A stretch of 45,239 bases of DNA from Candidatus Parcubacteria bacterium. Its GTDB lineage: Bacteria; Patescibacteriota; Patescibacteriia; CAIXNZ01. Shown here piece by piece: positions 1 through 45,239 of the stretch. Numbering within the stretch: position 1 is the first letter of the stretch; every line of letters begins with the position of its first letter. The stretch covers positions 1-45,239 of the forward strand of contig JAPLYF010000084.1 of the NCBI GenBank assembly GCA_026395675.1. The letters run 5' to 3'. The position numbers and the translations under genes were made by a program. The notes beneath the pieces are model-generated. The model saw nothing but the letters and a program-made list of their open reading frames with translations, was not told where the DNA came from and did no database searches.

Positions 1-44
1 ATAGCCATAATTTCAATTTCTTTTTGGGTTTTATATATAATCAT
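1..44 (-). CDS. map: methionine aminopeptidase, N-terminal fragment running off the window
   Basis: RC of 1-44 reads ATG.. = MIIYKTQKEIEIMA, a typical MetAP N-terminus. Its position after adk matches spc-cluster order. Confidence 0.45.
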   Translation of the reverse strand, partial: MIIYKTQKEIEIMA

Positions 45-233
45 ACGAAATTACGAATCTATTACAAATGTTACAAAAATTCCAACATATTGGCACTTTG
101 GTTTAATATTTTTTATTTGCTGAATATTTTACAAGGATACTTACCAAAGCGCCTCGCCAAAATATAATTTTGTATTATTTGTAGCACAATTTGTCACAAA
201 GTGATCCCTTCGGGATAAATTTGCTGGGTATCA

Positions 234-875
234 TTATTTTATACCCTTGATCTTCAAAACTTTTATTAATCGTTTTAAAACCACTTGAATCGAAGCTTCA
301 CCATCAATTTTAATTAGCTTACCTTGTTTATGGTAATAGTCAAGCACTGGTTTTGTTTCCCGGCGATAAACTATTAACCTTTTTCTAATTGCTTTTGGAT
401 AATCATCAGCCCGCTGTATCAATTTGCCTCTGCATTTATCACAAATCATATCTTTTTTAGGCCGTTTTTTAATAATATTGTATGTTTCACCGCATTGACT
501 GCAGATACGACGGCCTCCCAATCTATTTAACGTTTCTCTTTGGTTTATGTTAATCAAAATTGCTAAATCGATATTGCGGATTTTGTTTAAAAATTTTGCC
601 TGGACTAAATTGCGAGGATAACCATCTATAATTACTCCCTTCTTATATTTTGATTTTATCAATTCTGCTTTCATCAAATTATTAGTCAAGTAGTTTGGCC
701 CCAAAACTCCTTTCTTTGTAAACTTTTCTGCTAGTTTACCTAGTTTTGTTTTTCTCTTAATATTTTCACGGTAAAGCGCTCCAGTAGAAACAGTGGAGAT
801 TTTTAATCTAGCTGCTAAAAATTCTGCTTGAGTACCCTTGCCTGACCCCTGAGGGCCTAGCATTACAATATTCAT
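234..875 (-). CDS. adk: adenylate kinase with Cys4 zinc lid
   Basis: P-loop GPQGSGKGTQ; lid CSQCG...CDKC; sits after secY. Confidence 0.95.
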   Translation of the reverse strand: MNIVMLGPQGSGKGTQAEFLAARLKISTVSTGALYRENIKRKTKLGKLAEKFTKKGVLGPNYLTNNLMKAELIKSKYKKGVIIDGYPRNLVQAKFLNKIRNIDLAILININQRETLNRLGGRRICSQCGETYNIIKKRPKKDMICDKCRGKLIQRADDYPKAIRKRLIVYRRETKPVLDYYHKQGKLIKIDGEASIQVVLKRLIKVLKIKGIK

Positions 876-901
876 AGTTTAAAAATTTTAATTATAAAAA
901 T

Positions 902-923
902 AAAAAGGGTAATTTCCCTTTTT
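902..923 (-). terminator. hairpin plus U-run between secY and adk
   Basis: aaaaaggg-(loop)-cccttttt; the sense strand is followed by a T-run. Confidence 0.4.
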
Positions 924-964
924 ATTATAACATATTTAGAAATTTAATCTTAAATCTTAATTTT

Positions 965-2239
965 TTATAACCCTTCGTACTGTCTCATGGTCAGTTGCGA
1001 TTCTATTTGCTTCACTGTTTCAATTACCACGCTGACCACGATTAAAATACTCGTGCCGCCAATCACCAAATTCATACCGCCGCTAAATTCCTGAATTATA
1101 AGAGGCAAAATAGCAATTAGTCCTAAAAATAAAGCGCCTATAAAGATTATGCGGTTAGTGACTTTGCCTAAATATTCTTCAGTATTCTTGCCTGGCCGGA
1201 TACCAGGAATAAAGCCGCCTTGTTTCTGCAGATTCTCAGCAATCTGTTGGGGATGAAAAACAACAGCCGTATAAAAATAGGTAAAACCAAAAACAAAAAC
1301 AAAATACAAGATACCATAAATTAAGCGGTTCTGGAATGTACTAATAATAAACTGCGCTGCACTTACCAAAAATTGCGATTTGGCATGCACAAAGAAATTG
1401 GCAACCATGGGCGGGAAGATTATCAATGAAATGGCAAAGATGATCGGAATCACACCAGCCATGTTAACTCTTAATGGCAAGTGTGTGCTCACGCCACCGT
1501 ACACTTTATTGCCCCTGATATGGCGGGCATAAGAAACAGGCACATTGCGAGTCCCTTCATTAATTATTACAACTCCGACAATAGTAATTAGAGCTATGAC
1601 AGCAAAAAGAATCACATTAATTATCTGAGCCGGATCAAAAACTGCAATCACCTGCTGTAAAGCCGACGGTAATCGATCAATAATGCCCACAAAAATTAAA
1701 AGTGAAATACCATTGCCGATTTTCTTTTCTGAAATCAATTCGCCCAGCCACATCATGAAGATTGTGCCAGCGCTCAAAGTTAAAATAGTTAAAAACAAAT
1801 TATAAGCTGATAAATCTTCAATGATCCGATAAGCTGATTGCTGTCTGAGCATCATAATCGTGCCATAACCCTGCAAGGCAGCTAAGGGCACAGTTAGAAG
1901 TCTTGTCCAATTATTAATTTTCTGATAGCCGCCTGGCTCTTTGGAAATTTCCTCCAAACGAGGGACAATCATGACCAATAACTGAAAAATAATTGAAGCA
2001 GTAATATAAGGGCCGACTCCCATGCCCACAATAGAAAATCTATCCATGCTGCCGCCAGAAAAAATGTTAATCAGACCAAAAATCTGATTAGAAGCGAAAA
2101 ATTCTTTAAGATTCTGGAGATTAACGCCAGGCACCGGAATATGGGCAGCAATACGGGCAATAAATAAAAGACCTAAAACATAAAGTATGCTTCTGCGCAA
2201 ATCTCTGATTTTAAAAAGTTGAGTAATTTTTTCTAGCAT
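965..2239 (-). CDS. secY: preprotein translocase subunit SecY
   Basis: 424-aa polytopic membrane protein with typical SecY sequence. Overlaps the rplO stop. Confidence 0.97.
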   Translation of the reverse strand: MLEKITQLFKIRDLRRSILYVLGLLFIARIAAHIPVPGVNLQNLKEFFASNQIFGLINIFSGGSMDRFSIVGMGVGPYITASIIFQLLVMIVPRLEEISKEPGGYQKINNWTRLLTVPLAALQGYGTIMMLRQQSAYRIIEDLSAYNLFLTILTLSAGTIFMMWLGELISEKKIGNGISLLIFVGIIDRLPSALQQVIAVFDPAQIINVILFAVIALITIVGVVIINEGTRNVPVSYARHIRGNKVYGGVSTHLPLRVNMAGVIPIIFAISLIIFPPMVANFFVHAKSQFLVSAAQFIISTFQNRLIYGILYFVFVFGFTYFYTAVVFHPQQIAENLQKQGGFIPGIRPGKNTEEYLGKVTNRIIFIGALFLGLIAILPLIIQEFSGGMNLVIGGTSILIVVSVVIETVKQIESQLTMRQYEGL

Positions 2240-2724
2240 AATATTTTATTTTTTTCATCTTTTTCTTGACTGGCCTGGTCTCTCAAAATAACTTGACCGC
2301 CAGCCTTTTCCACTGCTGCTTTAGCCGAAGCAGAGATTGCACAACCCTTAATGATTAATTTTTTAGTCAATTTCCCTTCACCTAATATTTTTACTCCGGC
2401 TTTGCTACTTTTAACCAAACCATTTTCCACTAATCTGCCTGGAGTAATTATATCATTATTAGCAAATTTTTTTTCCAGATCTTTGAGATTGACCACCAAC
2501 TTCTTAGGCACTAAACTTCTAAATCCGCCCAGCTTGGGAATGCTTTGAATATTCGCCTTCATGCCTTTAAATTTTAAACCGCCAGTCCCGCCAGATCTGG
2601 CTTTCTGTCCTTTAGCGCCTCTGGTAGAATAAGTTCCGTGGCCAGAAGAATCGCCGCGTCCTATCCTTTTCTTTTTATGCTTAGCGCCAAGCGCAGGTTT
2701 TAAATTGTATAATTTTAATTCCAT
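2233..2724 (-). CDS. rplO: 50S ribosomal protein L15
   Basis: KKRIGRGDSSGHGTYSTRG.KGQKARSG motif; operon position. Confidence 0.95.
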   Translation of the reverse strand: MELKLYNLKPALGAKHKKKRIGRGDSSGHGTYSTRGAKGQKARSGGTGGLKFKGMKANIQSIPKLGGFRSLVPKKLVVNLKDLEKKFANNDIITPGRLVENGLVKSSKAGVKILGEGKLTKKLIIKGCAISASAKAAVEKAGGQVILRDQASQEKDEKNKILC

Positions 2725-2726
2725 AA

Positions 2727-3344
2727 TTACTCCTTTTTACTGATTAAACCCTTTAATTTATCGGTCAATGTTTTTTTACTGGTTTTATTTTTTTCTTTTA
2801 CCTCTTTCACTTGTTCTTTATTTTCCTCACTGGGTTTAATTATTTCTTCACTTAATATTTTTGCCTTTTGGGTCTTGGGACTTAATTTAAATTGCTGCAG
2901 TGCCATCATCATGGCTTTAATATTATTAATTTTATTATTCGAACCCAAAATTTTGGCAGTTATATTGGAAATACCAGCTAATTCACAGAAAATTCTGATT
3001 GGCCCACCTGCCTTTACGCCACTGCCCTTTTTGGCTGGTTTTAAAAGCAGCCGTGCTGATTTGAATTTTACTTTAATCTGATGGGGTATTGTTTCATTAA
3101 CCAAAGGCACTCGGATTAGATTCTTTTTGGCTTTGTTAAAGGCCTTGGTAACGGCCGCGGTCACATCAGCACCTTTGGCCACGCCATAACCGACTCTGCC
3201 CTTTTTATCGCCAATAGCTAAGCAGGCTCGGAATTTCATTCTTTTACCGCCGGCCATAACACGAGTCACCCTAGCTAAATCAATTACTCTTTGTTCAAAT
3301 TCTTCTTCTTTTTTAAATATTTCTCGATGGGTCTTTTTGGGCAT
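2727..3344 (-). CDS. rpsE: 30S ribosomal protein S5 with K/E-rich C-terminal tail
   Basis: VTRVMAGGKRMKFRA...GVAKGADV core; about 45 extra C-terminal residues. Confidence 0.95.
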   Translation of the reverse strand: MPKKTHREIFKKEEEFEQRVIDLARVTRVMAGGKRMKFRACLAIGDKKGRVGYGVAKGADVTAAVTKAFNKAKKNLIRVPLVNETIPHQIKVKFKSARLLLKPAKKGSGVKAGGPIRIFCELAGISNITAKILGSNNKINNIKAMMMALQQFKLSPKTQKAKILSEEIIKPSEENKEQVKEVKEKNKTSKKTLTDKLKGLISKKE

Positions 3345-3361
3345 ATATAATAATTTAAAAA

Positions 3362-3721
3362 TTAAAATTCTAAACCTCCTTCGCGTGCACCTTCAGCCGC
3401 TGCTTTAACCCGGCCTAAATATTTATAGCCAGCCCTATCAAAAACAACTTTCTTGATCTTTTTAGCTAGAGCTTTTTGGGCTAATAATTTCCCGACCTCT
3501 TTGGCCTGCTCTGACTTTTTGCCTTTTTTGCCTTTCAATTCATTATCATTAGCCGCCACCAAAGTCTTGCCATTTTGATCATCAATCAATTGCAAATAAA
3601 CATGCTTTAAACTTCTAAAAACATTGAGTCGGGGTTTATCTTTTGTGCCCTGGATTTTGGCTCTTATTCTGTTTCGCCTCGTCTCCTTTAATTGTTTCTT
3701 GGTTTTTATTCTGTCTTTCAT
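3362..3721 (-). CDS. rplR: 50S ribosomal protein L18
   Basis: [29 protein letters not shown]...[11 protein letters not shown]. Confidence 0.95.
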
Positions 3722-3731
3722 AAATTTTATA

Positions 3732-4280
3732 TTAACCGGCTGCTTTAGCCGCGGTTTTGCCTGCCTTTTTACGAATTATTTCGCCAGCATACCTTATACC
3801 CTTGCCTTTGTAGGGTTCAGGTTTTCTAAGACGCCTGATTTGGGCTGCAATTTCTCCTACCTGCTGCTTATCAATGCCTGTCAGGATAATTATATTTTTA
3901 TCAACTGCTCCGGTTATGCCACTAGGTAAAGGGAAATCAATAGGGTGAGAAAAACCAAGATTTAAAATCAGTTTATTCCCCTGTAAATTTACTTTATAAC
4001 CGACACCGATCACTTCTAATTTTTTTTCATAACCTTCCCTCACGCCCTTAATCATATTCTTAATTAAACTGCCAAAGAGGCCCCAAAGGGCTTTTTGCTT
4101 TTTTTCTTTTGGCTCACTGACTGTAATTAATATTTTTTTGTCTTTCAGCTCAATTCGAACTAAGGGGTGAATTTTTTGCTTTAATTCACCTTTTGGCCCC
4201 TTAATTACAAGCTCGTTTTCTTTTATTTCAACCTTAATGTCATCGGGGATAATTATAGGTTTTTTGCCAATTCTGGACAT
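3732..4280 (-). CDS. rplF: 50S ribosomal protein L6
   Basis: [12 protein letters not shown]...GPKGEL; C-terminal PYKGKGIRY. Confidence 0.95.
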
Positions 4281-4288
4281 AGTATTTG

Positions 4289-4330
4289 AATTATGAATTA
4301 CGAATTATGAATTCCGAAATCAGAATTTAC
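4289..4330. repeat. six tandem AATTAYG-like heptads
   Basis: aattatg aattacg aattatg aattccg aaatcag aatttac, read directly. Confidence 0.6.
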
Positions 4331-4353
4331 ATAATTTCATAATTCGGCCTTCG

Positions 4354-4388
4354 CCGACCGAAGTCCCGCCTTGCGGGACGAAGGTCGG
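4354..4388. repeat. REP-like compound palindrome (outer stem / 3x3 loop / GTCCCGC stem)
   Basis: ccgacc gaa gtcccgc ctt gcgggac gaa ggtcgg. Same architecture as 28293-28329 and 28564-28598. Confidence 0.7.
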
Positions 4389-4406
4389 AATTCGGCTTTC
4401 GGATTT

Positions 4407-4802
4407 TTACCAAATTTCACACAATACCTCGCCGCCAACGCCCTTCCTCTTAGCTTCATTGCCTGTCATTAGGCCTTGCGAAGTAGAAATTATGACCAGG
4501 CCTAAATTATTTAAAACTCGAGGTATCTTATTTTTAGAAACATAAATTCGGCGACCTGGCTTACTTATCCTTTTTATGTTACTAATGGCCGACGCTTTAT
4601 TTTCATTATATTTTAAAATAATCTTGAGCTGAGGAAATTTGTCTTCTTCTATCTTTTCAAATTCAGCAATATAATCTTCATGTTTTAAAATTTTGGCAAT
4701 TTCAAACTTTAGAATTGAAAATGGTATCAAAACTTCAAGCTTTTTAACTGCCTGAGCATTTCTGATTCTTGTTAACATGTCAGCGATTGGATCTGTGATC
4801 AT
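4407..4802 (-). CDS. rpsH: 30S ribosomal protein S8
   Basis: MITDPIADMLTRIRNA is the canonical S8 N-terminus. The ORF-track start at 4856 would add 18 aa encoded by a GC hairpin element. Confidence 0.9.
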   Translation of the reverse strand: MITDPIADMLTRIRNAQAVKKLEVLIPFSILKFEIAKILKHEDYIAEFEKIEEDKFPQLKIILKYNENKASAISNIKRISKPGRRIYVSKNKIPRVLNNLGLVIISTSQGLMTGNEAKRKGVGGEVLCEIW

Positions 4803-4823
4803 ATTTTTTAATAATTGAAAATT

Positions 4824-4854
4824 GTCCCGCGAAGCGGGATGCCGCCACTGCGGC
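4824..4854 (-). repeat. twin GC hairpin element starting at the ATG at 4856
   Basis: Sense strand: atGCCGCagtgGCGGC a TCCCGC ttc GCGGGA c. Confidence 0.65.
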
Positions 4855-4881
4855 ATAAATTTAAAATTTAAAATTAACTGG

Positions 4882-5067
4882 TTACCAGCTGCTTTTCCTA
4901 ATGCCTGGGATTTCTCCTTTTGAAGCTAGCTCCCGAAAACAAATGCGACAAATATCAAAATCTCGCATATAGCCATGCGCCCGCCCGCAACGCCAACAGC
5001 GTCTAACTATTCTGGTTGAATATTTGGGTTTTTTCCTGGATTTTGCAATTTGTGCAGCTGTCGCCAT
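4882..5067 (-). CDS. rpsN: 30S ribosomal protein S14, short zinc-binding (type Z) form
   Basis: 61 aa; CWRCGR...CRIC. Confidence 0.93.
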   Translation of the reverse strand: MATAAQIAKSRKKPKYSTRIVRRCWRCGRAHGYMRDFDICRICFRELASKGEIPGIRKSSW

Positions 5068-5096
5068 AATTTTATTTATAAAATATAATTAATTTT

Positions 5097-5633
5097 TTAC
5101 TCCTTAAACGGAAAACCAAAAGCGACTAAAAGTGCCCTGCCTTCTTCTCTGCTTTTCGCTGTAGTCACAACTGCGATTTCTAAACCATGCAATTTCTCAA
5201 TCTCGTCAGCTTTAATTTCGGGAAAAGCCAAATGCTCTTTAATACCAATATTTAAATTGCCTCCTTGATCAATTGCTTTGGCTGTCAAACCTCGGAAATC
5301 GCGAACGCGCGGCAAAACAACATTAACTAATTTTTCCAAAAAATCATACATCCTCTGGCCTCGCAAAGTGACTTTCAGTCCAATGACCATGCCCTTCCTA
5401 ATTTTAAAATTAGATATCGATTTCTTTGCTTTTGTCTTAATTGGTTTCTGGCCTGTGATTCTCATCAGGGTGCTTTCCACATTATCAAGAAAATTGGCAT
5501 CTTTCAAGCTTTTGCCCAGACCCACATTTAAAACAACCTTTTCAATTCTTGGCACTTCTAAATCATTTTTAAGGCCGAATTGTTTTTTCAATTCTGGAAT
5601 TATTTTCTTTTTAAATTTTTCTTTGGGGGTCAT
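5097..5633 (-). CDS. rplE: 50S ribosomal protein L5
   Basis: Conserved L5 sequence. ATG at 5633 is preferred over the TTG at 5645 used by the ORF track. Confidence 0.92.
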   Translation of the reverse strand: MTPKEKFKKKIIPELKKQFGLKNDLEVPRIEKVVLNVGLGKSLKDANFLDNVESTLMRITGQKPIKTKAKKSISNFKIRKGMVIGLKVTLRGQRMYDFLEKLVNVVLPRVRDFRGLTAKAIDQGGNLNIGIKEHLAFPEIKADEIEKLHGLEIAVVTTAKSREEGRALLVAFGFPFKE

Positions 5634-5637
5634 AATT

Positions 5638-6009
5638 TTAATCAATTAATTCCTTGCATTTGCTGCAGATTCTGACTTTTTGCCCTTTTTTCTCGCTGAG
5701 CTGGGGCAGTATTTTGCTTTTCACTCGAGCCGGCCGATTGCATTTTGGGCACATTATCATTAAATTGGAAATATTAAGAGGCGCCGGAAATTCAATTTTC
5801 TGGCCTTTTTCTCCTTGTCGCTTAGGTCTTAAATGTTTAATCGCCAAATTTATTCCTTCAACAGAAGCTTTATTGCGATCAAGAAAAATCTGCAAGACCT
5901 TGCCTTTTTTGCCTTTGTCCTTGCCAGCGATTACTTTTACTTTATCGCCTCTTTTAATTTTTCCGCCGTAGGCGGATCCCGCTTTGCGGGGCATATTCTT
6001 TTTTTTCAT
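5638..6009 (-). CDS. rplX: 50S ribosomal protein L24 (KOW domain, Cys4 C-terminal form)
   Basis: KIKRGDKVKVIAGKDKGKKGKV; CPKC...CSKC. The N-terminal 16 aa are encoded partly by a twin hairpin. Confidence 0.85.
   Translation of the reverse strand: MKKKNMPRKAGSAYGGKIKRGDKVKVIAGKDKGKKGKVLQIFLDRNKASVEGINLAIKHLRPKRQGEKGQKIEFPAPLNISNLMIMCPKCNRPARVKSKILPQLSEKKGQKVRICSKCKELID
5962..5991 (-). repeat. twin GC hairpin element immediately after the ATG at 5994
   Basis: Sense strand: ATG CCCCGC aaa GCGGG a TCCGCC tac GGCGGA. Confidence 0.65.
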
Positions 6010-6024
6010 TATTGTAAAAATTAT

Positions 6025-6396
6025 TTATAATACTTCTGGCGCCAAGGAAATTATTTTAGTAAACCCTTTGCCTCTTAATTCTCTGGCCACCGGACCTAGG
6101 ATGCGTGTACCTTTTGGCTCTTTACTTTTAGGATCAATAATAACTGCGGCATTATCATCAAATCTGATATATGACCCGTCTTTACGCCTAGTTTCCTTTC
6201 TCGTCCTCACCAAAACAGCTTTAACAATATCACCCTTCTTTACCATGGAATGGGGGATTGCTTCTTTTACTGTGGCAGTAATAATATCACTCAGACGGGC
6301 ATATCTTTTTTTATAGCCGCCTAAGACCCTGATCACCATTATTTTTTTTGCTCCGGAATTATCAGCCAAATTCAAAATTGTTCGATGCTGTACCAT
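6025..6396 (-). CDS. rplN: 50S ribosomal protein L14
   Basis: [18 protein letters not shown]... is canonical L14. Confidence 0.96.
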
Positions 6397-6401
6397 ATAT
6401 T

Positions 6402-6701
6402 TTATTTAATCCCTTCGGGACTTGGCTTGGCCTGAGCAAGTCCTTTTGAGACAACCTTAATTAATCGCCATTTTTTTTCTTTGGAAAGTGGTCTGCATTC
6501 CTCAAAAATTACCTCATTACCAACATTGGCCGCTTGTTTTTCATCATGAACTTTATATTTTTTACTTATCTTATACTGTTTCTTATATTTAGGATGCATT
6601 TTCATTCTTGTAACTTTAACCACAATTGTCTTGGCCATTTTTTTGCTTATAACTTCACCGCTCAGTTTTCTTTTATTTTTTAGTATTTTTGCTTTTTCCA
6701 T
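6402..6701 (-). CDS. rpsQ: 30S ribosomal protein S17
   Basis: [17 protein letters not shown]...HPKYKK. The last codons overlap a tcccttcggga mini hairpin. Confidence 0.93.
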
Positions 6702-6712
6702 ATTTAAATAAA

Positions 6713-6925
6713 TTATTTCTTAATTGCCTGTTGTTTTTGACTCATAAAAGTTAGAATTTGGGCAATTCTTTTTTTAATGCTTCTTATTTCTCTAACATTT
6801 TTCAATTGGTTCTGCGAAGCTTTGAATCTTAAATCTCTCAATTTTTCCCGATCCAAGGCCAATAATTTTTGCAGTTCAACAACTGATTTTAATTTTAATT
6901 CTTTTATTTCTTCCTTGATTTTCAT
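6713..6925 (-). CDS. rpmC: 50S ribosomal protein L29
   Basis: 70 aa; LRDLRFKASQNQLKNVREIRSIKKRIAQI. Confidence 0.92.
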   Translation of the reverse strand: MKIKEEIKELKLKSVVELQKLLALDREKLRDLRFKASQNQLKNVREIRSIKKRIAQILTFMSQKQQAIKK

Positions 6926-6937
6926 AGCAAAATAAAA

Positions 6938-7351
6938 TTACTTTTTAGCAATAAATTTGGTTTTAACTGGCAATTTATAGCTAGCCAGCCGCATTGCTTC
7001 TTCAGCTTTTTCTAAACTTACTCCTTCCATTTCAAACATGACCGTGCCTGGCTTAACAATGGCCACGAAAAATTCTGGCGTACCTTTGCCTCCGCCCATG
7101 GGTACCTCTGCTCCTTTTTTTGTCACTGGCTTATCAGGAAAGATTCTAATCCAAACTCTACCGCCTTTTTTTAAAAAATGGGTTAGGCAGCGACGAGCAG
7201 CTTCAATTTGCCTGGCTGTGACCCAAGCGTGCTCCTGGGATTTCAGACCATAACTGCCGAAATTCAATTCTAAACTGGCAGAGGCCTTTCCTTTTCCTCT
7301 TTTTCTGCCTTTGTGCCATTTTCTAAATTTTACTCTTTTGGGCATGAGCAT
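6938..7351 (-). CDS. rplP: 50S ribosomal protein L16
   Basis: [16 protein letters not shown]... Confidence 0.96.
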
Positions 7352-7368
7352 AAATCTATAAAAAACTT

Positions 7369-8037
7369 TTATTTATTACTTTTATTAAAAACTTCTCCCT
7401 TGTAAATCCATACCTTAACACCGATTTTACCATAAAGTGTCTGGGCCGCTCCCCGGGCATAATCAATATCCGCGCGTAAAGTATGTAGAGGAATCATGCC
7501 TTCACTCAGAACTTCTCGTCTGGCAATGTCAGCGCCATTAAGCCGCCCTGAAACATAAACCTTAATTCCCTTAGCCCCGGCTCGGCTGACGCGCGATATC
7601 GCCTGTTTCATTATTCGGCGAAAGGGTATTCTTTTTTCCAAATCAGCAATCATATTATCCAAAACAATCTGGGCATTCAAATTTGGCTTATCAATTTCCA
7701 TGATGTTTATCTTAAGATTGAGTTTACCCGGAAGTTTTGTCTCTTTTTTATTAAAGATATTTGTTAATAATCCTTTTTTTAATTCCTCGATTCCGGTTCC
7801 TGCTCTGCCAATAATTACTCCGGGCCTAGCCGCATAAATAATAATATTAATATTTTCAGCTGATCTTTCAATCTCAATTTTAGCCAGGCCAGCCTCTTTA
7901 ATCCTATTCTTCAAAAATTTACGGACTACTACATCCTGCTTTAAATATAATTTAAAATTATTCTTAGAAAACCATTTGGAATCCCAGCTTTTGGTAACCC
8001 CGATTCTAAAAATTTTCGGATTGACTTTTTGTCCCAT
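7369..8037 (-). CDS. rpsC: 30S ribosomal protein S3
   Basis: [18 protein letters not shown]; KH domain region. Confidence 0.96.
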
Positions 8038-8066
8038 ATATACTCTGAATATTAGAAATTAGATAT

Positions 8067-8096
8067 TGGAAATTAGCTTAATGTTTCTAATTTCCA
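8067..8096 (-). other. 10-bp perfect hairpin in the rplV-rpsC spacer
   Basis: tggaaattag / ctaatttcca with a 10-nt loop and no U-run. Confidence 0.5.
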
Positions 8097-8121
8097 GTTT
8101 CAAATTCCCAATTAACCTGCT

Positions 8122-8637
8122 TTACGGCTGAAAATTTTCTTTATAAATCCCTTGGCTTTTTTCATTCTTTTCATGACCTTCCGGTTTGACTGCTTTTTCT
8201 TCTTTAATCCTTTCTGGCTTAATGATTTTTTCAATCTCTTTAGCTGATTTTACTTTAATTGGCTTTTCTTCTTTTTTGGCTTTCGCTTTTTTAACTTTGG
8301 TTGGAACCAATTCGTCTAAAATTATAACCAGATGACTCATCTTTTTCTGAATCGGCGTGGCTCTCCCATGCGCTCGCGGCTGCCATCTCTTAAGCATACC
8401 GGCCAGATCAGCCCTGATCTCTTTAATATATAAATTATCTTTTTTTAAATTAAAATTTTTTTCCGCATTAGCAATCGCCGAATTTAACAATTTTAAAACT
8501 GGCTGTTTCGCTGCTCGGCTGAGAAAATTTAACTGAGTAACAGCTTCTTCTGCTTTTAAACCCCGTATCAGATCAATAACCAGCCTAACCTTTTTGGGGG
8601 AAATTCTTAAATAACTTAATTTTGCTTTCACTTGCAT
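8122..8637 (-). CDS. rplV: 50S ribosomal protein L22 with K/E-rich C-terminal extension
   Basis: LRISPKKVRLVIDLIRG...RA.GRA core; about 55 extra C-terminal aa. Confidence 0.93.
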   Translation of the reverse strand: MQVKAKLSYLRISPKKVRLVIDLIRGLKAEEAVTQLNFLSRAAKQPVLKLLNSAIANAEKNFNLKKDNLYIKEIRADLAGMLKRWQPRAHGRATPIQKKMSHLVIILDELVPTKVKKAKAKKEEKPIKVKSAKEIEKIIKPERIKEEKAVKPEGHEKNEKSQGIYKENFQP

Positions 8638-8654
8638 AAAAAAATAATAAATCT

Positions 8655-8957
8655 TTATTGTGCTGCCGTGGCTGCTTCACTTTTCTGAATATCTTTGGCC
8701 ATTTTGCCGCCATGGGAAATAAATTTCCTGGTGAGTGAAAATTCACCGAGCTTATGACCAACCATATTTTCCACAATGCTGACTGGAATATGCTCTTTGC
8801 CATTATAAACGCCAATTGTAAAACCAACCATTTCCGGTGTAATCGTACAAGCTCTATCCCAGGTTTTGATAAGTGTTTTATCGCCTGGCTTTAATTGAGA
8901 AATCTTTTTTAATAATTTCTCATTGACATACGGACCTTTTTTTAAACTTCTTGTCAT
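8655..8957 (-). CDS. rpsS: 30S ribosomal protein S19
   Basis: [11 protein letters not shown]...[17 protein letters not shown]. Confidence 0.96.
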
Positions 8958-9038
8958 AGTTTTTATGTTAGCTAAACCACGAATTACGCAAAAATTAATG
9001 TTTTAAATGATAATAAGTTCATGATTATTCTTTTTACC

Positions 9039-9881
9039 TTAGACCCTTTTTTTTCTGCGATTAATAATAAATTTATCTGAATATTTTTGCGGCTTTCTAG
9101 TAGGAACGCCTAAAGCATGTTTGCCCCAGGGCGTTTTAGGATATTTCAAGCCAATTGGGTGCTTGCCTTCGCCACCGCCATGAGGGTGATCAACCGGATT
9201 CATTACTTTGCCTCTAACTGATGGACGAATGCCCAAATTCCTTATCCGACCCGCACTGCCCCATCTGATTGTCATAAATTCTGGATTGCTGGCTGTGCCG
9301 ATCGTAGCCAAGCATTCTTTTAAAACTTTTCTGACTTCACTTGAGGGCAATTTAATCAAAGCGTAATTGCCTTCCAGAGCCATGAGCTGAGCAGAATTAC
9401 CCGCCCCCCGCACCAATTGACCGCCTTTGCCGGGTGTTAATTCAATATTATAAACCCTTGTACCAACAGGAATTTTTTTCAAAGGCAGGGCATTGCCTGG
9501 ATTTATTTTAATTTCCTTTTCTTTAGTGGAAATAATTTCGGCTCCGACTTTTAAATCATTAGGAGCAATAATATATCTCTTTTCACCGTCTTGATACAAA
9601 ATTAAAGCCAAACGAGCTCCGCGATTGGGATCATATTCAATAGTTTTAACTAGACCAGGTACATCAAATTTGTCTCTCTTAAAATCAATAATTCTAATGT
9701 ATCTTTTCGCTCCGCCGCCGATATGCCTGACTGTAATCTTGCCAGTCACATTCCGACCGCCAGTTTTCTTTTTTATCAAAATCAATTTCTTTTGCGGCTT
9801 TTTGGCAGTCAGATCAGAAAAGTCATCAACACTGCTGTCTCGCCTGGCTGCGTCATTAGTTTTATATTTCTTAACTCCCAT
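9039..9881 (-). CDS. rplB: 50S ribosomal protein L2
   Basis: RHIGGG.KR.YR.IDF.R...; [13 protein letters not shown]. Confidence 0.97.
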
Positions 9882-9922
9882 ATATCTTAATAATTTAAAA
9901 TTTAAAATTTAAAATTTCGATC

Positions 9923-10459
9923 TTAAACTCCTTCATAAATTTCAATCTTATCACCGGGTTTTAAAGTCACTACTGCTTTTTTCCAATTTTTCTTTTTGCC
10001 AAAGGTGCGTCCGGATTTAACATATTTACCCCGCGCATTAATTATATTCACTCTCAGTGGCTTTACACCATAAAGATTTTCAATCGCTTTTTTAATCACA
10101 ATTTTATTGGCTGATTTATTTACGGCAAAAGAATATTTATTTTGTGTTACTAAATGGGTGGCCTTTTCCGTGACTAAGGGCTTTATTAAAACCCGATAAG
10201 CATCTTTACTGCCTTCTTTTTTAACCTTCTGGTCTTTAATTTCTTTAACAGGCGCCTTTTCTTCTGCTTTCAGCTTTAAAGTTGTGTGTTTCTGTTTCTT
10301 TTCTTCTTTTTTTAGCTCAGTTTTTACTCTTTCTTTTTTTGCTGCAGCGACCGAACCCTTTTTGGCTTCCGTAACTTTTGCAAAAGGGGCTGCTGGGCTA
10401 GATTCTTTCTTTTTACCCGTACCTCTTATTTTCTTTTTTATTCTATCAAATAAACTCAT
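9923..10459 (-). CDS. rplW: 50S ribosomal protein L23 with about 85-aa K/E/A-rich N-terminal extension
   Basis: The C-terminal half (AYRVLIKPLVTEKA...) is canonical L23. There is no internal Met, and the ATG lies 5 nt from the rplD stop. Confidence 0.88.
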   Translation of the reverse strand: MSLFDRIKKKIRGTGKKKESSPAAPFAKVTEAKKGSVAAAKKERVKTELKKEEKKQKHTTLKLKAEEKAPVKEIKDQKVKKEGSKDAYRVLIKPLVTEKATHLVTQNKYSFAVNKSANKIVIKKAIENLYGVKPLRVNIINARGKYVKSGRTFGKKKNWKKAVVTLKPGDKIEIYEGV

Positions 10460-10463
10460 AATT

Positions 10464-11099
10464 TTATCTTTTATAGGTCTCTATAATTTTTTTAATGCCT
10501 TCTTTATCAGTTAAAAAATAATCTGCCTTTAAAATATCCACCACATTCAAGCTATTGGCTAAAATGGCCTTAACTTTTTTTAAATTTCTGGTTGATTTAA
10601 AAATATTTTCATTTTTTTGAGGCAGCGAAATTAAAATTCTCGCTTCCTTTTTTATTGGCAACTTCTTAAGAATTTTTACAATCTCTTTTGTCTTAATCTT
10701 AGGCATTTCCATTTTTTCCACTACAATCAAGGAATCTCCCTTGACCTTGTCTGTGAGTGTCATAAAAAGAGCTTTGGTCTTCATTTTCTTATTGATTTTC
10801 TTGCCAAATTCTCTTTCTTTGCGCGGACCAAAAGTTATGCCGCCGCCTTTCCATAAAGGCGATCGAATAGACCCGCTTCTAGCTCGGCCCGTGCCTTTTT
10901 GACGCCATGGTTTCCTGCCGCCCCCTCTGACTTCGCCTTTAGTTTTGGTATGCGCCAATTTTTTTCTGGCACTAGCTTGCTGAGCTTCAACCACCTGATG
11001 GACAAGATTTGGATTAATTTCAGTCCCAAAAATTTCTGAATCCAATTTCAGTTCTTCGGTTTCCTTGCCTTCTAAATTGTAGACTTTAACTTTTACCAT
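10464..11099 (-). CDS. rplD: 50S ribosomal protein L4
   Basis: GGGRKPWRQKGTGRARSGSIRSPLW. ATG at 11099 is preferred over the TTG at 11114. Confidence 0.94.
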   Translation of the reverse strand: MVKVKVYNLEGKETEELKLDSEIFGTEINPNLVHQVVEAQQASARKKLAHTKTKGEVRGGGRKPWRQKGTGRARSGSIRSPLWKGGGITFGPRKEREFGKKINKKMKTKALFMTLTDKVKGDSLIVVEKMEMPKIKTKEIVKILKKLPIKKEARILISLPQKNENIFKSTRNLKKVKAILANSLNVVDILKADYFLTDKEGIKKIIETYKR

Positions 11100-11119
11100 A
11101 TCTAAATAATTCAATTTTG

Positions 11120-11863
11120 TTATTGGACTTTTACTTCTTCTTTATTTTCTGTCTTAGCTTCTGTTACTTCAACTTTGTCTGCCACTTTTGGGGCAACTTC
11201 TTCAGCGGGCTCTGAGACTTTAGATGTTGTAATCGCCTCAAGCTTCATTTCACCCGGGGCATAAATCTCCACCAAACTATTACGACTGCCTGGGATAGCA
11301 CCCTTAATATATAACAAATTCTTTTCCGGCTCAATCTCAATTATTTCTAAATTCTTTATTGTCGCCTGCTCTCCGCCCATCCGCCCTCCCATTTTTGTCC
11401 CTTTAAAAGTATGGGCGACACCCTTAGCGCCGACGGAACCAGAATGTCTTAATTGATCCTTGGTACCATGAGTTTTAGGTGCACCATGAAAACCGTGTCG
11501 TTTAACAACGCCTTGGAAACCTTTTCCCTTGGTTTTGCCGACAACATCAACTAAATCACCCTTAACAAAAATGTTGACATTTATATTCTGCCCTTTTTGA
11601 TATTCTACCTTATTGTCAGCTTCTAATCTCAATTCTTTTAAATATCTAGCTTTTTTTATGTTTCTTAAATGGCCGCCTAATGGCTTATTTAGCTTTTTCT
11701 TTTCAGCATAACCCACCTGAATGGACTGATAACCGTCTTTCTCTGCAGTTTTCACTTGGGTAATAAAACAAGGGCCGGCCTGGATAACTGTCACTGGCAC
11801 CACTTGACCATCAGCTGAAAATTTCTGGGTCATGCTTATTTTTTTGCCTAGAATATATTTCAT
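11120..11863 (-). CDS. rplC: 50S ribosomal protein L3 with acidic C-terminal tail
   Basis: GKGFQGVVKRHGF.G.P.THG; about 40 extra C-terminal aa. Confidence 0.95.
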   Translation of the reverse strand: MKYILGKKISMTQKFSADGQVVPVTVIQAGPCFITQVKTAEKDGYQSIQVGYAEKKKLNKPLGGHLRNIKKARYLKELRLEADNKVEYQKGQNINVNIFVKGDLVDVVGKTKGKGFQGVVKRHGFHGAPKTHGTKDQLRHSGSVGAKGVAHTFKGTKMGGRMGGEQATIKNLEIIEIEPEKNLLYIKGAIPGSRNSLVEIYAPGEMKLEAITTSKVSEPAEEVAPKVADKVEVTEAKTENKEEVKVQ

Positions 11864-11882
11864 AATCTTTTTTCAAGAAATA

Positions 11883-11912
11883 AAAAATCTGGTATTCACC
11901 AAATCCAGATTT
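11883..11912 (-). terminator. intrinsic-terminator-like hairpin 20 nt upstream of the rplC ATG (candidate attenuator)
   Basis: Sense strand: aaaaucugg-(12 nt)-ccagauuuu followed by uuauuu. Confidence 0.5.
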
Positions 11913-11991
11913 TAAAAAAATAAAAATTTCCGTAAAAAAGTGGTTTTTCTGGATTTTAATTTTTAGTGATTTTTTATTTCTCCTTGCCTAA

Positions 11992-12040
11992 TTTTTTGAA
12001 TATAAAGGTTTTTCCTTGGAAACTTTCTTTATATTCAAAA
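11992..12040 (-). other. long AT-rich hairpin (15-bp stem) in the rpsJ-rplC leader
   Basis: tttttgaatataaag ... ctttatattcaaaaa. Confidence 0.55.
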
Positions 12041-12090
12041 ATTTAGATTCTAGTTTTAAAAATTAACAAGATTCTTACTGTAATAGTAAT

Positions 12091-12119
12091 AGCTTAAACT
12101 TTTTATTACTTCCTGTCAA
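12091..12119 (-). promoter_or_regulatory. sigma70-like promoter TTGACA-17-TAAGCT just after the rpsJ stop
   Basis: -35 at 12114-12119 and -10 at 12091-12096 (RC). Confidence 0.45.
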
Positions 12120-12122
12120 GCG

Positions 12123-12464
12123 CTACATTTTTATTTCAATATCAACCCCAGCGGGCAAATTTAAGCTCATCAAGGCATCGACTGTGGCCGGTGTCGGCTC
12201 AATAATATCAATCAGTCGTTTGTGAATGCGCATCTCATACTGATCCCTAGCATTTTTATGGACAAAAGTGGAACTTAAAACTGTATATTTCTTTTTTTCT
12301 ACTGGCAAGGGAATGGGGCCGGCTACCTGGGCGCCCGTTCTTTGAGCGGTATCTAAGATAGTTCGAGTTGACTGATCAATAATTTTGTGATCATAAGCCC
12401 GAATTTTGATTCTGATCCTTTGTTTTTCTTCAATTTTATCTTTGGCTTTAACCTTGTCTGTCAT
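12123..12464 (-). CDS. rpsJ: 30S ribosomal protein S10
   Basis: [16 protein letters not shown]...IVDTA.RTGA...GPIPLP. Confidence 0.96.
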
Positions 12465-12546
12465 GTTATTAAATTTTTAAATTTGCAAATATAAAATAAC
12501 TTTATAAAGGTCCTCTCCCCAGTTACGGGGAGAGGACTAAAATATA

Positions 12547-13737
12547 TTAAGCAATAATCTTTGTTACTGCACCTGCGCCAACAGTTTTACCGCCTTCTCT
12601 GATAGCAAATTTGGATTTTTCTTCCAAAGCAACGGGGGCGATAAGCTTAATCTTCAACTGAACAGTATCTCCAGGCATAACCATTTCAGCGCCGCCAAGG
12701 ATTTCAATCTCCCCGGTAACATCAGTAGTGCGAATATAAAATTGAGGCTTGTATCCCTTAAAGAATGGTTTATGTCTGCCACCTTCTTCTTTGGATAGAA
12801 CATAAATCTGGCCTTCGAATTCAGTATGCGGCGTAATTGAACCTGGCTTGGCCACAACTTGGCCTCTTTCAACTTCTTCTTTTTTAGTGCCACGCAATAA
12901 TAAACCCGCATTATCTCCAGCGCGTCCTTCATCTAAAGATTTGTTAAACATTTCAATGCCAGTGATAACGGTTTTCTGGGTAGGTTTAATGCCAATAATT
13001 TCTACTTCATCATTTAATTTAACAATGCCTCTTTCAATTCTGCCTGTCACAACAGTGCCTCGTCCTTCAATTGAGAAAACATCTTCAACGGGCATTAAGA
13101 ATGGTTTATCAGTATCTCTGACTGGTTCAGGTATATATGAATCTAGTGCGTCCAATAATTCCTTAATGCATTTAGTTGCTTCTTCATCTTTTGGATTTTC
13201 CAAGGCCTTTAAAGCAGAACCTTTAATCACGGGAGTTTTATCTCCTGGGAATTCGTATTTTGTTAAAAGTTCTCTGACTTCTTCCTCTACTAATTTTATT
13301 AATTCTGGATCTGAAACCTGATCAACTTTGTTTAAGAAAACAACAATTGAAGGTACACCTACCTGTCTGGCTAACAAAATGTGCTCCCTGGTTTGAGGCA
13401 TTGGGCCATCAGTTGCAGCCACAACTAATATAGCGCCATCCATTTGAGCAGCGCCAGTTATCATGTTCTTAATGTAATCAGCGTGTCCAGGACAGTCAAC
13501 ATGCGCATAATGCCTCTTTTCTGTTTCATATTCAACATGAGCTGTCGCAATGGTAATGCCGCGCTCTTTTTCTTCAGGAGCATTGTCAATTTGGTCTACA
13601 TTTTTATTAGAGGCCTTTAAACCATGATTGAGGCAATATTGTAAAATTGCCGCAGTTAAAGTTGTTTTACCATGGTCAACGTGGCCGATTGTACCCACAT
13701 TAATATGTGGTTTTGTGCGTTCAAATTTTTCTGCCAT
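12547..13737 (-). CDS. tuf: elongation factor Tu
   Basis: [22 protein letters not shown]; 396 aa. Confidence 0.98.
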
Positions 13738-13845
13738 ATTATTTTTTTAAAACTCCTAAAGAAGCGGCCTCAACCCTTGGCTGAGTTTTATCCAACCACT
13801 TCCCTAATTTTTGTTATCTTTATTGATTAATGAAATGCAATTTTT

Positions 13846-13873
13846 ATTATAACACAATATTAAATTTTGACAA
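13846..13873 (-). promoter_or_regulatory. promoter TTGTCA-16-TATAAT with TGT extension upstream of tuf
   Basis: RC reads ttgtca aaatttaatattgtgt tataat, about 100 nt before the ATG. Confidence 0.5.
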
Positions 13874-13880
13874 GTTTGTT

Positions 13881-14201
13881 TTAGTCCTCATCCTCAACTG
13901 GCTCAAAATAGTACTGATCTTCATTTTCCTCTTTTAATTTCTCTTCAGTTTTTGGCTCTAAATCTTGCCAGTCTTCGAGTAATTTTTCATCTTCCTGCGT
14001 CGCTTTCCAAATAGCTATATCTTTATTGATTTTATTTAATAATTCCTCTTCTGAAAAATTCTTAACTTCGCTATATTTAAAAATTAAACTTTCATAATCC
14101 TTGGCTGATAAAATAATATAAAGATCGCCCTTTTCATCTTCAAATAAATAACGATCCCCTGTTTTTCTGATTAATTCTAATATTTTATTTAAATTTTTCA
14201 T
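13881..14201 (-). CDS. hypothetical acidic protein (106 aa)
   Basis: Clean ORF with a D/E-rich C-terminus. The LYIILSAKDYESL stretch faintly resembles Phd/YefM antitoxins. No SD. Confidence 0.55.
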   Translation of the reverse strand: MKNLNKILELIRKTGDRYLFEDEKGDLYIILSAKDYESLIFKYSEVKNFSEEELLNKINKDIAIWKATQEDEKLLEDWQDLEPKTEEKLKEENEDQYYFEPVEDED

Positions 14202-14258
14202 AGAATAATTATCGTTTCTGTATTTTTTTATATTAACTTAGAAAAAAAATAAAGTCAA

Positions 14259-14293
14259 GAGCCGCTTAACCTAACGATTTGGTTAAGCGGCTC
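14259..14293 (-). terminator. 13-bp stem terminator after the HD-GYP gene
   Basis: gagccgcttaacc / ggttaagcggctc; a T-run follows on the sense strand. Confidence 0.6.
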
Positions 14294-14318
14294 AAAAGAA
14301 AATGACTGTTTGGGCTAA

Positions 14319-15224
14319 TTACTGAGGATAAAGCGATCCAATTATTGCCTGTTGATCTGCGACTACTAACAAAGGCATAAATTTTGGACCAATTCTACCC
14401 AGTTCGCTGAGAATCTTCCCCATAACATCATCATGGGATAAAATTGCTCGGCGATAGCACCTCGGTCCTCTCATGCCATCATAGACATCCAGGGTGGTCA
14501 AAAGTCCCAATAACTGCTGGAATTTTTCATCCTGCAATAAGCCGTGGAAAAGCATGAGCCAGCCATTGGTCGGATAGCCAAGATTTAAATAGTGGTGGGC
14601 CAAGGCCAAACCAGTCACTCTTAAAGGAACTGCGAACATTTCACCTAGGGGGAAAAACAAAGCAGGATGGATTTTGCGGCATTCCTTTTGCAAAGGCGTA
14701 AATTCACCGGGCGTTTCCCAAAAACCAGATGGAAAACCCAATTTACCCAAATCATGGTAAAAAGCTGCATTTTCAAGGCATTCCCAATCATCCTGGCTAA
14801 AATACAATTTGGTTTTTATTTGCGCAAATTCCCTTATCCCCAAGTCTGGGAAACAGACAAAACCAAATTTTTCATAATGATCCTCTTTTAGCACAGAAAT
14901 TATTTTGGCAATGCGGATTGAATGATGGTAGCTATCGCCATGGAATGGATGCAGGCAATCTGACAAAACAATCTGCAACCAATCTTGCCAGTTCCAACCG
15001 AGAGCTTCATTTTTCAGTAATTTTTCACCAGCTTCAATTATGCTCGGCGACCTCCTTAAATTTTTGGCTAAGCATTTTAAGTGGTAAATTTCTTTTTTGT
15101 GTAGTGGCTGATCCTTGTGTAGTTTGTCCTTTCTTTGGGTGACCGCCCAAATTAAAAATTGGGTCTGGTAGTTAAATGTTTTAAAATCGCGCTGACTACT
15201 AAGTTCGTAGAGCTTAGCACTCAT
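14319..15224 (-). CDS. HD-GYP-type metal-dependent phosphohydrolase domain protein (degenerate HHE)
   Basis: AAFYHDLGKLGFP, ALAHHYLNLGYPTNG and LDVYDGMRGPRCYR match the HD..HDxGK..HHExxDGxGYP..D.YDA pattern. Strong SD aaggaggga. Confidence 0.65.
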   Translation of the reverse strand: MSAKLYELSSQRDFKTFNYQTQFLIWAVTQRKDKLHKDQPLHKKEIYHLKCLAKNLRRSPSIIEAGEKLLKNEALGWNWQDWLQIVLSDCLHPFHGDSYHHSIRIAKIISVLKEDHYEKFGFVCFPDLGIREFAQIKTKLYFSQDDWECLENAAFYHDLGKLGFPSGFWETPGEFTPLQKECRKIHPALFFPLGEMFAVPLRVTGLALAHHYLNLGYPTNGWLMLFHGLLQDEKFQQLLGLLTTLDVYDGMRGPRCYRRAILSHDDVMGKILSELGRIGPKFMPLLVVADQQAIIGSLYPQ

Positions 15225-15280
15225 GCCTCCCTCCTTTCTGTAATTCTATTTTAATTTTTTCTTAATCGATTTCAAAACAC

Positions 15281-15309
15281 AAAAAAATTACCCGGTAAGG
15301 GTAATTTTT
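15281..15309 (-). terminator. intrinsic terminator 57 nt upstream of the HD-GYP ATG
   Basis: Sense strand: aaaaauuaccc uuacc ggguaauuuuuuu. Confidence 0.55.
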
Positions 15310-15446
15310 CCAAGCCCCACCAGAAAACTACACTGAGAAACCCAGCTCTGTCTCCAAAGCTAAGATTTTCAGTTAGTAAACAAGTAGGGTTTTATGCCTT
15401 AACTTTAAATCATAATCAAATATGCGTCAAGTCAATTTTTTGCTAA

Positions 15447-15537
15447 TTATAAACAAAATATCAACATGTTTGTACACATAGTTATAAACATACTTACCCA
15501 CATAGTTATGCGCAGATTTATTCACGAATTATGCACA
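15447..15537 (+). promoter_or_regulatory. cluster of six co-oriented DnaA-box-like 9-mers
   Basis: ttataaaca (15447), ttgtacaca (15470), ttataaaca (15482), ttatgcgca (15506), ttattcacg (15518), ttatgcaca (15529; perfect TTATNCACA). Confidence 0.35.
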
Positions 15538-15564
15538 AGAGAAATTTAACATCTAAAATTAAAA

Positions 15565-15583
15565 GACGAGAATTTATCTCGCC
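15565..15583 (-). terminator. fusA terminator hairpin
   Basis: Sense strand: ggcgaga uaaau ucucguc uuuu (one G.U pair, only in the sense orientation). Confidence 0.5.
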
Positions 15584-15607
15584 TTTTTTAATTATCTAAT
15601 AAATAAA

Positions 15608-17683
15608 TTATTTTTTCTTCCCTTCAATTATTTTCAAGGCAATATTATTTGGCACTTCAGCATAATGGTCAAATTCCATGGAAAAGGTCGCGCGGCCTTG
15701 GGTGGCTGATCTTAAAGAAGTCGCGTAACCAAACATTTCCGAGAGCGGCACCATGCCATCAACCACTTTCATTTTACCGCGTTCGGTCATTTGAGTAATC
15801 TGAGCTCTTTTGGCATTTAAATCGCCAATCACATCGCCCATAAATTGCTCGGGCACTACCACTTCAATCTTCATGATTGGCTCCAAAATAATTGGCTTGG
15901 CTTTTTTTGCTGCATCCTGAAAGGCCATGGAACCAGCAATCTTAAAGGCAATTTCTGAAGAATCAACCTCGTGATATGAGCCGTCGAATAAAGTTGCTTT
16001 AACGTCAACCACTGGATAACCAGCTAAAATTCCTTTGGTGACTGCTTCTTTAATACCTTTTTCCACAGCTGGAATAAATTCTCTTGGGATAGCTCCGCCT
16101 TTAATCTCATCCACAAATTCAAAGCCCTCACCTCGATCCCGCGGTTCGATTTTTATCCAGCAATGGCCATACTGGCCGCGACCGCCTGATTGTTTTATGT
16201 ATTTGCCTTCAGCTTCTGCCAAACCCTTAACGGTTTCTTTGTAAGCCACCTGGGGCGCGCCGACATTGGCTTCAACCTTAAATTCTCTTTTCATGCGGTC
16301 AACAATGATTTCCAAATGCAATTCGCCCATACCAGAAATAATGGTCTGTAAAGTTTCTTCGTTGGTATGAATTTTGAAAGTCGGATCTTCCTCAGCTAAT
16401 TTCTGCATGGCCATGCCCATTTTTTCCTGATCAACTTTAGTTTTTGGTTCAATGGCCACGGAAATAACCGGTTCAGGAAAAATAATTTGTTCCAAAATAA
16501 TTGGTTTTTTCTCATCGCATAAACTATTGCCTGTAATTGTATTTTTTAAGCCAATGGCAGCTGCGATTTCACCAGAAAAAACTTCGTCCACATCTTCGCG
16601 CGCATTAGCATGCAAACGCACAATGCGGCCAATTCTTTCCTTATCGCCTGTGGCAGTATTTAAAACATATGAGCCCGCTTTTAAACTGCCGGAATAAACC
16701 CGGAAAAAAGCTAATTTGCCGACAAAGGGATCAGTGGCAATTTTAAAAGCCAAAGCGCAAAATGGCCCGTCATCTTTGGCTTCGCGAATTTCTTCTACGC
16801 CAGTGTCGGGATTTTTGCCTTTGATCGGAGGCACATCTAAAGGCGACGGCAAATAGGCAACCACTGCATCCAAAACAAACTGGACACCAATATTTTTTAA
16901 AGCAGAACCGCATAAAACCGGATGAAAATCATTTCTGACTGTTGCCTTGCGGATCACCTGTTTAACTTGGTTTAAATCCAGTTCTTCGCCTGCTAAATAT
17001 TTATTCATTAAGTCCTCATCATTTTCCGCTACTTTTTCCAGTAAAACTTTCCTTAATTCTTCAACTTTGGCTTTTAGATTTTCCGGGATTGGTATTTCTT
17101 CAACATTCTGACCATATTCGCCAGTGAATTTATAAGCTTTCCTTTCTAATAACTCAACCAGGCCCTCAAAAGTTTCTTCAGCGCCAATCGGAATCTGAAC
17201 TGCTACGGCATGGGGAGACAAACGTTCCTGTATTGATTCTAAGCTCATATAAAAATCCGCGCCCATCTTATCCATTTTATTAACAAAAGCAATTCTCGGT
17301 ACATTATATTTTGCTGCTTGGTGCCAGACAGTTTCAGATTGTGGTTCTACGCCTTGCGAACCATCAAAAACAGCCACAGCCCCGTCCAAAACGCGTAATG
17401 ACCTTTCAACTTCAACAGTAAAATCAACGTGTCCTGGGGTATCAATTATATTAATGCGGTGATCCTTCCAAAAACAAGTTGTAGCGGCAGCAGTAATAGT
17501 AATGCCTCTTTCTTTTTCCTGTTCCATCCAGTCCATTTCTGCTTCGCCATAATGGACTTCACCGATTTTATGTTTTTTCCCAGTATAAAACAAGACACGT
17601 TCTGTCATGGTTGTTTTGCCAGCATCAATGTGAGCCATAATGCCGATATTTCTTGTTTTTTCTAATGCATATTCTCTAGGCAT
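15608..17683 (-). CDS. fusA: elongation factor G
   Basis: [21 protein letters not shown]; 691 aa. Confidence 0.98.
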
Positions 17684-17755
17684 AAAATAAATTATTAACT
17701 GAACCGCGAATTTTTTTCACGAATTACACTAATTTTTAATTTGTGTGATTAGTGG

Positions 17756-18109
17756 TTATAAATTAGTGTTTAAGTTTACATCTTTAAATCGCTCTTCGTT
17801 CTTTTTTAACTTATTAAAAAATTCTTTCTCTAAATCAACATCCAACAAATAAGAAAGAATCATTGTGTAAATAAATACATCGGTTAGTTCTTCTTTTATT
17901 AAGCTAACGAAATCCTTTTGTCCATCAGTAGATAACCGATAATTTCTTACTTTTTCACGATAATATTTTTTAACTAAATTAGCGAGTTCCCCAGTTTCTC
18001 CAGCTAAACAAGTCATCAGATAAAGTAACCTATCTGGCGTCAGTTTTATTTCTCCGAAATGCATTTTATCAAAATCTTTCTGTTTCTCTATGATATCTTT
18101 TAAATCCAT
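17756..18109 (-). CDS. MazG-like all-alpha nucleotide pyrophosphohydrolase
   Basis: LAGETGELANLVKK ... EELTDVFIYTMILSYLLDVDLE ... N..R is the typical MazG/NTP-PPase helix pair. Confidence 0.6.
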   Translation of the reverse strand: MDLKDIIEKQKDFDKMHFGEIKLTPDRLLYLMTCLAGETGELANLVKKYYREKVRNYRLSTDGQKDFVSLIKEELTDVFIYTMILSYLLDVDLEKEFFNKLKKNEERFKDVNLNTNL

Positions 18110-18114
18110 ATGAA

Positions 18115-18585
18115 TTAATATCTCGCAAAATGGGCAAAGGCGCGGTTGGCTTCTGCCATCTTATGAGTATCAACCTTTTTCTTAAATGCTTCGCCAGTTT
18201 CATTGGCAGCATCTACAAGTTCTAATGATAATTTTTCTGCCATGGTCTGTCCTTTTCTTTTTTTGGCTGCCTCAATCAGCCAACGGGAAGCCAAGGCAAA
18301 TCTTCTTTCTGCCCTGACCGGAAAAGGAATCTGATAATTAGCACCGCCGATTCTGCGACCGCGCACTTCCAAAGAAGGGCCAATATTTTTTAAGGCCTTT
18401 TCAAAAATTTCCAAGGCATCCTGCTTGGTTTTATTGGAAATTTGGTCAAATGCATCATAAACAACCTTTTGCGCGATTGATTTCTTGCCACGCCTCATTA
18501 TGTAATTGATAAACTTGGCTATCTGGAGATTGTGAAATTTTGAATCTAGTAAAATTTCTCTTTTAGTAGCTTGTTTTCCTCTCAT
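18115..18585 (-). CDS. rpsG: 30S ribosomal protein S7
   Basis: Canonical S7 (..GKKS.A..IVY.A.. ; ANRAFAHFR). Confidence 0.96.
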   Translation of the reverse strand: MRGKQATKREILLDSKFHNLQIAKFINYIMRRGKKSIAQKVVYDAFDQISNKTKQDALEIFEKALKNIGPSLEVRGRRIGGANYQIPFPVRAERRFALASRWLIEAAKKRKGQTMAEKLSLELVDAANETGEAFKKKVDTHKMAEANRAFAHFARY

Positions 18586-18603
18586 AATTATAAAATCAAT
18601 AAT

Positions 18604-19038
18604 TTAGGCAGCTTTCTTGGCTGCTTTACTCTTTTTAACTCCGTAAATCGATCGGCCTTTTTGCCTGCCTTCAACCCCCAAGGTGTCATAGCGGCCGCGG
18701 ACAATGTGATAACGCACACCAGGCAAATCCTTAACCCTGCCGCCGCGAATCATGACTATTGAGTGCTCTTGCAAATTGTGCCCTTCGCCTGGAATATAGG
18801 CAGTTACTTCCATGCCATTAGAGAGCCGGACTCTGGCAATCTTTCTTAGGGCTGAATTAGGTTTTTTAGGAGTAGTAGTTGTTACTTTTAAACAAACGCC
18901 TCTTTTATAGGGATTTCCTTTAACCAAATAATTTCTTTTTCTTTTCAAAGTATTAAAAACACTTTCCAAAGCAGGTGTTTTAGATTTTTTCCCCATTTTT
19001 TTTCTTCCTTTTTTAACTAGTTGACTGATCGTCGGCAT
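18604..19038 (-). CDS. rpsL: 30S ribosomal protein S12
   Basis: MPTISQL.KKGR; [36 protein letters not shown]. Confidence 0.97.
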
Positions 19039-19075
19039 AATAAAAATATAAATTTCAAATTTTAAATTAAAAATA

Positions 19076-19105
19076 TCAGCCAGTGGCTGATCAGCCTTTG
19101 GCTGA
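19076..19105 (-). repeat. twin hairpin element in the rpsL 5' UTR
   Basis: Sense strand: tcagcc aaa ggctga tcagcc act ggctga. Confidence 0.75.
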
Positions 19106-19137
19106 AAAAATAAAACTCTGTGTTTTATTGTAACTTT

Positions 19138-19166
19138 ATTCTACATTTAAGTTGCGAAAAAGTCAA
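19138..19166 (-). promoter_or_regulatory. str-operon promoter TTGACT-17-TAGAAT
   Basis: RC of 19161-19166 and 19138-19143. Confidence 0.55.
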
Positions 19167-19170
19167 GGAT

Positions 19171-19842
19171 TTAAAATAAACTATAAATCTTACCAAATAA
19201 ATTTATTATTAAAGTAAAGATAAAGCTAATTATGCCAATATTTAAAAAACTATCCATAATTATTAAAATCATCAAAATCATTGGGCCATTTTTCTCCAGA
19301 TAAAATTGAAGATGTTCGTATTTTGGCGGCAGGACGGCAAATAAAGCATGAGCACCATCAAGCGGCGGTATGGGAAGCAAATTAAAAATCATTAGCACCA
19401 GGTTATAAACAACCAAAAATGAAAGGAAAATTAAAAGCAAGTTGCCAGAAGCGCTAATAACCTGAAATGGGTCAGCAGGATTTAGGGAAGCAGGGGCGAT
19501 TAGTTTAAAAACAAGGGCAAAAATTATAATGCTTAATAAATTGGCGCCTGGTCCGGCCAAAGAAACCAGAGCCGGACCCCATTTTTGATCTTTTAAATTA
19601 TAATAATTGACTGGCACGGGCTTGCCCCAGCCAAAACCGATTGTCAAAAGTAAAATTGTGCCTAAAAAATCCAGGTGAGCCAAAGGATTTAAAGTTAAAC
19701 GACCAGCGGATTTGGCAGTATTATCTCCTAGGGCTGTAGCCGCTAAAGCATGGCAAAATTCATGGAAAGACAGGGCAATAAGCAAGGACAAAACAATGGG
19801 TAAAAAAATCAATGGTTCTTGAAATAATAGACTAATCAACAT
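19171..19842 (-). CDS. site-2 protease family (peptidase M50) membrane metalloprotease
   Basis: HEFCHALAA HExxH in a TM helix; polytopic; LLPIPPLDG motif. Confidence 0.8.
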   Translation of the reverse strand: MLISLLFQEPLIFLPIVLSLLIALSFHEFCHALAATALGDNTAKSAGRLTLNPLAHLDFLGTILLLTIGFGWGKPVPVNYYNLKDQKWGPALVSLAGPGANLLSIIIFALVFKLIAPASLNPADPFQVISASGNLLLIFLSFLVVYNLVLMIFNLLPIPPLDGAHALFAVLPPKYEHLQFYLEKNGPMILMILIIMDSFLNIGIISFIFTLIINLFGKIYSLF

Positions 19843-19850
19843 ATTATAAC

Positions 19851-19879
19851 TTGATTTTAAATGATTTATCTGTTAAACT
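19851..19879 (+). promoter_or_regulatory. promoter TTGATT-17-TAAACT for rpmB
   Basis: Read directly; would give an mRNA leader of about 155 nt. Confidence 0.4.
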
Positions 19880-19893
19880 GGGTATATTGATAA

Positions 19894-20013
19894 CTGAACT
19901 ACGAAATTTTAATCACGAAAACTCGCGAAATTATAAGTAGTGGTTCAATTTAAATTTTAGTGCCTTTCGTCCCAAAGGGATCCCTTCGGGATGAAAAAAT
20001 TTTCGTGGTTCAG
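19894..20013 (+). repeat. 120-nt TIR-bounded element (copy 1) in the rpmB leader
   Basis: Ends ctgaactacgaaa / tttcgtggttcag are complementary. The 48-nt core at 19965-20012 is identical to RC of 41468-41515. Confidence 0.8.
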
Positions 20014-20040
20014 ACCCACATTATTAATTATCATATCATT

Positions 20041-20220
20041 ATGTCAAGAACTTGTGAAATCTGCGGCCGCGGACCAATGACAGGCGCTAGCCGTAGTCAC
20101 TCCAATATAAAAACATTAAAAAGAAAATTTATAAACCTGCAAACCAAAAAGATTGATGGCAAGAAAATTAGAATTTGCACGAGTTGCTTAAAAACAAGGG
20201 TCAAAGCAGACCATACTTAA
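20041..20220 (+). CDS. rpmB: 50S ribosomal protein L28
   Basis: MSRTCEICGRGPMTGASRSHSN.KT.R.F..NLQ. The ORF-track start at 19960 lies inside the repeat. Confidence 0.9.
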   Translation: MSRTCEICGRGPMTGASRSHSNIKTLKRKFINLQTKKIDGKKIRICTSCLKTRVKADHT

Positions 20221-20295
20221 ATTCGCCTGATATTGAATTTACCATTATTATTAAAATAATATTCAGCAGCTTAATAATTATTAACTTCATACACT

Positions 20296-20448
20296 ATGGC
20301 CGATGTTCAAGCCTACTGCGTCAAATGTAAAGCTAAAAAAACGATGAAAGATGCTAAGGAAATCAAAATGAAAAATGGCAGACCAGCTGTAACAGGAACA
20401 TGTCCTGTCTGCGGTACCAAAATGTTTAGAATCGGCGCAGCCAAATAA
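20296..20448 (+). CDS. DUF5679-like Cys4 zinc-ribbon protein (50 aa)
   Basis: MADVQAYCVKCKAKKTMKDAKEIKMKNGRPAVTGTCPVCGTKMFRIGAAK. Replaces the antisense ORF 20287-20508. Confidence 0.75.
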   Translation: MADVQAYCVKCKAKKTMKDAKEIKMKNGRPAVTGTCPVCGTKMFRIGAAK

Positions 20449-20463
20449 ATGTTCTCTTATCCA

Positions 20464-20493
20464 AAAAACGCTCAATTTTGAGGGCGTTTTTTT
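20464..20493 (+). terminator. imperfect hairpin plus T7 run
   Basis: aacgctc aatttt gagggcg ttttttt. Confidence 0.4.
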
Positions 20494-20656
20494 GGTTGAT
20501 AAAATCAAAATTTTAATCTAAACTATATATAAGATTTTAAAATCAACGGGCTATAGCGCCCGCCGTCGCTAAAGCTATGGCGGGCAGGCAGCAAGAAGGC
20601 TAACTATACACGACGATAGCCAACTGCGGCTCGAATTTAAAAAATTTAATAATTTA

Positions 20657-20730
20657 CGGGCTGTAGCGCAGTTGGCTAGCGCGCATGCATGGGGTGCATG
20701 AGGTCGCGGGTTCAAGTCCCGCCAGCCCGA
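20657..20730 (+). tRNA. tRNA-Pro (anticodon GGG)
   Basis: Manual cloverleaf: cgggctg/cagcccg acceptor, gcgc D stem, catgc-atGGGgt-gcatg, gcggg-ttcaagt-cccgc. 74 nt, no encoded CCA. Confidence 0.88.
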
Positions 20731-20748
20731 CAATGATAAAAACGAGTT

Positions 20749-20778
20749 TCCGCCAAAGGCGGATCCGCCACTGGCGGA
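20749..20778 (+). repeat. twin hairpin element 19 nt after tRNA-Pro
   Basis: tccgcc aaa ggcgga tccgcc act ggcgga. Confidence 0.75.
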
Positions 20779-20804
20779 CAAATCCCACCGCCCCGAATAA
20801 CATT

Positions 20805-20827
20805 AAAAGTCCAATATTCGGACTTTT
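20805..20827 (+). terminator. hairpin aaaagtcc/ggactttt
   Basis: 8-bp stem, 7-nt loop, T-run. Confidence 0.45.
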
Positions 20828-20861
20828 AAAATTGCTTAAAAAATGTTAAAATTTAATAAAT

Positions 20862-22976
20862 ATGAATTTTATTGATATCTTAATTCAAATTTTAACCAAA
20901 CTGCAAAATTTCAGCTATTTGCTGGTTTTTTTAATTTCCTTTTTGGAATCTCTGGCTTTTGTCGGCATTTTTATCCCCGGGACAATTTTTAATATTTTCA
21001 TGGGCTTTTTAGCTGGCAAAGGCATGTTTGACATTGGTGATTTGATCTGGTTTGCGGTTTTGGGCGCAATTTTAGGAGATGGCTTGAGTTTTTATTTGGG
21101 CAAAAAAGCTAATAAAATTTTCCGTCCAGAAAATAGAATTTTCAAATCTAATTATTTAGTCAAAGGCGAAAAATTTTTTAAAAAACATGGCAATAAAAGC
21201 ATTTTTGTAGGAAGATTTATTGGCCCCATTCGTCCCATTATCCCCTTTGTTGCTGGTATTTTTAAAATGGAGACTAAACGATTTATTTTTTGGAATGTAT
21301 TAAGCGCCTTTGCCTGGGCTGCTTTCTATTTATTTTTAGGCTACTTTTTCGGTCAGGCTTGGCAAATTATTGCTGCCTATTCAAGCCGCGCCAGCATATT
21401 TTTGATCGCTTTGGCCATTTTTCTTGTTCTGTATTATCTCCTCAAAGAATTAATTTTAAAAGAAGGCAAAAGATTTCTTTTATTTTTAAAATCAATTTTA
21501 ATTTCAATCATCCAGGCAATCACTAAAAATACTGAAATTATAAATCTGATTAAAAATCATCCGCTAATTTTTGGGTTTTTACAGCATCGCTTGGATAAAA
21601 AAAATTTTTCTGGCTTACCGCTGACACTTTTTACTCTGGCTTTTCTTTATATAATATTTCTGTTTCTAGATATAATCAGAGCAGTTATTAAAAGCGCTCC
21701 TATTACAGCTGCTGACATCCGCCTAGAAAATCTGCTCTATGTTTTTCGCCAAGCCCGTTTGGCCAGAGTTTTTACCTGGATTACAATTTTGGGCGAATGG
21801 GAATTTTGCCTCAGTTTAATTTTCCTCATTTCCTTACTTTTTTGGCTCTGGCATAAGAAAAACTACATCTTGCCTTTTTGGGTGACGCTCGCTGGCACTG
21901 AAATTTTTGTTTTTTTGGGCAAGCTAGCTTTAAATCGGCCCAGGCCTGAAGATGTTGCTCTCTATCTGGAAAAATCCGCTTCCTTCCCCAGCGGCCATGC
22001 TGCTCTAGCCATGGCCTTGTATGGTTTTTTAATTTATTTTGCCTGGCGCCATCTAAAAAGCTGGCCAAACAAACTTAATGCATTATTTGCTGGTATTTTA
22101 ATTATAATCGTTATTGGATTTAGCCGGCTCTATCTCGGACTTCATTATCTGAGTGATATTTTGGGCGGCTATTTATTGGCCTTATTATGGCTTATTATCG
22201 GAATAAATCTAATCGAATGGCCAAGTTTTAAAAAGGAAAAAACCCCAGGTCGAGAAGCTACAAATAAACTTAAGCTAATAACTATTTCTTTGATTATTTT
22301 AGAGGTCTTATTTTATGTCGGGTTTGCTTATCACTTTAAGCCCGAAGTTATTATTCTTGAAGAAGAACATGAAATCAAAATAATTAAATCGGAACCAATA
22401 AAAATTTTCAGTGACTATAAACTCGCTCAATATTCTGAAACAATTGATGGGACTAAACAAGAGCCAATCAGCTTTTTAATTGTGGCTCAAAACGACAATG
22501 AATTAATTAATACCTTTCAAAAAGCCGGCTGGATTTTAGCCGAACCTGCTAATTTAAATACCTTAACTGAAATTGCAAAGTCAGCAATTTTAAATCAAAG
22601 TTATGATAGCGCCCCTATGACACCCTCATTTTGGAATGCCAATATTCATGATTTTGGTTTTGAAAAACCTACTGCCAATAATACAGTCAGACAAAGGCAT
22701 CACACCAGATTCTGGCGAACTGATTATAAAACCAGTGAGGGAAAAAATATTTATGTGGGTACTGCAAGCTTGGATATTGGCATAAAATGGCTAGTTATTC
22801 ACACTATCAAACCAGACATAGATACGGAAAGAGAATTTCTTTTTACTGACCTCCAAAAATCAGATTTAATTAATAATTATTCCAAAGAACAGTTTGTTGA
22901 ACCACTTTTGGGTAAAAATTTTACCGGGGACCAATTCTTTACTGACGGTCAAATCTATATTATTATTTTAAAATAA
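20862..22976 (+). CDS. DedA (VTT) - PAP2 phosphatase - LssY_C-like fusion membrane protein
   Basis: N-terminal DedA-like TM region. PAP2 motifs SFPSGHAA and SRLYLGLHYLSDILGG. C-terminal RHHTRFW...KPDIDTEREF resembles the LssY C-terminal domain. Confidence 0.75.
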   Translation: MNFIDILIQILTKLQNFSYLLVFLISFLESLAFVGIFIPGTIFNIFMGFLAGKGMFDIGDLIWFAVLGAILGDGLSFYLGKKANKIFRPENRIFKSNYLVKGEKFFKKHGNKSIFVGRFIGPIRPIIPFVAGIFKMETKRFIFWNVLSAFAWAAFYLFLGYFFGQAWQIIAAYSSRASIFLIALAIFLVLYYLLKELILKEGKRFLLFLKSILISIIQAITKNTEIINLIKNHPLIFGFLQHRLDKKNFSGLPLTLFTLAFLYIIFLFLDIIRAVIKSAPITAADIRLENLLYVFRQARLARVFTWITILGEWEFCLSLIFLISLLFWLWHKKNYILPFWVTLAGTEIFVFLGKLALNRPRPEDVALYLEKSASFPSGHAALAMALYGFLIYFAWRHLKSWPNKLNALFAGILIIIVIGFSRLYLGLHYLSDILGGYLLALLWLIIGINLIEWPSFKKEKTPGREATNKLKLITISLIILEVLFYVGFAYHFKPEVIILEEEHEIKIIKSEPIKIFSDYKLAQYSETIDGTKQEPISFLIVAQNDNELINTFQKAGWILAEPANLNTLTEIAKSAILNQSYDSAPMTPSFWNANIHDFGFEKPTANNTVRQRHHTRFWRTDYKTSEGKNIYVGTASLDIGIKWLVIHTIKPDIDTEREFLFTDLQKSDLINNYSKEQFVEPLLGKNFTGDQFFTDGQIYIIILK

Positions 22977-22979
22977 TTT

Positions 22980-25403
22980 ATGGCCCAAGATTTTAAAAGC
23001 GGGCTGACTGAAAATGAGGCCCAAAAAAGATTAGAACAATTTGGCTTAAATAAAATTATCATTCCCAAAGAAATTAGCTTCTGGTCAATTACCAAAGAAG
23101 AAATCGCAGAGCCAATGATCTTGCTCTTGCTGGTCATTGGCTTTTTTTATACGCTCTGGGGCAAATTAGAAGATGCCCTGACTATTTTTGTGGTTATTTT
23201 GCTTTTGGTTTTTGTTGAGGTCTGGAATGAATACCGAGCCAAAAAAGCTATTGCCTCCCTGTCAAAAATCTCTGCGCCTAAAACCAAAGTTTTGCGTGAT
23301 AATGAAATTAAAGAAATTAATACCGAAGAAGTTGTGCCTGGCGATATTTTAATTCTAATTCCAGGGACGCGTGTTGCCGCTGACTGCAAAATTTCTCTTT
23401 CTTACAGTCTGCAATTTGACGAATCCTCGCTGACTGGTGAATCTTTTCCCGTAGAGAAAAAAGTCAATGACGAAATTTTTGCTGGCACCTTAGCCGTGGC
23501 TGGCGAAGGCCAGGCTGAAGTTTTTGCCACTGGCAAAGAAACTAAAATGGGGAAAATTTCAGAGCTCTCGAGAGAGATTAAAGAGCCGAAAACAGCCCTG
23601 CAATTAGCCATGAAGGATTTAACAAAAAAACTTGTCTGGGCAGCTCTCTTTATTTCAGCCTTAATTCCTTTAATTGGAATATTACGAGGACAAGAATATA
23701 AGCAAATGGTTTTAATTGGTTTGGCTCTGGCTTTTGCCATTATCCCCGAAGAATTCCCCATTATCATTACCATGATTTTAGGTTTGGGCTCTTATAAACT
23801 TTCCAAACAAAATTTCCTGATTAAAAAGCTTAAAGCCGCGGAAGTTTTAGGCGATGCCACTGTGATTGTTACTGATAAAACTGGCACCATCACTGAAAAT
23901 ATTATGAAGGCTGTTTCTTTTTTTCCCCAAGGCCAAGAAAAGGAAATTTTAAAAGCAGCCATCTCTGCCACTACGGCTTTGTCTTTAACCCCGACAGATA
24001 AAGCAGTCATTAGCCGGGCCAACGAACTTAAGATTGGCAATAATTTTGGCCAAATTATCAGTGAAAGAAATTTTGGTGGCGATCGAAAAACAAAATCACT
24101 TTTACGCGAACAAGAGGGCCAGTTAATGCTCTCTATAAGCGGCGCGCCTGAAGAAGTTTTGGCAATTTGCCAGGGTGAAAAATCCCAGATTGAAATGGCG
24201 TTAAATCAAGAGACAAAAAACGGACGCCGAGTTATTGCAGTAGCCCAAAAGATTATTTCAGCTGCCAATAAAAATACGCCAATAGCTGATTTGGAAAAAC
24301 ATCTTGATTTTATCGGCTTGATTGCTTTGGAAGATCCACCCAGAAAAGGGGTCAAAGAAACTATTGCCCAAGCTACTAAAGCAGGCATCAGAACTATTAT
24401 GGTCACTGGCGATCATCCGCTCACAGCGGCCTTCATTGCTAAAAGCGTAGGCATAAACGCGGCCAAAGTTTTAACCGGAGCAGAACTTGATAAATTATCA
24501 GAGGAACAACTCAAGGAAACAGTAAAAAATGTCAATGTCTATGCCCGCGCTCTCCCAGAACACAAATACCGCCTGGTCCAGGCCTTACATGCTAATAAAG
24601 AAATTGTGGCTGTGACAGGTGATGGAGTAAATGATGCCTTGGCTTTGGAAGCAGCAGACATTGGCATTGCCATGGGCATTAAAGGCACTGATGCGGCCAA
24701 GGAAGCGGCTGACGCAGTTTTGGCTGATGATAACTTTATCACTATCTCCCGCGCTATTTTTGAAGGCAGAAAATTTTATGATAATTTAAGCAAAAGTTTG
24801 AAATATTATTTAGGCGTCAAAGTTGCTTTAATCTCTTCATTATTATTGCCAGTAATTTTTAATCTGCCGTTGCCTTTTGCGCCCATTCAAATTATTATTC
24901 TAGAATTATTCATGGATCTGGCTGCTTCTGCCGGCTTTGTGGCTGAACCTGCTGAGAAAAATATTTATACTAGGCCACCGCGCGATCCCAGACAAAAATT
25001 ATTTAATAAAAAATTAATTATGACGATTTTTATCTATGGTTTTACTTTATTTGCCGCTGTCATGGCTGCTTATTTTTATGCTAAAAGCCAGGGCTATAAT
25101 GTTATCGAAATCCAAACTTTTGCTTTCACTGCCTGGATAATAGGCCATATAATTCTGGCTTATGTTTCCCGTTCAGATAAAGTGCCTCTTTATAAACTCA
25201 AGGTATTCTCCAATAAAACCATGAATCTCTGGCTTGGGGCTGTAATTATTTTTCTCTTTTTGGCGCTAGCTATTCCGAGAATAAATTTTGAACTAAAACT
25301 CGCGCCCATTTCTTTCAGCCACTTTATTCTAATTTTTATTTTTAGTTTAATAATAATCGGCTGGCTGGAAATCAGGAAATTATTTTATAAACCAACTACT
25401 TAA
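22980..25403 (+). CDS. cation-transporting P-type ATPase (type II, Ca2+/Mg2+-like)
   Basis: DKTGTITEN, TGES, MVTGDH, VTGDGVNDALAL; N-terminal GLTENEAQKRLEQFG. Confidence 0.93.
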   Translation: MAQDFKSGLTENEAQKRLEQFGLNKIIIPKEISFWSITKEEIAEPMILLLLVIGFFYTLWGKLEDALTIFVVILLLVFVEVWNEYRAKKAIASLSKISAPKTKVLRDNEIKEINTEEVVPGDILILIPGTRVAADCKISLSYSLQFDESSLTGESFPVEKKVNDEIFAGTLAVAGEGQAEVFATGKETKMGKISELSREIKEPKTALQLAMKDLTKKLVWAALFISALIPLIGILRGQEYKQMVLIGLALAFAIIPEEFPIIITMILGLGSYKLSKQNFLIKKLKAAEVLGDATVIVTDKTGTITENIMKAVSFFPQGQEKEILKAAISATTALSLTPTDKAVISRANELKIGNNFGQIISERNFGGDRKTKSLLREQEGQLMLSISGAPEEVLAICQGEKSQIEMALNQETKNGRRVIAVAQKIISAANKNTPIADLEKHLDFIGLIALEDPPRKGVKETIAQATKAGIRTIMVTGDHPLTAAFIAKSVGINAAKVLTGAELDKLSEEQLKETVKNVNVYARALPEHKYRLVQALHANKEIVAVTGDGVNDALALEAADIGIAMGIKGTDAAKEAADAVLADDNFITISRAIFEGRKFYDNLSKSLKYYLGVKVALISSLLLPVIFNLPLPFAPIQIIILELFMDLAASAGFVAEPAEKNIYTRPPRDPRQKLFNKKLIMTIFIYGFTLFAAVMAAYFYAKSQGYNVIEIQTFAFTAWIIGHIILAYVSRSDKVPLYKLKVFSNKTMNLWLGAVIIFLFLALAIPRINFELKLAPISFSHFILIFIFSLIIIGWLEIRKLFYKPTT

Positions 25404-25423
25404 CAACTTACTACAAAACAACA

Positions 25424-25780
25424 ATGGAAAAATTTAGGTTTTTAAAATGGCCAGTTTATAAAGATGCTAAAAAAATATTTGGTCTAATTTTGGAAACAGT
25501 TGAAAAATTCCCTAATCATATAAGATTCAGTATTGGCCAACAATTGATAAGAGCAGCTTTTTCAATAATTTTAAACATCGCCGAAGGTAGCGGCAGGAAA
25601 ACAGACAAAGAATTGAAAAGATATTTTGACATATCCCTTGGTTCGTGTTATGAATTATTAGCCTGTGCCGATACCTTGTCAGAACAAAATTTTATATCAC
25701 AAGAACTTTTTGAAAAAATCTATGTTTCAATTGATGAAATAACCAATCAACTCGGCGGTTTTAAAAAATCCATAAAATAG
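25424..25780 (+). CDS. four-helix-bundle protein (23S rRNA intervening-sequence / Avd-like family)
   Basis: QLIRAAFSIILNIAEGSGR.T.KE..RYF.ISLGSCYEL is the family signature. Confidence 0.8.
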   Translation: MEKFRFLKWPVYKDAKKIFGLILETVEKFPNHIRFSIGQQLIRAAFSIILNIAEGSGRKTDKELKRYFDISLGSCYELLACADTLSEQNFISQELFEKIYVSIDEITNQLGGFKKSIK

Positions 25781-25810
25781 TTGTAGAGTTGTGGAGTTGT
25801 AAAGTTGTTT
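25779..25810 (+). repeat. four tandem AGTTGTNN octamers
   Basis: agttgtag agttgtgg agttgtaa agttgttt, overlapping the stop codon. Inverted CAACT words lie at 25393-25408. Confidence 0.7.
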
Positions 25811-25813
25811 CAG

Positions 25814-25861
25814 CGGGGTATAGCGAAGTGGTATCGCGGTCCGACGTACGTCGGACAGATC
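25814..25861 (+). other. tRNA-like gene, 5' segment (acceptor, D arm, palindromic arm, variable region)
   Basis: cggggta ta gcga agtggta tcgc g gtccgacgtacgtcggac agatc. Confidence 0.6.
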
Positions 25862-25885
25862 GGCGGGTTTAAATAAATTAATTGT

Positions 25886-26164
25886 ATGGAACAGGGATTT
25901 GTATACATTATACAAAGTCAAACATCAAACAATTATTATACTGGCTCAAGTGAAAATCCTACCAAAAGACTTTCCGAACATAATCGGGGAAAAGTAAAAT
26001 CCACCAGGAATAAAGGTCCCTGGATTTTAAAATTCACACAAGGTTTTCCTACCATAAAAGAGGCTAAGCAAATTGAATACATGATTAAGAAACTGAAAAG
26101 AAGGGATTATCTAGAAAGAATTATTCAAGATGGATATATTAAGATGAAAATAAACGGGCTGTAG
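25886..26164 (+). CDS. small GIY-YIG nuclease family protein (YhbQ/Slx1-like)
   Basis: GFVYIIQS....YYTGSS.N...RL.EHN.GK...T...GPW. The last 3 codons and the stop lie inside tRNA-Pro. Confidence 0.8.
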   Translation: MEQGFVYIIQSQTSNNYYTGSSENPTKRLSEHNRGKVKSTRNKGPWILKFTQGFPTIKEAKQIEYMIKKLKRRDYLERIIQDGYIKMKINGL

Positions 26165-26228
26165 CGAAGCTGGCTATCGCGCCACGTTCGGGACGTGGAG
26201 ACCGGCGGTTCAAATCCGCCCAGCCCGA
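26155..26228 (+). tRNA. tRNA-Pro (anticodon CGG)
   Basis: cgggctg ta gcga agctggcta tcgc g ccacg ttCGGga cgtgg agacc ggcgg ttcaaat ccgcc cagcccg a. Confidence 0.88.
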
Positions 26229-26235
26229 CCCATAG

Positions 26236-26287
26236 CGCGGTCCGACGGACGTCGGACAGATCCCGAGTTCGAATCTCGGTACCCCGA
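26236..26287 (+). other. tRNA-like gene, 3' segment (palindromic arm, T arm, acceptor)
   Basis: cgcg gtccgacggacgtcggac agatc ccgag ttcgaat ctcgg taccccg a. The 3' acceptor is perfectly complementary to 25814-25820. Confidence 0.6.
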
Positions 26288-26306
26288 AAACTTACCAAAG
26301 CTGTTT

Positions 26307-26362
26307 GGCGCGCCCCGATGAACGTCGGGGAGGTCGCCCCGCAGTGCGTGGCCAGCCCGACC
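26307..26362 (+). pseudogene. tRNA-Pro-derived 3' fragment with the anticodon arm replaced by a palindrome
   Basis: ggcgcg ccccgatgaacgtcgggg aggtcgc...ccagcccgacc. Shares aggtcgc and the 3' end with tRNA-Pro. Confidence 0.5.
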
Positions 26363-26393
26363 AAGTTAAAATTCTCAAAATTAAATACTAACA

Positions 26394-26422
26394 TTGACAA
26401 AATGATTTTTCTTTGCTAAGTT
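26394..26422 (+). promoter_or_regulatory. promoter TTGACA-17-TAAGTT
   Basis: Read directly upstream of the L,D-transpeptidase gene. Confidence 0.5.
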
Positions 26423-26486
26423 AATAATCAAACCTTGTCCTTTTTAAACCCCAAGCAAAACCGCACTAAAAGGAGGAAAAGAACGT

Positions 26487-27224
26487 ATGTTTGTGAAGGC
26501 GTTTTGCAAAATTTCCCTGTTTTCTCTGGCGATTTTGTTTTTCTTAACCAACAAAGCCCAAAGCCAAGAAAATCAGGGCCTTTATGGTGAAACCCTTTGC
26601 AACGACCCTGATTTCCACTGCCTTACTGTCACAGCAGTTACCGCAGAAAAGGAAATCAAAACTAAAAGAGGCCTTAAAAAAATTGGGGTCTTAATGCCGC
26701 AAACCTGGCTAGAACTCTGGCCTGATGAGAATGAACGGGAAATCATCATGAAAATCAACCGGCTCAATATCAAGCTCAAAGTCGGAATGACTATTGCTGT
26801 GCCAAATGATTTAACTGCTAAAACCCTGCTGGATTTTTCTCCTTATGAGAAAAAAATTGATGCCCCCAATAAAAAACTATTGATTTTCGATCCGAATTTG
26901 CTGGCCTGGGCAGCTTATGATGCTGAAGGTAAGCTGGTGCGCTGGGGACCAGCTGTCGGCGGGAAAAAAGGCAAATTGACTGTGGTCGGCAATTTTCACA
27001 TTATTAAAAAATCAGGCCCTAAATGCCGCTCGGGTAAATATAATGCGCCCATGCCTTGGGCCATGTTTTTCCACCCGGCTGGCTATGCTTTCCATGGCTC
27101 GCCCAACGTGCCTGGCCAAAATGCCAGCCATGGCTGTGTCCGCCTTTTCAATGATGATGCCGAGTGGCTCAATAAAAATTTCGTGGAAATTGGGACAAAA
27201 GTAATTATCAATCCCTATGAATAA
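26487..27224 (+). CDS. secreted L,D-transpeptidase (YkuD domain)
   Basis: Signal peptide; FHG.....G...SHGCVRL..DDA.WL; strong SD aaaggagg. Confidence 0.85.
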   Translation: MFVKAFCKISLFSLAILFFLTNKAQSQENQGLYGETLCNDPDFHCLTVTAVTAEKEIKTKRGLKKIGVLMPQTWLELWPDENEREIIMKINRLNIKLKVGMTIAVPNDLTAKTLLDFSPYEKKIDAPNKKLLIFDPNLLAWAAYDAEGKLVRWGPAVGGKKGKLTVVGNFHIIKKSGPKCRSGKYNAPMPWAMFFHPAGYAFHGSPNVPGQNASHGCVRLFNDDAEWLNKNFVEIGTKVIINPYE

Positions 27225-27237
27225 AAAAATAAATAGA

Positions 27238-27266
27238 CCCCATACCAATTACGGTATGGGGCTTTT
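27238..27266. terminator. bidirectional terminator between convergent genes
   Basis: ccccatacc aattac ggtatgggg with T-runs on both strands. Confidence 0.65.
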
Positions 27267-27278
27267 AAATTATCTGGC

Positions 27279-27536
27279 CTATTTATTTTTTTTTACCAGT
27301 TTTAAATTAGGGCCATCCCTTACTAATACAAAAAATTCTCCTCTGAAGCTGACGCACTCAACTTCTTCCATTAAAGCCTCGCCTACGCTTTTGTTCGTAA
27401 AAGCAGGCAAGGTATCATAAATTAATGTATTCATGGCTGCTCTTAAGGCCTCAGCCAATAATGTAGCCAACTTTTCATTTTTAAATTTAATCTCTCTAAT
27501 TGCTTTAGGCCAGTTATCATCTAACTCCATGATCAT
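27279..27536 (-). CDS. hypothetical protein (85 aa)
   Basis: Strong SD ggaggtgg 4 nt before the ATG; own promoter and terminator. Confidence 0.6.
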   Translation of the reverse strand: MIMELDDNWPKAIREIKFKNEKLATLLAEALRAAMNTLIYDTLPAFTNKSVGEALMEEVECVSFRGEFFVLVRDGPNLKLVKKNK

Positions 27537-27577
27537 TTTCCACCTCCATCGGCACTTCGTGCCTTATTGCTGGTTTG

Positions 27578-27606
27578 AACTTAACAAAACTAGCAGAAAC
27601 AGTCAA
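27578..27606 (-). promoter_or_regulatory. promoter TTGACT-17-TAAGTT
   Basis: RC of 27601-27606 and 27578-27583. Confidence 0.45.
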
Positions 27607-27630
27607 CCTCGTCGCATGACAGGTCAATTA

Positions 27631-27665
27631 AAAAACCGCTCCCCGCAACGCGGGGAACGGTTTTT
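27631..27665. terminator. GC hairpin terminator (ccccgc core)
   Basis: aaaaaccgctccccgc aac gcggggaacggttttt. Confidence 0.6.
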
Positions 27666-27866
27666 ATAATTTATTTTATCTCGTTGCCTGGATTGTTTCT
27701 CTAAGTTCAGCGCTCGGGGCAGTGACCGTAACCCTACCATTGGCTTGCGAAATAAAATAGCCAGCACCATTGGTTGCCTTAAGCGCAGCCTTTAGCTACG
27801 CCCCGCTCAAAAAGAACTGAATTTAAAAGACCGCCATTTTAGTAGCGGCCGCATATTTAAAATTTT

Positions 27867-27986
27867 TTAAGATAAATTAAAATATTTGGCCGCTAGCTCA
27901 TAAACTAATACCAAAATAGCAACTAAAATAAAAATATTAGCGGCAGAAATTTTATAATTAGATTTTGTCTGATTGATTAAATTCAT
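27867..27986 (-). CDS. candidate 39-aa single-TM peptide, near-leaderless
   Basis: MNLINQTKSNYKISAANIFILVAILVLVYELAAKYFNLS. The ATG lies 9 nt after a TTGACA-17-TAAACT promoter. Confidence 0.35.
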   Translation of the reverse strand: MNLINQTKSNYKISAANIFILVAILVLVYELAAKYFNLS

Positions 27987-27995
27987 ATGAAATAA

Positions 27996-28024
27996 AGTTT
28001 AAACTATAGATAAAATTTTGTCAA
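27996..28024 (-). promoter_or_regulatory. promoter TTGACA-17-TAAACT
   Basis: RC of 28019-28024 and 27996-28001. Confidence 0.5.
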
Positions 28025-28052
28025 GTCTTTTAGGCAAAATAAGCCAAAATTA

Positions 28053-28086
28053 CAGCCCCGCCTTTTCTTTAGAAAGGGCGGGGCTG
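28053..28086 (-). terminator. 10-bp GC stem terminator after the Zn-ribbon gene
   Basis: cagccccgcc ... ggcggggctg. Confidence 0.6.
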
Positions 28087-28092
28087 ATCGCC

Positions 28093-28278
28093 TTAAAGTC
28101 CGATTAACCGTGGCTGCTTGACTATTTCTTTGGTTTCTGGGTCAAAATGCACCCATTTGCTTTCAGTTGAACCGCAGTTATGGCATTTCCCATTAGAATT
28201 CTTTATAGAATTCCAATCAATGCCGCACTCTTTGCAGACCTTTTTTAGCGGGAAATATTCGACAGGGATTACATCCAT
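28093..28278 (-). CDS. small Cys4 zinc-ribbon protein (61 aa)
   Basis: CKECG...(14)...CHNCG; strong SD aaggagg. Confidence 0.65.
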   Translation of the reverse strand: MDVIPVEYFPLKKVCKECGIDWNSIKNSNGKCHNCGSTESKWVHFDPETKEIVKQPRLIGL

Positions 28279-28292
28279 TTCCAGACCTCCTT

Positions 28293-28329
28293 GCCCTCCG
28301 TAGTCCCGCTGTGCGGGACGTAGGAGGGC
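28293..28329. repeat. REP-like compound palindrome
   Basis: gccctcc gta gtcccgc tgt gcgggac gta ggagggc. Confidence 0.75.
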
Positions 28330-28365
28330 TTTTTCTTTTTAAATTTAAAGATCAAAAATAAAACC

Positions 28366-28384
28366 AGCCCCGCGGCGCGGGGCT
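28366..28384 (-). terminator. agccccgc/gcggggct hairpin plus U-run
   Basis: The sense strand is followed by gguuuuauuuuug. Confidence 0.55.
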
Positions 28385-28414
28385 AGTTTTTATCTTAACA
28401 ATGTAAATTTGATA

Positions 28415-28519
28415 TCAAAAAAGCCTTGCCGCGAGTAAGCACAATAATAAAAGCAATAGGCCTAATAAATTTATCCTGACATCAATTTTCTCCAGTTGTA
28501 ATGCTTTAGTGGTTATCAT
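28415..28519 (-). CDS. candidate 34-aa single-TM peptide, near-leaderless
   Basis: MITTKALQLEKIDVRINLLGLLLLLLCLLAARLF. The ATG lies 9 nt after TTGACA-16-TATAAT (TGC-extended). Confidence 0.35.
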   Translation of the reverse strand: MITTKALQLEKIDVRINLLGLLLLLLCLLAARLF

Positions 28520-28528
28520 ATTAATTTG

Positions 28529-28556
28529 ATTATAGCAAGAGGTAAAAATTTGTCAA
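28529..28556 (-). promoter_or_regulatory. consensus promoter TTGACA-16-(TGC)TATAAT
   Basis: RC of 28551-28556 and 28529-28534. Confidence 0.6.
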
Positions 28557-28563
28557 ATTTCAA

Positions 28564-28598
28564 TCCACCGAAGTCCCGCTCGGCGGGACGTAGGCGGA
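28564..28598. repeat. REP-like compound palindrome abutting the ndk stop codon
   Basis: tccacc gaa gtcccgc tcg gcgggac gta ggcgga. The outer stem closes fully only on the minus-strand RNA, through one G.U pair. Confidence 0.75.
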
Positions 28599-29183
28599 TT
28601 AAACACGCCAATTTGCATCATACAATATTGTGTCTCTGGCCAAATTGTAATCCCAAATCTCATCTTTTTTAAACCAAATAACAATCTCTTTTTCCGCCTC
28701 AGCCACAGTGCCTGAAGCATGGACCAAATTTCTAATTGCCCTATTGGCTAAATCAGCCATTTGATAAGTTTCAATCGGGCTCAAGTCGCCTCTGATTGTG
28801 CCAATAGCCGCGCTAAAAGGTTCAGTACTGCCGCAGATTTTGCGAACCAAAGAGACGGCTGCGTTGCCTTCCCAAACCATGGCGACCACAGGACCGGCAG
28901 TCATGAAATTTTTCAAGCGCTTTAAAACATCTTTGCCCACAGCAACCGGATCATTATTGGGCGGCTCCAGACCCTTTTCTTTATATGATTCAATAGCTTT
29001 GACACCGACTGTTTTGAGCCAGCTGGGATCAATAGTATAATGTTTTTCTACCATTTTATCATCTGCCTGGACTAATTTCATGCCTACTAATTTTAAGCCG
29101 CTGCGCTCCAAGCGGCAAATAATTTCGCCAATTAAATTTCTTTGCACGCCATCTGGCTTAATAATAACAAGGGTTTTTTCCAT
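28599..29183 (-). CDS. ndk: nucleoside diphosphate kinase, long form with an internal insertion
   Basis: LVIIKPDGVQRNLIGEII.R.E..G; NLVHASG. 194 aa versus about 140-150 typical. Confidence 0.88.
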   Translation of the reverse strand: MEKTLVIIKPDGVQRNLIGEIICRLERSGLKLVGMKLVQADDKMVEKHYTIDPSWLKTVGVKAIESYKEKGLEPPNNDPVAVGKDVLKRLKNFMTAGPVVAMVWEGNAAVSLVRKICGSTEPFSAAIGTIRGDLSPIETYQMADLANRAIRNLVHASGTVAEAEKEIVIWFKKDEIWDYNLARDTILYDANWRV

Positions 29184-29216
29184 AAAAATTTGTTTTAAAG
29201 TTATAAATATGAAATT

Positions 29217-29245
29217 ATTTTAGCAAAAAATATATTTAAGGTCAA
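29217..29245 (-). promoter_or_regulatory. promoter TTGACC-17-(TGC)TAAAAT for ndk
   Basis: RC of 29240-29245 and 29217-29222. Confidence 0.45.
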
Positions 29246-29257
29246 GTTTAAATATTT

Positions 29258-30130
29258 TTATTTTTCTGTTTTTATTTTTAAACTTTGCCCGTCGCTGGTA
29301 AAGTTTATTGTCCCGTTTAAATCCGTTCTAAAAATTTTAATATTGTCTTGTTCTAATCTTTTTACAGTAATCAGATGCGGGTGGCCATATGAATTATTTG
29401 CTCCCACTTCAATCACTGCGTATTGCGGCTTAATTGCGTCTAAAAATTCCTGGCTGCTTGAATATTTGCTGCCATGATGGCCAACCTTTAAAACATTGGC
29501 AGTTAAATCAACTTTGCTTGCCAGCAAATCTTGTTCAACTGGCAGGCCAGCATCACCAGTAAATAAAAAAGATTCATTTTTATAAATTAATTTGGCCACA
29601 ATTGAAGAATCATTTAAATTTTCAAAGTTTTTCTGGCTGATGTCATTAAGCGGATATAGAATTTTTAAGTCCAGGTCCTGGCCCAAAACAATGTCTTTAG
29701 GGCCATCGGCTTTGTCAGTTTCAATATTTTGTTTTTTAATTTCCTCAAGCAAAGCTAAGTAGGGCGGCGAATTGTTTTTTACTTCGGTCAGTAAAACTTT
29801 TTTAACCTTATAGCGTCTTAAAATTTCAACTAACCCAATTACGTGATCAGTGTGGGGATGAGTTAAGACAACCAAATCAATATCTTTGTCATAAAATGCC
29901 AAATTCTTGCCTAGCGCTGACAAAACTTTGTTATCCGGGCCGCCATCAATTAAAATGTTTTGCTGATAAGGAGTTTTTATCAAAATAGAATCGCCTTGGC
30001 CCACATCCAGAAAATCAACTTCCAGATTTTGCCTCTGATTTTGCGAGTGCGCTGTAAAGGCAATTAATAAAAAAATAATCAGCAAAGCACTGCCCAAAAT
30101 CTTTGAAATTTTTCTTAAATATCTTTCCAT
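29258..30130 (-). CDS. membrane-anchored metallo-beta-lactamase fold protein (ComEC C-terminal nuclease-like domain as a separate ORF)
   Basis: FLDVGQGDSILI; VLTHPHTDH; VGHHGS; N-terminal TM anchor. Confidence 0.8.
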   Translation of the reverse strand: MERYLRKISKILGSALLIIFLLIAFTAHSQNQRQNLEVDFLDVGQGDSILIKTPYQQNILIDGGPDNKVLSALGKNLAFYDKDIDLVVLTHPHTDHVIGLVEILRRYKVKKVLLTEVKNNSPPYLALLEEIKKQNIETDKADGPKDIVLGQDLDLKILYPLNDISQKNFENLNDSSIVAKLIYKNESFLFTGDAGLPVEQDLLASKVDLTANVLKVGHHGSKYSSSQEFLDAIKPQYAVIEVGANNSYGHPHLITVKRLEQDNIKIFRTDLNGTINFTSDGQSLKIKTEK

Positions 30131-30136
30131 GATTTT

Positions 30137-30145
30137 ATTATAGCA
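30137..30145 (-). promoter_or_regulatory. extended -10 TGCTATAAT 6 nt from the ATG
   Basis: RC of attatagca. Confidence 0.45.
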
Positions 30146-30177
30146 TTTTTCTAAAAAATTCTGGGGGAAAGTGCACC

Positions 30178-31662
30178 TTAAATTCGTACTTTTTTGAATT
30201 TATAGATGAAACTAATAATTAAAACATACAAAAGGGCCATTAACCAAATGCTGATTTGGGGAAATTCATAATACGCCCAATTCAAACCGGCTAATTTTTC
30301 TAAAATCCAAATAATATAAGTTAAAACTAACCAGACGCTCCAGCCAGCCACCCAGCCCAGACCTGTCCAAATCATGGCCAAAATTCCAGTCATAAAGCCC
30401 AAAAGCATAGCCAAAGGCACGAAAGGCAAGATCAAAATATTCGCCAAAGGCGCGACTAAAGAAATCTTGCCATAGTTATATAAAATTATCGGCTGAGTCA
30501 TAATAATCGCCGAAACTGTTGTCAGCAAATAATCTCCCAAAATAACTTTTAAAAAAGTATGTTTAATATTTTCAGTGCGCAAAAGCCGCGTCAAAATTGG
30601 ATTTAAATAAACCAAGCCCAGCGTGGCCAAAAATGAGAGCTGAAAACCCAGATCAAAAACCAAAATCTTTGGGTTTGCTATTAGCATTAAAATAACAGTC
30701 AAAACCAAAACGTTTTTTATTTTACTTGTGCGGCCCAGATAATTTGCCAGCAAAACAACGCCTCCCATGATCGCTGCCCTGATGCAGGATGACTGCAGGC
30801 CGGTCATAACTGCAAAGAAAATTAAAAACCCAATTATTACCCAAAAGGATTTTTTTCGTCCCAGGCCGAGATTTTGAAATATCAGCATTAAAAATACCGC
30901 AATAATCGTAACATTATACCCTGAAACAGCCACGATGTGCGTCGTGCCAGTTTTGCTAAAATTATTTTGCAAGTCAGCTGGGATTGCTCTTTTGGCGCCA
31001 ATCAAAAGCCCGGCTAAAAAAGAGGACTGCGGCTCTGCTAATACATAATTTATTCTAGCTATAAAAAAATTTTTTATTTTTAAAATTTTTGCCAAAACAA
31101 AATTGCCTTGATTCTTTTCAAGCAAAGTTATTTTTGGATTATAACAAGTTGAATAAACATTATAGCGGGCTAAATAATCATCATAAGCAAAACCCTGAAC
31201 CTTTTCTGGCGTGAGTAAATTACAAATAAGTTCAAGCTTATCTCCGTAATTATATTCAGGGTACAAATAATTAGTGACCAAAATCTTGCCCTTTACTTTT
31301 TGCCAAGAATTGTTTAGAAAAATTTGCTGACTTTTTATTTCCAGCTTTACTTTGTCCTCCCGCTGATCCGGTTCCTTATCAATAAAACCCCTAACCTGAA
31401 CTTCTCTGCCATTATAAAAATAAATCTGGTCAGGACTTTGTTTGGGCAAAGAAAGCTGGTACCGCCAGATTCCCAAAAGCAAAAAAATCCCCCACAAGCC
31501 AAGTACCAAAAAATATTTATTTTTTAAGCTTAAAATTAAAAAGGTTAAAGAAAGTAGAAGAATCAAAAAACTGATAAAAAAGCCAAATTCTAAAGCCGAG
31601 CATATAAATACGCCTAAAATAAAAAATAGACATGAAGAGAAGAAAATCTTTGCCTGGTTCAT
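30178..31662 (-). CDS. comEC: ComEC/Rec2 competence channel (DUF4131 + Competence domains, no MBL domain)
   Basis: Polytopic; GTTHIVAVSGYNVTI motif; N-terminal OB-like region. Confidence 0.85.
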   Translation of the reverse strand: MNQAKIFFSSCLFFILGVFICSALEFGFFISFLILLLSLTFLILSLKNKYFLVLGLWGIFLLLGIWRYQLSLPKQSPDQIYFYNGREVQVRGFIDKEPDQREDKVKLEIKSQQIFLNNSWQKVKGKILVTNYLYPEYNYGDKLELICNLLTPEKVQGFAYDDYLARYNVYSTCYNPKITLLEKNQGNFVLAKILKIKNFFIARINYVLAEPQSSFLAGLLIGAKRAIPADLQNNFSKTGTTHIVAVSGYNVTIIAVFLMLIFQNLGLGRKKSFWVIIGFLIFFAVMTGLQSSCIRAAIMGGVVLLANYLGRTSKIKNVLVLTVILMLIANPKILVFDLGFQLSFLATLGLVYLNPILTRLLRTENIKHTFLKVILGDYLLTTVSAIIMTQPIILYNYGKISLVAPLANILILPFVPLAMLLGFMTGILAMIWTGLGWVAGWSVWLVLTYIIWILEKLAGLNWAYYEFPQISIWLMALLYVLIISFIYKFKKVRI

Positions 31663-31669
31663 ATATATA

Positions 31670-31678
31670 ATTATAGCA
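31670..31678 (-). promoter_or_regulatory. extended -10 TGCTATAAT 7 nt from the comEC ATG
   Basis: RC of attatagca. Confidence 0.45.
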
Positions 31679-31680
31679 AA

Positions 31681-31709
31681 AAAAGAGAGTAAAAATTACT
31701 CTCTTTTTT
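31681..31709 (-). terminator. terminator after the large surface protein gene
   Basis: aaaaaagagagta auuuu uacucucuuuuuuu (sense strand). Confidence 0.6.
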
Positions 31710-31726
31710 ATCTTTATCTAACTTTT

Positions 31727-34700
31727 TTATTTTAACATCATCATGTCAATGATTGAGGATTTGAGCAAATTATCACCTAGCGGATAAACTTTCGCTCCTG
31801 CTACATTCTTAATCACAAATTCATCTCTAAACAGATTATTTACAAAAACCTCTGCAGTCACTAATTTTTTAAGCAAATTATCAATATAATAAATTTCGCT
31901 TGAACCTTGATATTTAATCAATGAGCCAGTAGGATAATTTGCCGCTGTTATATCAGAGCCTTTGACATAATTAACAAAGAAAGAATCCGGCACGTCTAGT
32001 ACTTTCTTTGCCCAATCTGTCCCATACAATTCTCTGGCAATTGCCTCTGATTTTATAGCCCTGATAATTCCGCCTGGTTCAACAGTATAAACATTGGGAT
32101 CGGTCTGAATTTTTACTAATTTTGTGCCTGGTCGGACTGTGACATTGGAATCCATGGGCAGCTGGCTTAAAATATTGTCGCTTACAGTTTTAATCATTGA
32201 AAAATCCTTAAACCAGGTAAAAAATGTTGCTGCATTTGGAAAGACATGTCTTTTGCCCTCATTGCCCACGGCATAGACGGTCTTTGAGGCTGCATCTTTT
32301 AATAGATCGCCGATACTAACTCCATTTGGTAAAACCACTTCTGGCATTATTGGGGTAGGAACTATTCCGCTGGGCTGAGTAACTTCTACTGCTCCTTGGG
32401 CTGGAATTGTTATATTAAATACGACAGCCGGACTTAAATTGCCATTAGAATCTTCTGATCTTATTTTATAGGTATAGGTCTGATTAATTTGGCGACCTGT
32501 CAAGACCAACTGCTGAATCCCTTTATCTATAGTATTCGTATTGGTCTGACCATTTAATGTTTCATCAATGACAATTTTGGCTAGATCAGAATCAGTGGGA
32601 TCCTTCCAGGTAATTGTAACTTTGCCAGAAGAATCTGCTGTTATTTTTACATCTGTCACAATTGCTGGCGCATTATTGTCTGCCGCAGGACTATTATAGC
32701 TTGGCAATGCAGTAATTGTAAAAGTATAGGGCAAATCAACATTGCCGCCAGTTGGCCCGTCATTGCCAGAATAATAAAAGATGCCTGCTTCTCCAGAGCC
32801 AGGATCAAATAAGCCGGCAGTTGCTCCAGTATCCACTAATTGCGGTATTCTTAAAGTAATTGTTCTGCCTACAGTTGCAAAAGGATTGATATTAACTGAG
32901 ATGCAAATCCTGCCATTGCTTCCTCCTGGTCCTACTGCCCCAGTATATTCCCAGGTATTAGGTCCAGTCGCTGTCAAGTGAGCAAGAAAAGTATCATTGA
33001 CAGAACCAACTGGATTATCACAGCCACCACCTGCAGCACCCCCATCAAAAAGATCAACGCTGGTTATATCACTGCCTGCCACAGCAGTGCCAGTATTTTT
33101 TATGGTAATATGCTGCAAAATATCTGCTTGCCTATCAATCACACCATTATTTTGCGCGCCTGTTTGCACATTACCTTCGTCTTCTAAAATTGTATTGGCA
33201 GAAGTTAAGGTGTTTGTACTGTCTGCATTAGCATAAATCAAATTAAATCCATTTGGGCCTGTTGCCCCACTTAGAGCTGTTAAAGTATCGCCAGCCAGAG
33301 CTGAACCATAACCGTAAACATTGGCGTCACCAGAAGAAGCGGCTTTATTGCCATGAATTTCTAGCCATAAAGTTTCAGTGGCAGCAGCGCCAGCACCCCA
33401 ATCCCAGACAAGATTAGGTGCCCCGACTGCTCCGTCAAAATAAGCAAGTGTCCCAGCGCCTGAAGCCCAGCCGCCATTGCTAGTCGCTGGATTTAAGCCA
33501 TCGCCTGTAGTATCCTGTAAAATTGTATCTGGTCCGCCATTGCCTGGTATGCAATCGCCACTAATATCTATATATATATCTTCTAATGCCGTTGTTATAG
33601 GATGCCTGGAAAAACAAACATTATCAGCTGTTTGCAAATATGTTAAAGAAGCTCCGTTCACAAGCGCATCATCATCAGCACCAGCCCCAAGTGTAGCCGT
33701 GCCATCTGCTTCTATTGGTCCAGTTGCCCCCTCTATATTAGAATGCCACTGTTTTAACCCTTGCAATCTAGCCCATAAAGTCTCAGTTAAACCTGCAGTA
33801 GCTCCATGCGTCCAAGTCAAGCTGGAATCAGCGTCATAATAATAAAGAATTAAAGCAGCGCTCACATAGGCATGAGGAAAAACTCCTATTTGTGGCCCGA
33901 CACCAAGCCCAGTTGCAGTATCATCCCTTATTAATACATCAGTACCTCCGTTACCTGGAATGCAATCAGGAGGACCGAGAGGGCCAGGAGGCACATTACT
34001 ACCGCCATCAACATAAATGATTACATCACCAACGCTGTCTTGACCTAGGGTGTTAATGCAAACATTATCAGCTGGTATCAATGGCCTCAAAGTTGTGCCA
34101 TCAGGAATATTATCATCATCCAACCCTGAGCCAACACCACTATTTTCTGTTGTAGCATAGGTAATATTGCTTGAGTCCGTATAAAGGCCGTCTCCATCAG
34201 AATCAATATAAACTGGTTCATTTGGAGAGCCATCAAATTTATTATCAGTATTGGCATCAAAAAAAGTATCTTTGGCTATCCAAGCTCCTGGCGCATCTCC
34301 TTGCCACTGGTTTGGATAAGCGCTATTCCAATAACTGCCTTCTGCGCCGGTTATTACAGTATCAGGTTTTAAATTGTAAATCCAAATTGCCTCGCCATCA
34401 TCATAAGCGCCATTATTATTAATCAATTCAGAATGCAGCCATAAAGGAGTTGTTAGGCCTGATACAGCTGTGTCTGCACCGCCTGCGCATGCACCTCCTA
34501 AAATATAAGTCTGTGTGCCAGTCCCGCCATTACAATCGCCATCGCTATCAACATATACACATGCTGGCGCAGTCAAACTGTCAGTGCAAAGTTTATCGCC
34601 TCCATTAAAAAATATGCCTGCAAGATTTCCGCCTGCAGGAAACCAATCAAAAGTTGCTATTTTTGCGCCATCTGCTTGAACTCCGGGCCCAGCTGTAGCA

Positions 34701-35041
34701 GATCCATCAAAATCCACTGGCGTCAGACAAGTATTTCCTGGATCATCTAATCTATAACTGCAGGTTTGGCCTGGATTGTCAGTAATCCAAGCTCCCCAAA
34801 CAATAAACTGAGCTGCCGGAAAATTATTGCTGCCCGCCTGAGCACTACCCCCAGCAAAAGTAGTAAATAAATTAGCCATAAAAGTATTACTGAAGGCCTT
34901 GGCTTTTTCCCTATCTTTTAATAAAAAAGAAAAAACAATCTGATTAACTAATAAAACTACTGCTAAGGCCACATAAACAGCAATAATTTTTTTGTGTAAG
35001 CAATCAGACCATTTTCCCGGTTTTTTTGGTTTTAAATTCAT
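31727..35041 (-). CDS. large (about 1100 aa) N-terminally anchored G/D/T/A-rich surface protein with an FN3-like domain and a C-terminal beta-rich module
   Basis: N-terminal TM helix; repeated DSDGDC/GDCIPGNGG.D and TETLW motifs; FN3-like VTITWKDPTDSD...YTYKIRSEDSNGN. ATG at 35041 is preferred over the TTG at 35059. Confidence 0.8.
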   Translation of the reverse strand: MNLKPKKPGKWSDCLHKKIIAVYVALAVVLLVNQIVFSFLLKDREKAKAFSNTFMANLFTTFAGGSAQAGSNNFPAAQFIVWGAWITDNPGQTCSYRLDDPGNTCLTPVDFDGSATAGPGVQADGAKIATFDWFPAGGNLAGIFFNGGDKLCTDSLTAPACVYVDSDGDCNGGTGTQTYILGGACAGGADTAVSGLTTPLWLHSELINNNGAYDDGEAIWIYNLKPDTVITGAEGSYWNSAYPNQWQGDAPGAWIAKDTFFDANTDNKFDGSPNEPVYIDSDGDGLYTDSSNITYATTENSGVGSGLDDDNIPDGTTLRPLIPADNVCINTLGQDSVGDVIIYVDGGSNVPPGPLGPPDCIPGNGGTDVLIRDDTATGLGVGPQIGVFPHAYVSAALILYYYDADSSLTWTHGATAGLTETLWARLQGLKQWHSNIEGATGPIEADGTATLGAGADDDALVNGASLTYLQTADNVCFSRHPITTALEDIYIDISGDCIPGNGGPDTILQDTTGDGLNPATSNGGWASGAGTLAYFDGAVGAPNLVWDWGAGAAATETLWLEIHGNKAASSGDANVYGYGSALAGDTLTALSGATGPNGFNLIYANADSTNTLTSANTILEDEGNVQTGAQNNGVIDRQADILQHITIKNTGTAVAGSDITSVDLFDGGAAGGGCDNPVGSVNDTFLAHLTATGPNTWEYTGAVGPGGSNGRICISVNINPFATVGRTITLRIPQLVDTGATAGLFDPGSGEAGIFYYSGNDGPTGGNVDLPYTFTITALPSYNSPAADNNAPAIVTDVKITADSSGKVTITWKDPTDSDLAKIVIDETLNGQTNTNTIDKGIQQLVLTGRQINQTYTYKIRSEDSNGNLSPAVVFNITIPAQGAVEVTQPSGIVPTPIMPEVVLPNGVSIGDLLKDAASKTVYAVGNEGKRHVFPNAATFFTWFKDFSMIKTVSDNILSQLPMDSNVTVRPGTKLVKIQTDPNVYTVEPGGIIRAIKSEAIARELYGTDWAKKVLDVPDSFFVNYVKGSDITAANYPTGSLIKYQGSSEIYYIDNLLKKLVTAEVFVNNLFRDEFVIKNVAGAKVYPLGDNLLKSSIIDMMMLK

Positions 35042-35191
35042 AATTTTAAAAATTATCAATTTATTAATAAAAATAGAGGAAATTAAAATTCCTCTTTATA
35101 TATTAAAGATTTTTTTTTGCTCTGATTTCTGCATGCTCTTAGCATTGACCAGCAGATTAATACTTTATTTAAAGATTATATCTTGATTTGT

Positions 35192-35220
35192 ATTATAGCA
35201 AATTTTAACAAAAAAAGCAA
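35192..35220 (-). promoter_or_regulatory. promoter TTGCTT-17-(TGC)TATAAT for the surface protein gene
   Basis: RC of 35215-35220 and 35192-35197. Confidence 0.5.
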
Positions 35221-35230
35221 GAGAAATTTC

Positions 35231-35938
35231 TTATTTCTGTGGAAAACATCTTAAACGCCAGCAATTAATAATGGCTTCCCAGATTATTTTTTTATTAAAT
35301 TTGGAGCGTCCCCTGGCTCTTTCCTGAAAAATAAAAGGAATTTCCTTGATTTTAAAACCCTTTTTTATGGCTTTGTAAGTCATTTCAATTTGAAACATGT
35401 AGCCATTTGATTTAATCTTATTTAAATCAATTGATTCTAAAACTTTGCGGCGATAACATTTAAAACCGCCTGTTAAATCTTTTATTTTTAAACCCAAAAT
35501 TATTTGCGCATAAAAACAACCAGCTCGGCTGATTAATTCTCTTAACCAGCTCCAGCCCTGAGTGCCTCCACCCTTAATGTATCTTGACCCTAAAACCAAG
35601 TCGCTACCCTTGATTGCTTCCAAAAAACTACTCAAATATCTGGGCTGGTGGGAAAAATCAGCATCCATTTCAAAAATATAATCATAACTCTTATCTAAAG
35701 CCCATTTAAAACCCGAGATATAAGCTCGACCCAATCCTTCTTTTTTCTCACGGTGTAAAATAAAAAGTTGAGGAATGATTTTTCTTAAGTCCTCAACTAA
35801 TTGGCCTGTGCCATCAGGTGAATTATCATCCACTATTAAAATATCTAAACTTAAATTTTGTGCTAAAATTTCTCTGACAAGCTTGGCAATGTTTTCTCTT
35901 TCATTATAAGTAGGGAGAATGACTAATCCCTGATTCAT
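35231..35938 (-). CDS. GT2 family polyprenol-phosphate mannosyl/glycosyltransferase (Dpm1-like)
   Basis: VILPTYNEREN...IVDDNSPDGT...EMDADFSH. ATG at 35938, directly after the leuS stop. Confidence 0.85.
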   Translation of the reverse strand: MNQGLVILPTYNERENIAKLVREILAQNLSLDILIVDDNSPDGTGQLVEDLRKIIPQLFILHREKKEGLGRAYISGFKWALDKSYDYIFEMDADFSHQPRYLSSFLEAIKGSDLVLGSRYIKGGGTQGWSWLRELISRAGCFYAQIILGLKIKDLTGGFKCYRRKVLESIDLNKIKSNGYMFQIEMTYKAIKKGFKIKEIPFIFQERARGRSKFNKKIIWEAIINCWRLRCFPQK

Positions 35939-35940
35939 AT

Positions 35941-38364
35941 TTAAATCACAATATTTAATATCTTGCCTGGCACGTAAATAATTTTTTTCACCTCCTTGCC
36001 TTCCAGCCATTTTTTCACATGTTCATCTGCCAATGCTAAATTTTTTATTTCTTCTTCTGACATATCTTCGGTCACCAAAATTTTACAGCGCATTTTGCCA
36101 TTGATCTGCACTGGCACTTCTTTAACAGCATCCTTAGCTAATTCTGGATCATACTCCGGCCATTTCTCCAAAAAGATTGATTTCTTATGGCCTAATTTTT
36201 GCCAAAGCTCTTCGCCAAGGTGAGGCGCGAAAGGAGATAAAATCTTTAAAAATTGCTCAAAAATTTCCTGATTACAGCCTTTATCCTGAAATTTATTTAT
36301 TAAAATCATCAGAGCAGAAACGCAAGTGTTTAAATCTAAAGTTTCAATCTGTTCAGCGAGTTGTTTTATTGTCTTATGCAGCAAGCGAATCTCTTCATCA
36401 TTATTAGTTCTTTTTTTATTATCTAACTTATTTCCAATTGCCCAAACTTTATCCATAAAGCGTTTTATCCCAACTACGCCCTGTGTGCTCCATGGTGTGG
36501 GCTGATCAAATGGACCCATAAACATTTCATAAACCCTGAAAGTGTCAGCTCCATATTCCTTGACTACATCATCAGGATTAACCACATTGCCGCGCGACTT
36601 GGACATTTTTTCTCCGTCTTCGCCTAAAATTAAACCGTGCGAAGTGCGTTTGGCATATGGCTCTGCAGTTGGCACCACGCCAATATCGTATAAAAATTTG
36701 TGCCAGAAGCGTGAATACAGAAGATGCAAAGTTGTGTGCTCCATGCCGCCATTGTACCAATCAACCGGCGTCCAGTATTTTAATTTCTTTTTGTCAGCCA
36801 AAATTTTATCATTTTTTGGATCGCAATATCTTAAAAAATACCAGGACGAACCAGCCCATTGGGGCATAGTATCTGTTTCGCGTTTGGCTTCTTCCCCGCA
36901 TTTTGGACATTCAACATTAACCCAGTCCTCAATCAGAGCCAAGGGTGAATCCCCATTTTCTGTTGTTTGGTAATTTTCCACTTCGGGTAAAAGAACTGGC
37001 AAATTTTTTTCCTCAACTGGCACATAGCCACAACGCGGACAAATAATAATGGGAATTGGCTCCCCCCAATAACGCTGGCGGGAAAAAATCCAGTCGCGCA
37101 AATGGTAGTTGACTGTCTGGAAACCAAAACCTTTATTTTCTAACCATTCAATAATTTTATCAGTCGCTGGCTGAACATTTAAACCATTTAAAAATTCTGA
37201 ATTAACTAAAGTACCGTCGCCTATCCAGGATTCTTTTTTAATATTTCCACCAGCCACAACTTCTTTAACTAACAGATCAAACTTTTTAGCAAATTCATAA
37301 TCCCTCTGGTCGTGCGCTGGTACTGCCATGACAGCACCTGTGCCATAAGTGGCCAAAACATAATCAGCGGAAAAAATAGGAATTTCTTCATCATTTACAG
37401 GATTAATTGCTTTCAAGCCATGCAGTTCAATCCCTGTCTTGGCTTTTTCTAAATTAGTCCTTTCTAATTCTGTTTTATGCTTGGCCTGATCACGATAATC
37501 CAGCACATCATTAATGTTATCAATCTGGTCTTTAAATTTCTCAATCAATTCATGCTCAGGCGCCACCACCATATAAGTACAGCCAAATAGCGTGTCTGGC
37601 CTGGTGGTATAAACCGGCAAATCATACATATGTTCTTTGGGCAGCATTGTTTTACTTTTAACTTTAAAAACAACCTGCGCCCCATAACTTTTGCCAATCC
37701 AGTCGCTTTGTTGTTTTTTAATTTTCTCCAAATAATCAACAGTTCCCAAATCAGCCAGCAAGCGGTCTGCATAGTCGGTAATTTTTAACATCCATTGTTC
37801 CCTTTCCCTGCGATAAACTTCGCCACCGCATCTTTCGCAAAGATTTTGCACCACTTCTTCATTAGCCAAACCCACATTGCATTTGGTGCACCAGTTCACA
37901 TCCATCTTGGCCTTGTATGCCAAATTTTTATGAAAAAGTTGTAAAAAAATCCATTGAGTCCATTTATAATATTTGGGATCTGTTGTATTAATTTCCCGCG
38001 ACCAATCAAAAGAAAGTCCAATCATTTTCATCTGGCGCTTAATAGTAGCAATGTTTTTTTCAGTTATAATTTTAGGATGCTTACCTGTTTTGATAGCATA
38101 ATTTTCAGTTGGCAAGCCAAAGGCATCCCAGCCAATTGGGTACATAACATTAAAGCCCTGCATTCTTCTTTTGCGCGCCAAAATATCCAGAGCCGTATAA
38201 GGACGCGGATGGCCTACATGCAAACCCTCGCCAGACGGATAAGGAAATTCAATCAAACAATAAAACTTGGGCTTTTTGGAAAAGTCCTCGGCCTTGTTTA
38301 ATTCTTGTTCTTCCCAGTATTTTTGCCACTTGGGCTCGATTTCTGATGGATTGTATTCGTTCAT
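35941..38364 (-). CDS. leuS: leucine--tRNA ligase
   Basis: HVGH (HIGH) and KMSKS motifs; 807 aa. Confidence 0.97.
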   Translation of the reverse strand: MNEYNPSEIEPKWQKYWEEQELNKAEDFSKKPKFYCLIEFPYPSGEGLHVGHPRPYTALDILARKRRMQGFNVMYPIGWDAFGLPTENYAIKTGKHPKIITEKNIATIKRQMKMIGLSFDWSREINTTDPKYYKWTQWIFLQLFHKNLAYKAKMDVNWCTKCNVGLANEEVVQNLCERCGGEVYRREREQWMLKITDYADRLLADLGTVDYLEKIKKQQSDWIGKSYGAQVVFKVKSKTMLPKEHMYDLPVYTTRPDTLFGCTYMVVAPEHELIEKFKDQIDNINDVLDYRDQAKHKTELERTNLEKAKTGIELHGLKAINPVNDEEIPIFSADYVLATYGTGAVMAVPAHDQRDYEFAKKFDLLVKEVVAGGNIKKESWIGDGTLVNSEFLNGLNVQPATDKIIEWLENKGFGFQTVNYHLRDWIFSRQRYWGEPIPIIICPRCGYVPVEEKNLPVLLPEVENYQTTENGDSPLALIEDWVNVECPKCGEEAKRETDTMPQWAGSSWYFLRYCDPKNDKILADKKKLKYWTPVDWYNGGMEHTTLHLLYSRFWHKFLYDIGVVPTAEPYAKRTSHGLILGEDGEKMSKSRGNVVNPDDVVKEYGADTFRVYEMFMGPFDQPTPWSTQGVVGIKRFMDKVWAIGNKLDNKKRTNNDEEIRLLHKTIKQLAEQIETLDLNTCVSALMILINKFQDKGCNQEIFEQFLKILSPFAPHLGEELWQKLGHKKSIFLEKWPEYDPELAKDAVKEVPVQINGKMRCKILVTEDMSEEEIKNLALADEHVKKWLEGKEVKKIIYVPGKILNIVI

Positions 38365-38598
38365 AAATTTATAAGTTAAAGGAGGTGTCTAAGGTGGCTA
38401 AGTAAAGTAAGGATTAAGCTAGCTTACCCAGCTTAATTTACTTACCCAGCTTACAAGCTATAACCAAATTTTACGCTAAAATTAAAATTTTTTCAAATTT
38501 AAAAAATCGGCCACAACAGGAATTACCCCTTTAGGGGTTTATATAAAAGACTGAAGCCTAAACTCCTTTCCGAACCGATTTTTTTTCAAATTTAAAAA

Positions 38599-38627
38599 CC
38601 CCGCGCTTTCTTTCAAAAACACGGGGG
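38599..38627 (-). terminator. terminator after the GC-rich gene
   Basis: Sense strand: ccccgug-(14)-cgcgggg uuuuu (G.U only in the sense orientation). Confidence 0.55.
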
Positions 38628-38656
38628 TAAGAGTACAAGAATACAAAGATTCAAGT

Positions 38657-39358
38657 TTACGAAACCGCGGCACGGGCGCGCAGGCGTCCATCAGCAGAGC
38701 CAGGGCGGCAGTAGTCGACGTCCATCTCGTCACCGTGCCAGCGGACGCAAGGAACAGTGCCATCGGAATCGCGCGAACCCGAACAAAAAGTTGCGTTCTT
38801 GATGTCCAAATGTTTGCCTGTTCGCCAATGATAGAAAACTTCCAGAAACAGGCGCTCCTCAAGGGTGATGCCGTTAATTCCTTCTTTGGCGCAGTCATTC
38901 GCCGACTTGTTCTTATTTTCTTCGTCGGCCTCAATGCGATCACGCACAGAAATAGCATAAGTCTTTTCGGTGGTGCGCACTGACTTGATGGCGTTCAGAT
39001 CATTGGTGTAGCGCCAAACCGCAAAACGTTTCTTGCACTCGTCAAAGAGACGATTCGCGGTCAGGCCTTGGAGCATGACAGTCAGCCAGTTGAATCCTTC
39101 TTTTTTCTCGGGGATTGATAAGTCTGAGAAGTCCACTGTAAGGCCAAAAACTTCCAGGTAAAAACGTTCCAATTCTCTGCGTGGGTCTGGAATGACAAGC
39201 GCTTTGGCCAGGGTAGCCTGCAGTTCACTCTGGTTTTTAATCCAGTACTGCATTTCCTCCGGAGTCAGGTGCGGCGCCTGCTTAAGCAAAGCCGCTCCAA
39301 ACTCCAGTGCTTGCCTTGTCGTATCCTGTTTTTGCGGGACGGTACCATGTTTTTTCAT
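38657..39358 (-). CDS. hypothetical protein, compositionally foreign (visibly GC-rich)
   Basis: 233-aa ORF with GC-rich codons (GCG, CGC, GGC), strong SD ggaaggaggg, own promoter and flanking terminators. I recognise no family. Confidence 0.7.
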   Translation of the reverse strand: MKKHGTVPQKQDTTRQALEFGAALLKQAPHLTPEEMQYWIKNQSELQATLAKALVIPDPRRELERFYLEVFGLTVDFSDLSIPEKKEGFNWLTVMLQGLTANRLFDECKKRFAVWRYTNDLNAIKSVRTTEKTYAISVRDRIEADEENKNKSANDCAKEGINGITLEERLFLEVFYHWRTGKHLDIKNATFCSGSRDSDGTVPCVRWHGDEMDVDYCRPGSADGRLRARAAVS

Positions 39359-39429
39359 GGACGGTTCCCTCCTTCCGCGTATTAGCTCGCCAGCTTTCTT
39401 TACCTGACAAAATCAGGTTTTAATAATTA

Positions 39430-39458
39430 ATTATTACAAATTAAAATTATTCTGTCAA
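39430..39458 (-). promoter_or_regulatory. promoter TTGACA-16/17-TAATAA(T)
   Basis: RC of 39453-39458; the -10 register is ambiguous. Confidence 0.4.
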
Positions 39459-39503
39459 TCCTTTTTACCTAAAATTAAAAATTTTTCAACTTAAAGTACA
39501 TAT

Positions 39504-39591
39504 AAAAATCAGCCCGCGCCGGAATGACACATTTTAATGTGTTACTGTAACAGACTAAAGTCTGTCATTCCGTTCCCTTGGGCTGATTTTT
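39504..39591 (-). terminator. 88-nt compound palindrome/terminator abutting the CoA-binding gene stop
   Basis: Outer stem atcagccc/gggctgat, inner stem ggaatgaca/tgtcattcc, three mini hairpins inside, U-run. Confidence 0.5.
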
Positions 39592-39989
39592 TATATTAAA
39601 TTTTCTGTCTCCACCATAATGCATTTGCCTTCCATAATTTTAAACCCAGCGCTTTGGGCCATATTAATTGCATCTCTAAATTCCGAACCTGGCTGAAACC
39701 ATAAACGGTTTAATTTTAAATCCAGGCATTCTTTAACGATTTTTTGGGCATTTTCCCTGCCAACGATTAAAACCACTACATCAGGCCTTTCCTCCATGGA
39801 AATTAAATCGGGAACACAAAGCAAACCAGCCACTTCTTCATACTTAGGATTAACAGGTACAACCTTAAAACCCTTATTTTTTAAATCAACTAAAACCCTA
39901 TACCCATATTTTTTCTTATTGGCAGTGGCGCCCACAATGGCGTAAATAAAATCTTTGTTGATGAAATCTTTGATTTGCGCTTCTTCCAT
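39591..39989 (-). CDS. CoA-binding domain protein (YccU-like)
   Basis: IYAIVGATANKKKYGYRV...GFKVVPVNPKY. ATG at 39989 is preferred over the TTG at 39998. Confidence 0.8.
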   Translation of the reverse strand: MEEAQIKDFINKDFIYAIVGATANKKKYGYRVLVDLKNKGFKVVPVNPKYEEVAGLLCVPDLISMEERPDVVVLIVGRENAQKIVKECLDLKLNRLWFQPGSEFRDAINMAQSAGFKIMEGKCIMVETENLI

Positions 39990-40065
39990 AAAATTCAATC
40001 TTAAATCATATATCTTAAATCTTACATCTTATAAACATTTTACCAAATTCCCAGCAAAAAACAAA

Positions 40066-40086
40066 AACACGCCATTATGACGTGTT
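40066..40086 (-). terminator. aacacg/cgtgtt hairpin plus U-run
   Basis: Sense strand: aacacgucauaauggcguguuuuuguuuuuu. Confidence 0.55.
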
Positions 40087-40102
40087 AAAGAAATAGTAGA
40101 TA

Positions 40103-40372
40103 TTAATTTGTTCTTTTCAGTCCTTTTAAAAGGGGGATCTTCTCCATTTCTTCTGCCAGACCCGAGACTGCATTGCTCATATCTCTGGTGATAATAAAAT
40201 CAGCAACTTTGTCATTTTGCTTGCAAATTTCGCAGCTTGCGGAATGTTCAAGAAGAATGTCCCATTCGTCTTCTGTTAATTTATTTAATGGCTTCCCTAT
40301 ATCTGCCAACAGATTGTTTTTTTCTTCGCACGGCCACACGGCATCTTTTTCATCTCTAATTATATTTGCCAT
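40103..40372 (-). CDS. small protein with ZAS-type (zf-HC2) C-x27-H-x3-C-x2-C motif
   Basis: C15...LLEH43SASC47EIC50K resembles anti-sigma factor zinc fingers. Strong SD aaggagg. Confidence 0.45.
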   Translation of the reverse strand: MANIIRDEKDAVWPCEEKNNLLADIGKPLNKLTEDEWDILLEHSASCEICKQNDKVADFIITRDMSNAVSGLAEEMEKIPLLKGLKRTN

Positions 40373-40456
40373 CTGCGCCTCCTTTTTTGATTTTTTAGCT
40401 TAGCAAATTACTGGGTTCTTGTCAATCATTAGTTCTAAAATATAAAAAAATATTCC

Positions 40457-40490
40457 AAAATTAAAAATTAAAAATTAAAAATTAAAAATT
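40457..40490. repeat. AAAATTA heptad x4.9
   Basis: Read directly, immediately after the trxB stop. Confidence 0.7.
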
Positions 40491-40493
40491 TAC

Positions 40494-41450
40494 CTATTTC
40501 TTCCCCCAGTCAAAAATCGCCCCTTTCACTCCCTTAATATCCTGGATGTACTTATACGCAGTCAAAGCCGCCTTGGCGCCTTCGGCCGCGGAGATTACAA
40601 TTTGCTTAAATTTTATGTTGGTTACATCGCCCGCAGCCAGAACTCCTGCCAAACTTGTCTGACACTGCTCATCAATTATAATTTCATTATTTTCATTTAA
40701 TTTAACCAGCTCTTTAATTGGCGTAGCATCAACAGTGTGGCCGATTTCAATAAAAATACCGTCTAATTTTAATTCTTCTTGGGCTTTAGTTTTAACATCT
40801 TCAATGACCATGCCTTTAACAAATTTGTCACCTTTAATTTCAGTCACAATTTTATTTAATTTTAATTCAATATTTGGGTCTGACTTAATTCTTTCAATTA
40901 AAATTGCCTCACCTCTAAATTCTTCCCGGCGGTGGATCAAAAAAACTTTTTGCGCGATCTTTGCCAAATAATCAGCTGATTCCAGGGCAGAATTGCCGCC
41001 CCCCACCACAGCCACAATTTTATTCTTAAATAATGGGCCATCGCAAGTCGCGCAGTAGGCAACTCCCTTGCCCGTAAATTCTTTTTCACCAGGCACCTGC
41101 AAATTGCTGGGAGTTTTGCCAAAAGCTAAAATTATGGCCAAGGAAAGGTACTCATTGTTGTGTGCGGTTTTAATTTGAAAATGATTATTTGTTTTTTCAA
41201 TTTTAACAATTTCTTCATATTTAAACTGGCAGGCAAATTTTTCCGCCTGCTTTTGGAATTTTTGCATTAATTCATAGCCATTGACTTTATCAAAACCAGG
41301 ATAATTTTCCACCCAGCTCGCACTGCTAGCTTGACCGCCAATATCTTTGGTTAAAATTAAGGTTTTTAAATTGCGGCGCGAAGCATAAATACCGGCAGTT
41401 AAGCCGGCTGGACCGCCGCCAATAATGATTAAGTCGTATTGTTCTGCCAT
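40494..41450 (-). CDS. trxB: thioredoxin-disulfide reductase
   Basis: GGGPAG; CATCDG redox centre; GGGNSA. Confidence 0.95.
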   Translation of the reverse strand: MAEQYDLIIIGGGPAGLTAGIYASRRNLKTLILTKDIGGQASSASWVENYPGFDKVNGYELMQKFQKQAEKFACQFKYEEIVKIEKTNNHFQIKTAHNNEYLSLAIILAFGKTPSNLQVPGEKEFTGKGVAYCATCDGPLFKNKIVAVVGGGNSALESADYLAKIAQKVFLIHRREEFRGEAILIERIKSDPNIELKLNKIVTEIKGDKFVKGMVIEDVKTKAQEELKLDGIFIEIGHTVDATPIKELVKLNENNEIIIDEQCQTSLAGVLAAGDVTNIKFKQIVISAAEGAKAALTAYKYIQDIKGVKGAIFDWGKK

Positions 41451-41468
41451 AGTTTTATAATGTTATTT

Positions 41469-41572
41469 GAACCACGAAAATTTTTTCATCCCGAAGGGAT
41501 CCCTTTGGGACGAAATACACTAAATAAAGTTGAGTCCTTTTCGTGTAATTTCGTGCCAATATTTCGTGGTTC
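41469..41572 (-). repeat. 104-nt TIR-bounded element (copy 2) in the trxA-trxB spacer
   Basis: Ends gaaccacgaaa / tttcgtggttc. Same 48-nt core as copy 1, in the same orientation relative to the downstream gene. Confidence 0.8.
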
Positions 41573-41577
41573 CGTTA

Positions 41578-41901
41578 TCAAATTATCTTTTCTAACTTAG
41601 ATTTTAAACCGTCCAAAGTTTGCGCTCCCACCCATTCTTCAATCACCTGTCCATTTTTAAAAATCTTAAAAGCCGGTATGGACATTATATCATACTTTTG
41701 CGCCAGATCCTGATTTTCATCAACATTGCATTTGGCGATTTTAATGTCTTTACCCTCAAATTCTTTGGCTAATTGTTCTAAAATTGGCACCATCATTTTG
41801 CAGGGACCGCACCATTCTGCCCAAAAATCAACTAAAACAGGAATATTGCTCTTTAAAACTTCTTCTTCAAAGTTAGCTATAGTTAATTTAATTTCAGGCA
41901 T
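41578..41901 (-). CDS. trxA: thioredoxin
   Basis: WAEWCGPCK. ATG at 41901 is preferred over the TTG at 41913. Confidence 0.93.
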   Translation of the reverse strand: MPEIKLTIANFEEEVLKSNIPVLVDFWAEWCGPCKMMVPILEQLAKEFEGKDIKIAKCNVDENQDLAQKYDIMSIPAFKIFKNGQVIEEWVGAQTLDGLKSKLEKII

Positions 41902-41906
41902 AACTA

Positions 41907-41935
41907 TTGACAAAATTTATTAATTATGCTATAAT
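41907..41935 (+). promoter_or_regulatory. perfect consensus promoter TTGACA-17-(TGC)TATAAT
   Basis: Read directly; divergent from trxA; drives the gene at 42004. Confidence 0.6.
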
Positions 41936-42003
41936 TTATTTATCTAAACAAAATTTGATCTTTCCAATTTTAACGTTAATTTAGCCAAAAAGGAGAAGAA
42001 ATA

Positions 42004-42561
42004 ATGCTAAAAAAGTATAGTTGGTTAACTCCCTCAGTTTTTGAGGAGTTATATTGGCCATATCTAGTCCTGGCCATCTTCCCGGTTACTGCATTCTTTG
42101 CCTCACCCTTGCCTTTGTTTTTGGTCCTTGCCTCTATAATCGCCATGAATTTGGCAAAGATTGAAGAGGAAAAGCAAAATAGGTTTAAAAGGGCCAAGCA
42201 ATACAGAGAGAACCGGGAGAAAGAACTGCAGGCCGAAAATGCTGAGCTGGCAAAAAATGGTTTAGCGCTAATACCGCCGTTTAATTTCGGCCCTCTGGAA
42301 ATCCGGTACAAGGCGATCATCATGGATGCCCTGCGCGATTTAACAAAGTACTTCTTCGCCGGACTGGTTTGCTACAGCGCAGGGAAAATTGTCCATTTCC
42401 TTTTTACCGGTATGGGGATCTTTTCAACGGTCCTATTCGCTTACGTCAAGATACTTACGGTTCTTCTACTGGGCGCGACCTCAATCGTTCTTTTATTCCT
42501 CTTACTCCTCTGGCTATCAGACAAGGCCTACGAATTCACTATTAACAAATCCGAGGGCTAA
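42004..42561 (+). CDS. hypothetical membrane protein with a central charged coiled segment
   Basis: Two TM helices, a K/E/R-rich helix, then three TM helices. SD aaggag. Confidence 0.65.
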   Translation: MLKKYSWLTPSVFEELYWPYLVLAIFPVTAFFASPLPLFLVLASIIAMNLAKIEEEKQNRFKRAKQYRENREKELQAENAELAKNGLALIPPFNFGPLEIRYKAIIMDALRDLTKYFFAGLVCYSAGKIVHFLFTGMGIFSTVLFAYVKILTVLLLGATSIVLLFLLLLWLSDKAYEFTINKSEG

Positions 42562-42582
42562 GGGCTAAGAGCAAATACGCTA

Positions 42583-42618
42583 GGCGATCTATATATCTAT
42601 ATGGGTCGCCCTTTTTTT
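42583..42618 (+). terminator. hairpin ggcgatc/ggtcgcc plus T7
   Basis: Lies between the convergent 42004 gene and infB. Confidence 0.5.
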
Positions 42619-44602
42619 ATATTTTTTTAATTATTTTTTCTTCTTGATATAAATTAAGCACATCACCAACCTTGATTTCTTGTTTACCCAAAAATTTTAG
42701 ACCGCACTCCTGGCCTTCAACTACTTCAGTAACTTTTTCTTTGCCTACCTGAACTTCGGCAATTTCACCCGTGGTGATAAATTCTTTCTTTCTATAGACA
42801 TCAGCTTTCAAATCTTTGCTCACTTTACCCTGCAGAACTTTACAGCCCAAAATCATTCCCCGCTCTTCGGTTTTGAAAATAACCTTTACTTCAGCTTTGC
42901 CGATCTCTTTTTTAATAATTTCTGGCTCTAAGAGAGCTGACAATTTTTCCTTAATATCCCCAAGTAATTTATAAATAACATTGTAATATTTTATTTCTAC
43001 TTTTTTGTCTCGGGCTAATTCCTCTGCTAAAGATGAGGCCTTAACATGAAAACCTATGATCAAGGCATTACTTGTTGTTGCCAAATCAATATCATTATCA
43101 GTAATATTGCCCAGTCCTTTGCCAATTATTACGGCTTTAACTTCTTTACTTTCTATTTTTTCAATCGACTCAGCAATAACTTCTAAAGAACCAAGCACAT
43201 CCGCTCTAATAATTATATTTAATTTCTTGACTCCTTCCTCTTCTTTTTCCTTGGGCATTATAAGCCGGCTAGCTAAAGATTCGCCTTTAAGCACTTCATG
43301 AACATTAAATTTCTTATGTTTTCTGGCTATCTCGCCCTTGACTTCAAGAATGTCACCGACTTTGGGCGGCATTTTTAAGCCAATAATTTTTACTGGCGTA
43401 GAAGGACCGGCAAATTCAATATCTTTATTAGTATAATCTTTCAAGGCTCTTGCTTTGCCATAATAAATATCATCTATACACAATTTGTCATTTAATTTTA
43501 AACTGCCATTCTGGATCAAAACAGTAGCCACTGGTCCTTCGCCCTTATCAATGTGGGACTCTATAATTGTCCCAACTGCCTCGCTGTTCGGATTAGCTAA
43601 AATCTTATCTTTTTCCATTTCACTCAGCAGTATAATTGTTTCCATCAGCTCATCCAGGCCAATATTTTCTTTAGCTGAGATTGGCACACAAATTGTCTTG
43701 CCTCCCCAATCCTCAGGTATTAAATTTAGAGAGCTTAAATCTTTTTTAACTTTTTCAATATTGGCTTCTGGCAAATCAATCTTATTTATCGCCACAATAA
43801 AGGGGATTTTTGCTTGCTGTATTATTTTGATTGCTTCGAGAGTTTGCGGCTTAACACTGTCATTGGCAGCGACTACTAAAATAGCCAGATCCGCAGCTTT
43901 GGCCCCTCTTGAACGCATGGCAGTAAAGGCCTCGTGTCCTGGCGTATCAATAAAGGTTATGAGATGGCCTTTCTTTTTCACCTGGTAAGCGCCGATGTGC
44001 TGCGTTATGCCGCCTGCTTCGCCCGCCACCACATTTGTTTTTCTGATCGTATCCAATAATTTGGTTTTGCCATGATCAACATGACCCATCACCACAACTA
44101 CTGGCGGCCTGGCTTTCAAGAATTTTTTGTCTTCTTTTTCAAGAATCTGCTTGATTTTTTCTCCGGCTAATTCTCCCCTGACTACCTCTTCAGCTAAAGA
44201 TATTTTAATGCCAAAGTCATCAGCAATTATTGAAGCAGTATCAAAATCAATCTTTTCATTTAATGAAGATAAAATCCCATTTTTCATTAAGGCCTTAATC
44301 ACCTCGTTGACTGGCTTGGCTATTATTTTGGCAAAATCCCTGACCGTAATGACTGCTGGGATTTCTACCTTTTTTATTTCTGCCTCTGCTACCTCTCCTA
44401 ATTCCTCTAATTCCTGCAATTTAGTTTTTTTATCTGCTTCGATTTTTTCTTTAATTTTTAGACCGATGGCTAAAATTTTTCGAGCCACCTTGTCATCTAT
44501 TTTAATTGCTCTCTTCCCAAAATCAAATCCAAATTCTGGCAAAACCTCCAAAAGTTCGCTGGTTGTGACTTTAATTTTTCTAGCTACTTCGGTAACGTTC
44601 AT
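42617..44602 (-). CDS. infB: translation initiation factor IF-2
   Basis: [24 protein letters not shown]; 661 aa. Confidence 0.97.
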   Translation of the reverse strand: MNVTEVARKIKVTTSELLEVLPEFGFDFGKRAIKIDDKVARKILAIGLKIKEKIEADKKTKLQELEELGEVAEAEIKKVEIPAVITVRDFAKIIAKPVNEVIKALMKNGILSSLNEKIDFDTASIIADDFGIKISLAEEVVRGELAGEKIKQILEKEDKKFLKARPPVVVVMGHVDHGKTKLLDTIRKTNVVAGEAGGITQHIGAYQVKKKGHLITFIDTPGHEAFTAMRSRGAKAADLAILVVAANDSVKPQTLEAIKIIQQAKIPFIVAINKIDLPEANIEKVKKDLSSLNLIPEDWGGKTICVPISAKENIGLDELMETIILLSEMEKDKILANPNSEAVGTIIESHIDKGEGPVATVLIQNGSLKLNDKLCIDDIYYGKARALKDYTNKDIEFAGPSTPVKIIGLKMPPKVGDILEVKGEIARKHKKFNVHEVLKGESLASRLIMPKEKEEEGVKKLNIIIRADVLGSLEVIAESIEKIESKEVKAVIIGKGLGNITDNDIDLATTSNALIIGFHVKASSLAEELARDKKVEIKYYNVIYKLLGDIKEKLSALLEPEIIKKEIGKAEVKVIFKTEERGMILGCKVLQGKVSKDLKADVYRKKEFITTGEIAEVQVGKEKVTEVVEGQECGLKFLGKQEIKVGDVLNLYQEEKIIKKI

Positions 44603-44710
44603 ATTTACTAAAATTCAAAAATAAAAATTACAATTCAAAATCCAAAATTTTAATTTTTAAACTGTAATTTTGCACTTTAAACTTTAAATTTTAAATTTAA
44701 TACTTATTAA

Positions 44711-44739
44711 ATAATATACTTTTAACTAGTAAAAGTCAA
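44711..44739 (-). promoter_or_regulatory. promoter TTGACT-17-TATTAT upstream of infB
   Basis: RC of 44734-44739 and 44711-44716. Confidence 0.4.
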
Positions 44740-44751
44740 TTAAACGCGGTC

Positions 44752-44780
44752 TTGCAAAAAAAAAGAATCCATGCTAAACT
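44752..44780 (+). promoter_or_regulatory. promoter TTGCAA-17-TAAACT upstream of rny
   Basis: Read directly; would give a leader of about 200 nt. Confidence 0.35.
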
Positions 44781-44986
44781 AAAATCACTAATAAATAAAC
44801 AAATAGAGATAGGGATTTTTCTCAAAGAGTCACAATTTCATTTGACTGCGACTGATTAAACTTAAAAATGAACTCATATAAGCAAACTTTACCATCATTT
44901 AAAAAAAATCGATTAAGCACTGACCTAATCGATCTCTCTTAGGTTCCTTTTATCAATCCTTCCCTCTATTTTCTTATAGGAGAACT

Positions 44987-45239
44987 ATGGACAGCTTAAA
45001 TTTTATTATTTCAGCAATAGCTATCGTTGCTGGTTTTGTTATTGGCTATTTTGTGCGCAAATACATTGCTAAAAGAGAAATCGAAGGCGCTGAAGCCAAG
45101 GCCGAACATTTAATCAATGAGGCCAAAAATAAACAAAAAGAAATTTTACTTCAGGCCAGGGACAAGGCCTTAAAAATTATCGATGATGCCAAAAGAGAAG
45201 AGCAGCAAAGGCGCAACGAATTAGTGCATATCCAGCAAA
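44987..45239 (+). CDS. rny: ribonuclease Y, N-terminal part (runs off the window)
   Basis: MDSLNFIISAIAIVAGFVIGYFVRKYIAKREIEGAEAKAEHLINEAKNKQKEILLQARDKALKI...RRNEL is a TM helix plus coiled coil typical of RNase Y. SD aggag. Confidence 0.7.
   Translation, partial: MDSLNFIISAIAIVAGFVIGYFVRKYIAKREIEGAEAKAEHLINEAKNKQKEILLQARDKALKIIDDAKREEQQRRNELVHIQQ

What the first reader, a model, noticed from the sequence alone, without database searches (positions are those of the whole stretch)
19076..20778. Twin-hairpin element family with fully compensatory substitutions
The copy at 19076-19105 (minus-strand sense, rpsL 5' UTR) reads tcAgcc aaa ggcTga tcAgcc act ggcTga. The copy at 20749-20778 (plus strand, after tRNA-Pro) reads tcCgcc aaa ggcGga tcCgcc act ggcGga. 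That is 26/30 identity, and all four differences form two compensatory base-pair swaps, one in each hairpin. The loops (AAA, ACU) and the junction are unchanged. Shorter or variant copies exist at 19970-19991 and 41489-41510 (tccc aaa ggga tccc ttc ggga), at 5962-5991 and at 4824-4854. Most copies have a GGATCC core at the hairpin junction. Preserved structure, preserved loops and 5' UTR or start-codon locations argue for a functional RNA or DNA structural module rather than chance palindromes.
Basis: seen in the sequence. Interest (0 to 1): 0.7.

Follow-up and report, generated by a model that had tools for sequence, protein, structure and literature searches.

The report
Tiny twin-hairpin insertion element family
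The two 30-base "twin hairpins" are real, but they belong to a short GC-rich palindromic insertion sequence found in many bacterial phyla, in leaders and in frame inside essential proteins, and not to a regulatory RNA specific to these genes.

Summary
19076-19105 (minus sense) and 20749-20778 are 26/30 identical, and their four differences keep both hairpins paired. All six listed twin hairpins exist, against 0.28 expected by chance.

Most are Patescibacteria; Kiritimatiellia, Ignavibacteria, Omnitrophota, Gammaproteobacteria MAGs and others also appear. The consensus is (TTT)TCCGCC-NRA-GGCGGA-TCCGCC-TYN-GGCGGA(AAA). The variable stem pair covaries within each hairpin (107 and 108 of 110) and independently between the two.

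Copies come and go between relatives. They insert as exact 30-nt blocks without target duplication, for example after the ATG of rplX and inside a tRNA T-loop. One copy is flipped in place in a relative. About a third of copies lie inside genes, in both orientations, and 38 of 52 are in the frame that reads S-A-x-G-G-S-A-x-G-G.

My best reading (0.65) is a non-autonomous, selfish palindromic mini-element, comparable to REP/REPIN, Rickettsia palindromic elements and mitochondrial GC clusters or double-hairpin elements. The mobilising enzyme is unknown. I found no description of it in the literature searched.

The parts
19076..19105 (-). Canonical 30-nt twin-hairpin element, A:T stem variant (TCAGCC AAA GGCTGA TCAGCC ACT GGCTGA), in the rpsL leader. 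It sits directly after a conserved AU-rich hairpin and T-run.
   Evidence: 48.9 bits, E 1e-13. The identical 30-mer is at the same place in relatives L159 and L166. It is absent from L001-L005.
20749..20778 (+). Canonical 30-nt twin-hairpin element, C:G stem variant. It is inserted in the T-loop (GTT|CAA) of a duplicated fragment of the tRNA-Pro 3' end.
   Evidence: 52.9 bits, E 7e-15. L166 has GGGTT|TCCGCC AGA GGCGGA TCCGCC TTT GGCGGA|CAAGTCCCGCCAGCCCGA, which is the same site with the element in the opposite orientation.
20779..20796 (+). Degenerate copy of the last 18 nt of tRNA-Pro (caaatcccaccgccccga), the right flank of the element above.
5962..5991 (-). Twin hairpin inside the rplX (L24) coding sequence, codons 2-11 after the second ATG (M-PRKAGSAYGG-KIKRGDKV). 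The second hairpin is canonical (TCCGCC TAC GGCGGA). The first has the stem CCCGC/GCGGG.
   Evidence: 22.1 bits. Empty site in L129 (ATG|AAAATTAAA). Canonical 30-mer at this site in L130. The sister species L127 has CCCGCC AGA GGCGGG as its first hairpin.
4825..4856 (-). 32-nt twin hairpin with other stems (ATGCCGC AGTG GCGGCAT / CCCGC TTC GCGGG) in the rpsN-rpsH spacer. It brings an in-frame upstream ATG.
   Evidence: Identical in L127, absent from L129 (aaattta|caatatc). Not recognised by model R1, so it has the same architecture but family membership is unproven.
19971..19993 (+). 23-nt short twin hairpin (t)CCC AAA GGGA TCCC TTC GGGA(tg), nested in MITE-like copy A upstream of rpmB.
   Evidence: A clean 23-nt insertion relative to L001 (tttcgt|aaaaaa). 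R1 gives only 9 bits.
41487..41509 (-). The same 23-nt short twin hairpin, nested in MITE-like copy B between trxA and trxB.
   Evidence: A 48-nt stretch is identical to copy A.
19896..20011 (+). MITE-like repeat copy A with terminal inverted repeats GAACtACGAAAtttt / aaaaTTTCGTGGTTC. It hosts the short twin hairpin.
   Evidence: The whole element is absent from the orthologous site in L166.
41469..41573 (-). MITE-like repeat copy B, with the same terminal repeats.
4350..4390 (-). 41-nt single long hairpin of a related GC-rich family (CCGACC TTC GTCCCGC AAG GCGGGAC TTC GGTCGG). It is inserted into the loop of a small gcc-gaa-ggc hairpin in the rpsH-rplF spacer.
   Evidence: Absent from sister species L127.

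Best explanation
The twin hairpins are copies of a very small (30 bp), non-autonomous, selfish palindromic insertion element, and not a gene-specific regulatory RNA. Each element is two abutting 15-nt GC-rich hairpin modules, TC-N-GCC / 3-nt loop / GGC-N'-GA.

Shown:
- Copies are gained, lost and flipped between close relatives.
- They insert as exact blocks without target-site duplication, at T-rich|A-rich junctions.
- The family is spread over many phyla.
- Because the element is 10 codons long and one frame on either strand reads as a flexible S-A-x-G-G-S-A-x-G-G peptide, it survives in leaders, spacers and protein termini or loops.

Inferred:
- The hairpins form on single-stranded DNA and are what a trans-acting enzyme recognises. 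The type is unknown; a HUH/Y1-type enzyme, as for REP-RAYT or IS200/IS605, is the obvious candidate.
- Only copies with two intact stems keep propagating.
- That filter, together with distinct master sub-families (C:G, A:T, T:A stems) and intra-strand template switching that corrects quasi-palindromes, produces the 'fully compensatory' pattern.

On this reading the window copies are passengers in the rpsL leader, in a tRNA-fragment T-loop and in the L24 N-terminus.
For: 1. Indels at orthologous sites.
- The rpsL leader copy is present in the window, L159 and L166 but absent in L001-L005.
- rplX: the empty allele is ATG|AAAATTAAA (L129). The filled allele is ATG|30-mer|AAAATTAAA (L130).
- The rpsN-rpsH twin hairpin is absent in L129, and a 41-nt hairpin is absent in L127.
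- A 23-nt copy is absent in L001.

2. Distribution. My calculation gives about 0.5 chance matches for 20 fixed bases in 596 Gb at equal base frequencies.

3. Flip. The copy after tRNA-Pro in L166 is the reverse complement of the window copy, apart from 1 nt, at the same T-loop position.

4. Coding copies. 38 of 52 copies in open frames of at least 200 codons are in the SAxGGSAxGG frame. Orientations are 16 of one, 8 of the other and 14 symmetric. Both orientations also occur in the AAA/ACT subtype, for example in AlaRS. 41% lie within 40 codons of a protein end, against 20% expected.

5. Decay. The L24 N-terminal copy degrades in more distant relatives (SAKGGSAFGG, then PARGGSAYGG, NKSAYSG, KPSFGK).

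6. Covariation follows the twin register. The variable pair is complementary in 107 and 108 of 110, with 56 double changes, and 0 of 500 shuffles reach this. In the long-hairpin register the same positions are unpaired in 45 and 51 of 110. The two hairpins therefore vary independently, like modules.

7. Compensatory changes are documented as common in mobile REPINs (PMC3116915).

8. The window carries other small insertions: a MITE-like repeat and the GTCCCGC hairpins.
Against: - No mobilising enzyme was found. There is none in the window. There is no Y1/RAYT-like ORF in 1.36 Mb of fetched loci, although the queries were recalled from memory and the loci cover under 1% of each genome.
- Transposition was not observed. 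Only indels between lineages were seen, and these could also arise by recombination or deletion.
- The rpsL copy is 30/30 identical across relatives of only 79-85% identity, and the rpsN-rpsH copy is 32/32 identical at about 90% identity. That hints at constraint or homogenisation.
- About 10% of copies have flanking direct repeats of 6-11 nt, against 1.3% in controls. A no-duplication mechanism does not explain this.
- Identity of the stem sequence across phyla is unusual for REP-like repeats, which are lineage-specific.
- Only 16 hits were found in 2.9 million viral contigs, and none in PLSDB plasmids or INPHARED phages, so no vector for spread is evident.
Confidence: 0.65

Rival explanations
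1. Functional RNA structural module. The transcribed twin hairpin in 5' leaders acts as an mRNA stabiliser, a processing site, a protein-binding site or an attenuator for ribosomal-protein and neighbouring genes.
For: - In the window, 5 of 6 copies read AAA-loop-first in the sense direction, and all lie in leaders, spacers or at a start codon.
- The rpsL copy is 30/30 conserved in L159 and L166.
- Its second hairpin plus AUUUUUAAUU is called terminator-like.
- The folds are more stable than shuffles, with z from -2.7 to -4.6.
Against: - The element is absent from the same leader in L001-L005 although the promoter and leader hairpin are conserved.
- The same element sits inside ORFs of unrelated essential genes, in both orientations, in many phyla.
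- It is flipped in place in L166.
- There is no Rfam match.
- Stem sequence, not only pairing, is conserved, while the loops are the free part.
- The L24 copy decays in relatives.
Confidence: 0.12
2. Double-stranded or cruciform DNA site for a conserved host protein, for example a nucleoid, segregation, repair or methylation-linked factor acting at the GATC-centred palindrome. New sites would be added by selection.
For: - Stem sequence is conserved across phyla.
- The core is the palindrome GGC-N-GATC-N'-GCC.
- T-rich and A-rich flanks extend the palindrome.
Against: - GATC was fixed by my own search pattern. Degenerate copies lack it (4825-4856; L124 copies).
- The two halves vary independently, so the central 12-mer is often not a palindrome (ATCG and CGAT combinations).
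- Covariation follows intra-strand hairpins.
- Insertion as whole 30-nt blocks into coding sequence is not how binding sites normally arise.
Confidence: 0.08
3. A mutational by-product with no dedicated enzyme. GC-rich hairpins would be created and extended locally by fold-back or template-switch synthesis and copied between loci by microhomology-mediated gene conversion. Genomes that lack hairpin-cleaving nucleases would tolerate them.
For: - All four arms change in concert in the two window copies.
- Two adjacent base pairs are swapped in the orthologous rplX copy between the window and L127.
- One copy is flipped in place.
- A hairpin is nested in another hairpin's loop.
- Some copies have flanking direct repeats of variable length.
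- Other GC hairpins have variable outer stems.
Against: - The same stem sequence and the loop rules (loop 1 ends in A, loop 2 starts with T) recur in distant phyla. That argues for descent from shared copies, not de novo origin.
- Loop 2 is not the complement of loop 1 beyond what composition predicts, as simple fold-back copying would require.
Confidence: 0.13
4. Chance palindromes in an AT-rich genome.
For: None beyond the short length of the stems.
Against: The window has 6 twin hairpins against 0.275 expected and a maximum of 2 in 200 shuffles. A model built from other genomes hits the window copies at E 1e-13 to 7e-15.
Confidence: 0.01

Closest known systems
REP / BIME / REPIN elements mobilised by RAYT (TnpA-REP) transposases
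   Same: - Short GC-rich imperfect palindromes that occur as doublets.
- Predicted hairpins in ssDNA or mRNA.
- Dispersed in many copies.
- Compensatory changes across the hairpin are common (PMC3116915).
- No target duplication.
   Different: - REPs are almost exclusively extragenic and lineage-specific, and REPIN arms are separated by a spacer. Here the two hairpins abut and the whole unit is only 30 nt.
- A third of copies here are inside genes.
- The same stem sequence occurs in many phyla.
- No RAYT was found, and no conserved GTAG-type 5' tetranucleotide is evident.
Rickettsia palindromic elements (RPE) and PARCEL-type palindromic coding repeats
   Same: Selfish palindromic DNA inserted in frame into protein-coding genes, including essential ones, and tolerated as extra peptide segments. 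The reading is similar on both strands (PMC2996958 and PMC1779305 were listed; the details are from my own knowledge).
   Different: RPEs are about 100-150 bp and restricted to one genus. This element is 30 bp (10 codons), encodes a Gly/Ser/Ala linker, and spans phyla.
Mitochondrial GC clusters, double-hairpin elements (Allomyces and other fungi) and Neurospora PstI palindromes
   Same: Small GC-rich palindromic or double-hairpin mobile sequences in AT-rich compact genomes. They are found in spacers, next to tRNAs and sometimes in coding regions (PMC4478555 and PMC7218506 were listed; the details are from my own knowledge).
   Different: Those are organellar and eukaryotic, with different sequences. 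There is no evidence of common descent, so this is an analogy of form and behaviour only.
IS200/IS605-derived palindrome-associated transposable elements
   Same: Two sub-terminal hairpins recognised on single-stranded DNA. Insertion has no target duplication and occurs next to a short preferred sequence.
   Different: Those elements need guide and cleavage sequences outside the hairpins, are at least about 70-100 nt long and insert in one orientation relative to the target. Here the insert is exactly the two hairpins. No TnpA was found.

Membership tests
REP/REPIN-RAYT | Copies essentially confined to extragenic space | tested here: not met
   38 of 116 copies lie in frame in open frames of at least 200 codons. 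The rplX copy is coding.
REP/REPIN-RAYT | Associated single-copy RAYT (Y1 HUH) gene, usually flanked by REPs | tested here: inconclusive
   There is none in the window. phmmer found no hit in 7,498 ORFs of the fetched loci, but the queries were recalled from memory and whole genomes were not available.
REP/REPIN-RAYT | [quoted passage not shown] | tested here: not met
   The two hairpins abut with no spacer. Covariation supports two separate hairpins and not one long one.
REP/REPIN-RAYT | Lineage-specific sequence that is vertically inherited | tested here: not met
   The same stems occur in Patescibacteria, the PVC group, Ignavibacteria, Omnitrophota, Pseudomonadota and other MAGs.
Classical MITE | Terminal inverted repeats plus a target-site duplication of fixed length | tested here: not met
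   Clean empty and filled sites show no duplication. Only about 10% of copies have flanking repeats, and their length varies from 5 to 11 nt.
Rickettsia palindromic elements | In-frame insertion of a palindromic repeat into ORFs with the host protein kept | tested here: met
   Frame bias of 38/52. Examples are L24, PheT-like, AlaRS-like and UvrC N-termini. This is a shared behaviour; there is no sequence relationship.
Rickettsia palindromic elements | About 100-150 bp element restricted to Rickettsia | tested here: not met
   The element is 30 nt and occurs in many phyla.
Intrinsic terminator | GC-rich hairpin followed by a U-run on the transcribed strand | tested here: not met
   The family consensus has T-rich sequence 5' and A-rich sequence 3' of the element on either strand. 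Only the rpsL copy happens to be followed by ATTTTT.
Described structured RNA (Rfam) | Match to a curated covariance model | tested here: not met
   Only the two tRNAs reach the gathering score. Nothing meaningful appears at E up to 10 around the copies.
CRISPR array | Regularly spaced direct repeats with unique spacers | tested here: not met
   Copies are dispersed as single units, and no arrays appear in the window or the loci.

The most novel reading that the evidence does not exclude
This is an undescribed 30-bp twin-hairpin mobile element, among the smallest bacterial mobile DNAs. It is shared across many phyla of mostly uncultivated bacteria and propagated by an unidentified hairpin-specific enzyme. 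It repeatedly writes a ten-residue S-A-x-G-G-S-A-x-G-G linker into essential proteins (L24, aminoacyl-tRNA synthetases, UvrC) and into tRNA-like sequences. Some copies, such as the conserved A-[FY]-G-G-K N-terminal extension of L24, may since have been exapted.
Probability: 0.4. Interest if true: 0.72.

Novelty: new variant of a known kind. Interest (0 to 1): 0.55.

Why it matters
If confirmed, three things follow.

- Compact Patescibacteria genomes, and many other uncultivated lineages, share one ultra-short palindromic parasite that can cross phylum boundaries. That raises the question of which enzyme and which vector move it.
- It gives a natural example of a "both-strands-readable" 10-codon insert that proteins tolerate, and a source of N-terminal and loop extensions in ribosomal proteins and aminoacyl-tRNA synthetases.
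- It is a practical warning for annotation and RNA-motif discovery. These copies create false start codons (rpsH) and spurious small ORFs (PPxADPPxAE, RQRRIRLWR). They also show "covarying" hairpins that mimic structured RNAs.

Tried and rejected
- Exact look-up of the window's S12 protein: not on record. I worked through homologues instead.
- Rfam at the gathering score and at E up to 10: only tRNAs.
- One long hairpin as the conserved fold: rejected. It is the energy minimum for identical-stem copies, but the variable positions are unpaired in 45 and 51 of 110 copies in that register.
- Loop 1 and loop 2 complementary to each other, making a perfect 30-nt palindrome: rejected as a rule. Complementarity is no higher than composition predicts. 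The apparent AGA/TTT and AAA/TCT classes are one element read on opposite strands.
- Fixed target-site duplication: rejected.
- Phage or plasmid vector: only 16 viral contigs matched, and there were no hits in INPHARED or PLSDB.
- Neighbouring transposase: none in the window, none around single hairpins in viral contig L132, and no Y1-like ORF in any fetched locus.
- Literature: seven searches by sequence, peptide and concept found no description. They returned only analogues.
- I first read the rpsL difference as an insertion in the window lineage. L159 and L166 show the copy is older and that L001 lost it.
Full report
**1. The observation**

On the minus strand, 19105-19076 is TCAGCC AAA GGCTGA TCAGCC ACT GGCTGA. 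On the plus strand, 20749-20778 is TCCGCC AAA GGCGGA TCCGCC ACT GGCGGA. They are 26/30 identical, and the four differences are the third stem position of all four arms.

rpsL is 18604-19038 (-). A promoter-like TTGACT-17-TAGAAT lies at 19166-19138 and is conserved in relatives. The first copy is therefore in the rpsL leader. The second copy lies 17 nt after tRNA-Pro(GGG).

The other four listed twin hairpins are present. A mechanical search for adjacent perfect GC-rich hairpins finds exactly these six. The mean in 200 dinucleotide shuffles is 0.275, with a maximum of 2. The organism is a Patescibacteria (CPR) bacterium: the S12 and L24 homologues are all of that group.

**2. It is not a conserved leader element**

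The closest relative I could fetch is L001-L003 and L127 (about 90% nucleotide identity; S12 99%). It keeps the rpsL promoter and the AU-rich leader hairpin plus T-run, but has no twin hairpin there. L004 and L005 do not have it either. Relatives L159 and L166 (79-85% identity) do carry the identical 30-mer at that site. The copy is therefore old and was lost in the L001 lineage.

- Upstream of rpmB, the window has a clean 23-nt insertion (CCCAAAGGGATCCCTTCGGGATG) relative to L001.
- In the spc operon, the 32-nt twin hairpin between rpsN and rpsH is shared with L127 but absent from L129.
- A 41-nt GC hairpin between rpsH and rplF is present only in the window.

**3. The family is far larger than the window**

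I scanned one genome per species (185,579 species) for TCNGCCNNNGGCNGATCNGCCNNNGGCNGA. The scan stopped at its 120-locus limit. By my calculation, 20 fixed bases in 596 Gb give about 0.5 chance matches at equal base frequencies, and fewer at 35-50% GC.

Apart from a few GC-rich actinomycete hits that look like chance, the hits are MAGs of 31-60% GC:
- many Patescibacteria lineages;
- Kiritimatiellia, Lentisphaerae, Verrucomicrobiota and Planctomycetes;
- Omnitrophota;
- Ignavibacteria and Bacteroidota;
- Gammaproteobacteria and Bdellovibrionales MAGs;
- Elusimicrobia, Zixibacteria and others.

The consensus is TTT-TCCGCC-NRA-GGCGGA-TCCGCC-TYN-GGCGGA-AAA. The window's AAA/ACT loop subtype occurs in 27 further metagenome contigs. 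A covariance model built only from the foreign copies hits the window copies at 52.9, 48.9 and 22.1 bits. The short 'tccc' copies score marginally (9 bits) and the 4825 copy is not found.

**4. What covaries**

In 110 non-redundant copies, the one stem position left free by the search is complementary within hairpin 1 in 107 and within hairpin 2 in 108. The pair types are C:G, A:U, U:A and G:C, with 56 double changes, and 0 of 500 shuffles reach this. The two hairpins vary independently; the combinations CGCG, ATCG, CGAT, ATAT and TACG all occur.

In the alternative single long hairpin, the same positions are unpaired in 45 and 51 of 110 copies. The long hairpin is nevertheless the energy minimum for the two identical-stem window copies. 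The loops do not pair with each other beyond what composition predicts. The two commonest loop classes, AAA/TCT and AGA/TTT, are one element read on opposite strands.

All other stem positions were fixed by my search pattern, so their conservation is not evidence of anything.

**5. Coding copies**

Of 52 copies inside open frames of at least 200 codons, 38 are in the frame that reads S-A-x-G-G-S-A-x-G-G. Both orientations occur: 16, 8 and 14 symmetric. The AAA/ACT subtype gives SAKGGSATGG or SASGGSAFGG. Hosts include PheT-like, ValS-like and AlaS-like proteins, the UvrC N-terminus, membrane glycosyltransferases and T9SS C-terminal domains. 41% lie within 40 codons of a protein end, against about 20% expected.

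The window's own rplX copy is of this kind:
- the window has M-PRKAGSAYGG-KIKRGDKV;
- the sister species has M-PARGGSAYGG-K;
- one relative has the canonical M-SAKGGSAFGG-K;
- more distant relatives keep only decayed versions (NKSAYSGK, SKAIFGGK, KPSFGKK);
- most homologues, including one 91% identical, lack it.

**6. Boundaries**

L129 has aatatATG|AAAATTAAA. L130 has ATG|TCCGCCAAAGGCGGATCCGCCTTCGGCGGA|AAAATTAAA. That is an exact 30-nt insert with no duplication.

After tRNA-Pro the element sits between GTT and CAA of the T-loop of a duplicated tRNA 3' fragment. In L166 it occupies the same position in the opposite orientation.

Flanks are T-rich on the left (TTT in 41 of 116) and A-rich on the right (AAA in 33 of 116). 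A minority of copies have flanking direct repeats of 6-11 nt, 10% against 1.3% in controls. I cannot explain this.

Between the window and L127, the first hairpin of the rplX copy differs by two adjacent swapped base pairs (CCCGC/GCGGG against CCGCC/GGCGG). Pairing is retained.

**7. Other small insertions in the window**

The two short copies lie in a MITE-like repeat of about 115 nt with terminal inverted repeats (19896-20011 and 41469-41573). This repeat is absent from the L166 site, and its L001 copy lacks the twin hairpin. A second hairpin family, GTCCCGC-nnn-GCGGGAC with 3x3 internal loops and variable outer stems, has four copies in the window and only seven in the other 1.3 Mb examined.

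**8. Explanation**

The data fit a selfish, non-autonomous palindromic mini-element (confidence 0.65).
- Shown: gain, loss and flipping of copies, exact blocks without duplication, spread across phyla, and a frame filter in genes.
- Inferred: recognition of the two hairpins on single-stranded DNA by a trans-acting enzyme, and maintenance of pairing by propagation competence, sub-family structure and quasi-palindrome correction.

No enzyme was found. Only 16 viral contigs carry the element, and no plasmid or phage records do.

The rivals are:
- a leader RNA module (0.12), favoured by the sense orientation of the window copies and by 30/30 conservation in L159 and L166;
- a protein-binding DNA site (0.08);
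- an enzyme-free mutational by-product (0.13);
- chance (0.01).

**9. Comparison and novelty**

The element behaves like REP/REPIN elements, Rickettsia palindromic elements and mitochondrial GC clusters or double-hairpin elements. It fails the defining tests of REP/REPIN (extragenic, spacer-separated, lineage-specific, RAYT-linked) and of classical MITEs (fixed target duplication). Compensatory change across the hairpin is reported as common in REPINs (PMC3116915), so it is not evidence for an RNA function. Seven literature searches found no description of this element. I rate it a new variant of a known kind, with moderate interest.

Noticed in passing
window 19896-20011 (+) and 41469-41573 (-): A MITE-like repeat of about 115 nt with terminal inverted repeats GAAC(C/T)ACGAAAtttt / aaaaTTTCGTGGTTC and internal CACGAAA motifs. 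It lies upstream of rpmB and between trxA and trxB. The whole element is missing from the orthologous rpmB site in L166. A 48-nt stretch, including the nested short twin hairpin, is identical between the two window copies.
   Followed up: partly
window 4350-4390, 28293-28329, 28563-28599 (also 4825-4839): A second GC-rich hairpin family: core GTCCCGC-nnn-GCGGGAC flanked by symmetric 3-nt internal loops (GAA/GTA/TTC) and an outer stem that differs between copies but stays complementary. The 4350-4390 copy is a 41-nt insertion relative to sister species L127, placed in the loop of a small gcc-gaa-ggc hairpin. The family has 4 copies in this window and 7 in the other 1.3 Mb examined.
   Followed up: partly
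window 25814-25861 and 26231-26287: Two halves of a tRNA-like gene whose anticodon arm is an 18-nt perfect palindrome (GTCCGACGTACGTCGGAC / GTCCGACGGACGTCGGAC). Joined, ARAGORN calls a 73-nt 'tRNA-???' with a 6-nt anticodon loop. Between the halves lie a GIY-YIG ORF (25886-26164) and tRNA-Pro(CGG). By my reading of its sequence, not a family search, a four-helix-bundle '23S IVS protein'-like ORF (25424-25780) lies just upstream. This looks like a cassette inserted into, or duplicating, a tRNA-like gene.
   Followed up: partly
window 20547-20585 and 20779-20796; L001 about 7700-8500: Partial copies of tRNA-Pro flank the real gene. There is a 5' fragment (cgggctatagcgc) fused to a GC hairpin upstream, and a degenerate 3' fragment downstream. 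In L001 the same region holds two 3'-end repeats, each with different twin hairpins inside its T-loop, plus a GrpB gene. This looks like an integration or rearrangement hot spot.
   Followed up: partly
window 5962-6009 (rplX N-terminus); proteins P0121-P0146: The N-terminal extension of L24 that derives from the element keeps the motif A-[FY]-G-G-K in relatives only 63-75% identical, while its first half decays. The second half may have been exapted.
   Followed up: no
window 4806-4856 (rpsH start): The twin hairpin brings an in-frame ATG 48 nt upstream of the conserved MITDPIAD start of S8. In L127 the S8 gene is called with 146 residues, against 131 in L129. This is probably an annotation artefact caused by the insertion.
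   Followed up: no
window 19110-19128 (-) and relatives: An AU-rich hairpin (ataaaac-acaga-gttttat) followed by a T-run is conserved in the rpsL leader of all relatives examined, with a variable loop. It may be a leader attenuator or terminator-like element independent of the twin hairpin.
   Followed up: no
L016 4587 and 6408; L031, L050, L062, L083, L132, L141: In some genomes the 30-mer is embedded in longer repeats. In a Kiritimatiellia MAG the flanks are near-identical (a few mismatches) over more than 150 nt. In other loci the element sits between short heptamer direct repeats (GGAAATT, GAAAGTA, AAATCTT) that recur in different phyla.
   Followed up: no
window 17756-18109 (-): A small ORF lies between rpsG and fusA inside the str operon. 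Its counterpart in L004 has a weak MazG family hit.
   Followed up: no

Follow-up and report, generated by a model that had tools for sequence, protein, structure and literature searches.

Two imperfect palindromes in a Patescibacterial genome, one upstream of rpmB and the other upstream of trxB, share an identical 48-nt string, which comparison with relatives shows to be made up of a conserved gene-proximal 3' arm and a 22-nt GC twin hairpin restricted to this lineage. This revises the preliminary description of the DNA, in which the string was called the core of MITE-like or structured-leader elements; it is not the core of a mobile unit. The palindromes form a sequence-novel, small and lineage-restricted intergenic family, which is closer to known bacterial intergenic palindromes than to a classic jumping element or a riboswitch. 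We think it probable, with modest confidence, that the copies are paralogous members of this family, inherited at their sites and yet exchanging sequence between them, and that they act as transcribed hairpins in the manner of ERIC and REP elements.

The rpmB and trxB palindromes and their shared string

The stretch of DNA analysed here (the window; 45,239 nt, GC about 37%) covers the str/S10/spc ribosomal-protein region, and homologues of its TrxB and EF-G place it near Candidatus Buchananbacteria within the Patescibacteria. Contigs of relatives are designated by L numbers. Copy 1 (19894..20013, +; 120 nt) lies in the 5' region of rpmB (20041..20220, +), which encodes the 59-aa ribosomal protein L28 (Pfam Ribosomal_L28 on orthologues). 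Copy 2 (41467..41574, -; 108 nt) fills the spacer between trxA (41578-41913) and the thioredoxin reductase gene trxB (40494..41450, -). A covariance model built from eight rpmB, rplS and trxB elements scores these copies at 92 and 68 bits, respectively. As originally described, copy 1 ends 27 nt upstream of the rpmB ATG and copy 2 about 18 nt before the trxB ATG at 41450, and both are bounded by terminal inverted repeats of 11-13 bp (CTGAACTACGAAA...TTTCGTGGTTCAG in copy 1 and GAACCACGAAA...TTTCGTGGTTC in copy 2); each element as a whole is an imperfect palindrome.

The family has a common anatomy, with an element length of 75-120 nt. Its left arm carries three (C)AC(G/T)AAA words spaced by 14 and 10 nt, and its right arm the mirrored words TTTAGTG, TTTCGT and TTTCGTG at ~9-10 and 14 nt, the hairpin not counted. 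An extension of the outermost word gives GAACCACGAAA/TTTCGTGGTTC, and GAACCAC/GTGGTTC(AG) closes the palindrome. In copy 1 the left-arm words stand at ~19900-19906, 19914-19920 and 19924-19930 (+) and the right-arm words at 19956-19962 (TTTAGTG), 19965-19970 (TTTCGT) and 20001-20007 (TTTCGTG), all on the + strand. Repeated words had been recognised at the outset with a spacing of 10-13 nt; copy 1 has spacings of 14 and 10 nt, and copy 2 of 13 and 10 nt. The words of L088, the best-preserved relative, form a nested hairpin with three tiers.

The 48-nt string TTTCGTCCCAAAGGGATCCCTTCGGGATGAAAAAATTTTCGTGGTTCA occurs exactly twice in the 45,239-nt window, at 19965-20012 (+) and 41468-41515 (-), as first reported, and no occurrence is expected in shuffles. 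The similarity of the two copies extends to 57 nt at 96%, in line with the 54 matches in 56 positions previously counted when the preceding ttagtg was included. A strict twin-hairpin scan places the 22-nt GC twin hairpin CCCAAAGGGATCCCTTCGGGAT at 19971..19992 (+), where it separates TTTCGT from GAAAAAA in the 3' arm of copy 1, and at the same 3'-arm position in copy 2 (41488..41509, -). It consists of TCCC-AAA-GGGA/TCCC-TTC-GGGA and sits between the second and third 3'-arm words. None of the orthologous rpmB elements compared has the hairpin at this precise point, and it is likewise missing from the trxB elements of L003, L005 and L101. It is found in none of the 11 metagenome contigs that match the right-arm pattern (see below), and a scan of viral contigs for it gave no match.

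What surrounds the hairpin is, by contrast, widely shared: the rpmB and trxB copies of the window, L088 and L090 all carry an identical GAAAAAATTTTCGTGGTTCA. With the hairpin removed, 3' arms are identical at 31-36 of 37 positions across paralogues and species, against 26-33 of 37 for the 5' arms; since the 3' arm is the better conserved of the two, pairing alone does not explain the conservation. The 3' arm of the trxB copy in the window matches the rpmB arm of L090 at 36/37 positions and that of its own orthologue in L005 at just 31/38. Because the gene-proximal arm is nearly identical between paralogues, copying or gene conversion between copies is indicated. From the sequence comparison, gene conversion between paralogues, which would also have moved the hairpin from one copy to the other, is the likely cause of the 48-nt identity, although two targeted insertions of the hairpin would give the same pattern.

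Two further occurrences of the twin hairpin lie outside these copies. In L002, the element before a CoA-binding gene carries it with swapped loops. In the window, a diverged copy of the 32-nt twin-hairpin unit (189..220, +; 81% identical) stands 3' of adk, outside any word palindrome, and its first stem is altered on both sides from TCCC/GGGA to TCAC/GTGA.

Copies at other sites and turnover between relatives

A third copy (17699..17774, -), shorter and without the twin hairpin, fills the spacer before fusA (15608-17683). The covariance model recovers it from outside the training set at 47 bits (E about 8e-8), which we count in favour of a genuine family. This spacer measures 72 nt in the window, as against 14-22 nt in relatives. 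A degenerate partial copy that terminates in TTCGTGGTTTAG occupies the rplB-rpsS spacer (8973..9030, -; covariance-model match 8981-9030, 19 bits), which is 81 nt long in the window and 10-20 nt in L086, L088 and L089. Finally, a weak relative with AATTCGT/AATTCAT words precedes rplF (4286..4347, -; 21 bits, E about 0.2). The E values of these two weak members are 0.2-0.6. Of the partial copies proposed earlier, the one at 17698-17757 thus proved solid (47 bits), those before rplF and rpsS score only weakly (4286-4347, 21 bits; 8981-9030, 19 bits), and the one at 44-66 is a word match alone that the covariance model missed. The count for the window is three solid and two weak members in 45 kb.

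The family is low-copy. When 241 million JGI metagenome records were scanned with a degenerate right-arm pattern that tolerates the hairpin, only 11 contigs matched. Four of them are orthologous rpmB leaders, one carries an element before rplS (L096), and one carries a half copy in reverse orientation 4 nt before atpC (L093), so that rplS and atpC are added to the gene contexts of the family. Another four (L091, L095, L098 and L099) are coding or apparently unrelated, and the context of L097 is unclear. A 332-kb contig of a sister genome holds one exact match to the right end. A search of genome contigs anchored on the M50 peptidase returned relatives at ≤56% identity only, all without the motif.

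The two named copies can be followed across related genomes. The rpmB element is present at the orthologous place in L086/L087 (EF-G 97% identical), L088 (95%), L090 and L092, with flanks, words and spacing as in the window and without the twin hairpin. At the same site L089 (EF-G 94%) has kept the flanks and the promoter region around an interior hairpin made from GTAAAAC/GTCTTAC words. The trxA-trxB spacer is more varied. A CACGAAA-type element without a hairpin fills it in L005 (Buchananbacteria RBG_13_39_9); L003, L101 and L102 share the ends CGGAACCAC...GTGGTTCAG around words swapped to CACWGAT; and in L103 the spacer is 9 nt long and the site empty. In L002 (TrxB 95%), the palindrome is replaced by a leader of the infB type. 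Sister species thus have the rpmB and trxB copies at orthologous positions, and the copies did not arrive at these sites recently. The check for presence or absence in sister strains proposed with the preliminary description therefore has a divided outcome, in that the rpmB copy is kept in four relatives while the trxB site is filled, empty (L103) or replaced (L002).

Single sites elsewhere also differ between relatives. L002 has a family member of the CACGAAA type before its CoA-binding gene, where the covariance model finds no recognisable element in the window. The rpsS and fusA spacers are enlarged in the window only, among the relatives compared. An 89-nt palindrome with perfect terminal inverted repeats and TACAGAT words separates rpsG from a mazG-like gene in L089 (9529-9617); this spacer is 5 nt long in the window and in L087. 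These comparisons show that the two named copies are old residents and that the family nevertheless turns over, by gain, loss, expansion and exchange at single sites.

The exchange of leaders may extend beyond this family. The trxB leader of L002 (729-836) is ~85% identical over ~95 nt, up to the ATG, to infB leaders (window 44603-44700; L003:6760-6881), whose words are AAAGTT/TTTGAATT; by sequence, a whole leader has been copied between unrelated genes, from infB to trxB. Homology between the rpmB and rplS copies likewise runs past the terminal inverted repeat into the -10 box and the stretch preceding the ATG. In many distant Patescibacteria, hairpin-forming repeats of other words precede rpmB and fusA; one of these (L046) has CTACGAA words at both genes, and the same word types reappear at different sites in different genomes. 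We also observed tandem arrays of CACGGAT words with the same 14/9-nt spacing downstream of trxB in L101 (2458-2855), which belongs to the genome that carries the TACAGAT palindrome of L089. A T-arm-like hairpin that follows copy 1 (GTGG-TTCAGAC-CCAC) is not conserved in the orthologues.

Class of the elements and candidate functions

The elements stop 11-27 nt short of the start codon, at housekeeping genes without a Shine-Dalgarno sequence: rpmB, trxB and fusA, and rplS in a relative. GGAGG-type Shine-Dalgarno sequences precede only about 7 of the roughly 49 genes in the window. A putative rpmB promoter, TTGATT-17 nt-TAAACT (19851..19879, +), matches at 8/12 positions, just under the cut-off of the scanner, and its position is conserved in L087, L088 and L089; it would put the element in the 5' UTR of rpmB. 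The corresponding promoter in L008 is TTGATT-17-TATCAT (9/12), and the rplS element of L096 stands 3' of TTGACG-17-TAAACT (9/12). The other copies occupy spacers that are 5-22 nt long in relatives, which places those copies inside operons. Given these positions, within operons or downstream of a sigma-70-type promoter, transcription through the elements seems likely, and the copies are likely to be present as 5'-leader or intercistronic RNA.

The full elements reach folding energies of -38.5 kcal/mol (copy 1) and -37.0 kcal/mol (copy 2), well beyond those of shuffles (z = -5.4 and -5.6). In an alignment of nine sequences, with the structure taken from one of the nine, 82% of cells pair, as compared with 26-48% when the partners are slid. 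Covariation is weak (7 double changes in 29 pairs, mostly from L003), the pair 46-81 at the fourth word position is unpaired in 7/9 copies, G-U and A-C mismatches number 9 and 4 with the poorly aligned L002 copy excluded, and antisense and sense folds are about equally stable. A consensus structure sought with RNAalifold was uninformative because the words are able to pair in several registers. Since covariation is weak, one word is mismatched and the strands show no asymmetry, a DNA-level role, or no role at all, fits these folding data as well.

The elements match no described family. At gathering thresholds, an Rfam search of the whole window returned two tRNAs only, and two permissive searches likewise yielded no family for the element (best sub-threshold matches 12-18 bits, E > 2), in agreement with the initial impression that it had not been described. 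BLAST of the element against plasmids and phages gave no match. Several other candidates were set aside. A fixed-position promoter element (-35-like, sigma-54 or ECF-like) is rejected, as the interval that separates the motif from the ATG or a -10-like box is variable (11 to 27 nt). Integron attC sites, DnaA boxes and Zur/Fur/ArgR boxes, compared by eye, offered no convincing match and belong to the wrong genomic context. TIGR-Tas guide RNA arrays, which are common in CPR and combine short repeated motifs and palindromic stems in non-coding DNA (bioRxiv 10.64898/2026.09.09.750476), resemble the present elements in their Patescibacterial host and in their short palindromic repeats in non-coding DNA; the window has no box C/D motifs in register, no spacer pairs and no Nop-domain Tas gene.

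The initial reading of a MITE-like or structured-leader family holds in so far as the elements are dispersed, bounded by inverted repeats, hairpin-forming and variably present; they fit neither a classic MITE, with no target-site duplication seen and a low copy number, nor a gene-specific leader, given the unrelated genes and the weak covariation. Their closest functional analogue is ERIC (IRU) of Enterobacteria, to which we liken them by description and not by a sequence test. ERIC elements are imperfect palindromes of ~127 bp that lie in transcribed intergenic regions, including the inside of operons, at low to moderate copy number; many copies are orthologous between species and some vary in presence, internal insertions create size variants, and an effect on mRNA decay has been proposed. 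As imperfect palindromes of ~100 nt in intergenic spacers that are predicted to be transcribed, with partly orthologous copies, the present elements fall into this class, taken as a functional class and not as a sequence family. The likeness covers the size (~100-130 nt), the intergenic transcribed setting, the partial orthology and the internal insertions. There is no sequence similarity, however, and here mirrored 7-nt words stand at fixed spacing, interiors are swapped wholesale, copies abut start codons in one orientation and the host belongs to the CPR.

Other bacterial palindromes share fewer of these traits. Correia elements (Neisseria MITEs), RUP and BOX measure ~100-150 bp, have terminal inverted repeats, lie beside genes with which they are co-transcribed and can affect the expression of their neighbours; the hairpins of Correia elements are processed by RNase III, and these elements duplicate a TA at the target, occur in hundreds of copies and are often polymorphic between strains. 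Size, inverted repeats and gene-adjacent hairpins agree with what we see here, whereas the TA duplication, high copy number and strain polymorphism do not. REP/BIME and REPIN sequences are extragenic palindromes in operon spacers that stabilise upstream mRNA and lack a target duplication; REP units are 20-40 nt long, rich in GC and present in many copies, and a conserved GTAG and a RAYT transposase go with them. In this genome the small GC twin hairpins are similar to REP doublets in both size and placement, but the main element is AT-rich, ~100 nt long and low-copy, and no RAYT was seen in the window.

By analogy with these systems, we favour a transcribed hairpin for mRNA processing or stability over a DNA-level site or a neutral palindrome. 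The copies are inherited at the same sites over species-level distances while single sites are gained, lost, expanded or exchanged, and the near-identity of the gene-proximal arm points to copying or gene conversion between copies. A single insertion would have introduced the 22-nt hairpin, and gene conversion would later have carried it into the other copy. The transcript would form a long hairpin with the AU-rich start region outside it and unpaired, and this hairpin could serve as a processing or stability determinant that uncouples or tunes the downstream cistron, like REP/BIME, ERIC and Correia elements. Almost nothing is known about the control of gene expression in CPR/Patescibacteria, and spacers before core translation genes in the window are filled with fast-evolving palindromes. 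With its exchangeable interiors, conserved spacing and conserved arm, the family offers a handle for testing leader hairpins against a binding factor.

A classic MITE, that is, a non-autonomous element mobilised in trans by a transposase acting on its GAACCAC...GTGGTTC ends and subterminal CACNNNN words, with the copies as recent transpositions, seems unlikely to us. It would account for the 11-13 bp terminal inverted repeats, for subterminal words arranged like those of Tn7 or Mu-type ends, with direct orientation in the left arm and inverted orientation in the right one, and for ends that are conserved around swapped interiors (CACGAAA versus CACWGAT) in L003, L101 and L102. Filled and empty sites among relatives (trxA-trxB, the L002 CoA-binding gene, and the rpsS and fusA spacers) are also what insertion polymorphism would produce. 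Against this, none of the filled/empty comparisons (rplB-rpsS, fusA, rpsG-mazG and trxA-trxB) revealed a target-site duplication, and the very low copy number in the 45-kb window, the 332-kb sister contig and the 241 million records is not that of a MITE with many copies. Pfam annotation found no transposase among the window proteins. The rpmB and trxB copies are, moreover, orthologous across genomes at roughly 80-90% nucleotide identity, full copies are all oriented alike relative to the downstream gene and end short of its ATG, and the rpmB/rplS homology continues beyond the terminal repeat as described above.

Comparably doubtful is a neutral origin, by which AT-rich spacers would grow through replication slippage and quasi-palindrome template switching, the products being functionless and tolerated. 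Palindromes of unrelated words make up many further spacers, both of the window and of distant Patescibacteria, the fusA copy resembles an in-situ expansion of a pre-existing TTCGTAATTCAG, and selection for pairing is weak, all of which would suit such a by-product. Yet the 3' arm is near-identical over paralogues and over species just 78-90% identical in coding DNA, word spacing is conserved, and the hairpins consistently end before the start region. Homologous leaders also stand at non-orthologous genes, which requires copying and not local slippage alone. If the elements were neutral, they would add only modestly to the known bacterial intergenic repeats.

Slightly less credible again is a DNA-level operator array, in which CAC(G/T)AAA words, chiefly the gene-proximal TTTAGTG-TTTCGTG-TTTCGTG, would bind a factor that co-regulates translation and redox genes. 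Such an array is consistent with spacings of ~10 and 14 bp that are kept even where the words change, with the higher conservation of the 3' arm, with folding that lacks strand asymmetry and with ACGAA-type words that recur upstream of both rpmB and fusA in the distant L046. However, the trxB element of L003 uses CACWGAT and the rpmB element of L087 uses CACGAAA; these two contigs appear to represent one genome, to which they are assigned from their shared sample and similar divergence from the window, and a single sequence-specific factor is therefore unlikely. The variable distance to the ATG or -10-like box counts against an operator as well; in addition, the sites lie downstream of the predicted promoter, are spread over about 100 bp, and are dispensable at trxB in L103.

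A gene-specific regulatory RNA (a riboswitch, a ribosomal-protein autoregulatory leader or an attenuator) can be given hardly any weight: despite the 5'-leader position at ribosomal-protein genes, the stable fold and the terminator score of the analogous rpsL-leader twin hairpin, one and the same element type precedes rpmB, rplS, trxB and fusA, its interior sequence is replaceable, it matches no Rfam family, and neither the rpmB nor the trxB copy has a terminator-like site on its sense strand, the second hairpin being followed by GAAAAAATTTT and no U-tract.

A wider and more speculative extension of the hairpin reading, to which we assign little probability, is that whole leaders of ~100-130 nt, each beginning just past the -10 box or the upstream stop codon and reaching as far as the ATG, are portable cassettes copied between unrelated housekeeping genes without Shine-Dalgarno sequences. 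The 14/10-nt mirrored words would then form an array for a putative RNA- or DNA-binding factor that co-ordinates expression, and the small GC twin hairpins would be mini-insertions of a second, independent class that enter such leaders and act as attenuators. The suggestion stems from the CACGAAA family that rpmB, rplS, trxB and fusA have in common and from the infB-type leader at trxB in L002.

Further hairpins, start codons and a tRNA-like region

Twin hairpins of other sequence occur in the window and its relatives. The rpsL 5' leader (19075-19104, -) contains a 30-nt GC twin hairpin, CAGCCAAAGGCTGATCAGCCACTGGCTGAT, with CAGCC stems, 3' of a good promoter (TTGACT-17-TAGAAT, 19166-19138). 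L089 has the identical hairpin, which is precisely missing in L087 and L088; from this clean indel, twin hairpins act as separate indel units elsewhere too. Its second hairpin together with a T-run scores as an intrinsic terminator, so that the rpsL twin hairpin may be a leader attenuator. Further examples of the form S-loop-S'-AT-S-loop-S' were noted at 20749-20778, 5960-5996 and 189-220 of the window and at L103:2458-2545, with stems CCGCC, CCGCC/CCCGC, TCAC/TCCC and GCC/CCC, which makes them a structural family whose stems differ among members; most of them stand at the 3' ends of genes or tRNAs. The central GATC of the twin hairpins was considered as a methylation or restriction signal and rejected, GATC being as frequent as expected (ratio 0.98).

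GC hairpins of other types were seen as well. The trxB element of L102 (1338-1500) is of the L003 type and has a 66-nt GC-rich hairpin inside a CACTGAT word, so that GC hairpins have entered palindromes of this kind on two independent occasions. In the window, a nested GC hairpin family (4355-4387, 28295-28327 and 28565-28597) combines an outer stem with GTCCCGC-loop-GCGGGAC, and its members are 76-85% identical to one another.

The palindromes also bear on gene annotation. The hairpin region of copy 1 is an open, in-frame 5' extension of rpmB (GTG ORF 19960-20220, 86 aa), and the L28 orthologue is called at 71 aa in L087 and at 59 aa in L088; such repeats can mislead the calling of start codons. 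Elsewhere in the window, the genes that start at 30130 (-) and 31662 (-) have an extended -10 box (TGcTATAAT) 7 nt ahead of their ATG and may produce leaderless mRNAs; the region upstream of the gene starting at 42004 (+) was noted together with these.

Finally, tRNA-like fragments cluster at 25813-26361, around a 92-aa ORF (25886-26164, GIY-YIG-like by eye) and a tRNA-Pro(CGG) (26155-26230). Positions 25832 and 26233 mark the two occurrences of a 30-nt direct repeat, TAKCGCGGTCCGACGKACGTCGGACAGATC. The stretch 26257-26288 resembles a T-arm/acceptor 3' piece and 26306-26361 another part of a tRNA-Pro, and a 23S-rRNA-IVP/bAvd-like gene (25424-25780) adjoins the region. Judged from this arrangement, an inserted cassette appears to have split or duplicated a tRNA gene at 25813-26361.

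Follow-up and report, generated by a model that had tools for sequence, protein, structure and literature searches.

The window analysed here, a 45,239-nt stretch of Candidatus Parcubacteria DNA, contains two halves of a tRNA-like cloverleaf that hold no anticodon and lie on either side of a small nuclease gene and a complete tRNA-Pro(CGG). The question is whether these halves belong to an unusual RNA or are the remains of a familiar gene. Every sequence feature reported in a preliminary description of the locus was found again at its position (Table 1), and the proposal made there, that a nuclease cassette had invaded or recombined between tRNA genes, is upheld by our analysis. Judged from sequence comparison, what looked like a split tRNA with no anticodon is an ordinary proline tRNA gene, wrecked and displaced by a small selfish nuclease gene that carries a working tRNA along with it.

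Table 1. Positions of the features of the two tRNA-Pro loci in the window
Feature	Position	Strand	Description
5′ pseudo-tRNA-Pro fragment, second locus	20547..20640	+	cgggctatagcg + GC hairpin insert + gcggctcgaattt; just upstream of tRNA-Pro(GGG)
Live tRNA-Pro(GGG)	20657..20731	+	The other tRNA of the window
3′ fossil, second locus	20745..20796	+	Hairpins TCCGCCaaaGGCGGA and TCCGCCactGGCGGA, then caaatcccaccgccccga
Four-helix-bundle gene ('23S rRNA intervening-sequence protein', Avd-like)	25424..25780	+	Directly upstream
Three 8-nt tandem repeats	25779..25808	+	AGTTGTRGAGTTGT; between four-helix-bundle gene and F5
F5, 5′ pseudo-tRNA-Pro fragment	25814..25873	+	Acceptor cggggta, D arm gcga-agtggta-tcgc, hairpin, variable loop agatc
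Hairpin copy 1	25839..25856	.	gtccgacGTACgtcggac / GTCCGACGTACGTCGGAC; perfect 18-nt palindrome replacing tRNA positions 27-43
GIY-YIG nuclease gene, UPF0213/YhbQ/SLX1 class	25886..26164	+	92 aa; PF01541, E = 6e-19
Live tRNA-Pro(CGG), allele Y	26155..26231	+	Encoded CCA; ARAGORN; Rfam RF00005, 64.5 bits
F3a, 3′ pseudo-tRNA fragment	26233..26287	+	tagcgcg (allele Z D-stem 3′ strand), hairpin copy 2, allele X positions 44-73
Hairpin copy 2	26240-26257		Within F3a; GGAC centre
F3b, older decayed 3′ fragment	26306..26363	+	gcgcg, hairpin copy 3, aggtc, degenerate T arm, cagcccga-cca
Hairpin copy 3	26313-26330		ccccgatGAACgtcgggg; within F3b; one G.T pair

Sources of the two tRNA halves

The 5′ fragment, F5, is composed of positions 1-26 of one proline tRNA allele (X), the hairpin where the anticodon arm would be, agatc, and the T-stem 5′ strand ggcgg of allele Y, after which it ends in a broken T loop, gtttaaat. 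The continuation of this fragment into a T-arm-like ggcgg-gtttaaat, noticed earlier, is thus real, and it is the T stem of the neighbouring tRNA. In the 3′ fragment, F3a, the hairpin precedes a T arm (ccgag-ttcgaat-ctcgg) and an acceptor strand (taccccg-a), and its first 28 nt (atagcgcg, hairpin and ag) are common to the Z-type 3′ fragment of the related contig L134. Both fragments are chimeras, X-hairpin-Y and Z-hairpin-X, respectively. When positions 1-26 from F5 and 44-73 from F3a were put together, they were identical at every non-arm position to an intact tRNA-Pro(CGG) of L134 with a normal anticodon arm (cacgg-ttcggga-ccgtg); in the window, positions 27-43 of this allele are replaced by the 18-nt GC hairpin. 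Instead of halves of a novel RNA, as had been suggested, we thus find two parts of a normal proline tRNA, and the comparison shows the 'split cloverleaf' to be displaced allele X with the fossil of an older allele Y behind it. That fossil, F3b, is a third hairpin fragment overlooked in the preliminary description, and its cagcccga-cca tail matches allele Y, i.e. the 3′ end of the live tRNA. Older fragments (F3b, the 3′ fragment of L001, and the Y-type 3′ fragment of L134, which has a hairpin mismatch) are decayed, as fossils would be.

A different reading is that the halves, or a joined product with a palindromic arm, act as a functional tRNA-shaped RNA, perhaps a split tRNA joined at the RNA level. 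In-silico deletion of 25862-26262 (401 nt) yields a 73-nt sequence that folds at minimum free energy (-34.2 kcal/mol, z = -3.4) into a cloverleaf whose arm has 7 bp and a 4-nt loop. Moreover, at L144 and L151 an intact tRNA, closed by inverted repeats, is lodged in the D loop of a complete hairpin pseudo-tRNA whose acceptor pairing is perfect, and the hairpins sit in loops, not in stems. However, the cloverleaf appears only after the deletion and has no anticodon: its loop is of 4-6 nt rather than the 7 nt of an anticodon loop, and ARAGORN reports 'tRNA-?' with a 6-nt loop. In the window, the Rfam search (gathering thresholds and E ≤ 10) matched only the two real tRNAs, the tRNA model matching neither half. 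Archaeal split and permuted tRNAs likewise have 5′ and 3′ cloverleaf halves encoded apart, but the present halves come from a bacterium, overlap by 27-30 nt, and have no anticodon, complementary leaders or bulge-helix-bulge motifs; across loci the fragments duplicate 27-50 nt and do not abut. F5 continues into the T stem of another allele, older copies have decayed, and the intact L134 version is a normal tRNA-Pro. A search of related loci for the uninterrupted 73-nt form found none among the ~21 hairpin sites with a complete T arm, and a contiguous 5′ acceptor strand, which a family of tRNA-shaped RNA genes would call for, was present in 0 of these ~21. We consider a functional RNA very improbable. 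An assembly artefact was also considered and rejected, since the 27-50 nt repeats are shorter than assembler k-mers and the architecture recurs in independent assemblies.

The direct repeat bounding the insert (26236-26262 against 25835-25861, 26/27 identical, extended by repeat search to 30 nt at 93%) had been read as a target duplication. It is not of the transposase type; it comprises the hairpin module and conserved flanks, which fragments of different tRNA alleles have in common. The presence of direct repeats around a cassette within a tRNA-like gene would suit a classical mobile element, namely an integrase island with att repeats, a transposon that duplicates its target site, or a group I intron with a homing endonuclease, and the N terminus of the nuclease weakly matches, below the cut-off (E = 2e-4), an NCBIfam model for group I intron endonucleases. 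But no integrase, transposase or other recombinase gene lies in or beside the 401-nt insert, where the ORFs are those of the GIY-YIG and four-helix-bundle proteins only, and no intron ribozyme family was matched in Rfam at gathering thresholds or E ≤ 10. Repeat boundaries vary, the 3′ fragments starting at position 10 to 22 and the 5′ fragments ending at ~52 to 61, and the repeats do not restore a working tRNA. Repeats of tRNA 3′ fragments left by the integrases of genomic islands and prophages are similar in that successive insertions are recorded as partial copies piled up downstream of a live tRNA; here, by contrast, there is no integrase, the insert is only ~400 nt, a foreign hairpin stands for the anticodon arm, and the boundaries are variable. 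A classical element is, of all the explanations weighed, the one to which we give least credence.

The nuclease gene, its live tRNA and a second locus

The cassette consists of a 92-aa nuclease gene fused through its stop codon to the live tRNA-Pro(CGG), and it is surrounded by what is left of earlier tRNA-Pro(CGG) alleles. The earlier observation that the last codons and stop of the ORF fall within the tRNA was confirmed, the TAG occupying tRNA positions 8-10. The nuclease scores 68.6 bits against PF01541 (cut-off 22.6), and its closest relatives, single domain and 92-aa length assign it to the UPF0213/YhbQ/SLX1 subclass, with which its size and motifs agree; its best matches of solved structure are BH0048 (1zg2, E = 3e-9), EF2693 (1ywl, 3e-6) and SLX1 (2e-3). 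Catalytic residues Y7, Y18, R28, H32 and E64 are invariant across 15 relatives, and dN/dS is ~0.1 relative to the L001 gene; by these measures the nuclease looks functional. SLX1 itself cleaves branched DNA in a structure-specific manner, which would suit a hairpin or a tRNA-shaped target. Since a 92-aa protein with no DNA-binding domain is unlikely to be sequence-specific, recognition would need to be structural or aided by a partner.

The family is large, with 3,439 clusters (50% identity) related to the cluster of this nuclease at E ≤ 1e-3. Phage and viral sequences told little about the nuclease: the PHROG match is marginal and limited to the N terminus, only one of 50,697 phage records was hit by tblastn, and weakly, and a search of viral contigs for related loci found none, a looser pattern on these contigs returning mostly real tRNAs and one related variant (L131). 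PADLOC models matched neither the nuclease nor the four-helix-bundle protein. In the literature searched, no biological role is assigned to the bacterial UPF0213/YhbQ members, nor are they linked to tRNA genes; publications on GIY-YIG, YhbQ or UPF0213 proteins with tRNA genes, on pseudo-tRNAs, and on Candidate Phyla Radiation tRNA introns do not describe the arrangement, SegB being the only analogue found there. The arrangement, recurrent at many tRNA genes of uncultured bacteria, thus seems not to have been described previously.

Upstream of F5, the four-helix-bundle gene is missing at the syntenic site of L174 and survives as a cut-down remnant at the matching place in L175, where the 8-nt tandem repeats are also kept; possibly the gene is another small selfish element of this locus. 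Genes of the same family (PF05635) accompany 23S rRNA intervening sequences, which resemble the present locus further in having self-closing GC helices in loops of structured-RNA genes; here, however, the host genes are defunct tRNA copies, and nothing implies that the inserts are removed from an RNA.

Debris resembling that of the main locus also surrounds the tRNA-Pro(GGG) of the window (20547-20796), which had been overlooked. The body of this tRNA is the same as that of the L175 tRNA-Pro(CGG), and the anticodon arm alone differs. The caaatcccaccgccccga tail of its 3′ fossil, together with the following flank, is orthologous to the 3′ end and flank of the intact tRNA-Pro(GGG) of L175.

The hairpin and the related loci

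Hairpin copy 1 folds into 7 bp with a 4-nt loop (-10.8 kcal/mol). With up to two mismatches, the motif CCGACGNACGTCGG occurs at three sites of the window (six strand hits) versus a chance expectation of 0.04. Across loci the consensus is NN-CCGACG-N2-3-CGTCGG-NN. Because 19 of the sites came from a pattern that fixes the core, the conservation of the hairpin is partly by design; the two outer pairs, which lie outside the search pattern, are paired in 28/29 and 27/29 sites and show four Watson-Crick combinations. This sequence is not shared by every locus: the hairpin of L162 is CCCCGCTGtcCAGCGGGG, and those of L152 are all in the D loop. The pattern of hairpin plus variable loop, when used alone on genome contigs, was swamped by chance matches in high-GC genomes. 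Despite a resemblance, neither the anticodon arm of tRNA-Pro, deleted or palindromised, nor the termini of this tRNA (CCCCGA/TCGGGG) were accepted as the source of the hairpin, as the lengths do not fit. Unrelated terminator-like GC mini-hairpins are also present in this genome.

Nine loci were anchored on the nuclease protein (the window, L001-L004, L152, L162, L177 and L178). At all nine the nuclease gene lies between a live tRNA and hairpin-bearing pieces of pseudo-tRNA, so GIY-YIG genes of this family are, at these loci, systematically tRNA-adjacent, a point that the preliminary description had raised for checking; in six of the nine, the CCGACG..CGTCGG hairpin exactly replaces the anticodon arm. 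A hairpin-anchored metagenome scan added 19 further sites, all in debris of Pro, Val or Arg tRNAs and none with an uninterrupted cloverleaf, the nuclease being adjacent in 6/18 loci. With ~30 sites, the palindromic arm does mark a real family, as first supposed. The nuclease family itself was found at Pro, Val, Arg, Ile and fMet tRNAs. The order is F5-nuclease-tRNA in the window and tRNA-nuclease-fragment in L145, L149, L162 and L178; as the nuclease can precede or follow the live tRNA, insertion is not tied to one fixed site.

These sites could be passive debris, left by tandem tRNA duplication and decay, with terminator-like or REP-like GC mini-hairpins colonising the dead copies and the GIY-YIG gene as a bystander or housekeeping gene. 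Many hairpin fragments do lie far from any nuclease gene (it is absent from L137, L138, L140, L141, L143, L148 and L150, and L147 has a zinc-ribbon ORF in its usual place), other GC mini-hairpins occur near gene ends (e.g. GTCCCGCnnnGCGGGAC, three times), hairpins of varied sequence are also found in D and T loops (L139, L142, L148, L149, L162), and TCCGCCaaaGGCGGA recurs in the window and in L162. Against this, the nuclease is nested in hairpin-bearing debris at every protein-anchored locus. Moreover, many lineages have the nuclease ORF joined to the 5′ end of the tRNA, relatives differ in having or lacking this ORF at an orthologous site, and tandem arrays include it; at Pro, Val and Arg tRNAs alike, it is precisely positions 27-43 that give way to the same hairpin; and within the 45-kb window CCGACG..CGTCGG is confined to the tRNA debris. 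Passive decay is thus an unlikely account.

A probable homing-type cassette at tRNA genes

We regard it as probable that the locus holds a homing-type selfish cassette, made of the nuclease and a live tRNA-Pro(CGG) and nested in the alleles it displaced, which turns over tRNA alleles and stacks their fossils. The allele sets fit together in this way: Y is live in the window with fossils of X and Y, X is live in L134 with fossils of Z and Y, and Z is live in L001 with a fossil of Y. At the orthologous, syntenic site of L174 (ATPase, tRNA-Pro(CGG) with fossil, YkuD) the nuclease is absent, the presence/absence pattern of a homing gene, and the mosaic flanks of such genes are seen in the two chimeras of the window and in the L134 tandem units, their patchy distribution in the spread of the family over Pro, Val, Arg, Ile and fMet tRNAs. 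L134 has three units, L135 two, and L163 two where L162 has one, while L006 is a circularly permuted 424-nt unit. Dating the L134 array by dN/dS between its copies was dropped because the differences cluster in one 110-nt patch, which indicates that the units are mosaic. In the window, L002, L004, L136, L150, L162 and L177, the 5′ fragment, F5 or its upstream counterpart, is broken off at the T loop or beyond it. Against the homing reading stand the absence of a DNA-binding domain from the nuclease, the variation of the hairpin sequence, the partly designed conservation of its core, the frequent hairpin fragments with no nuclease gene, the zinc-ribbon ORF of L147, the changing order of nuclease and tRNA, and the unrelated mini-hairpins of this genome.

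In the proposed mechanism, the nuclease would break tRNA-like DNA, with an insertion point at or just after T-loop nucleotide 60, and repair would copy the cassette, the conserved tRNA parts flanking the hairpin serving as short homology arms. The hairpin would be the element's own mark, and probably acts as the landing mark of the cassette or as a recombination handle. As it is the only long identity common to fragments of different alleles, it would explain why the chimeras are joined exactly there. Each insertion would regenerate a hairpin-bearing 3′ fragment open to renewed cutting, and would hence yield tandem arrays. Recombination between hairpins would delete both the nuclease and the live tRNA and rebuild a tRNA without an anticodon, which should select against loss of the cassette.

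The nuclease probably recognises the hairpin together with the T arm, in which case real tRNAs, having no hairpin, would be spared. In a tentative and rather doubtful extension of this, hairpin pseudo-tRNAs would be dedicated 'safe-harbour' homing sites, recognised by shape by a minimal SLX1-like nuclease, with the live tRNA held hostage and host alleles steadily replaced. A rather improbable alternative is that the hairpin is not the target: inherited by descent, it would serve only as a homology breaker and 'poison pill', and the nuclease would cut tRNA genes in general, e.g. in the T loop, as SegB may. The hairpin would then block recombination between pseudo-copy and live tRNA and make the deletion product non-functional. 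In line with this, the hairpin leaves ~26-28 nt as the longest identity between pseudo-copy and live tRNA (L003, L136, L146), chimeras are joined not only at the hairpin but also at the T loop (reciprocal chimeras in L139), and the fossil hairpins of L174 are built from inverted copies of GGTTCA/TGAACC. However, the stem is conserved while the loop varies across nucleases of ~35-60% identity and three tRNA types, and the live tRNA would also be cut, at a cost for a single-copy gene.

For the homing cassette, the closest analogue is the free-standing SegB of phages T4 and T6, likewise a GIY-YIG gene among the genes of a (phage) tRNA cluster. SegB cuts within tRNA genes, and from its breaks a segment comprising nuclease and tRNA is amplified in tandem in a recombination-dependent way (PMC13096335), behaviour with which the tandem arrays of the related loci and the break point near the T loop agree; we also infer that its motif, RAWTSGAAC, may be read as the complement of the T-loop consensus. 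In contrast to SegB, the host here is a cellular chromosome, of Parcubacteria and other uncultured bacteria, rather than a phage; the protein is a bare 92-aa catalytic domain of the UPF0213/SLX1 class that has neither the homology nor the C-terminal DNA-binding region of SegB-like proteins; and hairpin-substituted pseudo-tRNA flanks with stacked tRNA fossils are unreported for SegB.

The cassette explains odd tRNA-like fragments and stray partial tRNAs in uncultured bacteria, by which annotation can be misled. It implies that tRNA genes of the Candidate Phyla Radiation are replaced allele by allele, leaving a readable fossil stack, and in one case two relatives carry the same tRNA body with different anticodon arms. 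The very common, uncharacterised YhbQ/UPF0213 nucleases thereby gain a testable functional lead. If the hairpin is a recognition mark, this would be a minimal structure-guided homing system with built-in host retention, and if the safe-harbour reading is true, the large UPF0213/YhbQ family would for the first time have a biological role, and a new class of structure-guided selfish element would be defined.

Cassette structure and origin of the halves

Every part named in the preliminary description was present in the window, a 45,239-bp contig of a 'Candidatus Parcubacteria bacterium' genome bin: a tRNA cloverleaf lacking an anticodon is split in two, and a GIY-YIG ORF and a genuine tRNA-Pro(CGG) lie between its halves. 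The 3′ acceptor strand of the 3′ piece pairs with 25814-25820, and upon removal of 25862-26262 the joined 73-nt sequence takes a cloverleaf as its minimum-energy fold (-34.2 kcal/mol, z = -3.4); ARAGORN scores it as a tRNA, type undetermined, whose loop has 6 nt. The palindromic GC hairpin GTCCGACGTACGTCGGAC, which replaces tRNA positions 27-43, has three sites in the window, compared with 0.04 matches expected by chance. One of them belongs to a third hairpin module, missing from the preliminary description, that ends in cagcccgacca, the 3′ terminus of the live tRNA. The TAG stop of the ORF falls within tRNA-Pro(CGG), and if the two were co-transcribed, RNase P cleavage would take off the stop codon of the ORF. 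A weak sigma-70-like match, TAGAAA-17-TATATT (9/12), lies at 26112-26140 inside the 3′ end of the ORF, just upstream of the tRNA, which may be driven by its own promoter.

Features of the two tRNA-Pro loci in the window
Feature	Coordinates	Details
5′ piece	25814-25861	tRNA 5′ acceptor strand, D arm, perfect palindrome GTCCGACGTACGTCGGAC (25839-25856), agatc
GIY-YIG ORF	25886-26164	92 aa; PF01541; between the halves
tRNA-Pro(CGG)	26155-26230	genuine; between the halves
3′ piece	26236-26262	repeat of 25835-25861 (26/27 positions), then canonical T arm and 3′ acceptor strand
Third hairpin-module copy	26306-26363	gcgcg-ccccgatGAACgtcgggg-aggtc, degenerate T arm, cagcccgacca
Pro(GGG) locus, upstream 5′ fragment	20547-20640	GC hairpin insert
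tRNA-Pro(GGG)	20657-20731	
Pro(GGG) locus, downstream 3′ fossil	20745-20796	two TCCGCC...GGCGGA hairpins and caaatcccaccgccccga

Through the hairpin pattern we located a related contig, L134, with nuclease genes ∼70% identical to that of the window and an intact tRNA-Pro(CGG), cggggtatagcgaagtggtatcgcg-cacggttcgggaccgtg-agatcccgagttcgaatctcggtaccccga. Because the joined halves of the window equal this tRNA at every position outside the anticodon arm, the cloverleaf without anticodon is a normal tRNA-Pro(CGG) allele (X) in which positions 27-43 were swapped for the hairpin. Of four alternatives weighed, one is a functional or split tRNA-like RNA, in line with the family of tRNA-shaped RNAs to which the preliminary description had pointed; the match of the halves to allele X and the decay of the fossils speak against it. 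The preliminary interpretation is supported in part: the nuclease cassette among tRNA genes stands, the halves being a displaced allele.

Allele shuffling and fossil stacks

Three tRNA-Pro(CGG) alleles change places among the loci. The live tRNA of the window is allele Y, distinct from X; in L134, Y is left only as a hairpin-bearing 3′ fossil and a fossil of the third allele, Z, is also present; in the related contig L001, whose nuclease is 83% identical, Z is alive and Y occurs as fossils. Decay of the fossils grows with distance from the live gene, as seen in the older 3′ fragment of the window (F3b), the 3′ fragment of L001 and the mismatch in the Y-fossil hairpin of L134. The fossil stack documents successive replacements of one allele by another rather than a group of RNA genes.

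The 5′ fragment of the window (F5) consists of X(1-26), the hairpin and a Y-type T stem, and the 3′ fragment (F3a) consists of Z(20-26), the hairpin and X(44-73). Since both fragments are chimeras, and the 28 nt 'atagcgcg + hairpin + ag' of F3a are common to the Z fossil of L134, the hairpin with its conserved flanks is the joining point of pieces from different alleles. In another contig, L139 (oriented 4030-4290), two reciprocally chimeric hairpin 3′ fragments of tRNA-Val have their junction in the T loop (acagg...ccact / agtgg...cctgt), which points to recombination at the T loop.

The other tRNA of the window, tRNA-Pro(GGG), is also set in pseudo-tRNA-Pro debris that the preliminary description had missed, and this locus (20547-20796) has no nuclease gene. 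Because the tail and downstream flank of its fossil align with, and are orthologous to, the 3′ end and flank of the intact tRNA-Pro(GGG) in the related contig L175, the fossil is the ancestral resident, the new tRNA having come in on the 5′ side. Moreover, the body of the window GGG tRNA (acceptor, D and T arms) is identical to that of the CGG tRNA of L175 (3254-3327) and only the arm differs, so that the anticodon arm acts as a swappable module; the pattern resembles an exchange of arms or a shift of anticodon between isoacceptors.

Other GC hairpins were also observed. The mini-hairpin family (G)TCCCGC-nnn-GCGGGA(C) occurs in the window at 4363-4379, 27640-27656, 28303-28319, 28366-28384 and 28573-28589, some copies with GTAG flanks and T runs after them; in appearance they are terminator-like or REP-like, with the same GTCC...GGAC ends as the tRNA hairpin. 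The CC-type hairpin CCCCGA...TCGGGG resembles the tRNA-Pro 3′ end (CCCCGA) followed by the 5′ end (CGGGG), in permuted order, and TCCGCC...GGCGGA likewise resembles the two T-stem strands in swapped order; these likenesses may be coincidence.

Linkage of the nuclease to the hairpin

The window nuclease is a bare GIY-YIG domain, with the UPF0213 proteins BH0048 and EF2693 as nearest solved relatives and SLX1 next. Y7, Y18, R28, H32 and E64 are invariant across 15 relatives, and dN/dS against L001 is ∼0.1. Related proteins (E <= 1e-3) form 3,439 50%-identity clusters. The window nuclease has almost no phage relatives, and none of the defence-system models matched it.

Contigs of eight homologues were picked on protein similarity alone, giving with the window nine distinct loci: Pro(CGG) in the window, L001, L002, L003 and L178, Pro(TGG) in L004 and L177, initiator Met in L152 and Ile in L162. 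Each of the nine nuclease genes is flanked by an intact tRNA on one side and by pseudo-tRNA pieces carrying GC hairpins on the other, which bears out a systematic adjacency of this GIY-YIG family to tRNAs. In six of the nine, NN-CCGACG-N2-3-CGTCGG-NN takes exactly the place of the anticodon arm; in L002 four CCGAC...GTCGG hairpins lie elsewhere, CCCCGCTGtcCAGCGGGG stands in the arm position of L162 and CCCGACtaaGTCGGG in its D loop, and L152 has D-loop hairpins only. In L152 (2240-2530) we also observed tRNA-Met followed by a hairpin-riddled 3′ pseudo-tRNA, and a further GIY-YIG gene of 79 aa, more distantly related, right after tRNA-Asp in an fMet, Met, Asp cluster.

Scanning metagenomes for the hairpin with a T loop behind it yielded 19 sites at 18 loci, all within tRNA debris beside tRNA-Pro, tRNA-Val or tRNA-Arg. 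The outermost two hairpin pairs, left free in the pattern, are base-paired at 28/29 and 27/29 sites and draw on four Watson-Crick combinations. The nuclease is adjacent at 6 of the 18 loci, and passive debris with the nuclease as a bystander was weighed as an alternative. Among ∼21 hairpin sites with a complete T arm, none had a contiguous 5′ acceptor strand, and the uninterrupted hairpin cloverleaf was not found; the strand that matches is located 90-430 nt upstream and belongs to a 5′ fragment or to the live tRNA.

Architectures of the loci (N, live tRNA; hp, pseudo-tRNA piece bearing the hairpin)
Architecture	Loci
F5(hp)-nuclease-N(-F3(hp))	window, L001, L003, L004, L134, L136, L146, L177
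F5(hp)-N-nuclease-F3(hp)	L162, L178
N-nuclease-hairpin pseudo-tRNA	L145, L149
Repeated hairpin pseudo-tRNA and nuclease	L135
N-F3(hp), without nuclease	L137, L138, L140, L141, L143, L148
N, then hairpin fragment cut off after T loop, without nuclease	L150
Zinc-ribbon ORF in place of nuclease	L147
Intact tRNA nested in D loop of complete hairpin pseudo-tRNA, closed by inverted repeats	L144, L151

As a rule, the 5′ fragment preceding the nuclease breaks off at the T loop or directly behind it (window, L002, L004, L136, L177). L150 and L162 share this break point, and there no nuclease ORF follows the truncated fragment. The nuclease ORF repeatedly ends with TAG at tRNA positions 8-10 (window, L134, L135, L149). 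In L147 (oriented 780-970) a ∼66-aa cysteine-rich, zinc-ribbon-like ORF is flanked by tRNA-Val(GAC) on one side and a hairpin 3′ fragment on the other. The nested tRNAs are Arg-CCG in L144 (oriented 190-370) and Val-GAC in L151 (oriented 5930-6190), bracketed by 14-17 nt inverted repeats whose pairing into a stem would close off the insertion, and the outer pseudo-tRNA keeps full acceptor pairing. An IMG/VR contig classed viral (L131, 1-760, 55% GC) carries three pseudo-tRNA-Pro copies with a variant arm, tcCCGATCTTAATCGGga, a related GIY-YIG gene and tRNA-Pro(TGG), i.e. the architecture of the window with a different hairpin.

Polymorphism, arrays and a possible mechanism

The orthologous site is polymorphic, one of several signs that the cassette is mobile. 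The contig L174 matches the window in gene order (LssY-like gene, P-type ATPase, YkuD at 70% identity, NDK, metallo-beta-lactamase), and its ATPase-YkuD interval holds only tRNA-Pro(CGG) and a hairpin fossil; nuclease and four-helix-bundle gene are absent there. L175 retains a four-helix-bundle gene remnant, a 5′ fragment and the tRNA, without the nuclease. An integrase, transposon or intron was weighed as an alternative explanation of the cassette. In the window the four-helix-bundle gene ('23S rRNA intervening-sequence protein', Avd-like) and 8-nt AGTTGTRGAG tandem repeats (25424-25808) stand directly upstream of the 5′ pseudo-tRNA, and L175 (2880-3105) has a truncated copy with the same repeats in the same place; this gene may be a second small selfish gene favouring structured-RNA genes. 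Fossil hairpins at 3828-3915 of L174 are made of inverted GGTTCA/TGAACC copies of the T-loop motif, and look as if left by fold-back-synthesis repair of T-loop breaks.

Units also form tandem arrays: three in L134, two in L135, and two in L163 versus one in L162, both from one population. The 565-bp contig L006 carries the 424-nt L004 unit in circularly permuted form, and at its junction stands the hybrid that recombination between the two hairpin repeats should give; a tandem array and an excised circle would both account for it.

The comparisons show the cassette structure, the origin of the halves, the allele shuffling with its fossil stacks, the nuclease-hairpin link, the polymorphism of the orthologous site and the tandem arrays. 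In the mechanism that we infer beyond these, the nuclease would make the breaks and its target would be the hairpin plus T arm, real tRNAs therefore being spared. A hairpin acting as homology breaker only was weighed as an alternative to this role as target. The tRNA parts flanking the hairpin would serve as homology arms in repair, and a regenerated 3′ fragment could be cut again, leading to arrays. Recombination between hairpin repeats would be selected against, because the live tRNA would be lost and an anticodon-less tRNA rebuilt. The weak points are the very small size of the nuclease, a hairpin sequence that not all loci share, the lack of a nuclease at many hairpin fossils and the changing placement of the nuclease with respect to the live tRNA.

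SegB of T4/T6, a GIY-YIG enzyme of the phage tRNA cluster, comes closest as a precedent: it cuts within tRNA genes, and its breaks drive recombination-dependent tandem amplification (PMC13096335). By our own reading, not that of the SegB authors, the other strand of its cleavage motif RAWTSGAAC reads like the T-loop consensus. No description of the nuclease and hairpin pseudo-tRNA arrangement was found in the literature searched, and the finding is a selfish GIY-YIG gene, free-standing and sited at tRNA genes, several features of which were unreported before.

Follow-up and report, generated by a model that had tools for sequence, protein, structure and literature searches.

A tRNA-Pro fragment with replaced arms in a patescibacterial genome: probable scar of serial tRNA replacement by a GIY-YIG nuclease-plus-tRNA cassette

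The nearest known system to the arrangement described here appears to be SegB of phage T4, which Table 1 of PMC2988022, citing its ref. 38, lists among free-standing GIY-YIG homing endonucleases and places in a cluster of tRNA genes. As far as that table describes SegB, it and the present locus are alike in that a GIY-YIG gene stands free between tRNA genes and is inherited with the adjacent tRNA genes, and in that the gene exhibits presence/absence polymorphism between relatives: that is, at the homologous site, one genome of the same genus (G001) is empty and the genome studied here (G000) is occupied. The candidate cassette differs from SegB in that its protein is a 92-aa UPF0213/SLX1-like protein with a short C-terminal helix in place of a separate DNA-binding domain, in that it is chromosomal and occurs in bacteria of several phyla, with homing only putative, and in that the tRNA it invades appears to be left as split pseudo-halves with a conserved palindrome for an anticodon arm, in this case as two nested shells.

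Partial tRNA genes are known as a by-product of integrative elements (van der Gulik et al., 2023; PMC9897764). The fragment studied here resembles these in being a non-canonical tRNA 3' fragment that repeats the end of a neighbouring intact tRNA; it differs in that an integrase is lacking and no element separates the repeats, in that its arms are replaced and its connectors kept, and in that the cassette would supply a whole replacement tRNA. REP hairpins carry a conserved GTAG word and are clustered around, or mobilised by, a RAYT (TnpA-REP) gene, and Rickettsia palindromic elements are small palindromes tolerated inside genes. The present genome has, like genomes with REP/BIME-RAYT systems, short GC-rich hairpin families in an AT-rich background and RAYT-like genes; however, the signature hairpin described below lacks GTAG, has six matches in the genome, none of them adjoining a Y1_Tnp match, and is linked to a GIY-YIG gene. 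The GC clusters of yeast mitochondrial DNA are small GC-rich palindromes (PMC4478555). The signature hairpin is similar to GC clusters and Rickettsia elements in being a GC-rich palindrome in an AT-rich genome that is tolerated in genes, including RNA genes (here RNase P RNA P3 and 23S rRNA), but GC clusters and Rickettsia elements insert, whereas the fragment shows whole 17-nt arms exchanged in register. We know of no nuclease gene that travels with either. A minimal nuclease together with a passenger tRNA and a signature hairpin as pseudo-anticodon arm is found in none of the systems compared, and the arrangement was not described in the literature searched, with limited coverage, on CPR/Patescibacteria tRNA palindromes, GIY-YIG with tRNA, and UPF0213. 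The sequence marks the fragment as the likely scar of a specific mobile-cassette process, apparently an undescribed one.

The window, the whole stretch of DNA analysed (45,239 nt), is contig C1 of the host genome, an assembly of 1.04 Mb with 37% GC in 89 contigs. The ORFs between 23.5 and 28.5 kb of the window are an ATPase, a four-helix-bundle protein (4HB), a GIY-YIG nuclease and YkuD, and the features of the locus are as follows.

22980-25403: P-type ATPase gene.
25424-25780, + strand: 4HB 23S_rRNA_IVP ORF (Pfam PF05635, E = 5.4e-25), immediately 5' of the tRNA debris; context only.
25814-25869, + strand: 5' pseudo-half of a tRNA-Pro designated X, read from sequence.
25839-25856, no strand: signature hairpin, the perfect palindrome GTCCGACGTACGTCGGAC, in the anticodon-arm position of the X 5' half.
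25886-26164, + strand: GIY-YIG nuclease ORF, 92 aa, UPF0213/SLX1-like (Pfam PF01541, E = 5.9e-19).
26155-26230, + strand: intact tRNA-Pro(CGG) accompanying the nuclease gene (ARAGORN; Rfam RF00005, 64.5 bits).
26233-26287, + strand: 3' pseudo-half of X, read from sequence.
26240-26257, no strand: signature hairpin GTCCGACGGACGTCGGAC, with a single T>G change relative to the perfect palindrome at 25839-25856.
26298-26362 (core 26307-26362), + strand: outer 3' pseudo-half of tRNA-Pro(CGG), the fragment studied here, from colinear alignment with tRNA-Pro(CGG) of G001.
26313-26330, no strand: 18-nt near-palindrome CCCCGATGAACGTCGGGG, CC-CCGATG-AA-CGTCGG-GG, in place of the 17-nt anticodon arm.
26336-26352, no strand: 17-nt hairpin GCCCCGCAGTGCGTGGC, GCCCCGC-AGT-GCGTGGC, in the T-arm position; 5/17 identity to the original T arm.
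26352-26362, + strand: CCAGCCCGACC, an 11-nt direct repeat of 26220-26230 (3' acceptor strand, discriminator and CC).
26487-27224: L,D-transpeptidase (YkuD) gene.

The X 5' half comprises the acceptor 5' strand CGGGGTA, the D arm, the signature hairpin, AGATC and the T-stem 5' strand GGCGG; it breaks off in the T loop, after GTT, and its 5' part is 96% identical to the tRNA-Pro(CGG) genes of two relatives (G004 and G040). The X 3' half comprises TAGCGCG, the hairpin GTCCGACGGACGTCGGAC, AGATC, an intact T arm (CCGAG-TTCGAAT-CTCGG) and the acceptor TACCCCG-A, of which TACCCCG pairs with 25814-25820; its layout recurs downstream of tRNA-Pro in a Kiritimatiellae MAG (L070), and the centre of its hairpin, ACGGACGT, recurs at another locus (L121). 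The two halves place 27-nt direct repeats (GCG, hairpin and AGATC) on both sides of the segment that carries the GIY-YIG gene and the tRNA gene. The stop codon of the GIY-YIG ORF falls within the tRNA-Pro(CGG) gene, which, judged by its sequence, would be the working tRNA of the cassette. The nuclease itself is a catalytic-domain ORF next to or between tRNA genes, as in a SegB-like free-standing cassette, and its nearest solved structures are the UPF0213 proteins 1zg2 and 1ywl, followed by SLX1.

The fragment retains GGCGCG (26307-26312), AGGTC (26331-26335) and CAGCCCG-A-CC (26353-26362), as read from sequence, and it is colinear with approximately nt 21-76 of tRNA-Pro, with one additional base; it likely extends to approximately 26298 (nt ~18), where GCTGTTTGGC resembles a D loop. 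A first-pass annotation of this DNA had described a tRNA-Pro-derived fragment in which a palindrome replaces the anticodon arm, and every element that it listed is found at the coordinates that it gave. The sequence identifies the fragment as a tRNA-Pro-derived pseudogene fragment. The repeat of 26220-26230 likewise stands: CCAGCCCGACC has three copies in the 1.04-Mb genome, one in the fragment and the others at the 3' ends of two real tRNA-Pro genes, compared with a chance expectation of ~0.05 matches by our own composition estimate. The scaffolds of X and of the fragment, said to be independent, are indeed distinct, with acceptors TACCCCG and CAGCCCG, respectively.

The anticodon-arm position of the fragment is occupied by an 8-pair stem, CCCCGATGAACGTCGGGG, with seven Watson-Crick pairs, one T.G pair and the centre AA, a centre that is found also at two other loci (L144 and L148). 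The T-arm position is occupied by GCCCCGCAGTGCGTGGC, which has CCCGCAGTGCG in common with the hairpin GTCCCGCAGTGCGGGAC at C40:2302 of the same genome, a member of an abundant 17-nt hairpin family; a T-arm swap like that of the fragment is found in a pseudo-tRNA-Pro of another genome (G039, locus L021).

The same inspection bears on the idea that the fragment belongs to a functional class of tRNA-like RNA. The fragment has no 5' half upstream, hence no paired acceptor stem, and it has neither a 7-nt anticodon loop with U33 and a readable anticodon nor a T loop TTCRANY. ARAGORN and the Rfam tRNA model RF00005 do not call it, even at E <= 10, nor does any other Rfam family match it; its fold energy shows no excess stability relative to shuffles (z = -0.12). 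No terminator-like site was found on the + strand between 25300 and 26600, and the hairpin is followed by AGGTCGCC, without a T run. The functional-class proposal of the first-pass annotation is therefore not borne out.

The origin of the fragment is indicated by the syntenic locus of G001, where the order is a 4HB remnant (a truncated copy of the ORF), GTTGTAAAG repeats as in the present genome, a tRNA gene and the YkuD gene. The syntenic site contains one intact tRNA-Pro(CGG), and contains no GIY-YIG gene or cassette, no signature hairpin, and no pseudo-halves or 3' pieces. The connectors of the fragment (GCGCG, (G)AGGTCGC and CCAGCCCGA) are 22/22 identical to the syntenic tRNA-Pro(CGG), whereas its arms are 13/35 identical (8/18 in the anticodon-arm position and 5/17 in the T-arm position), and the exchange of arms is in register, 17 to 18 nt for the anticodon arm and 17 to 17 nt for the T arm. 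The retention of all connectors together with in-register replacement of both arms, by members of recognisable hairpin families, argues that the fragment is the remnant of the locus's original tRNA-Pro(CGG) rather than a randomly decayed copy; random decay had been discounted in the first-pass annotation as well. The YkuD proteins of the two genomes are only 66% identical, and, because the genomes are thus distant, the order of events given below is a reconstruction.

The palindrome of the fragment had been described as sharing the word cgaNgNacgtcgg with the signature hairpins at 25839-25856 and 26240-26257. A shared word is real; however, 33 hairpins from loci selected by protein give a different consensus, NN-CCGAYG-N2-3-CRTCGG-N'N', in which CCGA and TCGG are invariant and which the fragment hairpin CCCCGATGAACGTCGGGG matches. 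The stems covary at three positions (T-A/C-G 18/13; T-A/C-G 15/14; C-G/G-C/T-A 13/10/5). In the host genome six sites fit the pattern, three of them in this locus. Three other accounts of the hairpin were considered and dropped. Reading the centre as an 8-nt anticodon loop (A-NNN-ACGT, with NNN being CGT, CGG or TGA) is not compatible with the consensus, which is a variable 2-3-nt centre in an 8-pair stem. Correction of a native-arm quasi-palindrome by template switching was rejected, since the stems also differ from the native arm and since the same 18-mer occurs on Pro, Arg, Thr, Ala-adjacent and other scaffolds across phyla. The palindromic footprint of a hairpin-forming transposase was rejected, since such footprints come from local sequence and identity across tRNAs would not be expected.

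The hairpin is associated with one subfamily of GIY-YIG nucleases. Five hairpin-adjacent nucleases of different lineages have a C-terminal motif in common (IEYKLKKLKSR..I..I...IKMK; IEYMIKKLKRR...IKMK in the window nuclease) that the other 11 GIY-YIG ORFs extracted from the host genome lack. A metagenome scan with an alignment of these five proteins yielded 55 loci, of which 37 were non-redundant at E <= 1e-16, chosen by protein alone. A tRNA gene lies directly 3' of the ORF at 27 of 36 of these protein-selected loci and directly 5' at four more, and the tRNA types are Pro, His, Lys, Ala, Val, Asp, Phe, Thr, Arg and Ile. A CCGAYG-N0-6-CRTCGG hairpin lies within 130 nt upstream of the ORF at 17/31 loci, where it takes the place of the anticodon arm in a pseudo-5' half of matching tRNA type, and within 200 nt past the tRNA at 10/30 loci; in the 44.7 kb of remaining flanks there are none. 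The typical unit is a 5' pseudo-half of a tRNA T, with the hairpin as its anticodon arm and broken in or near the T loop, followed by the GIY-YIG gene, the live tRNA T and a 3' pseudo-half, which starts at the D-stem 3' strand and continues with the hairpin, the T arm and the acceptor. Outside the hairpin, the loci have no conserved sequence in common apart from stretches copied from the local tRNA. We conclude that the hairpin, this GIY-YIG subfamily and split tRNAs are associated.

Searches by DNA sequence extend the distribution. When species-representative genomes were scanned for the palindrome with NNAGRTC behind it, 56 loci were obtained. Approximately 25 of them are pseudo-tRNA pieces, from Patescibacteria (Uhrbacteria, Woesebacteria, Minisyncoccota), Saganbacteria, Verrucomicrobia and Kiritimatiellae, the rest being Actinobacteria coding sequences; at four of the loci with pseudo-tRNA pieces the T-stem 5' strand is followed immediately by the start of a GIY-YIG ORF, as in the window. 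The exact 14-mer CCGACGTACGTCGG is present in 22 of 401 genomes of the class, at approximately 41 sites, compared with two genomes for the reversed control. All of these sites were inspected individually, with RNA genes checked against Rfam. Seven of the 41 are tRNA-like sequences with the 14-mer in the anticodon-arm position, on Pro, Arg and other scaffolds and including a complete cloverleaf (G123); approximately 12 are terminator-like hairpins with no cassette nearby, including two in the host genome (C14:3289 and C26:1445); in two genomes (G186 and G219) the 14-mer forms the P3 helix of RNase P RNA and in one (G290) it caps a 23S rRNA helix; and the remainder fall within other repeats or coding sequence. 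There is strong over-representation of the 14-mer at tRNA-like sites, yet it occurs beyond them. The first-pass annotation had taken a palindrome lying mostly outside tRNA-like contexts as grounds against its reading, and the exact 14-mer, taken literally, does lie mostly outside them. Because the exact 14-mer occurs without a visible cassette, in terminator-like hairpins, RNase P RNA P3 and 23S rRNA, the hairpin may have a mobility or an origin of its own.

The order of acceptor strands in the window is 5' X, 5' Pro (live), 3' Pro (live), 3' X and 3' Pro (the fragment), an order that is properly nested if the outer 5' half has been lost; that outer 5' half, which a nested origin requires, is absent from the locus. 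Comparable arrangements exist elsewhere. Locus L117 has a nuclease 68% identical to that of the window, a tRNA-Pro(CGG) of the G001 type and then a 3' piece starting with TGGCTAGCGCG and CCCCGACGTCA; L118 has two successive heterologous 3' halves, and L157 has two in tandem; and genome G063 (L037/L100) has an X-type tRNA-Pro(CGG), 21 nt, and then GGCGCG-CCCCGACGTACGTCGGGG-AGGTC. Fragments homologous to the outer 3' half lie past tRNA-Pro(CGG) in G063, L117 and L118.

We consider it probable, at roughly 70%, that the fragment represents the 3' half of the tRNA-Pro(CGG) native to this locus, left by a nuclease-plus-tRNA cassette that replaced the resident tRNA in at least two invasions. The mobile cassette would comprise a minimal GIY-YIG nuclease gene and a working tRNA gene, and would displace the resident tRNA, splitting it into 5' and 3' pseudo-halves that each carry the signature hairpin as anticodon arm. 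A first invasion would have left the outer fragment and installed tRNA X, and a second would have broken X in two and brought in today's GIY-YIG gene and tRNA-Pro(CGG), the outcome being the nested series 5' X, GIY-YIG, tRNA, 3' X and outer 3' half, with loss of the outer 5' half. At a later time a hairpin from another 17-nt family, one found across the genome, would have overwritten the T arm of the fragment. Assignment of the fragment to the first of at least two invasions agrees with its wobble-bearing hairpin and overwritten T arm, compared with the better-preserved halves of X. The fragment is presumably functionless now.

The halves of X are mosaics: GGCGG after the left hairpin matches the live tRNA and not X, and TAGCGCG before the right hairpin matches the G001-type tRNA and not X. 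Such mosaic composition speaks for a shuffling of the halves through recombination at the hairpin; instead of clean serial homing, recombination may have taken place at the 27-nt patch that the halves share. Spread of the cassette may involve break-induced copying (homing) or recombination at the hairpin or the 27-nt patch. Conserved symmetric half-sites and the SLX1-like, structure-specific fold suggest that the hairpin may be a binding or cleavage site of the nuclease, or else a cleavage-immune substitute for the natural arm; how the hairpin is inserted is something we infer from sequence. The live cassette tRNA retains its natural anticodon arm, and a simple model with the arm as target and the hairpin as immunity therefore needs extra specificity. 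The first-pass annotation had suggested a specific process, such as a palindrome-targeting nuclease; the specific process is largely upheld by the tie between the palindrome and the gene of one GIY-YIG subfamily, and targeting of the palindrome by the nuclease would be the conjectural part. A bolder version is that the hairpin is the working site of a ~90-aa SLX1-like GIY-YIG enzyme that swaps DNA hairpins in register ("arm swapping"), a form of mobility distinct from homing, transposition and site-specific integration. We regard arm swapping as unlikely. Since the same 14-mer makes up whole helices in RNase P RNA and in rRNA, and is found in terminators, a more general hairpin-for-hairpin exchange is conceivable. 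If arm swapping occurs, a cassette could disable and replace any tRNA gene, and would incidentally rewrite RNase P RNA, rRNA and terminator helices in Patescibacteria and other phyla.

The alternative that survives best, an unlikely one in our judgement, is that a dead remnant of a tRNA-Pro duplication was colonised by small GC-rich palindromes, REP/RAYT-like or GC-cluster-like, that enter or replace any hairpin, the GIY-YIG gene being a mere neighbour. The host genome has hundreds of GC-rich perfect palindromes, in families, and nine Y1_Tnp (RAYT-like) matches; other palindromes lie within the anticodon and D loops of pseudo-tRNA-Trp and pseudo-tRNA-Tyr; and the cassette-free occurrences of the 14-mer, as well as the replacement of the fragment's T arm by a different hairpin family, are as independent mobility would have them. 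However, the CCGAYG..CRTCGG hairpin is tightly linked to one GIY-YIG subfamily (17/31 upstream versus none in the 44.7 kb of flanks), half of its sites in the genome lie in this one locus, it does not flank RAYT-like genes or carry the REP word and, in tRNA-like contexts, it is always in the anticodon-arm position, never in the T or D arm.

An improbable alternative is that the fragment is an attR-type copy of a tRNA 3' end, made when an integrative element inserted into tRNA-Pro and was later lost, with the palindromic arm as the core site of the recombinase; palindromic cores are typical of recombinase sites. The direct repetition of the tRNA 3' end, the hairpin-containing 27-nt repeats that flank the GIY-YIG and tRNA segment, and the precedent of partial tRNA genes from element integration (PMC9897764) would suit such a scar. 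The repeats of the 3' end are, however, only 121 nt apart, with no integrase ORF between or beside them (the neighbours being ATPase, 4HB, GIY-YIG and YkuD); L117, the only one of the 37 loci for which ORFs are listed, has no recombinase-like ORF; and integration scars retain tRNA sequence, whereas here both arms are replaced and the connectors kept.

Least probable, by a small step, is that the fragment, singly or together with other pieces, is transcribed and acts as a tRNA-like or hairpin element for processing, stabilisation or termination of the tRNA/GIY-YIG transcript: its place directly 3' of a tRNA on the same strand, the compensatory variation in hairpin stems across loci and the same 14-mer capping terminator-like hairpins elsewhere would fit, but the missing acceptor partner, T run, terminator call and Rfam match, a fold energy equal to that of shuffles and the lack of conservation between loci outside the hairpin speak against it, and a DNA site that a dimer binds would be expected to show symmetric covariation just as much.

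If replacement by a nuclease-plus-tRNA cassette is the correct reading, tRNA genes of streamlined CPR genomes, and of some Verrucomicrobia and Kiritimatiellae, are serially overwritten by a tiny cassette, a process that would account for the dense tRNA debris around such genes, would be a source of false and missed tRNA calls in MAG annotation, and would provide a route for horizontal exchange of tRNA alleles. It would also resemble an addiction strategy: having destroyed the resident copy of a tRNA, the element supplies that tRNA itself. The conserved hairpin offers a simple sequence marker for locating such loci and a defined substrate for probing the widespread, uncharacterised UPF0213-type GIY-YIG proteins.

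Across the host genome, nine of 13 GIY-YIG matches adjoin a tRNA gene or tRNA fragment. For many of the 42 tRNA genes, the first 12-13 nt are copied upstream, joined to GC hairpins, and hairpins downstream are joined to copies of the last 11-18 nt; this pattern of flanking copies is present at all nine tRNA loci inspected in full. Hairpin families of the genome other than that of the signature hairpin do contain GTAG. The pseudo-tRNA-Trp and pseudo-tRNA-Tyr pieces that carry palindromes of other families inside their anticodon and D loops lie beside other GIY-YIG genes.

The palindrome that takes the position of the anticodon arm in the tRNA pseudo-halves of the window (main site 26313-26330) also occurs within functional RNAs. 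In two genomes (G186 and G219; loci L024/L025), the exact palindrome CCGACGTACGTCGG constitutes the whole P3 helix of bacterial RNase P RNA; in a third (G290; locus L038), it caps a 23S rRNA helix. All of these RNA genes are Rfam-confirmed. These occurrences suggest whole-hairpin replacement in functional RNAs.

Full-length cloverleaves in which the palindrome serves as the anticodon arm adjoin normal tRNA genes at L048/L103 (G123, contig C48) and at L136. These cloverleaves, called tRNA-??? by ARAGORN, have intact acceptor, D, and T arms, and may be empty landing sites or cassette deletion products. A tRNA-Pro-like sequence with the same arm is present at L031/L095 (G270, contig C6); its readable part ends at a stretch of N on the 5' side.

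In the window's own genome (G000), tRNA-Trp and tRNA-Tyr are located directly 3' of other GIY-YIG subfamilies (C36:1500-1960 and C36:3780-4520); their pseudo-5' halves have anticodon loops into which different palindromes are inserted, one example being ACCCAGCCCTTCGCGAAGGGCTGGGT, accompanied by a duplicated TCCA. Nested palindromes are also enclosed by terminator stems of G000 (C72:20560-20700, C79:10100-10240, and C65:11470-11568). These belong to the GTCATCCTGAG/GTCATTCCGAA...GAGGAATCT family, with CCTGCCTGCCGGCAGGCAGG at the tip, and the arrangement looks as if hairpins had been inserted into hairpin tips.

A common tRNA-leader layout is found at window positions 20546-20656, at C88:26160-26430 and on C36, C72, C68, and C84 of G000, and at L172, the syntenic cassette-free locus with intact tRNA-Pro(CGG) in the same-genus genome G001; it is conserved across the two genomes. 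The leader begins with a copy of nt 1-12 of the tRNA, followed by a GC hairpin that ends in GGCGGGCAGGCAG. After ~28 nt comes a second copy, of tRNA nt ~3-23, in inverted orientation, and ~45 nt of AT-rich sequence then lead to the real tRNA. The cassette model, in which a GIY-YIG nuclease gene and a working tRNA split a resident tRNA, gives no explanation for the inverted copy.

Compared over window 25424-25811 and L172, G000 has an intact gene for the four-helix-bundle (23S rRNA IVS) protein, but the G001 copy is 5'-truncated. In both genomes, GTTGTAGAG/GTTGTAAAG repeats follow 3' of the gene and extend to base 1 of the tRNA-like sequence.

G000 also contains a second tRNA-Pro(TGG):

C52:2025-2096, tRNA-Pro(TGG), acceptor CTGGCTG...CAGCCAG, discriminator T

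Its acceptor and discriminator differ from those of the three CGGGCTG-type tRNA-Pro genes of G000; a foreign origin or contamination of the bin may account for it.
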